Shown in pieces: positions 1 to 40,172 of a DNA stretch of 40,172 bases. Source of the DNA: a bacterium (GTDB lineage Bacteria; JADJOY01); contig JAXLQJ010000065.1 in assembly GCA_046331705.1 (NCBI GenBank), forward strand, positions 1-40,172. The letters run 5' to 3'. The notes under the pieces are model-generated. The model ran no database searches and had not been told where the DNA came from. It saw only the letters and a program-made list of their open reading frames with translations. The translations under genes and the position numbers were made by a program. Each line of letters opens with the position of its first letter. Position 1 is the stretch's first letter.

Positions 1-444
1 CTTGAGGCGCTCCGTGGGATGAAGCGGGATCAAGTTCTCGAAGATGATCTTCTCGCGTGCTTCCTCGGGGTCCTCGTGGTTGATCGAGTCGACCTTGAGC
101 AGCGCGAAATAGCGCTCGCCGTCCTTGGGCGGGCGAATCTGGCCCGTGATGGTGTCGCCGGTCGAGAGATTGAAACGGCGGATCTGCGACGGCGAGACGT
201 AGATGTCGTCGGGGCCGGGCAGGTAGCTGTAATCGGGGCTGCGGAGGAAGCCGTAGCCGTCCGGCAACGTCTCGAGGACACCCTCGGCGTAGATGTGGCC
301 GCTGCGCTGCGCTTGCGCCTGCAGCAACGCGAAGATCAGATCCTGCTTGCGCAGGCCCGCGGCGTTTTCGACTTCGAGCTCTTTGGCGAGGGTCGCCAGA
401 TCGTGGATGGGGCGTTCTTTCAGATCCTTGAGGTTGAGGTGCAT
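1..444 (-). CDS. rho: Transcription termination factor Rho (N-terminal 148 aa; runs off the window start)
   Basis: Manual translation of the minus strand gives MHLNLKDLKERPIHDL...LRKQDLIFALL...EGVLETLPDGYGFLRSPDYSYLPGPDDIYVSPSQIRRFNL...GQIRPPKDGERYFALLKV, the Rho RNA-binding domain. GAGGG lies upstream of the ATG. Absent from the ORF track because it is truncated. Confidence 0.97.
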   Translation of the reverse strand, partial: MHLNLKDLKERPIHDLATLAKELEVENAAGLRKQDLIFALLQAQAQRSGHIYAEGVLETLPDGYGFLRSPDYSYLPGPDDIYVSPSQIRRFNLSTGDTITGQIRPPKDGERYFALLKVDSINHEDPEEAREKIIFENLIPLHPTERLK

Positions 445-773
445 TGCGCCCTCGGGGATGCGATCGTCCGGCCGGACGTCGCGCCGCGCTGAGAAGGGTG
501 GGTTGGGTTCGAGTCGGGCGCGAATCGAGCGCGACGGGTTGTCGCGTGATTCGTCACTTCAGGTGCGCGTGGCCGAGACGAGCGCCGCGCGCGGTGTGGG
601 CTGATGGACGAATGGGTTTCCGCCGAGCTGTCGTTGCGTGGGACGGGTGGCCGAGGGTCGGGCTCGTCAGCTCACGGTGCGTGTCGCGCCGTGCTGCCGA
701 GCGAGAAACGATGGGTGACGAACCGTGCGTTTCGAGTCGGACGACTTGCGGATGGATCTGCGATGGGGCGCGA

Positions 774-803
774 AAACTAGCCCGGTGGTCGCGCGAGTGT
801 CAA
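774..803 (-). promoter_or_regulatory. sigma70-type promoter for rho
   Basis: TTGACA-N18-TAGTTT on the minus strand, about 330 nt upstream of the rho ATG. Confidence 0.65.
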
Positions 804-891
804 CCGAAGACCTCGGCAATTCTTCGCGATTCCGCAGACCTGGCGCCATGGCGTCGAGCACGTCCGGCGCGGGTCGGGCGCGGGTCGGGTT

Positions 892-921
892 TTGACCGGC
901 GGCGCGACGCTCGGCTATCGT
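892..921 (+). promoter_or_regulatory. sigma70-type promoter for rluD-pgeF
   Basis: TTGACC-N18-TATCGT, divergent from the rho promoter. Confidence 0.5.
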
Positions 922-1030
922 GCCGCCGCGTCCAGTCGGCGCGCGAGGTGCCGCGCCGTGTTCGCTCCCGCCGGTCGCGCCCTTCGGCGCGCGCTTCGAT
1001 CATCGCCGGCCCCTCCCAGACTCTTCACTC

Positions 1031-2008
1031 GTGACCGGCACGCAACGATTCGTGGTGACGCCGAGTGACGAAGGCGTTCGCCTCGACGTCTTCCTGACCG
1101 CGCGCCTCGCGGGCATCACTCGCTCGCAGCTGCGCCAGTGGATCGGCGCGGGATGCGTGAGCGTCGCGGGCCGCGAGCTGAAGGCTGGCCTGGCGCTGCG
1201 CGCCGGTGACCAGGTGAGCGTGGAGGCGCCGGTGGTGACACCGAGCGCGCTCGCGCCGGTCGATCTGCCGCTCGAGCTGGTCTATCAGGACGAGGCCATC
1301 GCCGTGGTCGTGAAACCGGCGGGATTGGCGGTTCATCCGGCGCCGGGCTGGACCGGACCGACCTTGGTGCACGTGCTGCTCGCGCGCCTGTCGGGCTTGT
1401 CGGGCGTGGGCGGCGTCGAACGACCCGGCATCGTGCATCGGCTCGACAAGGACACCACCGGGCTGATGGTGGTCGCCAAGACCGACCATGCGCACGAGCA
1501 GCTCCGGCGGCAATTCCACGATCGCGACGTGGAGAAGGTGTACCTGGCGCTGGTGCTCGGCAGACCGAGCGCGCCCGAAGGGCTCATCGACGCGCCCATC
1601 GGCCGTCATCCGACCGATCGCAAGCGCATGAGCAGCACCGCGCGCCGCGGCCGTCCCGCGCGCACCCGCTGGCGACGTCTCGAGGATCTGGGGCCGGCGG
1701 CGCTGCTCGAGGTTCGTCTCGAGACGGGACGAACGCACCAGATCCGCGCGCACTTGAGCGAGGCCGGCCATCCGATCGTCGGCGACGCGACCTACGGCTT
1801 CGAGGCGCGCGTGCGCGGCGTGGTCGATCCGGTCGCGCGGCGGATCCTCGCGCGGGCGACGCGCCCCATGCTGCACGCGTTTCGCCTGGCGTTTCGTCAT
1901 CCCCTCGACCAGCGCCCGCTCAGCTTCGAGGCGCCGTGGCCGACGGATCTGACCGAGCTGGTGGCCGAGCTGCGGCGCGCGAGCCAGCGCGGCCACGCCA
2001 AGCGATGA
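1031..2008 (+). CDS. rluD: RluA-family 23S rRNA pseudouridine synthase (RluD)
   Basis: N-terminal S4 domain (RLDVFL...TRSQL), KPAGLAVHP, GIVHRLDKDTTG with catalytic Asp, TGRTHQIRAH, HPIVGD. GTG 1031 start inferred. Adjacent to pgeF as in many bacteria. Confidence 0.92.
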   Translation: MTGTQRFVVTPSDEGVRLDVFLTARLAGITRSQLRQWIGAGCVSVAGRELKAGLALRAGDQVSVEAPVVTPSALAPVDLPLELVYQDEAIAVVVKPAGLAVHPAPGWTGPTLVHVLLARLSGLSGVGGVERPGIVHRLDKDTTGLMVVAKTDHAHEQLRRQFHDRDVEKVYLALVLGRPSAPEGLIDAPIGRHPTDRKRMSSTARRGRPARTRWRRLEDLGPAALLEVRLETGRTHQIRAHLSEAGHPIVGDATYGFEARVRGVVDPVARRILARATRPMLHAFRLAFRHPLDQRPLSFEAPWPTDLTELVAELRRASQRGHAKR

Positions 2009-2054
2009 ACGGGATCGTTTCCGAACGCCGGTCGCACGCGGCATCCTCGCGACC

Positions 2055-2879
2055 ATGACCGCACCGCTGGTTCTCTTCGCGCGCAATCTCGCTGGGCTGC
2101 CCGGCGTGCGTCACGGTTTCTCGACGCGCGTGGCGAACGATCCGGCGAGCGCCGAGCCCTTCGATCTGCGGCTTCGGCCCGAGCATCCCGCGCGCTCCCA
2201 GCGGATGCGCGAGCGCTTCCTCGAGGCGGTGGGCCTCGAAGGCGCCGCGCTCGTGACCCTCGGGCAGACCCACGAGGACCGCATCTACGACGTCGCGGAC
2301 GATCGACCGCTGCCCACCGAACCGCCGCAGGGCTTCGACGCGGTGGTCACGGCGCGCGCCGACGTGGCCGTCGCGATCGGCACCGCGGATTGCTTGCCGA
2401 TCCTGCTCGCCGACGTCCACGGCCGCGCGGTGGGGGCGGTGCACGCCGGCTGGCGCAGTGCGGCGCTCGGTCTGCCGGCGCTCACCGTGCGGCGCCTGAT
2501 CGACGGATTCGACGTGAAGACCCGCGAGCTGCGCGCGGCGCTCGGACCGTCGATCGGCTCGTGTTGCTTCGAGGTGGGAGAAGAGGTGGTCGAGGGCTTG
2601 GCCGCGCGGATCCCGGAACCCGCGCAGTGGGTGGTGCGAGCCCCGGGGCGCAAGCCGCACGTGGATCTCGCGCGGGCGTGCACGCTGGCGCTGATCGAGG
2701 CCGGGCTCGCGCCCGAGGCCATCGAGTGCGTGCCCGGTTGCACGCGCTGCGATGCGCGCCGCTTCTTCTCCTTCCGGCGCGAGGGAGCGGCGACCGGACG
2801 TCAGCTCGCGGTGGTGGGCTTGGGCTGCGGAGGATCCGCGACCAGTCCGCTCGCGAGCGCCTCGAGCACCAGCGCGTAG
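2055..2879 (+). CDS. pgeF: PgeF/YfiH (laccase-like) peptidoglycan editing factor / purine nucleoside enzyme
   Basis: HGFSTR, QTH, TADCLPIL, HAGWR, GPSIGSCCFEVG and FFSFRR motifs. Confidence 0.92.
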   Translation: MTAPLVLFARNLAGLPGVRHGFSTRVANDPASAEPFDLRLRPEHPARSQRMRERFLEAVGLEGAALVTLGQTHEDRIYDVADDRPLPTEPPQGFDAVVTARADVAVAIGTADCLPILLADVHGRAVGAVHAGWRSAALGLPALTVRRLIDGFDVKTRELRAALGPSIGSCCFEVGEEVVEGLAARIPEPAQWVVRAPGRKPHVDLARACTLALIEAGLAPEAIECVPGCTRCDARRFFSFRREGAATGRQLAVVGLGCGGSATSPLASASSTSA

Positions 2880-3784
2880 GGACTCTCGTCGCCGCGCTCG
2901 ACGCGCGCGGCGAGCGCGTGGAAGGCGGGGCTCGCGAGCGCCGCCTCGGCGCGCTGGCGCACCTGGTCGGCGATGAGATCCAGGATCTCGCCGCGGCGGT
3001 GCAGGGCCGCGTGCGGCGAGCCGTGGCTGGCGCGCCACGCGCGATGGGCGTCGATCGCTCGTTCGAGATCGGTGATGCCCGCGTTCTCCTGGGCGCGGGT
3101 CACCAGCACCGGCACCTGCCAGCCGTCGGCGCGCTGGTTGAGCGCCACCGCGGCGCTGAGCTCGGCGGCCCGCTGCGCCGCACCGGGGCGGTCGCCCTTG
3201 TTCACCACGAACACGTCCGCGACCTCCATGAGGCCGGCCTTCATCGCCTGGATGATGTCGCCTGCTTCCGGTACCAGCACCACCACGGTGGTGTGGGCGA
3301 TGCGCACCACGTCGAGCTCGGTCTGCCCGACTCCGACCGTCTCGATGAGCACCCAATCCTTGCCGAACGCGTCGAGCACTTCCACCAGCGCCCGCGCCGA
3401 GCGCATCAGTCCGCCACGGCTGCCGCGCGTGCCGACGCTGCGGATGAACACGCCGCGGTCCTCGGAATGGCGCTGCATGCGGATGCGATCCGCGAGGATC
3501 GCGCCCTCCGTGAAGGGGCTCGACGGATCGACCGCGAGGATGCCGACGGTCTGGTCGCGCTGGCGCAAGACGGACGTGAACCGATCCACGAGCGTCGACT
3601 TGCCCGCTCCCGGCGGCCCGGTGAAGCCGACGGTCGCGGCGTGGCCGGTGGAGCCGTGCAGTTGCGCCAGGAAGCGGACCCGTTCCGGAGTCAGCGTCTC
3701 GACCCACGAGAGCAGCTTGGCGAGCGCGCGCACGTCTCCCCCGCGCAGCTTCTCGAGCAGCAGGTTCGCTTGCGCTTGGTTCAC
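2801..3784 (-). CDS. meaB: MeaB/ArgK-family GTPase (methylmalonyl-CoA mutase chaperone)
   Basis: GPPGAGKST, AVDPSSPF, DRIRM, IETVGVGQTE, QAMKAGLME and NKGD motifs. Confidence 0.92.
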   Translation of the reverse strand: MNQAQANLLLEKLRGGDVRALAKLLSWVETLTPERVRFLAQLHGSTGHAATVGFTGPPGAGKSTLVDRFTSVLRQRDQTVGILAVDPSSPFTEGAILADRIRMQRHSEDRGVFIRSVGTRGSRGGLMRSARALVEVLDAFGKDWVLIETVGVGQTELDVVRIAHTTVVVLVPEAGDIIQAMKAGLMEVADVFVVNKGDRPGAAQRAAELSAAVALNQRADGWQVPVLVTRAQENAGITDLERAIDAHRAWRASHGSPHAALHRRGEILDLIADQVRQRAEAALASPAFHALAARVERGDESPYALVLEALASGLVADPPQPKPTTAS

Positions 3785-3801
3785 GCGCGGACGCTCCGCT
3801 C

Positions 3802-4296
3802 CTACAAGCCGTCGGCGTTGGCGACGCCCGAGCTCGCGGCCACTTTCCAGTCCTTGCTGATCGCGCCGGTCTTGACGAGCTCGAGCGTGATCGGCGTCTT
3901 GCGGCCGGGCTGGCCGACGAAGTAGGAGGGGCCGTTGCCGCAGTCGCGGCTACCGGTGGCATCGAAGCTCACGGTCGCCTTGGCGCCCGCCACCTTGACG
4001 CGCAGGTGGTCGAGGTCGATGTCCGCCTGGAGCGTGCAGCGCTCGGAGAAGATCCGGCTGCGGTGGATCTCGAGGAGCGCGCCGTAGTTGAGCATGCCCG
4101 AGCGGTCCTGGTAGTCGTGGGTGAAGAATCCCATGAACTGGGCGAGGTCCTTGGCCTCCCAGGCGGCCTTGCCCGCGAGCAAGCGGGCGCGGATCGCGTC
4201 CTCCTCGGAGCTGCGGCCTCCCGAGATCATCCACCACCCGGCGAGCACCGCCACCACCAGCGGCACGCCCACGCGCAGCCAACGATTGTCGCTCAT
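3802..4296 (-). CDS. Membrane-anchored hypothetical protein, possible NTF2/SnoaL-like fold
   Basis: GGAGGA RBS before ATG 4296. N-terminal hydrophobic helix. Pattern EEDAIRARL...AWEAKDLAQFMGFFTHDY...ATVSF...WKV. The rest of the 695-aa track ORF upstream is off-frame over ribF. Confidence 0.7.
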   Translation of the reverse strand: MSDNRWLRVGVPLVVAVLAGWWMISGGRSSEEDAIRARLLAGKAAWEAKDLAQFMGFFTHDYQDRSGMLNYGALLEIHRSRIFSERCTLQADIDLDHLRVKVAGAKATVSFDATGSRDCGNGPSYFVGQPGRKTPITLELVKTGAISKDWKVAASSGVANADGL

Positions 4297-4340
4297 CGCG
4301 AATCCTCCCGGGCTCGTCGCGCTCGATCGATCACCGCGGC

Positions 4341-5294
4341 TCAGGGTTCCGCGAGCGAGGGTGTCGTGCCCGCGCTGGCGAGGAGCGCGCGGGCGCGCTC
4401 GACGTCGTTGCGGATCTGATCGGTGAGCTCGGCGACGCCGCCGAACTTGCGCTCGTCGCGGATGCGATCCACGAAGCGCACGCCGATCGCCTGGCCGTAG
4501 AGGTCGCCGTCGAAGTCGAGGAGGTGCGCTTCGACGGAGAGCGTCTCGCCGCCGAAGGTCGGCGCCACACCCACGTTCGCCACCCCCGGAACGATCGCCT
4601 CGCCGATCTCCACCCACACCGCGTACACGCCGGCCTTGGGCAGCAGCTCGTCGGGCGGCGCCAGGTTGGCGGTGGGGAATCCGAGCACGCGACCGCGCTT
4701 GTTGCCCGACACCACGTGCCCTTGGGCGAGGAAGTAGCGCCCCAGCAGCTCGCTCGCGAGCCGCACGTCGCCGGCCTTGAGCAGCCGACGGATTCGCGTG
4801 CTGCTGACCACGTCGCCCTTCCACTGGAACGCCGGGAACACCTCCGCCTCGAGCCCGAAGCGCGGCGCTTCGTCCTGCATGTACTGGGGTGTCCCGCGGC
4901 ACGCGCGGCCGAAGCAGAAGTCGTAGCCGATGATGACCTTGGTGGCGCCGAGCTGCTCGAGCAGCACCGAGCGGATGAAGACCTCGGGTTCCAGGGCCGC
5001 GAACTCGCGGGTGAAGTGCTCGCAGATCAGCAGGTCCATGCCGCAGTCGCGGATGAGCCGTACGCGCTTGGGCAGCGCGGTGAGGATCTCGGGTGCCTTG
5101 TCGGGGCGCAGCACTTGCTGGGGATGCGGATCGAAGGTGTAGACGACCGCGGGCGCGCCGAAGCGCGCCGCTTCCGAGCGCACCCGCGCGAAGAGCTGCT
5201 GATGACCGCGATGGACGCCATCGAAGTTGCCGACGGTCACCACCGAGCGCTCGATGCGTCGCCCGGATCGTCCCAGGTCGCGGATCACCTCCAC
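4341..5294 (-). CDS. ribF: Bifunctional riboflavin kinase / FAD synthetase
   Basis: GNFDGVHRGH, FDPHP, GYDFCFG, SSTRIR, GFPTAN, VEAHLLDF and IRDERKF motifs. GAGGAG RBS before GTG 5294. Confidence 0.96.
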   Translation of the reverse strand: MEVIRDLGRSGRRIERSVVTVGNFDGVHRGHQQLFARVRSEAARFGAPAVVYTFDPHPQQVLRPDKAPEILTALPKRVRLIRDCGMDLLICEHFTREFAALEPEVFIRSVLLEQLGATKVIIGYDFCFGRACRGTPQYMQDEAPRFGLEAEVFPAFQWKGDVVSSTRIRRLLKAGDVRLASELLGRYFLAQGHVVSGNKRGRVLGFPTANLAPPDELLPKAGVYAVWVEIGEAIVPGVANVGVAPTFGGETLSVEAHLLDFDGDLYGQAIGVRFVDRIRDERKFGGVAELTDQIRNDVERARALLASAGTTPSLAEP

Positions 5295-5659
5295 GGGAAG
5301 CGCTCCTCGTTCGCTCGCGGCGGGGAATCTCGACGGCGGCCGGGTCGCCGACGACCGGTCGTCCGGTCGGCGACGTCGCGCGCCGGCCGTTTCGCGCGCG
5401 CAGTCTACCGCCTGCCCGAAGCTTGAGAAGTGGCGTGACACCGTCGGGCGGGACGGGCGGATCGGTTTCGCGCGAACGCGCTGTGCTTGCACGCGGGCTG
5501 CACCGCGGGCTCGCACGCTGGGGCGAGCTGCACTCGTGAGCAATTGGCTGAATCCCGGGGCCTCGGTAGCCTCTGCTCGCCCCGCGCTCCCGAGGCTCGC
5601 CGCCCATGCCGTCGCCACTCGCCGCCACCGCTCGCACCCGCGCTGCGGGCGCGCGCGCG

Positions 5660-6901
5660 GTGTGGCCGGGACGGGTGCTCTTCAAGGCCATCGCGCGCGA
5701 GTCGGCCGAGCCGATGGCGCTCGGCTTCTTCCTCTTCTGCTTCACGTTCCTGGCGCGCCAGCTGCTGCGGATGATGGAGTTCGCCGTCAACAAAGGCGTC
5801 GGCGTCGGCGATCTCGGCAAGCTGGTGTTGGGCATCGCGGTGCCGTTCGCGGGGCTCACGCTGCCGATGGCGCTCTTGCTCGGGATCATGGTCGGGTTCA
5901 GCCGGCTCTCGTCGGACCACGAGATCGTGGCGATGAAAGCCTCGGGCGTGAGCCCGGCGCAGATGTTCGGCCCCGCGTTGGCGCTGGCGACGGCGGCGTG
6001 GCTCGCGTGCGCCGCGTTGATGGTGTTCGGCTATCCGTGGGGATTTCGCACCGCGCGGGAGACCTTCATCGAGATCGCCCGCACCAACGCGACCGTCGGC
6101 ATCCAGGAACGTGTGTTCCTCACCGAGTTCGACGACGTCGTGATCTACGCCGAGAAGGTTCCGGTCCGCGGCCAGAGCCTCGAGGGGCTCTTGATCTTCG
6201 ACGCCCGCGACAAGGACCGGCCACAGACGATCTTCGCCAAGCGCGGCTCCATCCGCTCGAACGAGCAGGCGTTCACCGTGGACATCGAGCTCGAGGACGG
6301 CGAGGTGCAGATCCTCGACGGCGATCGCAATCGCCTGCAACGCATCCACTTCGAGGCGTACGCGCTGAGCCTCGACCTCAACGCACGGGTGATGGGCAAC
6401 CTGCCCACCCGCGACCCCAAGGAGATGAGCCTGGGCGAGCTTCGCGCCGAGGTCGACAAGCAGCGTGCGACGCCGGGCGGCGATTGGGTGCGCCCGCTGC
6501 TCGAGCTCCATCGCCGCTTCGCGATCCCCTTCGCCTGCTTGGTGTTGCCGCTCGCCGGCATCCCGCTGGGCATCCAGCCGCAGCGCTCCGGGAGAGTGTG
6601 GGGCTTCGGTCTCTCGTTGCTCCTGATCGGCTTCTACTACGGCGGAATGGTGGTCGGGGAAGCGCTCGCCAAGCGCAATCTGGTGGAGGGCGGCGCGGGG
6701 ATGCCGGTGTGGGCGGCGGCGTGGCTGCCGAACGCGTTGCTGGGGATCGCGGGCGCGACGCTCACCTGGCAGACGATCCACGAGCGGCCCATCGGTGCGC
6801 TGCGCTGGCTGCAGGATCGCGCCGGCGACGTGCGCGAGCGGGTCGTTCGGCTGATCGCTCGCGCCCGTACCGACGAGCAGGACCGGCGGGCTCGTTCGTA
6901 G
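5660..6901 (+). CDS. lptF: LptF/LptG-family LPS export permease (LptF-like)
   Basis: LPMALLLG...RLSSDHEIVAMKASGVS, a periplasmic beta region (IFAKRG), ELHRRFAIPFACL and WLPN. Start uncertain (GTG 5660 vs ATG 5606). Confidence 0.85.
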   Translation: MWPGRVLFKAIARESAEPMALGFFLFCFTFLARQLLRMMEFAVNKGVGVGDLGKLVLGIAVPFAGLTLPMALLLGIMVGFSRLSSDHEIVAMKASGVSPAQMFGPALALATAAWLACAALMVFGYPWGFRTARETFIEIARTNATVGIQERVFLTEFDDVVIYAEKVPVRGQSLEGLLIFDARDKDRPQTIFAKRGSIRSNEQAFTVDIELEDGEVQILDGDRNRLQRIHFEAYALSLDLNARVMGNLPTRDPKEMSLGELRAEVDKQRATPGGDWVRPLLELHRRFAIPFACLVLPLAGIPLGIQPQRSGRVWGFGLSLLLIGFYYGGMVVGEALAKRNLVEGGAGMPVWAAAWLPNALLGIAGATLTWQTIHERPIGALRWLQDRAGDVRERVVRLIARARTDEQDRRARS

Positions 6902-6940
6902 CCACCCGCATCCGGGCGCGCTCCGCGACGCTGCTCGGGC

Positions 6941-8437
6941 TCAGATGGGCTCGAGGGCGGACGCTCGCTGTGCCACCGGCTCGGGCTCACGGCGCCCGTC
7001 CCAGAGCAGACGCCACGCGGTGTAGCCGTAGCCGAAGCACAGCATCGAGACGAAGGGCAGCGCGAGCCACGTGCCCGTGACGACCGCCAGCGCGACGGAG
7101 ACGGCCGAGCTCACCGCGAGCGCCAGCTCGACCCACGGCACGCGCTCGCGAACCCGGTAGGCCGCCTGTCGCCAGCGGCCCGCGCTGGCTCCGTATTTCG
7201 GCGTGCGCTCGAACGCGGCTCGCTCGCCCGCGAGGCCGCGTAGCACGGCCGCGGCGTTGGAGAGCGCGAGTGCCGAGCCGAGGCCCATCGCCAGCGGTAC
7301 CTCGAAGAGGCGGCGCCAGCCGCCCCGGTCCAAGCCCACGAGGGCGGTGCCGTAGAACACCAGCATCGCGCCGATGCCCCAGGTGAAGAGCGGCACGTCC
7401 CACGCCGCGGAAACCGCCGCCGGCGCGTCGGCGCGACACGCGAGCGCGGGCGCGATGAGCACGCTCGCGACGGCCATCAGCAGGTAGGCGAGATTCCCGC
7501 CGAGGTGCGCCAGCGCCTCGAGCTTGACGAGCAGCGGCAGCTCGGCGCGCCACAGGCGTCCCGCGAGCTTCCGAACCGTCTGCGCCGAGCCCATGGCCCA
7601 GCGGCGTTGCTGCGCGCGGAAGGCCCCCATCTCGACCGGCAGCTCGCCCGGCACGGTCACGAACGGGAGATAGACGAACCGCCAGCCGGCGAGCTGGGCG
7701 CGGTAGGAGAGATCGAGATCCTCGGTGAGCGTGTCGTGCTGCCAGCCCCCGGCTTCCTCGATCGCGGCACGGCGCCACGCACCCGCCGTGCCGTTGAAGT
7801 TGAAGAAGCACCCGGCGGCGAAGCGCGCCGTGTGCTCGATCACGAAGTGCCCGTCGAGCAGCGTCGCTTGCAGCCGCGTGAGCAGCGAGGCGTCACGATT
7901 CGCGTGGCTCCAACGCGCTTGCACCATACCCACGCGCGGGTCGGCGAACGGCACCAGCAAGCGCCGCAGCAAGTCGGGCGGCGGCACGAAGTCGGCATCG
8001 AAGATCGCGAAGATCTCGCCGTGCGCCCGCGCCATGCCGTGCGCCAAGGCGCCCGCCTTGTATCCGGCGCGCGAGCCGCGCTCGACGTGCTCGATCGCGT
8101 GGCCCGCGGCGCGGAGCTCGGCCACCAGCCGCGCGACGATGGCGCGGGTCTCGTCGGTCGAGTCGTCGAGCACCTGGATCTCGAGCCGATCGCGCGGGTA
8201 GTCGAGCGCCGCCGCGGCGCGGATCGCCCGCTCCACCACGTAACGCTCGTCGTAGATCGGAAGCTGGACGGTGACTCGGGGCAGCGGCCCTGCGGCGAGC
8301 GACGTCGCCACCGGGCGCAGCCGGCCCCGCGAGCGCAGGAAGCGCGCGGTGAGCTGGAGCCGATGGAGTCCGAACGGCACCAGCGCCGCGAGCGCGACGC
8401 TCACGACGGCGCCGAGAACGGAGCATGGGTCGATCAC
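6941..8437 (-). CDS. Membrane GT2 glycosyltransferase (cellulose synthase-like)
   Basis: VQLPIYDE, LDDSTD, KAGAL, FDADF, TEDLD and QQRRW (D,D,D,QxxRW), plus C-terminal TM helices. The GTG start overlaps the mobA stop (GTGA). Confidence 0.9.
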   Translation of the reverse strand: MIDPCSVLGAVVSVALAALVPFGLHRLQLTARFLRSRGRLRPVATSLAAGPLPRVTVQLPIYDERYVVERAIRAAAALDYPRDRLEIQVLDDSTDETRAIVARLVAELRAAGHAIEHVERGSRAGYKAGALAHGMARAHGEIFAIFDADFVPPPDLLRRLLVPFADPRVGMVQARWSHANRDASLLTRLQATLLDGHFVIEHTARFAAGCFFNFNGTAGAWRRAAIEEAGGWQHDTLTEDLDLSYRAQLAGWRFVYLPFVTVPGELPVEMGAFRAQQRRWAMGSAQTVRKLAGRLWRAELPLLVKLEALAHLGGNLAYLLMAVASVLIAPALACRADAPAAVSAAWDVPLFTWGIGAMLVFYGTALVGLDRGGWRRLFEVPLAMGLGSALALSNAAAVLRGLAGERAAFERTPKYGASAGRWRQAAYRVRERVPWVELALAVSSAVSVALAVVTGTWLALPFVSMLCFGYGYTAWRLLWDGRREPEPVAQRASALEPI

Positions 8438-9063
8438 GGGTCCAGCTCCGCGGAGAGCTGCACGAGATCCTCGGGAGTGTTGACGTTCGCGAAGCTCTCG
8501 AGGGTGGGGTCGAGCTCGCGGAGCTCGTCTTCGGCGACCCACCGCACGCGGACCGCCGCGAGCAGATCCTTGAGCCCACGCGGGCCGCTGGCGAGCACGT
8601 CTCGCGCCACGGGCGCGACACGCACCGCGTAGAGCGCCGCGAGCGTCTGCCGGCGCTCACCGACGATCGGAACCACCGCATCGACGCCGGCGCTCTTCGC
8701 CATCAGCGCGCCGATCAGCTCGGGCCGGATGCGCGGCATGTCGCAGCCGGCCAGGAACACCCACGGTTTCGGCGCGTGGGCAAGCGCGGTCACGAGGCCG
8801 CCCAGCGGTCCGCGCGCGCCACCATCGTCGGCGACGGCCGTCACGCCGAGCGCCGCGAGCCGCTCGGGCGCCGGGTCGATGGCGAAGACCGGATCGCAGG
8901 CACGCGCCAGCCGCTCGATCACCCACGCCGCCATCGAGCGACCGTCGGCCATCGCGAGCAGCGCCTTGTCGCGTCCCATGCGGCGGCTTCGCCCGCCGGT
9001 CAGCACCACCCCACACGGCACCAGCGGGCTCGAGGGAGCGAGGGATGGATCGAGGTCGGGCAT
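8434..9063 (-). CDS. mobA: Molybdenum cofactor guanylyltransferase
   Basis: LTGGRSRRMGRDKA, GPLGG, CDMP and NVNTPED motifs. Alternative start at 9078. Confidence 0.92.
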   Translation of the reverse strand: MPDLDPSLAPSSPLVPCGVVLTGGRSRRMGRDKALLAMADGRSMAAWVIERLARACDPVFAIDPAPERLAALGVTAVADDGGARGPLGGLVTALAHAPKPWVFLAGCDMPRIRPELIGALMAKSAGVDAVVPIVGERRQTLAALYAVRVAPVARDVLASGPRGLKDLLAAVRVRWVAEDELRELDPTLESFANVNTPEDLVQLSAELDP

Positions 9064-9254
9064 GGGCGGCGCGCGCATCGCGACGGGGCACGGACGAGCC
9101 GAAGCCGAGCCCGAATCGAATTCGTTGGCAACCCCCGCGCGCGACGGGTGCGCCAGGACCGTTTATCAAGCGCGGAGCGTCGTGCCATCCTGCGACCTCA
9201 CCCGGCGCCAGGGCGCCAGGAGCGTGTGCCCGCATCGCGCGGGCTGGAATCCCG

Positions 9255-10409
9255 ATGAGGCGAGCGGCCACCGTCACCAAGCTCGGCAGCGCGCGGCGCG
9301 CCGCGCGGGCCGACTCCACCGCGGCCGAGGTGCTGGCCAACCTGGTGGAAGGCGTGGTGGTGATCGATCGGCAGTACCGCGTCGTGCAAATGAACCCCGC
9401 CGCCGAGCGCATCACGGGCCGATCGGAGGCACGCGTGGTGGGATCGAACCTCGCCGAGGCCGTGCCCCTGAATCCCGAGGTCGTGCGCTTGGCGCGGCGC
9501 TGTCTCGATACCGGCGGCAGCGCCGCCGACCGCACCGTGACCCTCGACCGCGCGCCCCGCGACCCGCTGCCCGTCGAGGTGCTCGCTTCGCCGTGGATCG
9601 ACGCCTCCGGTCTCTCCCGGGGCGCCGTGCTGGTGTTCATGGACCGCTCGCCGCGGGAGGTGATCGCCGAGGAGGTGCGGCGCGGCGACCGGCTCGCGAT
9701 GGCGGAGGCGCTCGGCGCTCGGCTCGCGCACGAGGTGCGCAATCCGCTGGGCGGGATCCAGGGGGCCGCCCAGCTCCTCGCCCGGCGCGCGGCGGGTCGG
9801 CGCGATCTCGAGGAATGCGTCGAGGTGATCGTGCGCGAGGTCGGGCGCCTCGACGTGCTGGTGGGCGCCGTGCTGGAGCTGGCGCGCGACGCGAGCGGAC
9901 CGCGCGAGCTGGTGAACGTTCACCTGCTGCTCGACGAGCTGATCCAGGTCACGCGCGCCGATCCGGCGACCTGCGGCGTCGAGGTGCGCTGCTCGTTCGA
10001 TCCGAGCCTGCCGGAGATCCGCGTCGACGTCCAGGCGTTCGCCCGGGTGTTCCGCAACCTGATGCGCAACGCCGCCGAGGCGCAGCGCGGCACCGGCGTG
10101 ATCGAGCTCGCCACGTCGTACGCCGCGGACTACAGCCGCGTGCTGCGCGAAGGAGCGTCGGCGCGGTTCGTGAAAATCGAGTTCCGCGACGACGGGCCGG
10201 GCATCCCGCCCGAGATCAAGGAACGAATCTTCACGCCGCTCTTCACCACCAAGTCCACCGGCACCGGGCTCGGGCTGGCGATCGCGCTCAAGATCGTGGA
10301 GGACCACGGCGGCTTCATGCGGGTGCTGCCGCGAGTGCCGCGCGGATCGATCTTCGAGGTCTACGTGCCGATCGAGGTGCCGCGCGAGCGTGGCGGAGAG
10401 CCGGCATGA
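9255..10409 (+). CDS. ntrB: PAS-domain histidine kinase, NtrB/GlnL-like
   Basis: PAS segment (NPAAE), H-box LAHEVRNPLGGIQGAAQLL and DPSLPE, both NtrB-like. N/G boxes NLMRNAAEA, DDGPGIP, GTGLGL. Confidence 0.8.
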   Translation: MRRAATVTKLGSARRAARADSTAAEVLANLVEGVVVIDRQYRVVQMNPAAERITGRSEARVVGSNLAEAVPLNPEVVRLARRCLDTGGSAADRTVTLDRAPRDPLPVEVLASPWIDASGLSRGAVLVFMDRSPREVIAEEVRRGDRLAMAEALGARLAHEVRNPLGGIQGAAQLLARRAAGRRDLEECVEVIVREVGRLDVLVGAVLELARDASGPRELVNVHLLLDELIQVTRADPATCGVEVRCSFDPSLPEIRVDVQAFARVFRNLMRNAAEAQRGTGVIELATSYAADYSRVLREGASARFVKIEFRDDGPGIPPEIKERIFTPLFTTKSTGTGLGLAIALKIVEDHGGFMRVLPRVPRGSIFEVYVPIEVPRERGGEPA

Positions 10410-11857
10410 CACGCCACGCGCTGGTGGTCGACGACGAGCCGGGCATCCGTTTCGCGCTGCGTGGCCTCCTCGAGGAGCGCGGCTTCCACGTCGACGAGGC
10501 GGCTTCGGGCGAGCGGGCGCTCGAGGCGCTGGCGCAGCTCGACTACGACGTGGCGTTCGTCGACATCGTGATGTCCGGGATGAGCGGGATGGACGTTCTC
10601 GATCGCGTGCGCGCCGCCGGCAGCGAGACGCCGATGATCGTGATGACGGCGCAAGACACCATGCGCAACGCCGTCGAAGCCATGAAGCGAGGCGCCTTCG
10701 ATTACGTGACCAAGCCCTTCGATCTCGCCGAGATCGAGGTGATCGCGGAGCGCGCGCTCGAGATGCGCGGCATGCGGCGCACGGTCGAGCGGCTCAAGGG
10801 CCGCGAGCGCGACGCGCCGTCCCCGGAGATCACGCTGGTGGGGCGATCGCCGGTGATGCAGCAGCTCTTCAAGACCATCGGCCGCATCGCCGCCAGCGAC
10901 GCGACCGTGATGCTGGAAGGCGAATCGGGCACGGGCAAGGAGCTGATCGCCCACGCGATCCACAAGAACGGCTCGCGCGCCTCGGGCCCGTTCGTGCCGG
11001 TGAACTCGGCGGCGATCCCCGCCGAGCTTCTCGAGAGCGAGCTCTTCGGGCACTCGCGCGGCGCCTTCACCGGCGCCACCGACGCCCGGGCCGGCCGCTT
11101 CGAGGAAGCCGACGGCGGGACGCTCTTCCTCGACGAGATCGGCGAGATGTCGCTGCCGCTTCAGTCGAAGATCCTGCGCGTGCTCGAGGATCGTCGCATC
11201 CAGCGGGTCGGAGGCGGGCCGATCCGAGAGGTGAACGTCCGCGTGGTGGCCGCGACGCACCGCGACCTGGAGGCGGAGGTCGAGGCCGGTCGATTCCGGC
11301 GCGACCTCTTCTATCGCTTGGCGGTGGTGCGGGTGCGGGTCCCGCCGTTGCGCGAGCGTCTCGATGACTTGCCGCTGCTCGTCGAGCATTTCCTAGCGCG
11401 CCACGCGGTCGATGTGGGCGGCGCCACGCGAGCCGTGGATCGCGAGGTGATCGAGGCCATGCGCCGCCACTCGTGGCCCGGCAACGTGCGCGAGCTCGAG
11501 AACGCGGTGCGGCGCGCGCTGTTGCTGGGGGCGGCGCCGGTGCTGCGCCTGGTCGATTTCCCCGAGCTGGGGCGCGGCGCTCCCACCGCGAGCGCGCCGC
11601 CCGACGGCGCCAAGCTCGAGCAGCTCGCGCGCGCGGCGATCGCCGCCGAGCTCGACGCGGGCGTCTCGCGCTGGGGCACGCTGCACCGCGACGTGCTCGA
11701 CCAGATCGAGCGACCGCTGGTGGAATTGATCTTGGAGCGAACCGGGGGTAATCAGCTCAAGGCGGCCGATTGGCTCGGGATCAATCGCAACACGCTGCGC
11801 AAGAAGATCCGCTTGCTCAAGGTCGTGCTGGACCGCGCGGGCGGTGCCGGCGGATGA
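10406..11857 (+). CDS. ntrC: sigma54-dependent response regulator, NtrC/GlnG-like
   Basis: Receiver (VVDDE, D, KPF), GESGTGKE, ESELFGH, GAFTGA, FLDEIGE, WPGNVRELEN, and Fis HTH GGNQLKAADWLGINRNTLRKK. ATGA overlap with the kinase. Confidence 0.85.
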   Translation: MTRHALVVDDEPGIRFALRGLLEERGFHVDEAASGERALEALAQLDYDVAFVDIVMSGMSGMDVLDRVRAAGSETPMIVMTAQDTMRNAVEAMKRGAFDYVTKPFDLAEIEVIAERALEMRGMRRTVERLKGRERDAPSPEITLVGRSPVMQQLFKTIGRIAASDATVMLEGESGTGKELIAHAIHKNGSRASGPFVPVNSAAIPAELLESELFGHSRGAFTGATDARAGRFEEADGGTLFLDEIGEMSLPLQSKILRVLEDRRIQRVGGGPIREVNVRVVAATHRDLEAEVEAGRFRRDLFYRLAVVRVRVPPLRERLDDLPLLVEHFLARHAVDVGGATRAVDREVIEAMRRHSWPGNVRELENAVRRALLLGAAPVLRLVDFPELGRGAPTASAPPDGAKLEQLARAAIAAELDAGVSRWGTLHRDVLDQIERPLVELILERTGGNQLKAADWLGINRNTLRKKIRLLKVVLDRAGGAGG

Positions 11858-11924
11858 TCTCGCCGGTGCGTGCCCGGCGGACGACGGGCGGCGGCGCTGG
11901 GCGTGAACGGGGGGCGAGGCTTCG

Positions 11925-12581
11925 ATGACGATTCACGACCTGCTGCGCGGTGTGTACGTCATCGTCGACAACTCGTTGGTGCCCGAGCGCTCGCACGAGG
12001 AGCTCGCGCAAGCGGCGCTCGACGCGGGCGCGCGCGTGCTTCAGCTACGCGCCAAGACGCTGCCGCGTCGCGAGGTGGTGGAGGTGGGGCGCCGCATCCG
12101 CGAGCTCACGCGGCGCGTGGGCGCGCTCTTCATCCTCAACGACCTGGTCGACGTGGCCCTGCTGCTCGATGCCGACGGTGTGCACCTCGGGCAAGGCGAT
12201 TTCCAGCTCAGCGTGGCGCGGCGAATCGTGGGCTACCGGCTCATCATCGGCATCTCGACCCACGATCGCGAGCAGGCGCAGGCGGCGGCGAAGGGCGGGG
12301 CCGACTACATCGGCTTCGGGCCGGTGTTCCCGACGGACAGCAAGCAGAGTGGCTACGCGCCCACGGGCATCGATGCATTGCGGGACGTGGCGGAGCTGGT
12401 GCGCCCGCCGGTGGTCGCCATCGGCGGCCTCAACGCGGCGCGCTTCACCGCCGTGCTGGATGCAGGCGCGACGGCGGGGGCGTTCCTCTCGGCGATCTGC
12501 GCCGCCGACGACGTGCGCGGTGCCACCGAGGAGCTCGTGAGCCTGCACCGCCGCCGCGCGCCGCAAGAAGTGCTGCGCTGA
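11925..12581 (+). CDS. thiE: Thiamine-phosphate synthase
   Basis: QLRAK, ND, GVHLGQGD, GISTH, GPVFPTDSK and AIGG motifs. Confidence 0.94.
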   Translation: MTIHDLLRGVYVIVDNSLVPERSHEELAQAALDAGARVLQLRAKTLPRREVVEVGRRIRELTRRVGALFILNDLVDVALLLDADGVHLGQGDFQLSVARRIVGYRLIIGISTHDREQAQAAAKGGADYIGFGPVFPTDSKQSGYAPTGIDALRDVAELVRPPVVAIGGLNAARFTAVLDAGATAGAFLSAICAADDVRGATEELVSLHRRRAPQEVLR

Positions 12582-12669
12582 TGCGGGCGCTGGCGAGGCT
12601 GGGGCACGGCGGCGCCGGCCGGGTCGTGAGCGGTCCGCGGCGCGCCCGCGACGCGACGCGATCGGCGAG

Positions 12670-13440
12670 ATGACCCCTCGGGTGCTGCTGGTCGCTGGTC
12701 TCGATCCGACCGGCGGAGCGGGGGTCACGGCCGATCTCGCCGTGCTGCGACGGGCGAGCGTGGCCGGGGTCGTGGCGGTCACGGCGGTCACGGTTCAGGA
12801 CGCGAGCGGAGTCCAGAGCACCGTGGCGATGTCGGGCTCGGTCGTGGCCACGACGATCCGGACGCTCGCGCGCCAGGCTCCGATCGATGCGATCAAGATC
12901 GGCATGCTCGCCACCCGCGAGATCGTGGAATCGGTGGCGGACTGCCTGCGCGAGATCTCGCACGGCCCGGTGGTGCTCGATCCGTTGATCGCGTCGGGCA
13001 CCGGCGTCCCGTTGCTCGAGGGCAGAGCGCTCGACGCGCTCGTCGCGCGGCTCGTTCCCGAGGCCGACGTGCTCACACCCAACGTGCCGGAGGTGGAGCG
13101 CCTGACGGGCCGTGCTGCTGCGAGTTGCGAGGGCGAGCTGGCCGCCGCTCGCTGGCTCCGTGAGCGCGGGGCGCGCGCGGTGTTGCTCAAAGGCGGGCAT
13201 CGCGAAGGGGAGCCCGACGATCTGTGGGTGGATGTGGCGCGCACGATCCGATTGCCGGGTCGACGCATCGGCGAGGGGCGCATCCACGGCGCCGGCTGTG
13301 CGCTCGCTTCGTGGATCGCCGCCGGACTGGCGCTCGGGCTCGACGGGCTGGCGGCCGCGCGCCGCGCCAAGGCCGAGGTGGCGGCGGCGATCGAATGCGC
13401 CGAGGTCCAACCGAACGGCGTCCGCTACCTGCGCTGGTGA
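12670..13440 (+). CDS. thiD: Hydroxymethylpyrimidine / phosphomethylpyrimidine kinase
   Basis: AGLDPTGGAGVTAD, TVQD, KIGML, LDP, TPN, KGGH and HGAGC motifs. Confidence 0.92.
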   Translation: MTPRVLLVAGLDPTGGAGVTADLAVLRRASVAGVVAVTAVTVQDASGVQSTVAMSGSVVATTIRTLARQAPIDAIKIGMLATREIVESVADCLREISHGPVVLDPLIASGTGVPLLEGRALDALVARLVPEADVLTPNVPEVERLTGRAAASCEGELAAARWLRERGARAVLLKGGHREGEPDDLWVDVARTIRLPGRRIGEGRIHGAGCALASWIAAGLALGLDGLAAARRAKAEVAAAIECAEVQPNGVRYLRW

Positions 13441-13527
13441 AGTCCGTGCTCACGCGGCGCGTGGCGCCGGTGAGCCGCGCGCACGGCTGCGGATTCAGGC
13501 GCCCGGCGGAACCGTCGCGGTGGCCGC

Positions 13528-13553
13528 CGGCGGGGGCTCACGCGCCCCCGCCG
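13528..13553. terminator. Hairpin between convergent thiD and the coiled-coil gene
   Basis: CGGCGGGGGC-tcacgc-GCCCCCGCCG, perfect 10-bp stem with no strong U-tract. Confidence 0.5.
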
Positions 13554-13581
13554 AGAAGCCGCGATCCGCTGCGACCTGGGA

Positions 13582-15798
13582 TTACGGCGCGACCTGGAAT
13601 CGCAGCGCGCGCCGGTCCTCGCTTTCGCCCACCTTGAGCGTGCTCATCAACGTGTAGCTACCCACGGCGAGGTTGCTCGGCAGCGCCGATTCGAGCGTGG
13701 CCGAGAAGGCACCATTTTGCGGTCCGAGCTTTCGCGAGACCGACAAGAAATCCACGGCGCTGCCGTTGGGGTCGAGCACCTGCAGGGTGATCGAGCGCGG
13801 CTCGTCGGCCGACGCGTCCTGGATCTTGTACTTGAGCGTCACGTAGAGCTTGTCGCCGAGACGGAAGCTCGATTGCTGGGCTTGCTGCGAGCCGTCGTTG
13901 TTGACGTTGACCTTCGTGATCCGCACCTCACGCCCGGCGGGCGACGGTGCGGCAACCTGCGGGATGGGTTCCGGAGCAGGGGCCGGCGCGGCCCGCGGCG
14001 GCTCGACGACGGGGGGAGCCGGCACCGGGGCGGGGACGGGCGCCAGCGCTTCCGAGGGCACCGACCGGGGCGCGGGCTCCGGCGTGACCGGGCGGGGCGG
14101 AGGCGTCACCACGGCGACGGGTGGCGCAGGCGGTACCGCTCGGCCCATGCGCTCGAGCTGACCCTCGAGCTGCTCGTTGCGCGACTCTGCGGCCGCGAGC
14201 TTGGCCTCGGTCTGGTGGAGCATCTGCTCCACGGCCTCGCGCACCATCTCGGCGACGCGCAGCTGCTTCTCGGCGTCGGTGCGGGTGGCGAGCTTTTCCT
14301 TGAACTCGGCCTCGAGATCCGTCTTCGACTTCTCGAGCGTGGTGATCTGGTTCTTGGCCGCCGCGAGCTCGTTCTGCAGCGCCAGGATCTCGTTGGTGGA
14401 GCGGCTGATTTCCTTGTTGGCGTCCTGCCCCTTGGACACGGCGTCCTTGAGGTTCTGGTTGGCCGCCATGGCGCTCTGCCGGAGCCCCTCGGCCTCGGAC
14501 TCGATCTGTTGCCGGGCGCGGTTGGCATCGGCGAGCTGAGCGTTGAGGGCTTCGACCTGCGTGAGCAGCGACGCCCGCTCCTTCTCGAACTGCGCACGGG
14601 AGGCGGCTGCCTGCTCGAGGTTGGCCGAGGTGCTCTTGGTCTCCTCGGCGCTGCGATTGAGCGCGGTCTTGAGCGACTCGTTCTCGGTCGCCAGACGCTT
14701 GGCCTCGGCGTCGGTGGCGGCGCGGGTCCGGGTGAGCTCGTCGAGCCGCGCGCGCATGGCGGTGTTCTCTTCGCTCACCCGCTTGATCTCGGCGCTCAAG
14801 CGCTCGTTCGTCTGCGCCAGCGATTGGCTGTCGCTCTGCAACCGATCGAGGTTGGCCTTGAGCGTTCCCGCCTGGTCGCTCGATGCGCGCACCTTGTCGG
14901 AGAGCAGCGCGCTCGAGCTCATCTCCTTGTCGAGCTTCGCCTGCAGGTCGGCGCGCTCGGCCTCGGCCCGCTTGAGGCGCGCGTCGAGGTCGGCGTTGGT
15001 GCCGGTCAGGTCCTGGATGCGCTGGCGAAGCTGCTGGTTCTCGCGGCCTTTCTCCGCCTGCGCAGGACCGAGGTCCGCGATTTGCTTCTCCGCTTGGGTG
15101 GCACGGGTGCTGGCGGCCTGGGCGTCGCGCTGCAAGCGATCACGCTCGGCCTTGACCGACTCGAGCTCGATCTTCTGCTGGTTGAGCAAGGTGGTGATCT
15201 GCTGGACCTGGTTCGACAGGTCCTGGCGCTCGCGGAGCAAGCGCTCGCGCTCGCTGCTCGTGGCCTGGCCGGAGACCTTGGCGTCGAGGGCGGCGCGTTG
15301 CGCGTCGGCGATCGCCTGCTTGGCGGCATCCACTTCCTGACGGGACTGGTCGGTGCGGCGCTTGAGCTCCGCCGCGTCGCGGGCCATCCGGTCGATCTCG
15401 GCCTGCGCGCTCGCCTTTTCCGTCTGGAGCTGGCTCACGCGTGACTCGAGCTCGGCCTTCTCGTTGACCACCGCGACCATCTTCTCGACCAGCTTCTCCT
15501 TGTCCTGGCGGGCGTCGCGCTCGCGCGCCAGGAGCTGCTCGCGCTCGGTCTTGAGCGCTTCGGCGTCGCGCGAAGCGGCGCTGAGCTGGCTTTGCAGGTC
15601 GCGGAGTTGCGCCTGCGCCTTCATGAACTCCTGAACCAGGAGCTCGTGGTCGCTGGAGCGAATCACGTCCTCCGAGCTCGCGCCCGACTTGCTCGGGGCC
15701 GGCGTGCTCTTGCTTTGCGCGAACGCTGGAGCCAGGGGTGCGATACCGCTCGCGAGGAGCACGACGAGCACTGCCCTCGGCAGGGACGTGGGAAACAT
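13582..15798 (-). CDS. Exported long coiled-coil protein with Pro-rich linker and C-terminal beta-rich domain (738 aa)
   Basis: GGAGG RBS before ATG 15798. Signal peptide ending APAFA, about 500 aa of heptad-like E/Q/K/A/L sequence, a PAPP-rich stretch, then a beta-strand-patterned C-terminus. Confidence 0.85.
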   Translation of the reverse strand: MFPTSLPRAVLVVLLASGIAPLAPAFAQSKSTPAPSKSGASSEDVIRSSDHELLVQEFMKAQAQLRDLQSQLSAASRDAEALKTEREQLLARERDARQDKEKLVEKMVAVVNEKAELESRVSQLQTEKASAQAEIDRMARDAAELKRRTDQSRQEVDAAKQAIADAQRAALDAKVSGQATSSERERLLRERQDLSNQVQQITTLLNQQKIELESVKAERDRLQRDAQAASTRATQAEKQIADLGPAQAEKGRENQQLRQRIQDLTGTNADLDARLKRAEAERADLQAKLDKEMSSSALLSDKVRASSDQAGTLKANLDRLQSDSQSLAQTNERLSAEIKRVSEENTAMRARLDELTRTRAATDAEAKRLATENESLKTALNRSAEETKSTSANLEQAAASRAQFEKERASLLTQVEALNAQLADANRARQQIESEAEGLRQSAMAANQNLKDAVSKGQDANKEISRSTNEILALQNELAAAKNQITTLEKSKTDLEAEFKEKLATRTDAEKQLRVAEMVREAVEQMLHQTEAKLAAAESRNEQLEGQLERMGRAVPPAPPVAVVTPPPRPVTPEPAPRSVPSEALAPVPAPVPAPPVVEPPRAAPAPAPEPIPQVAAPSPAGREVRITKVNVNNDGSQQAQQSSFRLGDKLYVTLKYKIQDASADEPRSITLQVLDPNGSAVDFLSVSRKLGPQNGAFSATLESALPSNLAVGSYTLMSTLKVGESEDRRALRFQVAP

Positions 15799-15862
15799 TC
15801 GTGGATCCTCCCTTCGTCTGCAGCCGCGAAAAACGGCGCAACGGGGGTCGAAATCGTCGAGG

Positions 15863-15892
15863 TCTATATCAGGGTTCCGTCGAAAGATGCAA
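15863..15892 (-). promoter_or_regulatory. Possible sigma70 promoter for the coiled-coil gene
   Basis: TTGCAT-N18-TATAGA with a TG extension, in a locally AT-richer gap. Confidence 0.35.
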
Positions 15893-15964
15893 GGATTATC
15901 CGAGCTTTCGCCGTGTTCGCGACGAGAGCTCGAGCGCGCTCGGTGCGCCGCGCCGGGGCTCTTC

Positions 15965-16738
15965 TCAGGCTGGAAGCGTGGTACCGCAGTGGGGGCAAAA
16001 CCCCACGATCGGGTCGATGGGACGTGAGCAGCTCCGGCAATGCGACGGCGGCGCGCCGGCGCGACCGCTGCGGGGCGCCTCGGCGATCGAGAGGAGCAAA
16101 CCCTTCGCCGCCATGGCACGACGCAGCGCGGCGACGAACGCCTCCGGCAAGTCGCCGAGGATGAGCAGCTGCTGGTTGCGCGCGCGCAGTCGCGTGCGGC
16201 GGTCGAGGCTGCCGCTGGTCTCGATGCCCTCGATCGCCTCCAGCGCAAGCTTGAGGTCGCGTGCGCCCATCGCACGGTCGAGGACTCCGACCGGGGTGAA
16301 GGTCACCCGGCGGTTGGTGAGGTGGAGCATGCCGCTCTGGGTGATGAGGCGGCTGACGAAGAGATTCACGCGCGCCTCGGCGAGCACCTCTTCGCGGGGA
16401 CTGGCCTCGCCATCCGGGGTTCGGCTGAGCAGGGCGCGTAGCTCGCGCTCCAAGTTGTCGAAGTTGCGCCCGACGAATCGGAACGTCTTGATCGCCGTGC
16501 GCAAGGTGAGCTTCTTGGTGGCGTCGCCCTCGCTGCCGAGGCGCTGGATCTCGTCGACGGCGACCGTCACTCGCTCGGCGCCGACGGCACGATCGATCGT
16601 ACCGGTCGGCACGAACACCAGGCGTACGTTGGTGAGGTGCAGGATCCCGGTCTGGGCGAGCATCCGCGAGATGTAGTAAGTGGCCCTGACGCGCTCGATC
16701 TCGCGTTCGCTCGGCTCGAGAACGACGTCTGTGGCCAT
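15965..16738 (-). CDS. Protein with two GRAM/PH-like repeats and a C-terminal zinc ribbon
   Basis: Internal duplication GILHLTNVRLVFVPTG / GMLHLTNRRVTFTPVG. Terminal CRSC...CPHC. ATG 16738 start inferred. Confidence 0.75.
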   Translation of the reverse strand: MATDVVLEPSEREIERVRATYYISRMLAQTGILHLTNVRLVFVPTGTIDRAVGAERVTVAVDEIQRLGSEGDATKKLTLRTAIKTFRFVGRNFDNLERELRALLSRTPDGEASPREEVLAEARVNLFVSRLITQSGMLHLTNRRVTFTPVGVLDRAMGARDLKLALEAIEGIETSGSLDRRTRLRARNQQLLILGDLPEAFVAALRRAMAAKGLLLSIAEAPRSGRAGAPPSHCRSCSRPIDPIVGFCPHCGTTLPA

Positions 16739-16798
16739 CTCGAGCGGTCTCCGGGAGGCCGCGCCTGCTGCGAAGCGGCGGAATTTGACGGCCGCGTT

Positions 16799-16828
16799 TG
16801 TATAGGGCAGAAGCTCCGTGAACGTCAA
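16799..16828 (-). promoter_or_regulatory. Possible sigma70 promoter for the GRAM/PH-like gene
   Basis: TTGACG-N18-TATACA about 60 nt upstream of ATG 16738. Confidence 0.45.
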
Positions 16829-17039
16829 CGAATCTCCCCGAGGCGCATGCGGGCACGGCGCCCCGCGGTGGGGGCGGACGGTGCCCGGGCGCGCGCCCGA
16901 ACGGGACTTCCTGTGAGCCGGGTCACGCGCTCGTCGCCACCGGTGGCGGCCCGCGGTGATCGGGGGCGTCCCTAGCGCAGCGGTCGCATTTCGAGCATCG
17001 CCCAGCGTCGCCCGCCTCGGTCGGGCCAGGAGTCGAGCC

Positions 17040-17321
17040 ATGCGAACCTGTCATGCGTGCGGCACGGAGGTGGGCTTCGACGGTCGCGTGGGCTTTCGCG
17101 ACGAGTGCACCCGTTGCTTGCGACCGCTGCACATCTGCCGCAACTGCCGGCATTGGGACGAGGCGGCGGGCGGCATCTGCCGCGAGCCGGTGGCCGAGAA
17201 GGTGCGGGATCCCGAGCGCGCGAACCTGTGCGAATGGTTCCTCTTCCAGGAGGGCGAGCGCGGCGATGCGCAGGCGCTGGCGGCGGCCCGCGCCGCCGCC
17301 GAGAAGCTCTTCAAGGGCTGA
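17040..17321 (+). CDS. Small Cys-rich (probable zinc-binding) hypothetical protein, 93 aa
   Basis: AGGAG RBS. Eight Cys (CHAC, CTRC, CRNC, C, NLCEWF) and a C-terminal AAEKLFK. Confidence 0.8.
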   Translation: MRTCHACGTEVGFDGRVGFRDECTRCLRPLHICRNCRHWDEAAGGICREPVAEKVRDPERANLCEWFLFQEGERGDAQALAAARAAAEKLFKG

Positions 17322-17359
17322 CGGTCCCTGGGGCGCCGCGCCGAGCGCGCACCCGAGCG

Positions 17360-19426
17360 TCAGCCGCGCGGGCGCTGGGCCGCCATCGAGCGCGGCGCGG
17401 TGACGCCCTCGCCGCCGAGCTGGACCACGGCGCGCTGCGCCGCCGCCGCGGGCGCGGCGCGCTTGACCCCTTGATCGCGGCTGCGCAGCTGGCGGTACTC
17501 GGCCTCGGTGAGGATCAGGTACTCGTAGCACCGCACCCGCTGGTTCTCGAAGCCCTTGAACACCGGCTGGTGCGGGATCTCGCGGATCAGGATCATGCGA
17601 TCGATCGCCGGGTCCTTGTAGATCAGCAGGAAGGCATAGTGCTGGAAGGGCGACTTCGCGTCGCGGGTCTCCTCGGGGTCGTAGCGCGGGAAGTTCTCGG
17701 CGCGCACTTGCTCGCGCAGCTCCTGGAAGGTCGAGTCGAGCGACACGATCCCGTTGTTGTTGAGCGTGCCTTCCACGTCGATCGAAGCGCGGAAGATCCG
17801 TAACGGATCGGGCTCTCGGCTGGGGTTGGGGCCTTGCAGATACTTCTCGCCCGCCTTGCCGGTGGTGAGGCGCGAGGTGAGGTTGATGACCTGCCCGATG
17901 CGCCGGAACTCCTCGCGTGGCATGCCGTCGAGCGCGGTGCCCTGGTAGATCGAGATCAAGGCGCTCTCGCCGGTGCCGATGCCGACCCGGATGCCGTCCA
18001 CGAACGGGCTCTCCATCGGGCTGTCGAGGACGCGGCGCTTGATCACGCGCTGGCTCTCGTAGTGGTCGTAGAAGACCGAGACGTAGCGCACGGCATCGAT
18101 CGCGCGTTCGAAGCTCTCGAAGACCGCATCGCCCTCGAAGGACTCGGGGCGGCCATCGAACTCACCGAGCCGGTCGCGTCGGATCGCGAACAGGTTCTGG
18201 ATGGCGAGCCCCGCGTACTCGTTCAAGACCTCGCGGGTGCGGCGGCTGAAGCCGATGATGTCGAAGAGCGCGTACGTGCCCCAGCGGTTGTGGTTGTAGA
18301 GGTGGTCGCGATCGAGGGTGATGGGCACCGTGCGCTCGCTCAGCACGATGTCGTGGAGGTAGGTCGCGCCCTCCTCGATTCGCACCTCGCGGATCAAGCT
18401 CCGCAGCGCGTTCAGGAAATCCCAGATCAACAGATCGTTGGTGACCACCGCGAAGGCGCGCGCCAGCTCGCGCAGCCGCGCCAGGCTGGTGAGATCTCGC
18501 TTGAGCTCGCGCGGGTAGTCGGCGCTGGTCAGGTGGAAGAGCACGTATCGGCTCACGTCCTCACGATGGGCGAGGCGGTGGGCCCAGTCGTCGCGGGCCG
18601 TGGGCGGCGGGCCGTCCCGCATGAACGCTTCCTGGAGGAAGAGCGCGCGGCCGCTGGGGCGGCCGTGCTCGAGGTCGTCGTAGTCGCGGCGCAGCGTCTG
18701 CTCGACGACGTCGAAGAGACGCAGGAACGAGTCGGGGTCGATCCCGTAGTCCTTCACCAGGAAGACGCTGCGCAGGTTGGGGCGATGGTAGAGCGAGTCG
18801 GGGCGCTCGCTGTCGATGAGCCGGCTCTCGGTCAGCATCTTGAGCAACGGGTTCGCGAACACGCGCTCGGTCCACGGCCCGGGCTTGGTGCGATGGAAGA
18901 CGTGCCGGAGGGAGGCGTTGGCGAGACGGTGACGGGTGGCCAGGCTGGCCAGCACCAGACGCTTGACGCGCCCGTAGCGCGCGGGGTCGCGGCCCAGCAG
19001 GTGGTTGAGTCGGTGGTGGGCGTTGAGCGCCGTGGCGATGCGCTCGCTGAGGAGCAGCCAAACCACGTTCTCGAACTTGAAGATCCCGCCGCCGCTCACC
19101 GCCTTGACCAGCAGGTCGGAGAGCGCCTCGACGTAGCGCTCGCCGAACAGCCGTTGCTCGGCGTCGGGGCTGGTCAGGTCCTCACGGTGGTGAGGGTCGT
19201 CGAGGTGCTGATCGATCAGCCGATTGACGAGCTTCTCGAGCTCGCGATCGAGGTCGTGATTGGGCGCGACCGGGAAGCCCTCGCCGATGATCTCGTCGGG
19301 CGTGCCGATCTTCGAGAGGTGGGGGATCTCGTTCTCGATGCCGGGCAAGAGCCGGCGCAGCGTCGCGACCGAGGTGCCGAATCGGCACTTGCGCGCCACG
19401 GTTTCGAGACGTTTGAGCTCACCCAT
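17360..19426 (-). CDS. 688-aa protein with unknown N-terminal region and class III nucleotide cyclase-like C-terminal domain
   Basis: FDIIGFS (D389), FEGDA (D433), IRVGIGTG and IGQVINLTSRL (N515/R519). Amino-acid composition is typical of a real protein, unlike the overlapping frames. Confidence 0.8.
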   Translation of the reverse strand: MGELKRLETVARKCRFGTSVATLRRLLPGIENEIPHLSKIGTPDEIIGEGFPVAPNHDLDRELEKLVNRLIDQHLDDPHHREDLTSPDAEQRLFGERYVEALSDLLVKAVSGGGIFKFENVVWLLLSERIATALNAHHRLNHLLGRDPARYGRVKRLVLASLATRHRLANASLRHVFHRTKPGPWTERVFANPLLKMLTESRLIDSERPDSLYHRPNLRSVFLVKDYGIDPDSFLRLFDVVEQTLRRDYDDLEHGRPSGRALFLQEAFMRDGPPPTARDDWAHRLAHREDVSRYVLFHLTSADYPRELKRDLTSLARLRELARAFAVVTNDLLIWDFLNALRSLIREVRIEEGATYLHDIVLSERTVPITLDRDHLYNHNRWGTYALFDIIGFSRRTREVLNEYAGLAIQNLFAIRRDRLGEFDGRPESFEGDAVFESFERAIDAVRYVSVFYDHYESQRVIKRRVLDSPMESPFVDGIRVGIGTGESALISIYQGTALDGMPREEFRRIGQVINLTSRLTTGKAGEKYLQGPNPSREPDPLRIFRASIDVEGTLNNNGIVSLDSTFQELREQVRAENFPRYDPEETRDAKSPFQHYAFLLIYKDPAIDRMILIREIPHQPVFKGFENQRVRCYEYLILTEAEYRQLRSRDQGVKRAAPAAAAQRAVVQLGGEGVTAPRSMAAQRPRG

Positions 19427-19478
19427 GGGTCGGATCGCGAATCGGGGATTCCGAACGCGGTTCCCCGACCGTCAACCG

Positions 19479-19494
19479 AGCAACGATCGTGCCG
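19479..19494 (-). promoter_or_regulatory. sigma54 (-24/-12) promoter of the cyclase-like gene
   Basis: CGGCACG-ATCG-TTGCT with exact GG-N10-GC spacing, 52 nt upstream of the ATG. Confidence 0.75.
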
Positions 19495-19698
19495 TCGCCG
19501 GGCCGAGCAGCGGGCGAAGTATTCTCAATGATTTCGGGCGGGACCTTCGTCCGCGCGAGCACGTGGGTGCATCCTCGACCGGTTTCCGCCAACGCGGTGA
19601 CAGTCGATGACGCTTCGTTGCAACTGTCTCGATGGGGCGCCCGCCGGAGGCGGAACGCGAATGGGGACGGCGCGAGGACCCGGGTGGGCTGGGGTCCG

Positions 19699-21168
19699 TC
19701 AGGCGAGCGGCGCGGCTGCGGTGGCGGGCTCGAGGCGCGGCGACGCGGCGTCGCGGGGACGCCCGTAGAACGCGCGCTTGCCCGCGACCCAGCCCTTGTA
19801 GAGGAGCTGGGCTCGGTTCGGCGTCTGTCGCAGGACCCGCAGCACGCGACGCGGCTGGGTGTAGAACCGCCGATAGCCGCGGTTGCGGATGTCGAGGAGC
19901 TCGTCGTCGCTCAGTCGCGAGCGCTGGCTCTTGGGCGTCTGGTAGTCGTAGCCGGTGATGGCGTCGAGCGTGAACTCGGTGCGATGCCCCTCGCCGGCGC
20001 TCGGGCTCACCGAGTCGTCGTAGTAGTTGACGATCGAGAGCGAGATCGAGTTGAGCGGCAGCGAGCACGCGAGGTCGATGGTTCGCTCCATCTCCTCGCG
20101 GGTCTCGTCCTCGAAGCCGATCATGAAGAAGCAGTGCGTGAAGATGCCGCGCTCGCTGCACTTGCGGATGGTCTCGCAGATCTTGGCGATCTGGCTGCGG
20201 CGTCCGAGCGACTTCTGGCGTTCCTCGCTCGCCGTCTCGATGGCGAACGCGGCGAAGATCGTGCCCATGCGCTTGAACTGGTCGAGCAGCTCGTCGTCGA
20301 CGATCTCGCCGCGCAGCCCGTTGGGGAACGACCAGTTGAAGCGCATTCCCGAGGCGAGCACGGCGCTGCACACGCTCTTGGCGCGGGCCAGGTCGAAGTT
20401 GAAGATGTCGTCCTGCACGAGGATGTCGCGCACCTGGTAGCGGTCGTGAAGGATGCGCAGCTCCTCGATCACGTTCTCGGGCGAGCGGGCGCGGAACTTC
20501 TTCCCCTGCACGTGATGGCAATAACTACAGCGATACGGGCACCCGCGTGAGGTGAAGATCACCGCGTTGCGCTTCGCGACGAAGAGGTACTGGTTGGCGA
20601 ACGAGAAGTCGTAGTCGGAGATGCGGACCAGGTCCCACGCGGGATGCGGGATGGCGTCGAGATCGGCGATGAACGGCCGCTCGGGAGTCTGGATCGTGAT
20701 CCCGTCGGCGTTGCGCAGGGCGATGCCCGCGACCTGGGTGAGGTCGCCACCGGCGTCGAGGGTCCGCACCAGGTCGACGAGCGTCTCCTCGCCCTCGCCG
20801 ATCACCGCCGCGTCCACGTTCGGGTCGCGCAGGATCGAGCGCCACGAGCAGCTCGCGTACGGGCCGCCGAAGATCATCGGCACGCGCGGAAGCGCGCTCT
20901 TCACGGCCCGTGCGACGCGATGCGCGACGGCGCCGTCGACGTTGAACGAGCCGATGCCGACCAGATCCGGCCCGAGCGCCACGATCCGCCGCGCGGCTTC
21001 CTCGGGCTCGGGATAGTCGACGAACAGGTCGACGATGTGGACGTCGACCTCGGGGAGGAACTTGCGCAAGTAGCTCGCGAGGTAGAGCAGGCCGAGCGGC
21101 AGGAAGCGCTCGGTGACCGACGAGCACATGGCCGAGCGGGCCAGGACGATGCGTTTGACTCGATTCAT
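19699..21168 (-). CDS. B12-binding domain radical SAM protein (class B type)
   Basis: PLGLLYLASYL, FGGPYA, IGEGE, TSRGCPYRCSYC (CxxxCxxC), DDIF, AIET and FMIGF motifs. Confidence 0.92.
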   Translation of the reverse strand: MNRVKRIVLARSAMCSSVTERFLPLGLLYLASYLRKFLPEVDVHIVDLFVDYPEPEEAARRIVALGPDLVGIGSFNVDGAVAHRVARAVKSALPRVPMIFGGPYASCSWRSILRDPNVDAAVIGEGEETLVDLVRTLDAGGDLTQVAGIALRNADGITIQTPERPFIADLDAIPHPAWDLVRISDYDFSFANQYLFVAKRNAVIFTSRGCPYRCSYCHHVQGKKFRARSPENVIEELRILHDRYQVRDILVQDDIFNFDLARAKSVCSAVLASGMRFNWSFPNGLRGEIVDDELLDQFKRMGTIFAAFAIETASEERQKSLGRRSQIAKICETIRKCSERGIFTHCFFMIGFEDETREEMERTIDLACSLPLNSISLSIVNYYDDSVSPSAGEGHRTEFTLDAITGYDYQTPKSQRSRLSDDELLDIRNRGYRRFYTQPRRVLRVLRQTPNRAQLLYKGWVAGKRAFYGRPRDAASPRLEPATAAAPLA

Positions 21169-21296
21169 GCGCGATTCGCTGCGGGGACGGGAACGCGGCG
21201 CAGAATACCAGCCACGCCACGACCGGCCAACGAACGCGCTGCGGCGGGGCGTGCGAGGGGACGCGGCGCGCGCACGCCTGATACTCTCGGCGCGCC

Positions 21297-22043
21297 GTGG
21301 AAACCGCGCTCTACGACGAGTGGAACCGGATCGAGTCCCACCACTGGTGGTTCGTGGGGCGCGGCTCGCTCTTCGTGCGGATGTTGAGCCGCTACCTGGG
21401 GGCCGCGCGCCACCGCGTGCTCGACGTCGGATGCGGGACCGGCAGCAACGTGTTGCGGCTGGGGCGATTCGGGCAGGTGATCGGTCTGGATCCGTCGCGC
21501 GCGGCGCTCGGCTATTGCCGCGATCGCCTGGCGGGACGAGGTGCGCTCACCGGCGGCACGATGTCGTGCCTGCCTTTCGGCGCCGGTGCCTTCGACGTGG
21601 TGACCGCGTTCGACGTGCTCGAGCACGATGCGGATCCGGAGGCGTGCGTGCGTGAGGTGTACCGCGTGCTCGAGCCGGGCGGCTGGTTCCTCGCGAGCGT
21701 GCCGGCCTACCGGCTCATGTGGGGCGATCACGATCGGGTCGCGCACCACTACCGTCGTTATCGGCGCGCCGAGATCGAACGCTTGCTTCGCGACGCCGGC
21801 TTCGAGGTGGTCCGCTCCACCCACCTCAACTCGTTCTTGTTCCCGATCGCGTTCGTGTTCCGGCAGGTGAAGAACGCGATCGGCAAGCTCGTGCCCCACG
21901 AACCGCGCTCGGATTTCGGCGGCACCGCGCCGCCACTGGTCAACGGCGTGCTGCGGCGCATCTTCGAGGCCGAGGGGCCGCTCTTGGATCGCGTCGATCT
22001 GCCGTTCGGTCTTTCCATCGCCTGCCTCGCGCGTCGGCCGTGA
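21297..22043 (+). CDS. Class I SAM-dependent methyltransferase
   Basis: HWWFVGR, VLDVGCGTG, FDVLEH, VPAY.LMWGDHD and HYRRY. This type is commonly found in glycan loci. Confidence 0.9.
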   Translation: METALYDEWNRIESHHWWFVGRGSLFVRMLSRYLGAARHRVLDVGCGTGSNVLRLGRFGQVIGLDPSRAALGYCRDRLAGRGALTGGTMSCLPFGAGAFDVVTAFDVLEHDADPEACVREVYRVLEPGGWFLASVPAYRLMWGDHDRVAHHYRRYRRAEIERLLRDAGFEVVRSTHLNSFLFPIAFVFRQVKNAIGKLVPHEPRSDFGGTAPPLVNGVLRRIFEAEGPLLDRVDLPFGLSIACLARRP

Positions 22044-24454
22044 CCGCGGAGGGTCGCGAAGCAGGCGCCGCGGAGACGGCGCCGCGTGCGCCGGGCGTGG
22101 TCGAGCCGGTGACGCCGCCCGCGAGTGCCGGTGCCCTCGGAGTGGGCGAGGAGGCGCTCGGCTGGAGCGCGTTCGTCGCGGCGGTGGCGCTGCTCTGGCT
22201 CTGGCAGGGCCAAGGGCTGGTCGCCGGCCTCGGCACGCTCGGCGCGGACCTCGCGTGCTTCACGCCGATCGTGGCCGCGGGAGCGTGGCTCGCCGCAGCG
22301 CCCGCGCGACGCCGGCGGGCGCTGCTCTTCCTCGACTCGGCGTGCGCGAGCCCACGGCGCGCGGCGCTGCTCGTGACGCTGGTGCTGCTCGGCGCGGTCA
22401 AGGTGTACGCGGTGCCGGGGTTTCGTGAGCTGGACGGCGACGGCGCCTGCCACACCACGGCGGCGCGCCTGGTGGCCGACACGTTCGCCGCTCGCGAGTG
22501 GCCGACCTGGTCGAACGCGTGGGCGATGGGGTTCCCGTTCCTGCAGTTCTACCCACCGCTCTTCGCGTGGATCTCGGGCGGGCTCACGTGGCTCACCGAC
22601 GATCCGCGCTTCGCGGTTCGCGCGGTGCTCGCGCTCGCGCATCTGGCCTCGGGGTGGGGCGCGTTCGCGCTCGGCCGCCGGCTCTTTCCGCGTCCCGGCG
22701 CCGCGATCGTGTGTGCGATCGGATACGCGCTCACGCCCTGGCATCTCTTCGAGGTCTTCCACTGGAACCGCTTCCCCACGGCGCTGATCTGGGCGCTGTG
22801 GCCGTGGGTGCTGTGGATCTTCGAGCGTGGCCGCGACGGCGCGCGTTGGGTGTTCGGTTGCGCCTCGTTGCTCGCGGTCGCGGCGCTCGCCCATCACGGC
22901 GCCGCGTTCTTCGTGGGCGAGCTGCTCGGCCTGTGGGCGCTCTTGCGCTGGCTCGAGCAGCCCGACGCGGTGCAAGCGGCGCGGGCGGGGCTGCGGGCGC
23001 TGGCGGCCGCCGGTGCGCTGGCGGTCGCGCTGGTGGCCTTCTTCGTGCTGCCGTACGCGCTCGAATCGAAGCTGACGTTCGAGCCTCCTGGCCTCGGCGG
23101 GGTTCGCTTCGACTTCGATCAGCCGCATCTCGCGACGGTCCTGTGGCCGGCGCGTCGCCCGGTCGGCCATTCGGGCTACCTCGGCCTCGCGCTGGTGCTG
23201 CCGGGCTGGGCGGGAGCGGCGCTCGCGAGCTTGCGTCGCCAGCGAGGGCGCTGGGCCACGGTCGGCTGCCTCGGTTACGCCTGGCTGCTCGCCTTGGGCC
23301 ACGATCTCCCGATCTATCCATGGATCCCGTTCGCGAAGGCGCTCTTCTTCGGCGGGCGCTACCTGATCTTCGTGGCGCTCTTCCTGGCCCTCGGGCTGGG
23401 GCATCTGTGGTGCTGGCTCGAGGAGCGCGGTTGGTGGTCGAGCCCGAGCACGCGGGCGTGGGCACGGGCCACGGCGTTGCTGGTGTTGCTCGCCGACCTC
23501 GGCGGCACGACGTTCACCCGCTATCGGCATCCGTATCCGGCGGGGCGCACGGGCGAAGCGCGACGTCAGGCGTTCGAGTCTCTCGGCACGTCCGCCGGGA
23601 TGGAGTTGGGCACCCGCGTCCTCGAGCTCCCCGATGCGCCACGTGATTACCTGTGGAGCGCGCTCTTGCCGCTCACCGCGCGACACGCCACCGCGGCGCC
23701 AGGGCTGTGGGGCACGCTGCGCTCCGGGATGTACTTCTTTCGCGGATGGGTGGACGTGGACGAGGCGTGGCACGCGAATCCGGGATCGCTTGCGCCGGGC
23801 TCCCTCGATCGGCTGGCGCTGAGCGCGACGCGCACGCTGCTCGCCACGCGCGCGGGCCCCACGGGTGATTCCACGCGTGTCACGGTGGATCTCGGCTCGC
23901 GCACCGGCTGGGTGATCGCCGCGTCGCGCTGGCGACCCATGAGCGACGACTTGGAGCTGCCGAGCGAGGGGTGGGAGCGGCCGTTCGGCGTCGACTCGAC
24001 GCCGCCGGGTGCTTGGGATCGAATCGTCGCCGCGATGGCCATCGATCGTGATTCGGCGACGGCGCGCACGCTGATCGTGCGCCGCGAGCTGCCGCTCCTC
24101 GGTGAGCCGGGTCCTGACGACGAGCCGGCACGGCCCCGGCTCACCGTCGAGAAGGTTCACGTGACGCCGACCACGGTCACCGTCGATCTCGACCTCGACC
24201 GCGCCGCGTATCTGCGCTTCGCGCAGTCGTACTATCCGCATCAACGCGTGCGCCTCGACGGGCACCGGACGGATGCGGTGCCGGACGTCACCCACGCGAC
24301 GGTTATCGCCGCGCCCGCGGGCCAGCACACGGTGCGCTTCGAGGGGGGCTCGTCGTGGCTGCGGCGGATCCTGGGCGCGCTCTCGTTCTCCGTGCTGTGC
24401 GCGGCGGCGGGATTCGAGGTCCGGGCGCGGGTTCGCGCGAGGCGCCACCCGTGA
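22040..24454 (+). CDS. Polytopic membrane protein, GT-C/YfhO-like (PTPS-related membrane protein type)
   Basis: DG..H and WSNAWAMGFPFLQFYPPL motifs, many TM helices, C-terminal QSYYP...AGQHTVRF. GTGA overlap with the methyltransferase stop. Confidence 0.75.
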   Translation: MTAEGREAGAAETAPRAPGVVEPVTPPASAGALGVGEEALGWSAFVAAVALLWLWQGQGLVAGLGTLGADLACFTPIVAAGAWLAAAPARRRRALLFLDSACASPRRAALLVTLVLLGAVKVYAVPGFRELDGDGACHTTAARLVADTFAAREWPTWSNAWAMGFPFLQFYPPLFAWISGGLTWLTDDPRFAVRAVLALAHLASGWGAFALGRRLFPRPGAAIVCAIGYALTPWHLFEVFHWNRFPTALIWALWPWVLWIFERGRDGARWVFGCASLLAVAALAHHGAAFFVGELLGLWALLRWLEQPDAVQAARAGLRALAAAGALAVALVAFFVLPYALESKLTFEPPGLGGVRFDFDQPHLATVLWPARRPVGHSGYLGLALVLPGWAGAALASLRRQRGRWATVGCLGYAWLLALGHDLPIYPWIPFAKALFFGGRYLIFVALFLALGLGHLWCWLEERGWWSSPSTRAWARATALLVLLADLGGTTFTRYRHPYPAGRTGEARRQAFESLGTSAGMELGTRVLELPDAPRDYLWSALLPLTARHATAAPGLWGTLRSGMYFFRGWVDVDEAWHANPGSLAPGSLDRLALSATRTLLATRAGPTGDSTRVTVDLGSRTGWVIAASRWRPMSDDLELPSEGWERPFGVDSTPPGAWDRIVAAMAIDRDSATARTLIVRRELPLLGEPGPDDEPARPRLTVEKVHVTPTTVTVDLDLDRAAYLRFAQSYYPHQRVRLDGHRTDAVPDVTHATVIAAPAGQHTVRFEGGSSWLRRILGALSFSVLCAAAGFEVRARVRARRHP

Positions 24455-25386
24455 ACGTCGCGATCCTCGCCGGTGGCGTCGGCGGCGCGCGTTTCGTGCG
24501 GGCGGCGAGCGCCGAGCTCGGCGCCGAGGCCATCACGGTGATCGTGAACACCGGCGACGATCAATCGTTCCACGGCCTCGAGATCTGCCCCGATCTCGAC
24601 TCGATCGTGTACACGCTCGCGGGCGAGAACGACGCGCAGCGCGGTTGGGGGCTTCGCGACGAGAGCTTCCGCGCGTTCGAGTCCCTCAAGCGATTCGACC
24701 CCGGCGCGTGGTTCCAGCTCGGCGATCGCGACCTCGGCACCCACCTCTTCCGCGCCCAGGCGCGCGCGGCGGGTGTGCCGCTCTCGGAGATCACCCGGCG
24801 CATCGCGGGGACGTTCGGATTGCGTGAGGTGGTGTTGCCGATGAGCGACGACCCGGTGCGCACGCGCGTCGTGACCGAGCGCGGCACGCTCACGTTCCAG
24901 GAGTACCACGTGCGCGAGCGTTCGCTGCCGCGCATCGAGCGCGTGCGCTACCAGGGCGGGGAAGAGGCCGCCCCGGCCCCGGGTGTGCTTCGGGCGTTGG
25001 CCGCTGCCGACGTCATCCTGGCGGCCCCCAGCAACCCGGTGAGCTCGATCGGCCCGATCCTCGCCGTGCCGGCGATCCACGCGGCACTCGTGGGTGCCGC
25101 GGCGCCGGTCGTCGCGCTGAGCGGCATCCGGGGCGGATCACCGTTTCGCGGCGACGCCGACCGCTTCCTCGCCGGCGCCGGGCACGAGGTGAGCGCGCTC
25201 GGTGTCGCGCGGATCTATCGCGACTGGATCGACGGGTTCGTGCTCGACGTCGCGGACGCGGCGCTCGCGCCGGCGATCGAGCAGCTCGGTTTGCGCGTGG
25301 CCGACTGCGACACGGCTCTCGAGCCGCTGGAGCGGGGGCGGGAGGTGGTCCGTCGCTGCGTCGCGCTCGCCGCGACGCTCGCGTGA
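24451..25386 (+). CDS. cofD: 2-phospho-L-lactate / phosphoenolpyruvate transferase (F420 biosynthesis, FbiA)
   Basis: GGVGGARF, NTGDD, CPDLDS, GDRDLGTH, PMSDD, FQEY and PSNPVSSIGPIL motifs. GTGA overlap with the upstream gene. Confidence 0.94.
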   Translation: MNVAILAGGVGGARFVRAASAELGAEAITVIVNTGDDQSFHGLEICPDLDSIVYTLAGENDAQRGWGLRDESFRAFESLKRFDPGAWFQLGDRDLGTHLFRAQARAAGVPLSEITRRIAGTFGLREVVLPMSDDPVRTRVVTERGTLTFQEYHVRERSLPRIERVRYQGGEEAAPAPGVLRALAAADVILAAPSNPVSSIGPILAVPAIHAALVGAAAPVVALSGIRGGSPFRGDADRFLAGAGHEVSALGVARIYRDWIDGFVLDVADAALAPAIEQLGLRVADCDTALEPLERGREVVRRCVALAATLA

Positions 25387-25448
25387 TCTCCCCGCGGAGT
25401 CTGCCGATTGGTGTGGGCGTCGCATCCCGCGATGCGCCCCGCACCTTG

Positions 25449-25472
25449 CGCCCCACCAGGCGCCCCACCAGG
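25449..25472 (+). repeat. 12-bp perfect tandem duplication in the cofD-cofC spacer
   Basis: CGCCCCACCAGG twice. Confidence 0.8.
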
Positions 25473-25514
25473 TCTCGGCTGGCGCGCGCCGGATGTGCTA
25501 CCCCTGGCGCGGTC

Positions 25515-26183
25515 ATGAACGTCGTGCTGATTCCCATCAAGGAGCTGGGCGCGGCGAAGAGTCGCTTGCGGCCGGTGCTCGGCGACGCCGAACGGGAGCG
25601 CCTGGTGCTCGGCCTCGCCGAGAAGGCCATTCGCGCGGCGCTCGAGGCGGACGGCGTGGACCGCGTGCTGGTCGTGAGCCGCGATCCGCGGGTGCTGGCG
25701 CGCGCCGCGGAATGCCGAGCGCAGGTGGTCGCCGAGAGCTCGCCCACGCATGACGAGCGGGCGCTCAATCGCGCCCTCGACCAAGGCCGGGCGCGTGCCC
25801 TCGAGCTGGGCGCGACGGCGCTGGCGGTGCTGGTCGCCGATCTGCCCACCATCGAGCCCGCCGACGTGAGCGCGCTCTTCGAGGCCGCCCGAGGCGATGC
25901 TGCGGTCGTGCTGGCTCGCTCCCACGACGGCGCGGGGCTGGGGGCGCTGGTCGAGAGCCCGATCGCCGGCCTGCCGTTTCACTTCGGCGACGGGCGTGCG
26001 TTCGAGCATCATCTCCACGAGGCGCGCACGCGCGGGCTGGGGACGCGCACGCTCGACCGTCCCGGGTTGGCCCTCGATCTGGACACGACCGACGACTGGG
26101 CGCGCCATCGCGACGTGCTGGGGCGCGCGTGGCCGGTGGGCGCGGTGCACGACCGGCCCGCGCGCGTCGTTCACACGCGATGA
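25515..26183 (+). CDS. cofC: Phospholactate / PEP guanylyltransferase (F420 biosynthesis, FbiD)
   Basis: IPIK...AKSRL, LNRAL, ADLP and LDLDT motifs; located between cofD and cofE. Confidence 0.9.
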   Translation: MNVVLIPIKELGAAKSRLRPVLGDAERERLVLGLAEKAIRAALEADGVDRVLVVSRDPRVLARAAECRAQVVAESSPTHDERALNRALDQGRARALELGATALAVLVADLPTIEPADVSALFEAARGDAAVVLARSHDGAGLGALVESPIAGLPFHFGDGRAFEHHLHEARTRGLGTRTLDRPGLALDLDTTDDWARHRDVLGRAWPVGAVHDRPARVVHTR

Positions 26184-26950
26184 GCCCGCGCACGTCACCG
26201 CGTCGCGTGTCGCTCGCGGCGCTGCCGGGGATCGGGGCCATTCGGCCGGGTGACGACTTGGCGGCGCTGATCGCCGACGCGCTCTCGCGCGCCGGCATCA
26301 CCTTGGCTCGCGGCGACGTGCTGGTGGTCTGCCAGAAGGCGGTGTCCAAGTCGGAGGGGCGGATCGTCCGGCTCGTCACCGTCGCGCCGAGCGCATTCGC
26401 GCGACGCATCGCCGCGACGCTCGGGAAGGATCCGCGCGTCATCGAGGTGGTGCTCGGCGAAACGCGGCGCATCGTGCGCATGAGCGACCATGCCCTGATC
26501 TGCGAGACCCATCACGGATTCGTGTGCGCCAACGCGGGTGTCGACTCGTCGAATCCGGTGCGACCGGGCACCGTGACGTTGCTCCCGCGGGACCCGGACG
26601 CCTCCGCCGCCGCGCTGCGCGCAGCGCTCGGGCGGCGTTTGCGGGTGCGACCGGCGGTGGTGGTATCGGACACGTTCGGTCGGCCGTTTCGCGAGGGCCA
26701 GGTCGATGTCGCGATCGGCGTCGCGGGAATGCCGGCGTGGCGCTCGCTGCGCGGCGAGCGGGACCTGAGTGGCCGGCCGCTCCAGGCGAGCGCTCCAGCC
26801 GAGGCCGACATGCTGGCCGCCGCGGCCGGCCTGCTGATGCGCAAGGACGGCGGCGAGCCCGTGGTGCTCGTCTCGGGCTTCGCGCATCGCGCCGGTCGGG
26901 GGCGCGCCCGCGACCTGGTGCGTCCGCGTGCCGCGGATCTCTTCCGGTGA
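26180..26950 (+). CDS. cofE: Coenzyme F420-0:gamma-glutamyl ligase (single domain)
   Basis: PGDDLAALI, KAVSKSEGR, CANAGVDSSN, LLPRDPDASA and SDTFGRPFREGQVDVAIG motifs. ATGA overlap with cofC. Confidence 0.94.
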   Translation: MSPRTSPRRVSLAALPGIGAIRPGDDLAALIADALSRAGITLARGDVLVVCQKAVSKSEGRIVRLVTVAPSAFARRIAATLGKDPRVIEVVLGETRRIVRMSDHALICETHHGFVCANAGVDSSNPVRPGTVTLLPRDPDASAAALRAALGRRLRVRPAVVVSDTFGRPFREGQVDVAIGVAGMPAWRSLRGERDLSGRPLQASAPAEADMLAAAAGLLMRKDGGEPVVLVSGFAHRAGRGRARDLVRPRAADLFR

Positions 26951-26965
26951 GTTGCGAAGCTCGAA

Positions 26966-27001
26966 CACGAACGCCGCGGGCTCGGGCCCGCGGCGTTCGT
27001 G
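26966..27001. terminator. Strong hairpin between convergent cofE and the regulator gene
   Basis: CACGAACGCCGCGGGC-tcgg-GCCCGCGGCGTTCGTG, perfect 16-bp stem 15 nt after the cofE stop. Confidence 0.75.
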
Positions 27002-27087
27002 ACGCGACGAGGAGGCTGGCGTGGCCTTTCGCGCAACAGGGTCGGGCGGGATGCGTTCCCCCGCAGGCGCGTTGGGCGGCCGCCTCG

Positions 27088-27870
27088 TCAGGCGGCGGAC
27101 TTGCCGGTGGTGACGCGCATCCGCTCGAGCGTGGCCTTGTTGCGGCTGCCAGCGGGGCGTCCGCGCCGCGGGGTGAACGGCATGTGCACCGTGGGCGTTC
27201 CCTTCGGCGCGTCGATGAGCCCCTTCTCGATCGAATAGTGGACGAGGTGGGCCAGCCGATGGAGGTGCAGCTTCTCCATGATGCGCGCGCGGTGGATCTC
27301 GACCGTCTTGACGCTGATGCCCAAAAGCTCCGCGACGTCCTGGTTGCGGTTGCCGAGCACGAGCAACTTCAGTACCTCGCGCTCACGTGGGCTCAGGGAT
27401 TCGAACCGGCTTTCCGCGGCGGGGCCGTCCTCGCGCGCCGGCGTGCGAACCAGCGTCGCGGGCAACGACTTGTGCAGGTACACCTTCTTGCCGGCGAGCG
27501 CCGTCTGGATGGCGTCGCGTAGCTCGTTGAGGGTGGCATCCTTGACCACCACGCCTCGGGCGCCGGCCTCGACCGCTTCGAGGATCAGGTCCTCGCGGGT
27601 GTTGCGCGTCAGCAGCACGACGGTGGTGGATGGTGCCGCCTTGCGGACCTGGCGCGTGAGCACGGCGCCGTTCCAGTACGGCAGGTCCATCTCGCTGAGC
27701 AGCACGTCCGCCTGCGTGCGCTTCACGACCTCGGCCGCCGTCGGCCCGTTGTCGGCTTCCCCGACCACCGCGAGGCCGGGCAGCTCGGAAAGCAGAAGCT
27801 TGAGGCCGTCCCGAAACAGACGTTCGTGGTCGGCGATGACGATGCGCTTGGTGTCGGGTGTGGTGTTCAT
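27088..27870 (-). CDS. NarL/LuxR-family response regulator with atypical receiver and C-terminal AT-hook-like motif
   Basis: Receiver fold (IVIADH...VVGEADNG...DVLLSEMDLP...LLT...VVK), LuxR HTH LSPREREVLKL...ISVKTVEIHRARIMEKL, and tail PRRGRPAGSRNK. Confidence 0.92.
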   Translation of the reverse strand: MNTTPDTKRIVIADHERLFRDGLKLLLSELPGLAVVGEADNGPTAAEVVKRTQADVLLSEMDLPYWNGAVLTRQVRKAAPSTTVVLLTRNTREDLILEAVEAGARGVVVKDATLNELRDAIQTALAGKKVYLHKSLPATLVRTPAREDGPAAESRFESLSPREREVLKLLVLGNRNQDVAELLGISVKTVEIHRARIMEKLHLHRLAHLVHYSIEKGLIDAPKGTPTVHMPFTPRRGRPAGSRNKATLERMRVTTGKSAA

Positions 27871-27877
27871 GTCCACG

Positions 27878-27906
27878 AGCGTAGCGCGAATTCAGCGGAT
27901 AGGCAA
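27878..27906 (-). promoter_or_regulatory. sigma70-type promoter, probably giving a leaderless mRNA for the regulator
   Basis: TTGCCT-N17-TACGCT, then 7 nt to ATG 27870. Confidence 0.55.
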
Positions 27907-28053
27907 TCATCCTGATCGGGAGTGGAAACGAAAGGTCGACCGGGCAGAGTGCCCGAACGTGGTGGACGCAGGGGAATGCCCGATCGAGTGCGCGACGAGC
28001 GTCCCGATGCCCTGTTTTTGCGGCAAATGCCGCATTCCCGAGGCGAGGTCCGC

Positions 28054-29493
28054 GTGAGGATCCCTCCGACACGTCGGGCAATGTGGATGGCGGTGGTGGG
28101 TGTGGCGCCTATTTTCTTCCTGTGCGTCTTGACCCACGCGTGGACCCACCCGGCGGTGGTCGACGGGTTCGTGGCGCTGGTCGCTCGCGCCCACCTGGAG
28201 CCGATGCACGGCGTGGTGATCTGCAACGTGCGCATCACCGATCCGCTCGCGGACGAGCCGGGAGGTGCGCTCGATCTGCGCATCGTCGACGGCTCGATCG
28301 TCGCGATCGGGCCGGCGGCCTCGCTGGCGCCCGCGCCGGACGAACGTGTCCTCGAGGCCGAGGGTCGTGCGCTCACGCTGGGCCTCGTCGACGCACATGC
28401 GGCAGCGGTGTTCCGCGATCCGCTGCGCCGCGTGCTGCCGCCGGCGATCGTGCGCGACGCGCTCAGGCTCGAGGCGCGCGCGGGAGTCACGTCGGTGCGC
28501 GATCTCGGGTCGCCCGCGGCCGCCGTGCGCCGGCTCGCCGCAGCCGTGGGCACGCGTCTGCTGGGACCGTCCATTCACCCGGGTGGACCGTGGCTCACGC
28601 TGCACGGCGAGGTGGAGTCGGCGGAGGATCCGTTCCGGCATCCGGCCGAGTCGTCACCGGCAGCGTCCACCGACGACGTGGTGCGCGCCATCGCCGATCT
28701 CGCCCGCGGCGAGGGTCGATGGCTCGCCGTCGATCCGCCCGCCGGCGGCGACACCCCCGAGCGGCGAGCGCTGGGCGAGGTGGTGGCGCGAACGGCGAAG
28801 GAGCGCGGCCTGCGGCTCGCGGTGCGCGCGCTCGACGAATCCCAGCTGCGCTGGGCGCTCGACGCTGGCGCCGGATCGATCGAGGAGCTGGCGCGCTACC
28901 CCGACGAGCTCGCGCCGGAGCTGGTCGCGCGCATCGCCGCGTCGGGCGCGGTGATCGTGCCGCTCGCGCACCTCGCGCGGGTCGCCGAGGTCGGCTCGAA
29001 CGGGGCGTACGAGCGCGATCGGCAGACGCGCTGGATCGGCCGGGCGTCGTGGTGGGGGGAGCTCGCGCGCCTCGATCGCGCGATCCGCGCGCGGCACGCG
29101 AGCCCCGAGGCGCGCGCCGCCGATCGCGCGCGGCTCGAGCGCTTTCGCGAGAACCTCGCGCGCCTGGTCGCGGCGCGGGTGCCGATCGCGATGGGCACAG
29201 GGGCGCCGCGGCCGTTCGCGTTCGCGGAGCGCCCCGGCGACGAGATCGAAGCGCTGGCCGCTGCGGGGCTGGTGGGCGAGGAGCTCGTGGAGGCCTGCAC
29301 GCGCAGCGGCCGCCTCCTCCTCGATGGTCCGCGGGCGAAGCCGCGGATCGCCGTCGGCGCGCCAGCCGATCTGGTGGTCTGGGAATGCGATCCGGCGCGT
29401 GAGGTGCGCTGCTTTGCGCGTCCCCGCTGGGTGATCGCGGCGGGCCGCGTGCTGGACGGCCGGAACGACTCGCCGGCGCGTCCCTTCTTGTGA
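28054..29493 (+). CDS. Amidohydrolase-superfamily protein with N-terminal hydrophobic segment and degenerate metal site
   Basis: IVDGSIVAIG, GLVDAH, GVTSVRDLG, and C-terminal IAVGAPADLVV...VIAAGR. Start either GTG 28054 or ATG 28081. Confidence 0.8.
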   Translation: MRIPPTRRAMWMAVVGVAPIFFLCVLTHAWTHPAVVDGFVALVARAHLEPMHGVVICNVRITDPLADEPGGALDLRIVDGSIVAIGPAASLAPAPDERVLEAEGRALTLGLVDAHAAAVFRDPLRRVLPPAIVRDALRLEARAGVTSVRDLGSPAAAVRRLAAAVGTRLLGPSIHPGGPWLTLHGEVESAEDPFRHPAESSPAASTDDVVRAIADLARGEGRWLAVDPPAGGDTPERRALGEVVARTAKERGLRLAVRALDESQLRWALDAGAGSIEELARYPDELAPELVARIAASGAVIVPLAHLARVAEVGSNGAYERDRQTRWIGRASWWGELARLDRAIRARHASPEARAADRARLERFRENLARLVAARVPIAMGTGAPRPFAFAERPGDEIEALAAAGLVGEELVEACTRSGRLLLDGPRAKPRIAVGAPADLVVWECDPAREVRCFARPRWVIAAGRVLDGRNDSPARPFL

Positions 29494-29548
29494 GCGCCGG
29501 CCCGCTTCGACCGACGCTTGGCGCGCGCTGGGCGGAGGCTGCTCGGGA

Positions 29549-31294
29549 TCAGCGTTCGGGCGAGCCCTGGGCGCGGTCTGCCTCGCTCGCGAACCGGAAC
29601 TCGACCCGAGCGGGAGCGCAGTCCTCGCGCCCGGTCAGCACCACGCGGACGCGCCACGGATTGAAGTCGCCGAAGGAGCGCCAGACCTCGCGTGGGTAGG
29701 GCCCGAAATCGTGCGCGTTGCCGACCAGCGGCATGTGACCGACGGTGTGGAATCGGCCTTCGCCGAGCTCGTATTCGAGCATGTAGCGAAGATCGGCGCG
29801 TCCCGCCCAGCGCGCTCGCACCACGCCCGCATCGGCCTCGAACGTGAGCGACGCGCCGTCGCGCGGCGCCTCGATCGAAGGACACGGTGCATCGGCGGGG
29901 ACCGCGTCGGCGACCGTGGCGTCGCGCGGCGGGCGATCGACGAAGAAACCGGGGTCGTGCTCGGCGAGGTAGCGCGTGAGCGTGGTGCGCAGCTGCGTTT
30001 CCTCGGAGAGCCCCGTTCCGCCGAGATCCGTGCGCTCGCGTGGATCGCTGGCGACGTGGAAGAGCCGCGCGCGCGGTTGCCCGCGGGCGAGGACGAGCTT
30101 CCAGCCGCGCTCGCGGATGCCGGCCAAGCGCTCGCCGTCGCGGGCGGGTGGAGTCTGATAGCCGGCGATCGCGCTCTCCAGCATCGCGGGGGCCGGCGGC
30201 AAGGTCTCGCCGCGAACGAGGGGAAGCAGGCTGCGGCCGTCGAGACCCGTGGGGGCGGCGACGTCGACGGCGTCGAGCAGCGTGGGCATGAGGTCGACCC
30301 CGCGCACCGGCTCGGCGATGCGCAGCCCGCCGTGCGCGCCACCCGGAAACCGGATCAGGAGCGGGATCCGGATCAGCTCCTCGAAGAGCGTGGCGTGCAG
30401 CGTGGTGGACGCGTGTCCGACCCAGCCGTGGTCGAAGAGCTCCTCGCCGTGATCGGCGCTGATCGCGAGCACCGAGCGATCGAGCAGGCCCCGCCGCTCG
30501 AGGCGCGCGAGGACGTCGCCCAGCCACGCGTCCATCGCGTGCACCTCGCCGTCGTAGAGCCGAGTCACGGCCTCGCGATCGGCGGGTAGCGCGAAGGCGA
30601 GACTGTCGCGCGGCACGATCACGTCGCGCTGCACGGCTGCGAGCCCCTCCGAGACCGGCGCCGTCGCGGCTGCGCTGGGCCACACGGCGCGTACCTCGGA
30701 CTCGGGCGCGCGATAGGGCAGGTGGACGTAGCGGTAGTGGTACCAGAGGAAGAACGGCTCCTCGGGGCCGTGCTCGAGCCAGCGCGCGAGCTCGTCCGGA
30801 CCGCCCTCGTCGCTGAAGAATTCCTGGAGCGGCGGGCCGAATCCGAGGTTCGCGTAGTTCGGGATCGACGTCAGGTACACGAGGTTGGGGACGCGATAGC
30901 CGCGACCCGCGAGCTCGGTCGCGAGCGTGGGCGTGCCGGGCGCGACGCTCGCGGCCGGGCCGGTGACGCCGTGCCGAACCGCGAAGAGCCCGGTGAGCAG
31001 GCTCACGAGCCCGGGGCTGGTCCAAGCGCTCGAGGAAACCGCGTCCTCGAAGAGCACGGACTCGCGCGCGAGCTCGTCGAGATGCGGGCTGGTCGGATGC
31101 GCGTAGCCGTACGCGCCGAGGTGATCGGGCCGGAGCGTGTCGATCGTGAGGAGGATGACGTTGGCGCGCGGATGGCGAGTCGTCTCGTGACGCGCGGGAC
31201 GCAGCGCCCGATCCCCGTCGCGTCCGAGCAGCGCGAATGCCGCCGCCAGCAGGCCCACGACCAGCGCGAGCGTCAGCGCGGCGCGGCGGCGCAT
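29549..31294 (-). CDS. Exported sulfatase-like (alkaline phosphatase superfamily) hydrolase/transferase
   Basis: Signal anchor, NVILLTIDTLRPDH, WTSPGLVSLLTG, HLPY, YDGEV, SADHGE and IPLLIRFP motifs, plus a C-terminal extra domain. Confidence 0.9.
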   Translation of the reverse strand: MRRRAALTLALVVGLLAAAFALLGRDGDRALRPARHETTRHPRANVILLTIDTLRPDHLGAYGYAHPTSPHLDELARESVLFEDAVSSSAWTSPGLVSLLTGLFAVRHGVTGPAASVAPGTPTLATELAGRGYRVPNLVYLTSIPNYANLGFGPPLQEFFSDEGGPDELARWLEHGPEEPFFLWYHYRYVHLPYRAPESEVRAVWPSAAATAPVSEGLAAVQRDVIVPRDSLAFALPADREAVTRLYDGEVHAMDAWLGDVLARLERRGLLDRSVLAISADHGEELFDHGWVGHASTTLHATLFEELIRIPLLIRFPGGAHGGLRIAEPVRGVDLMPTLLDAVDVAAPTGLDGRSLLPLVRGETLPPAPAMLESAIAGYQTPPARDGERLAGIRERGWKLVLARGQPRARLFHVASDPRERTDLGGTGLSEETQLRTTLTRYLAEHDPGFFVDRPPRDATVADAVPADAPCPSIEAPRDGASLTFEADAGVVRARWAGRADLRYMLEYELGEGRFHTVGHMPLVGNAHDFGPYPREVWRSFGDFNPWRVRVVLTGREDCAPARVEFRFASEADRAQGSPER

Positions 31295-31306
31295 CGGTGC
31301 GGCAGC

Positions 31307-32173
31307 TCAGTCGGGGACGCGTTCGCGGGTCAGGGTCGCGGCGTCGACGACGATCGCGCGTGGAAAGGCCGCCACCGTTCCCGATCGCACGAGCACCGTC
31401 GCCAGCTCGCCTGCCGGCACGAACTGCTGCGCCAACGACTGCACACCGCGCAGGCCCGGCAGCGCCACGGTGTCGGTGGTCAGGAAGCGAAATCCGGTGG
31501 CGGTCTCGCGAAGCTCGCTCATGAACGCGCTGCTGAAGGTCTGCAGCTCGCCGCTCTCACGGCCGTGGTAGGCGCCGCTGTAGCGCAGGCGGACGAACCA
31601 GCGCTCGCCGGCCCGAAACGCCTCGTCGATGGCGATCTCGAAGCGCTCGGGCTGGGTGCTGACCGCGGCGGCGCTCGCACGAGCCAGCTGCTCGGCGCGC
31701 GTCTGCCCGCTCGGTCCGCGAAAGCGCTCGTCGAAGAAGGGCTCGAGTGCCTCCACCGCGCCGGATCGGGCCGCACGCTCGAGCTCCGCGATCGCCGCCG
31801 CCACGCGGCCGTACTCGGGAGAGGCGGGGTCGAGGCGCTGTGCGTCGTGCGGCAACGCCAGGAGGACCAGCAGGCGCGGCCGAGCGGAGTCGGGATCGAC
31901 GATGACCGAGACGCGGTAGCGCCCCGGCGGAACGGCGTCGTCGCGAAAGAAGCGGCCGCGCCCCTCGACGACGTGATCGCTCGGGCTTGGGGTGGCCGGC
32001 GCGATGGGAGTGAGCACGACCCGGTAGCGGTCGGCGCCGAGCACGGAGCCGGTCACGCTGCCGACCCGGCTGGCCGTCGTCCCGGTGGCGGGTCGACCGT
32101 CGACGAGCCCGAGGCAGAGCCCCAGCGCCAGCGCGGCGCACACGCCGAGGATCGCACGCGGGTGGAAGGGCAT
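31307..32173 (-). CDS. Exported hypothetical protein (small beta domain plus possible NTF2-like domain)
   Basis: Signal peptide, GSVTGSV...GRFFRDDAVPPGRYRVSV, then an alpha/beta region. Lies 12 nt upstream of the sulfatase on the same strand. Confidence 0.65.
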   Translation of the reverse strand: MPFHPRAILGVCAALALGLCLGLVDGRPATGTTASRVGSVTGSVLGADRYRVVLTPIAPATPSPSDHVVEGRGRFFRDDAVPPGRYRVSVIVDPDSARPRLLVLLALPHDAQRLDPASPEYGRVAAAIAELERAARSGAVEALEPFFDERFRGPSGQTRAEQLARASAAAVSTQPERFEIAIDEAFRAGERWFVRLRYSGAYHGRESGELQTFSSAFMSELRETATGFRFLTTDTVALPGLRGVQSLAQQFVPAGELATVLVRSGTVAAFPRAIVVDAATLTRERVPD

Positions 32174-32311
32174 CGGCGGCTCAGGCTGGGCCGAGAATGT
32201 CGGATTCGACGGACATCGCGGTGCGGCGCGCCCAAGCTACCACAGGGCCGAAGCGCCGTGGCCGAGAAACGCCGACGTGCGCGCCTCGCCCCCGATTTTC
32301 CTCGTTTTTTC

Positions 32312-32340
32312 TTGACAGCCGCGTGCGCGAGCCCTAGGAT
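32312..32340 (+). promoter_or_regulatory. sigma70 promoter for the LysM gene
   Basis: TTGACA-N17-TAGGAT, preceded by a T-rich UP-like tract. Confidence 0.8.
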
Positions 32341-32453
32341 GCCGCCGAAATCCTGGAAATCCAGACGCTTATCCAGATCTCCGGAGTGTTTGGTCGAACC
32401 ATTTCCGGGCCGCCAGGCGAGTTGGTCGGGCGCTCGGGCAAGAAGGGGGAGCG

Positions 32454-33623
32454 ATGAGGAACGGCGTGCGTAGCGCACTTTCCGTTCTCTTGGCGGGTGC
32501 CGCGTTCTCGACGGTAACCACCGCAACGGTCGGACGGGCGGAGGAATCCGAGGCGGCTCGAGCCCCCGCGGAGTCCACCCCGGCGGCCCCGAGTGCCGAG
32601 GCCCCCGCGCCTGCGGCAGCGGCCACGGACGACTCGAAGCCGGTGTACGTCGTCAAGCAGGGCGACACGCTTTCGGGCCTGGCGAAACGCTGCCTGGGCG
32701 ACGGCGAGCGCTGGCGCGAGATTCACCACAAGAATCCACAGGTGAAGAACCCGCACTGGATCTACCCCGGCGACGAGCTCTTGTTGGATTGCGGTCAGGG
32801 CGCGTCCGGCGAGACCAAGGTCGCGGCGGCGGCTCCGGCGGCTGCCGAGACCGAGCCGGCGACCACGGCCACGCCAGCCGAGCCCGCGGCCGCGCCCGAG
32901 GACAGCGCTGGCGCCGCCAAGCCGATCGGTCAAGCCGCGAGCAATGCCACGGCGTTCCGCGTGACGGAATCGCAATACGCCTACATCGTGTCTCGCCGTG
33001 AGCTGCCCGTCGCGGCGCTGGCCGGCAACATCGATCGGATCAACTACTTCGGCCAGAATCAGCGGGTCTACCTGAACGCCGGGAAGAACTCGGAGTTCCA
33101 GGTCGGCGATCGTTTCTCCATCTATCGCGACTCCGAGATCGTCGCGCATCCGGTCACGGGAAGCGTGCTCGGCTACATGACGCGAATTCTCGGGGATCTG
33201 GTGGTGGAGGAGGTATCGGACAGTAGCTCGATCGGACGCATCATCCAGGCCTTCGAGACGATCCAGCCGGGCGATCTGCTGGCGCCTTACGTCGACGTGA
33301 GCACCGCCATCTCGCCTGTCGACAGCGACCGCGCGCTGAACGGGATCATCGTGGGCTCGCCGGCGATCGCCACCGATATCGTCGAGCGGCGCAGCATCTT
33401 CCTGGACAAGGGCAAGAAGGACGGCGTGAAGGCGGGGAACGTCGTGGGCATCTACCGCGGCAGCCAGGTGGCGGCCGATCCGATCACGGGTCACGAGCTT
33501 GATCTCCCCCGCGAGCTGATCGGCAAGGCGATCGTGTTCCGCGTCGAAGACGCGACGGCTTCGGCCTGGGTGTTCTCGAGCAGCCGCAACCTGCTGATCG
33601 GCGACCAGGTGAGCTTCGAGTAG
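32454..33623 (+). CDS. Exported LysM peptidoglycan-binding protein, TsaP-like
   Basis: Signal peptide, LysM YVVKQGDTLSGLA...WREIHHKNPQVKNPHWIYPGD, Ala/Pro linker, and two beta repeats (GDRFSIYR..HPVTG / GNVVGIYR..DPITG). GGGGGAG RBS. Confidence 0.88.
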   Translation: MRNGVRSALSVLLAGAAFSTVTTATVGRAEESEAARAPAESTPAAPSAEAPAPAAAATDDSKPVYVVKQGDTLSGLAKRCLGDGERWREIHHKNPQVKNPHWIYPGDELLLDCGQGASGETKVAAAAPAAAETEPATTATPAEPAAAPEDSAGAAKPIGQAASNATAFRVTESQYAYIVSRRELPVAALAGNIDRINYFGQNQRVYLNAGKNSEFQVGDRFSIYRDSEIVAHPVTGSVLGYMTRILGDLVVEEVSDSSSIGRIIQAFETIQPGDLLAPYVDVSTAISPVDSDRALNGIIVGSPAIATDIVERRSIFLDKGKKDGVKAGNVVGIYRGSQVAADPITGHELDLPRELIGKAIVFRVEDATASAWVFSSSRNLLIGDQVSFE

Positions 33624-33650
33624 TCGTATCCCCCGCGCTCGTACGCGCGA

Positions 33651-33730
33651 ACGGCGCTGTGTCCGCGAGGACGCAGCGCCGTCGTTGCTCCCGGGGGGCG
33701 GATGAGTGGTGCTGCGCGGCGCTCATCCGC
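33651..33730. terminator. Two hairpins between convergent LysM and nrdJ genes
   Basis: ACGGCGCTGTGTCC-gcga-GGACGCAGCGCCGT (14 bp, one G-U pair, GNRA loop) and GCGGATGAG...CTCATCCGC. Confidence 0.55.
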
Positions 33731-33866
33731 GCGGGCGAAGCCGCGGCGGGTGAGCCATCAACGATCGAGCCCGAGCGCCGCGGCCTCCGGGTCGGCCACG
33801 GCAGTCGGGCTCAGGCGCTGCCGCAGGCGCGGCCCGGACCGTTCGGCCCGAGCCGTGGCGCGCGAC

Positions 33867-36629
33867 TCAACACTCCGAATAGCCGCACGAGAAGCACTTG
33901 AAACAGCCGTCCACGTTGGCCGCGGTGGCGTTGCCGCAGTCCGGACACACCTGCATGAAGGCGCCGCCCGTCGGCGCGCCGCTACGCGCCATCACGGTGC
34001 CTTCGGTCGCCGCCGCGCTGGCCGCCATGGTCGCCTCGCCCAGCGCGGCGCTGGCGGGGGTGCCGATGATCCGCGACTGATCGAGGTGCTCGAGCAGCTT
34101 CTCGAGGCAGCGCCCGATCCCGTCGGGCACGCTGCGCACACGGTCGGGGCCGAAGCCCACCGAGCGGCTGGTCGCGATACCGCGGATCTGCTCGATGGCG
34201 AGCTCGAGACGGGTGCGGGACGGGATCTCGACGTTGAGGCGCAACAGCAAGCTGATGAGCCGTCCGATCGCGTCGGTATCCGCGTCCGTGTCGCTGCCCG
34301 CCTTGGACAGCGTGACGAACACGTCGAAGGGCGATTGCGTGCCCGGCTCGGTGTTGAGGGTCACGTGCACGCGGCCGATGGGCGTCTGGACGGAATGGGT
34401 GAACCCCTGGCGAGGCACGTGCGGCAATCGCTTGACCGGCTCGATGACGGTGGGTTTCGGTGGTGCGGCCGGCTGCGCTGTCGCGACCGCGGTGCTGGGC
34501 TCGGCCTCCGGCAGCTTCACGAGGACCTGCTCCTCGCGCGAGCGGTCGCGGTAGACGGTGCCGCCCTTGCAGCCGAGCTCGTAGAGCTTCCGGTAGAAGG
34601 TCTTCACGTCTTCCACCGAGAAGTCGTGCGGCAGGTTGCAGGTCTTGGAGATCGCCGAGTCCACGTACTTCTGCGCCACCGCCATCATCTCGACGTGGTC
34701 GAGCGGGCTCAGGTCCTCGGTGGTGCGGAACTGGGGCGGCAGCTCGGTGGTGTTCGCCGGCAGCGCCATCGCCTGGCAGTAGTCGGTGACCACCGCCTCG
34801 TTGACCAGGTGCGAGCCGAGGCGCCCGCGCCGCTCGAACTGGAACATGAAGAACGGCTCGATGCCGGTGCTGGTCGCCATCATGGTGCCGGTCGTGCCGG
34901 TGGGCGCCACCGTCAGCAGCGTCACGTTGCGCACGCCGTGGTTCCGGATCCGCTCCCGCAGCCGCTCCGGCAGATTGCGGGTGAACTCGCTCTCCAGGAA
35001 CTTGTCGGCGTTGAAGCGGGGGAACGGTCCCTTGATCCGGGCCAGCTCCACGGATTCGTCGATCGCCGCGTTGCGGATCGTCTCGAAGACCGCGTCCACG
35101 ACCGCGAGCGCGATTCGCGATCCGTAGGGAACGCCGATCTTGACCAAGAGCTCGGCGAGCCCCATCACGCCGAGGCCCACCCGGCGCTCGGTCTTCTGCT
35201 GGCGCTCGTTCTCGACGAAGAAGTAGGTGGTGGCGTCGATCACGTTGTCGAGGAAATGGATGCCGGTCTGGGTCATGCGGCGCAGCTTGTCGAGATCGAC
35301 GCGATCGAGCGCCTTGTCGAGGGCCTCGGCCTTGGCCCGCGCGCTGCCGTTGGTGCCGTTCGCTCCGATCTCGAGCGCCTCGTCGCCGAGGGTCGGCCAG
35401 AAGCCGATGCCGTCGGGCGAGCTCCGCACGAACTCGGCCAGGTTGAGCGCGCCGAGATTGCACACGCCCCAGGGCGGCAACGGCTGCTCGCCGCACGGAT
35501 TGGTGCACCGGATCGGCTGATAGTAGTGGCTGTTCGAGTAGCGGTTGACGCGATCGACGAAGAAGAGGCCGGGCTCGGCCGAAGCCCACGCCGACTGGCA
35601 GATCTTGTCGTAGAGCGAGCGCGCCTTGACGGTGCGGTAGGTGGCGACCTTCTTCCCCGCGGCTTTCCAGGAGTCGAGGTTGCCGTCCCAGATCTGGTCG
35701 TACTCGGGATCGGTGCGATCGGGGAACACCAGCGGCCAGTCGGCGTCGTTCTCGACGGCCTGCATGAAGGAGTCCGAGATGCCCACCGAGATGTTGGCGT
35801 TGTCGAGGACGCCCGCCTTGCGCTTCGCCTCGACGAAGTGCTCGATGTCCGGGTGCCACACGTCCATGATGATCATGAGCGCGCCGCGCCGGCTGCCGCC
35901 CTGCTCGACCTTGCCCGTGATGAACGAGTAGAGGTCCGCCCACGACACCGCGCCCGAGGAACGACCGTTGACGCCGATCACCGAGTCGTAGCGCGGGCGA
36001 AGGCTCGAGACGTTGATGCCGACGCCGCCGCCGCGGCTCATGATCTCGAATTGCTGGGCGGCGGTCTCGAGGATCCCCTTGCGCGAGTCCTTCGGGCTGG
36101 GGATGACGAAGCAGTTGTAGAACGTGAGGTCGCCCGCGGCGCCGGCGCCGGCGAGGATGCGCCCACCCGGCACGAAGGCGCGCGTGGCCAGGCTCTCGTA
36201 GAAGCGGGCCTCCGCGCGGCGCCGATCCGCTTCGTTCGTTTCCGCCTGCGCGATCGCGGTGGCGACACGCTTCGCCATCTGGTTCCAGGTGAGCTCGAGC
36301 GGCTTGTCGACGTAGTCCATCGAGAGGGTGAGCGGCGTGCCCTGCGGCTCGCTGCGTGGCCGCACCGAGACTTCGCCCCGATCGGCCAGCACACCCGTGA
36401 CCACCCCGATCTCACGCTGCCGCCACTTCTCGTCCTCGTGCGGGTTGGGGCAGTACACGACGACGTCGCCGATGGCGATGTCTCGCTTGTTCGCGGACTT
36501 CAACGCGTAGCGGTCGAGGAAGATCTTCTCGGCCAGCTCGGTGCGGAAGTCGTTCGATTCCGTCGTCGCGGCGGCGGGGGTCGCGGCGGCGGGATGATTC
36601 TCGACGGTGCCCTTGAGCAACATGGTCAT
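33867..36629 (-). CDS. nrdJ: Adenosylcobalamin-dependent (class II) ribonucleotide reductase
   Basis: FLDRY, PGGRIL, YNCFV, SRGGGVG, RRGALM, TNPCGEQ, VAPTGT, DSAISKTCN and YRDRSR motifs. C-terminal TSCPD-like region (SVPD) and CPDC..GCFKCFSCGYSEC zinc ribbon. AAGGA RBS. Confidence 0.96.
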   Translation of the reverse strand: MTMLLKGTVENHPAAATPAAATTESNDFRTELAEKIFLDRYALKSANKRDIAIGDVVVYCPNPHEDEKWRQREIGVVTGVLADRGEVSVRPRSEPQGTPLTLSMDYVDKPLELTWNQMAKRVATAIAQAETNEADRRRAEARFYESLATRAFVPGGRILAGAGAAGDLTFYNCFVIPSPKDSRKGILETAAQQFEIMSRGGGVGINVSSLRPRYDSVIGVNGRSSGAVSWADLYSFITGKVEQGGSRRGALMIIMDVWHPDIEHFVEAKRKAGVLDNANISVGISDSFMQAVENDADWPLVFPDRTDPEYDQIWDGNLDSWKAAGKKVATYRTVKARSLYDKICQSAWASAEPGLFFVDRVNRYSNSHYYQPIRCTNPCGEQPLPPWGVCNLGALNLAEFVRSSPDGIGFWPTLGDEALEIGANGTNGSARAKAEALDKALDRVDLDKLRRMTQTGIHFLDNVIDATTYFFVENERQQKTERRVGLGVMGLAELLVKIGVPYGSRIALAVVDAVFETIRNAAIDESVELARIKGPFPRFNADKFLESEFTRNLPERLRERIRNHGVRNVTLLTVAPTGTTGTMMATSTGIEPFFMFQFERRGRLGSHLVNEAVVTDYCQAMALPANTTELPPQFRTTEDLSPLDHVEMMAVAQKYVDSAISKTCNLPHDFSVEDVKTFYRKLYELGCKGGTVYRDRSREEQVLVKLPEAEPSTAVATAQPAAPPKPTVIEPVKRLPHVPRQGFTHSVQTPIGRVHVTLNTEPGTQSPFDVFVTLSKAGSDTDADTDAIGRLISLLLRLNVEIPSRTRLELAIEQIRGIATSRSVGFGPDRVRSVPDGIGRCLEKLLEHLDQSRIIGTPASAALGEATMAASAAATEGTVMARSGAPTGGAFMQVCPDCGNATAANVDGCFKCFSCGYSEC

Positions 36630-36904
36630 CGGCGAGTCCTTTCTCGTGAGCGTGGAGGGTGGGCGCGGAAGGATCGGGCGTGCGGTGCTGAGGCGTGACT
36701 ACGAGCGCACGGCGCGGGAGCCGCCGTGCGGCGCGGTGGTGCTTGAAGCGGGTGCGGGAGGCTCCGTTCGCGGCGCTCGCGCTCGCGGTCCGATCGCCCC
36801 CCACCCGGCGAAACCCGTGACATTCGCGTTCGTCGCTGGGTCGTTCACGGCGATGGCGATGCTCCTCGAGCCAGGTGCAAGGCTCGACGCCGAACTGCGA
36901 AAAT

Positions 36905-36952
36905 CCACAAGATGAAGTGGGGCGGGAATCGGGTCACCACAAGCAGTAGTGG
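36905..36952. promoter_or_regulatory. Tandem NrdR boxes
   Basis: CCACAAGATGAAGTGG (36905-36920) and CCACAAGCAGTAGTGG (36937-36952). These are 16-mers 32 bp apart, just downstream of the nrdJ -10 element. Confidence 0.85.
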
Positions 36953-36956
36953 CGCG

Positions 36957-36985
36957 AGAGTACCGATCGCCCCACGTGTTGTCAA
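36957..36985 (-). promoter_or_regulatory. sigma70 promoter of nrdJ
   Basis: TTGACA-N17-TACTCT. Confidence 0.8.
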
Positions 36986-37042
36986 GGCGATTTCCGTCCA
37001 GAAAAGCGCGTGCGCACACCGCGAATTCCTCGCGGGAATCGA

Positions 37043-37072
37043 TTGACGCCATCGTGCCCGCGACCGTACGCT
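37043..37072 (+). promoter_or_regulatory. sigma70-type promoter for the genes starting at 37140
   Basis: TTGACG-N18-TACGCT. Confidence 0.55.
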
Positions 37073-37139
37073 CCGCGCCCGTGAATTCCCGCTGTTTTCG
37101 TGAATCGCGTCGCCGCGGCGACCACTCGAACGGCTGCGC

Positions 37140-37862
37140 ATGATGCCCGCGAAAGCGTTGCTGACGGCGGCCGTGTGGTGGGTCGTGCTGATCCGGCTGG
37201 GCGGCGATCCCGAGTCGATCGCGCTCGCCAGCGTGATCGCCGCGCTCGGTGGAGCGCTCGCGGGGGGCGCCTGGCGGGGGCTCGTCGTGGCGATCCTGCT
37301 GGTCGCGGGGCGCGAGCTGGTGCGCTCGCCGCTGGCGTTCGAGCCGTTGCGCCGCGCGCTGACCGATCACGCGTCCATCGCATCGTTGCGCAGCGTGCTC
37401 GCGCCCTGGCTCGCTCCGGCGTTGGCCGGCTTCGTGTGTGGCTGGGCCGCACGCCAGGCGGCGCCGAGCGGGCCGCCCGCGCCCTTCGACGCGATCCCCG
37501 CGGATGCGTCCGGGCGCGGCGCGCCGAGCTCCGTGTGGGCGCGAGCTCGCGTCGCTCATCCGGATGCGGCGCTCGCGTGGCTGGTGCGTCGCCGCCAGTG
37601 GGACGCGGCGGCTCGCTTCGCCGAGCAGCTCGGCATGCCGCGCAGCGCTGCCCGGTGGTGGAGCGCGGCGCAGGCGCCCCAGGAAGCCGCCCGCGTCGCC
37701 GCCGGTCTCGGGAGCGCGCGCGCGGGATCCGGCACGCGCACGCTCGAGCTGGGCGATCGGATGGAACGTACCGGCCCCGCCTCGGACACCGCCTCGAAGC
37801 TCGAGCTCGAGAACGTGCGAGCGGCGCGTCCGCGCCCGCGGGACGAGGACCCGGACTCGTGA
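37140..37862 (+). CDS. Hypothetical membrane protein
   Basis: Three to four hydrophobic helices at the N-terminus. Stop overlaps the next start (GTGA). Promoter upstream. Confidence 0.55.
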   Translation: MMPAKALLTAAVWWVVLIRLGGDPESIALASVIAALGGALAGGAWRGLVVAILLVAGRELVRSPLAFEPLRRALTDHASIASLRSVLAPWLAPALAGFVCGWAARQAAPSGPPAPFDAIPADASGRGAPSSVWARARVAHPDAALAWLVRRRQWDAAARFAEQLGMPRSAARWWSAAQAPQEAARVAAGLGSARAGSGTRTLELGDRMERTGPASDTASKLELENVRAARPRPRDEDPDS

Positions 37863-38842
37863 CGGCTCGCCGTGCGTCGGGCGCTCGACTCGCCCCGATC
37901 GTCGCATGTCTGCTCGCGTTGACGGGCAGCGCTGGCTACGCCCGGCACGCCTGGGCGGGGATGTACACGTGGGTCGACGACGAGGGCGACCGCCACCTGG
38001 TGGACTCGCGCGAGAAGGTGCCGGCCAAGTACCGCGGCAAGGCGCGCGAGGTGGGGAACGAGGACGCAGCCGCCCCGACGGGCAATCGCTCCGCGCCGCG
38101 CGGCGACACCGAGCGGGCTCCTTCCTCCTCCTCCGAATCTCCGCTGCGCGAGGCGCCGCGCCCGCCGTCCCGCGCCGCCGAGAAGCGCGCCTCGACGAAC
38201 ACCGATGCCGGGGGATCGTTCTGGGACCGGCTGCGCGCTGCACGGGTTGCGGGGAACGCGCACCTTCCGCCGCTTCGGCCACTGCTCGAGCGTGCGTTTC
38301 CCGCCCAGCAGCTGCCGCGGCTGGCGCTGGTGGCCTGGCTCGTGGCGCTGGTGGTGCGCGCCATCCATGCGCTGCGTGCGCGGCGCGCGTCCCGCGGGCT
38401 GGGTGCGTTCGCCGACGACTACAGCCGCTTCGTGCGCGGCAGCGTCGACCGCCCGGACGAGGCGAGGGCGGCCGCGCTGGAGAGCCGGTTGCCGCGGGTC
38501 CACGGTTGGGTGCGCGCGGCCGCCGTGGGCCCGACGACCATCGGCGTGAGCCGGGAAGTGGCGCTCGGGCGAGTCGTCGACGAGGGTCGTCTCGACGTCG
38601 TCACCGCGAGTCTCACGAGGCCTGGCGTCGTGAGCGCGCACACGCTGGCGATCGTGAGGCGAGCGCAAGGCGTTCACCGCCATCGCGCGCGCCGACCGTT
38701 CACGCCGCTGGGATGGCTCGAGACGGCGGTGTTCCTGCCGCGCTATCTGGTGTGGGCGTGCGATCGTGAGCAGAGCGGGGCGCTGCGCGTCCTTCAATCC
38801 GGCTACTGGCTGTGGTGGCTGGCGTGGGCATGCGCGTGGTGA
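37859..38842 (+). CDS. DUF4124-like domain protein with C-terminal membrane segments
   Basis: Signal peptide ending AWA, then MYTWVDDEGDRHLVDSREKVPAKYR, a low-complexity linker and hydrophobic segments. Confidence 0.7.
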   Translation: MTARRASGARLAPIVACLLALTGSAGYARHAWAGMYTWVDDEGDRHLVDSREKVPAKYRGKAREVGNEDAAAPTGNRSAPRGDTERAPSSSSESPLREAPRPPSRAAEKRASTNTDAGGSFWDRLRAARVAGNAHLPPLRPLLERAFPAQQLPRLALVAWLVALVVRAIHALRARRASRGLGAFADDYSRFVRGSVDRPDEARAAALESRLPRVHGWVRAAAVGPTTIGVSREVALGRVVDEGRLDVVTASLTRPGVVSAHTLAIVRRAQGVHRHRARRPFTPLGWLETAVFLPRYLVWACDREQSGALRVLQSGYWLWWLAWACAW

Positions 38843-38888
38843 CGAGCGGGCCGCGATTCGTCGCGGAGACGCACGAGGGTGAGGCGAC

Positions 38889-39476
38889 GTGGCGGAGCTG
38901 ACTCGCCAGGAGCTCGACGAGTGGGTGCGAAGCGGGCGCAGCCTGGAGGGCATGCGTCTCGACTACCTGAACCTCGACGGGTTGGTGCTGAACGGCGCCC
39001 GCCTGCGGGGCGTCGACCTGGTGCACGCGAGCTTGCGCGGCGCGAGCCTGGCGCAAGTGGATCTGCGCGAGGCGAACCTCTCGTACGCCACGCTCGACAC
39101 GGCCGACCTGACCGCCGCCAACCTGGAGGGCGCGGTGCTGGCGAAGGCCTCGCTCGCGGGCGCGGTGTTGCGGCAGGCCATCCTGCGCGACGCGCATCTC
39201 GCGAGCGCCTGCCTGCACAAGGCCGACGCGCGCAACGCGCTCGCGCGTGGCGCCGTGTTCCGCCGGGCCAACCTGGTGGATGCCGAGCTCTCGGGTGCCG
39301 ATCTGCAGGGCGTCGACCTGCGCTGGGCGGATCTCACCGCGGCGCGCTTGCGACGCGCGCGTCTGGTGGGCGCCCAGCTGGACGGAGTGATCGCGGACGA
39401 TACCGATGTCGCGGGTGCGACCTTCGATCCAGGCTTGGTCTGGCCGCCGCGGCGGACGGCGGTGGTGGGGCGCTGA
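38889..39476 (+). CDS. Pentapeptide repeat protein
   Basis: Continuous A(D/N/S)Lxx pentapeptide repeats. GAGG RBS before the GTG. Confidence 0.92.
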   Translation: MAELTRQELDEWVRSGRSLEGMRLDYLNLDGLVLNGARLRGVDLVHASLRGASLAQVDLREANLSYATLDTADLTAANLEGAVLAKASLAGAVLRQAILRDAHLASACLHKADARNALARGAVFRRANLVDAELSGADLQGVDLRWADLTAARLRRARLVGAQLDGVIADDTDVAGATFDPGLVWPPRRTAVVGR

Positions 39477-39522
39477 GCGTCGCGGGGCTCGCGCGAGCGA
39501 GCGTCCCGCCCTGCCGTGCCGG

Positions 39523-40172
39523 TCAGTGCTTCCGAGCGACGGCGAGCCAGCCGCGCCCGCACGACCCGAGGGCGGGGTCGGCAGCAAGCCTGCCCTCGAG
39601 CGCGAGCAACGCCGCGCGATCGGCGGGCGTGAGCGCGCGCTCGGGATCGAGCGTCGCGGACCACGGACCCTCCAGCACGTGGTGGTGGCTCACCAGCGCG
39701 ACGGGCTCCAGTCCGGCGTCGACGAGCAATGCTTCGAGTGCCCGCGAATCGAAGTAGCGGACGAAGAGATCGTCGGGACGGTGCAGGACGCGGCCGTCGA
39801 GGGCTCGTGCCAGCTCGTCGGGATCGAGACCCCGGGCAGCGAGCAGACCGCCCGGCCACGCTTCGACGCTGACACAGGCGATGCCGCCGGGGCGCAGCAC
39901 GCGCGCGAGCTCCGCCACGGCGGAGCCCGGCTCTTCGAGATAGCAGCAGACCTCGATCGAGAGCGCGGCGTCGAACGAACCCGACGGCAGCTCGCCCACG
40001 TCGTAGGCGCTTCCCAATCCCAGCGTCACGTCGAGATCCGTGGTGGCGAGCGCCGCCGCCGCGTCGGCGAGCGCCGCGGCACTCGCGTCCACCAGCGTCA
40101 CGCGGCAACCCTGCTCGGCCAACGGCAGCGCCAGGCGGCCGGTGCCGCCGCCCAGATCGAGCAGGCGCGGGT
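39523..40172 (-). CDS. Class I SAM-dependent methyltransferase (5' end outside the window)
   Basis: The frame stays open to the window end: RLLDLGGGTGRLALPLAEQG...VDAS...FDAAL...ELARVLRPGG. Confidence 0.88.
   Translation of the reverse strand, partial: PRLLDLGGGTGRLALPLAEQGCRVTLVDASAAALADAAAALATTDLDVTLGLGSAYDVGELPSGSFDAALSIEVCCYLEEPGSAVAELARVLRPGGIACVSVEAWPGGLLAARGLDPDELARALDGRVLHRPDDLFVRYFDSRALEALLVDAGLEPVALVSHHHVLEGPWSATLDPERALTPADRAALLALEGRLAADPALGSCGRGWLAVARKH

Follow-up and report, generated by a model that had tools for sequence, protein, structure and literature searches.

A very divergent family of putative class III nucleotidyl cyclases with a helical N-terminal domain of no recognised family

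Signals by cAMP and cGMP come mainly from class III cyclases, whose base specificity is normally deduced from a pair of residues: Lys together with Asp/Thr in adenylyl cyclases (AC), and Glu together with Cys/Ser in guanylyl cyclases (GC). A 688-aa protein encoded in the DNA studied here (the window, a stretch of 40,172 nucleotides from a bacterial genome assembly) carries cyclase motifs with neither of these residue pairs. We therefore asked whether it is a working cyclase, what its altered code implies for the product and whether its gene belongs to an undescribed system. We put the probability at roughly 0.55 that the protein represents an undescribed, very divergent family of class III nucleotidyl cyclases and is soluble and cytoplasmic.

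The reading frame translates without an internal stop, and its codon-position GC content (GC1/2/3 = 0.68/0.42/0.92) fits a true gene amid the many spurious open reading frames (ORFs) found at the ~70% GC of genome and window. Its ATG lines up with M1 of all three close homologues, and the gene is present as a single copy in its own 8.17-Mb genome. Since the Kyte-Doolittle maximum (19-residue mean) is 1.12, a membrane helix is not expected, which bears out the preliminary description of this locus. A scan of positions 16800-19900 for promoter and terminator sites found none. RNA-library contigs cover two short pieces of the gene with exact matches, one at 18032-18233 in two runs from a single sample and the other at 19266-19416 in a different study; such contigs likewise match the radical SAM gene. 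DNA may be present in RNA libraries, so these matches give a weak hint that the cyclase gene is transcribed. DNA near-identical to the window was found in activated-sludge and wastewater metagenomes from 12 studies.

Curated models do not recognise the protein. PF00211 (Guanylate_cyc) gave no match in it even at E<=10, and a weak HTH_DeoR match stood alone in the Pfam scan at that threshold. A whole-genome search with PF00211 returned 10 canonical cyclase domains elsewhere, the 688-aa protein not being among them. NCBIfam returned nothing, the Pfam model of DUF2652 was unmatched at E<=10, and a PDB sequence search with the protein and with a 23-sequence profile yielded nothing relevant. The PF00990 homology with a GG[DE]EF site that marks GGDEF membership is absent from the protein, and its match to the PADLOC PycC model (E 0.041, 11 bits) is not significant. 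By sequence, the N-terminal domain (N-domain) has no family in Pfam, NCBIfam or PDB, in agreement with the earlier remark that it resembles no known sensor domain. The ESM Atlas gave no usable match for this domain; a 57% homologue of the protein pointed there to Acidobacteriota clusters (0.94) as well as to one PF00211 cluster (0.92), which we treat as leads only. Our literature search on DUF507, class III and nucleotidyl cyclases, pseudoenzymes and Myxococcota did not find the family described.

To compare the protein with canonical cyclases, we aligned a profile of the genome's ten PF00211 domains with columns 340-580 of the family alignment using hhalign. The family's cyclase homology domain (CHD) matched the canonical cyclases at a probability of 96.9% (E 1.3e-10, 159 columns), and at 96.6% (E 5.8e-10) when the family was represented by its 39-sequence alignment, in comparison to 0.5% for 12 GGDEF domains from the same genome, 0.1% for the reversed family and 0.2% for the N-domain as controls. 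The motifs are not due to chance; they are paired residue by residue with a canonical cyclase of the same genome. An AF2 model built from 39 sequences reached a pLDDT of 84.4 and a pTM of 0.75. Every Foldseek match listed from the PDB is a catalytic domain of a class III adenylyl or guanylyl cyclase, with CyaB (3r5g_B, E 4.2e-7) the best among them and 160 matches at E<=0.001. A second structure aligner, independent of Foldseek, gave matches that span model residues ~376-641. Its three values per match were 14.7, 2.8 and 178 for 6fht_B; 14.3, 2.5 and 182 for 3r5g_B; 14.2, 2.5 and 165 for 1ybt_A (Rv1900c); 12.6, 3.2 and 183 for 7r65_A (cUMP synthase PycC); 10.4, 3.7 and 186 for 8jsf_B (cytidylate cyclase); 9-10, 3.1-3.6 and 124-131 for GGDEF domains; and 9.0, 3.1 and 167 for 6yii_A (AC-like ATP-binding protein). 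The cyclase fold that the motifs had led one to expect is thus given by profile comparison, AF2 and Foldseek alike, and these profiles and models support a class III fold for residues 376-641. A separate AF2 model from four close sequences was discarded (pLDDT 45.7, with the CHD region as helices at pLDDT ~28). A homodimer prediction with two copies of residues 315-655 gave a score of 0.01 and a mark of 0.42, and we count it neither in favour of dimerisation nor against it.

The predicted domains and the putative active-site residues are listed in Table 1. The N-domain, present even in distant ~1000-aa relatives (HMM positions 1-265, E down to 1e-22), measures 340 aa, connects to the CHD through helix 315-343 and is likely to be a regulatory or sensor module. 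Within the insert, GK524xG occurs only in members with an intact catalytic set (defined below) and D540-P541 in nearly all members; in the AF2 model, pLDDT is low at 526-536 and a hairpin lies at 547-557. The separate C-tail of ~150 aa noted on first inspection proved to be wrong, because the fold (model ranges 376..641) runs to about residue 641 and includes FKGFE, leaving a tail of only ~47 residues, of which 658-685 have an AF2 pLDDT <50.

Table 1 Features of the 688-aa protein gene, in window positions
Feature	Positions	Strand	Basis or confidence
Whole gene, 688 codons plus stop (17360-17362)	17360..19426	-	
N-terminal domain, residues 1-343, all-helical with small beta hairpin 38-54	18398..19426	-	AF2, mostly pLDDT >80
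Linker, residues 344-375, short strands, between long helix 315-343 and cyclase domain	18302..18397	-	AF2 secondary structure
Predicted class III cyclase homology domain (CHD), residues 376-641	17504..18301	-	
Family-specific insert, residues 520-558 (39 aa), between helix alpha4 and strand beta6	17753..17869	-	Conservation
C-terminal tail, residues 642-688: helix 641-653, then Ala/Gly/Arg-rich low-confidence stretch	17363..17503	-	
D389, first metal-binding Asp (FDIIGFS)	18260..18262	-	Alignment, hhalign, codons
S429-F-E431-G-D433: second metal Asp D433; Ser at Lys/Glu base-specifying position 429	18128..18142	-	
R508...N515-L-T-S-R519: Arg at Asp/Thr/Cys base-specifying position, then transition-state Asn and Arg	17870..17905	-	
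K624 in FKGFE, probable phosphate-binding Lys, beta7-beta8 hairpin	17555..17557	-	Motif and structural range

All residue numbers in the preliminary description were found to be correct in the alignments and on checking the codons. The metal-binding Asp pair is intact, D389 and D433 lying 44 residues apart and aligning to the Asp of FSDLVGFT and of KLIGDA. The same holds for the transition-state pair N515/R519, whose INLTSR hhalign aligned to VNLSSR. S429 is paired with the K, and D433 with the D, of KLIGDA. Together with R508, which stands seven residues before N515, S429 (four before D433) fits neither the AC nor the GC code, as originally stated. The hhalign alignment did not reach across the insert. 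FKGFE (K624-G625) resembles the VKGK of the canonical domain, and both K624 and G625 are invariant in alignment A3; this motif and its structural range make K624 the probable equivalent of the phosphate-binding Lys of the VKGK hairpin.

We then compared ten positions (389, 429, 431, 433, 480, 508, 515, 519, 524 and 624) across 39 sequences. Intact members, 21 of the 39, read D-[S/G/F]-E-D-R-[R/K]-N-R-K-K, and the remaining 18 are degenerate, lacking most of the ten residues and retaining R480 in 17 of 18 cases; a 23-sequence table divides into 12 intact versus 11 degenerate. N515 and R519 are retained in every member with the Asp pair (21/21), E431 is invariant in the intact clade (21/21), position 508 is R or K throughout it (21/21), and K624 is present in 21/21 intact and 0/18 degenerate members. 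Position 429, which may be S, G or F, is therefore unlikely to be decisive for the base. The catalytic set is co-conserved in clade members only 24-33% identical to the 688-aa protein, and in a quick maximum-likelihood (ML) tree a single branch with an SH-aLRT of 99 sets the intact members apart from the rest. Such all-or-none retention speaks for the residues working together as a site in the clade of the 688-aa protein.

The degenerate forms qualify this picture. All five distant ~1000-aa relatives examined keep the architecture and have lost the catalytic residues, so that, with the 18 of 39 described above, catalysis need not be the family's conserved role; the long survival of these forms speaks for a role of the architecture beyond catalysis. 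The protein's own genome and four genomes searched (G006-G009) hold one family locus each, and no genome examined was seen to contain an intact form beside a degenerate one. Degenerate forms are thus not partners of intact ones, and the partner subunit once suggested for this protein was not found in these five genomes.

Several further points weigh against a working cyclase: the missing recognition by curated models (PF00211, NCBIfam) and by PDB sequence, the missing canonical base-specifying pair, the loss of catalytic residues in 18/39 relatives and 5/5 distant ones, the 39-aa insert adjoining the active-site helix, and the failure to find a conserved neighbour that would indicate a pathway. 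The strongest contender is a protein in which NTP and metal bind to the CHD, serving as ligand or slow switch, but no cyclisation takes place, and whose N-domain provides its main activity, that of a scaffold or regulator. The degenerate relatives must work in this manner. However, mere binding would not call for the Asn, the Arg and the probable phosphate Lys together, and all 21 intact members keep all of these across deep divergence; we consider this reading unlikely for the 688-aa protein.

If the protein is instead the active class III cyclase that we favour, it would function as a head-to-tail homodimer, as in other class III enzymes. D389 and D433 would hold two Mg2+/Mn2+ ions, R480, R519 and K624 would hold the triphosphate, and N515 would orient the ribose. 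The 3'-OH would then attack the alpha-phosphate, converting an NTP to a 3',5'-cNMP and pyrophosphate, and the N-domain may regulate the CHD via the long helix 315-343. What stands of the original claim of an active enzyme is the fold and the conserved metal, transition-state and probable phosphate residues; catalysis we infer from these sequence features.

The base pocket would comprise S429, then E431, two positions further along and facing the same side of the strand, and position 508 (R or K). Our guess is that the substrate is a purine NTP, and we rate GTP no less likely than ATP, because an acid on beta2-beta3 and a base on beta5 would be able to form a pair with either guanine or adenine. 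The odd code had been taken to suggest an unusual cyclic nucleotide, which does not follow. A passage of one source describes Rv1900c as an atypical cyclase whose asparagine position carries a non-canonical residue and which purportedly shows both AC and GC activity (PMC4886424), and an excerpt on Ma1120 reports that substitutions at the two base-specifying positions improve GC and lower AC activity (PMC4215837). In light of these findings, the odd code alone predicts no odd product. An active enzyme whose product is neither cAMP nor cGMP (for instance cCMP or cUMP), with E431 and R508 forming a pyrimidine-type pocket and a housekeeping rather than a defence function, is in our estimate quite improbable. 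For EaPycC, the section of the source that treats CTP binding names F100, R142 and Q144, beside the metal residues D102 and D146 (PMC11224242); by numbering, Q144 may be equivalent to E431 and R142 to S429.

To define the family more widely, we searched proteins, genomes and metagenomes. Homologous-protein searches returned the same three close homologues each time, whether run with the single protein or a profile. With a profile of the four close sequences, HMMER found 24 proteins at E<=0.001 among 1.84 billion representative proteins, most of them 1050-1190 aa long. In these long relatives the N-domain and CHD are followed by a low-complexity linker (300-400 aa) and a conserved ~110-aa domain. 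Pfam, applied to 22 of the 24, assigned no family to 21; the remaining one is a weak match, a eukaryote-like protein that carries PF00211 itself. A search of species-representative genomes with the 12 intact sequences yielded 17 loci encoding relatives, five close (84-93% identity) and 12 at 24-34%, the distant ones in MAGs titled Myxococcota, 'Rickettsiales' or 'Gammaproteobacteria'. Loci L017 and L018 are two halves of one gene, split over contigs of a single MAG. Four distant-locus genomes that were queried (G006-G009) belong to one class, and a metagenome scan gave four further loci. The MAG titles 'uncultured Rickettsiales' and 'Gammaproteobacteria' (L008, L010-L018) look wrong; the L008 and L010 genomes fall into the same GTDB class as the Myxococcota-titled MAGs.

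The protein's own GTDB phylum comprises only six species genomes (one family, two genera), and the gene is present in all six. At least 79 of the 182 genomes of the long-form class match, ~24 of them strongly and over the full length; the other matches are weak and arise via the N- and C-terminal domains of ~1000-aa ORFs. An even sample of 401 genomes from the long-form phylum contained 14 that match the short-form profile at E<=1e-8, all already known. The 688-aa protein is a short form, and the ~110-aa C-terminal domain is absent from its genome, where 90,799 six-frame fragments gave a best E of 0.3. In the quick ML tree the short forms nest next to a single long-form clade (support 89), and this placement suggests loss of the C-terminal extension. 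The 688-aa protein belongs to a small, new and deep-branching family within the superfamily of class III cyclases, and its architecture is likewise new. The family's N- and C-terminal domains recur in a wider superfamily of ~900-1100 aa (genomes G010-G155; for example L043:5645-8542(+) and L041:6493-9453(-)), whose middle domain looks like a cyclase fold without any catalytic residue; none of the five of these proteins scanned matched Pfam or NCBIfam.

The genes of the window are of a housekeeping kind: rho, a pseudouridine synthase, meaB, ribF, lptF/G and a GT2 glycosyltransferase, as well as a sigma-54 activator, thiE, thiD, a LuxR-type response regulator and RNR. On the same strand as the cyclase gene, 272 nt upstream of it, lies a B12-binding radical SAM gene. 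Gene order around the cyclase gene is common only to close relatives. With housekeeping neighbours and synteny so confined, the idea of an undescribed system at this locus is not supported. Among the 29 window ORFs scanned, none has a cNMP-binding domain fused to a TM or TIR domain, and PF00027 (cNMP-binding) gave no match on the window's contig, with 11 such matches genome-wide.

A different and conserved arrangement surrounds the Myxococcota long forms. A signal-peptide, outer-membrane-protein (OMP)-like ORF and a DUF507 gene lie downstream in 10/10 loci, and the DUF507 gene is also downstream in 5/5 more distant loci. The OMP-like ORF encodes ~280-370 aa and ends in F; a clpX-type gene is near the long form in one locus, L009. 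This block occurs at L007-L016, L030 and L041-L045 (for example L007:11614-13002) and is conserved across the class. In the genome of the 688-aa protein, the DUF507 gene is on contig C11 and no family member lies beside it. We regard as improbable the more elaborate proposal of a core non-defence cyclase with a product other than cAMP (cGMP via a charge-swapped Glu431/Arg508, or a pyrimidine cNMP) and a new 340-aa helical sensor, whose Myxococcota relatives would be a pseudoenzyme tied to DUF507 and the outer-membrane-like protein.

A role for the protein as cyclase in a Pycsar-like system, or in another anti-phage system based on cyclic nucleotides, is extremely improbable, since the weak PADLOC PycC match is set against the lack of any adjoining cNMP-binding, TIR or TM-domain effector, housekeeping-type neighbours (among them a methyltransferase, a PMT_2-like membrane protein, cofD, cofC, thiE, thiD, rho, ribF and RNR), presence of the gene in 6/6 genomes of the phylum and the conserved DUF507 block of the Myxococcota forms. 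This presence throughout the phylum and the conserved block mark the behaviour of a core gene rather than a defence island, and the absence of a cNMP-binding domain from the window's contig rules out a Pycsar-type two-gene system here.

The 688-aa protein can be set against known cyclases in several respects. In contrast to the bacterial class III CHDs of P. aeruginosa CyaB (3r5g), Rv1900c (1ybt) and Cya2 (2w01), it is missed by PF00211. Where class III CHDs have Lys/Glu and Asp/Thr/Cys, its family has Ser/Gly/Phe at 429 and Arg/Lys at 508, with the invariant Glu431 in FEGDA. It also adds the 39-aa insert after the Asn/Arg helix and an N-terminal 340-aa domain without a Pfam or NCBIfam match. 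Compared with PycC (7r65, 8jsf, 8jsz), which has no N-domain, the protein is much larger and is without an adjoining effector or defence context. Unlike degenerate CHDs such as 6yii, described as a P. aeruginosa class III AC-like ATP-binding protein, it keeps the full catalytic set. A likeness exists to DUF2652, in a passage of PMC4886424 a divergent bacterial family whose class III link comes only from profile or fold recognition; as characterised there, DUF2652 is a single-domain family of ~250 aa from Actinobacteria, Bacteroidetes and Proteobacteria; the 688-aa protein differs from it in architecture.

Though missed by curated models, the family retains a complete catalytic apparatus; an invariant Glu together with a basic residue takes the place of the two-residue code, and the family bears on whether that code generalises. 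Its putatively active and its degenerate clade, sharing one architecture, offer a natural comparison for what becomes of a cyclase scaffold after the loss of catalysis, and the unrecognised N-terminal domain joins the list of possible cyclase regulators. Were the product plain cAMP, the assignment would still be of use in annotating a small set of wastewater bacteria and Myxococcota.

Several neighbouring ORFs of the window deserve a brief description. A small Cys-rich ORF of 93 aa with several CxxC pairs, at 17040-17321(+), is convergent with the 3' end of the cyclase gene across a 38-nt gap; it has 74-95% identity in three close relatives and no Pfam family. The protein at 15965-16738(-) has a zinc ribbon at its C-terminus and, in Pfam, two weak PH/GRAM-like matches below threshold (E ~0.005); it is listed as a 358-aa ORF and probably starts ~100 codons later, at MATDVV. 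At 13582-15787(-) lies a secreted-looking protein of ~735 aa that combines a very long coiled coil with a Pro-rich region and is 44-59% identical in close relatives. The region 19699-26183 encodes a B12-binding radical SAM protein, a SAM methyltransferase, a PMT_2/PTPS-related membrane protein, cofD and cofC; it could be a cofactor or glycolipid modification cluster, and its order is kept in close relatives. Elsewhere in the genome, at C43:30692-42031(-), five tandem paralogous ORFs with open frames of ~900-1600 aa each have a canonical class III cyclase domain at their start, near-identical among them (PSGTVTFLFTDIEGSTQLWE...).
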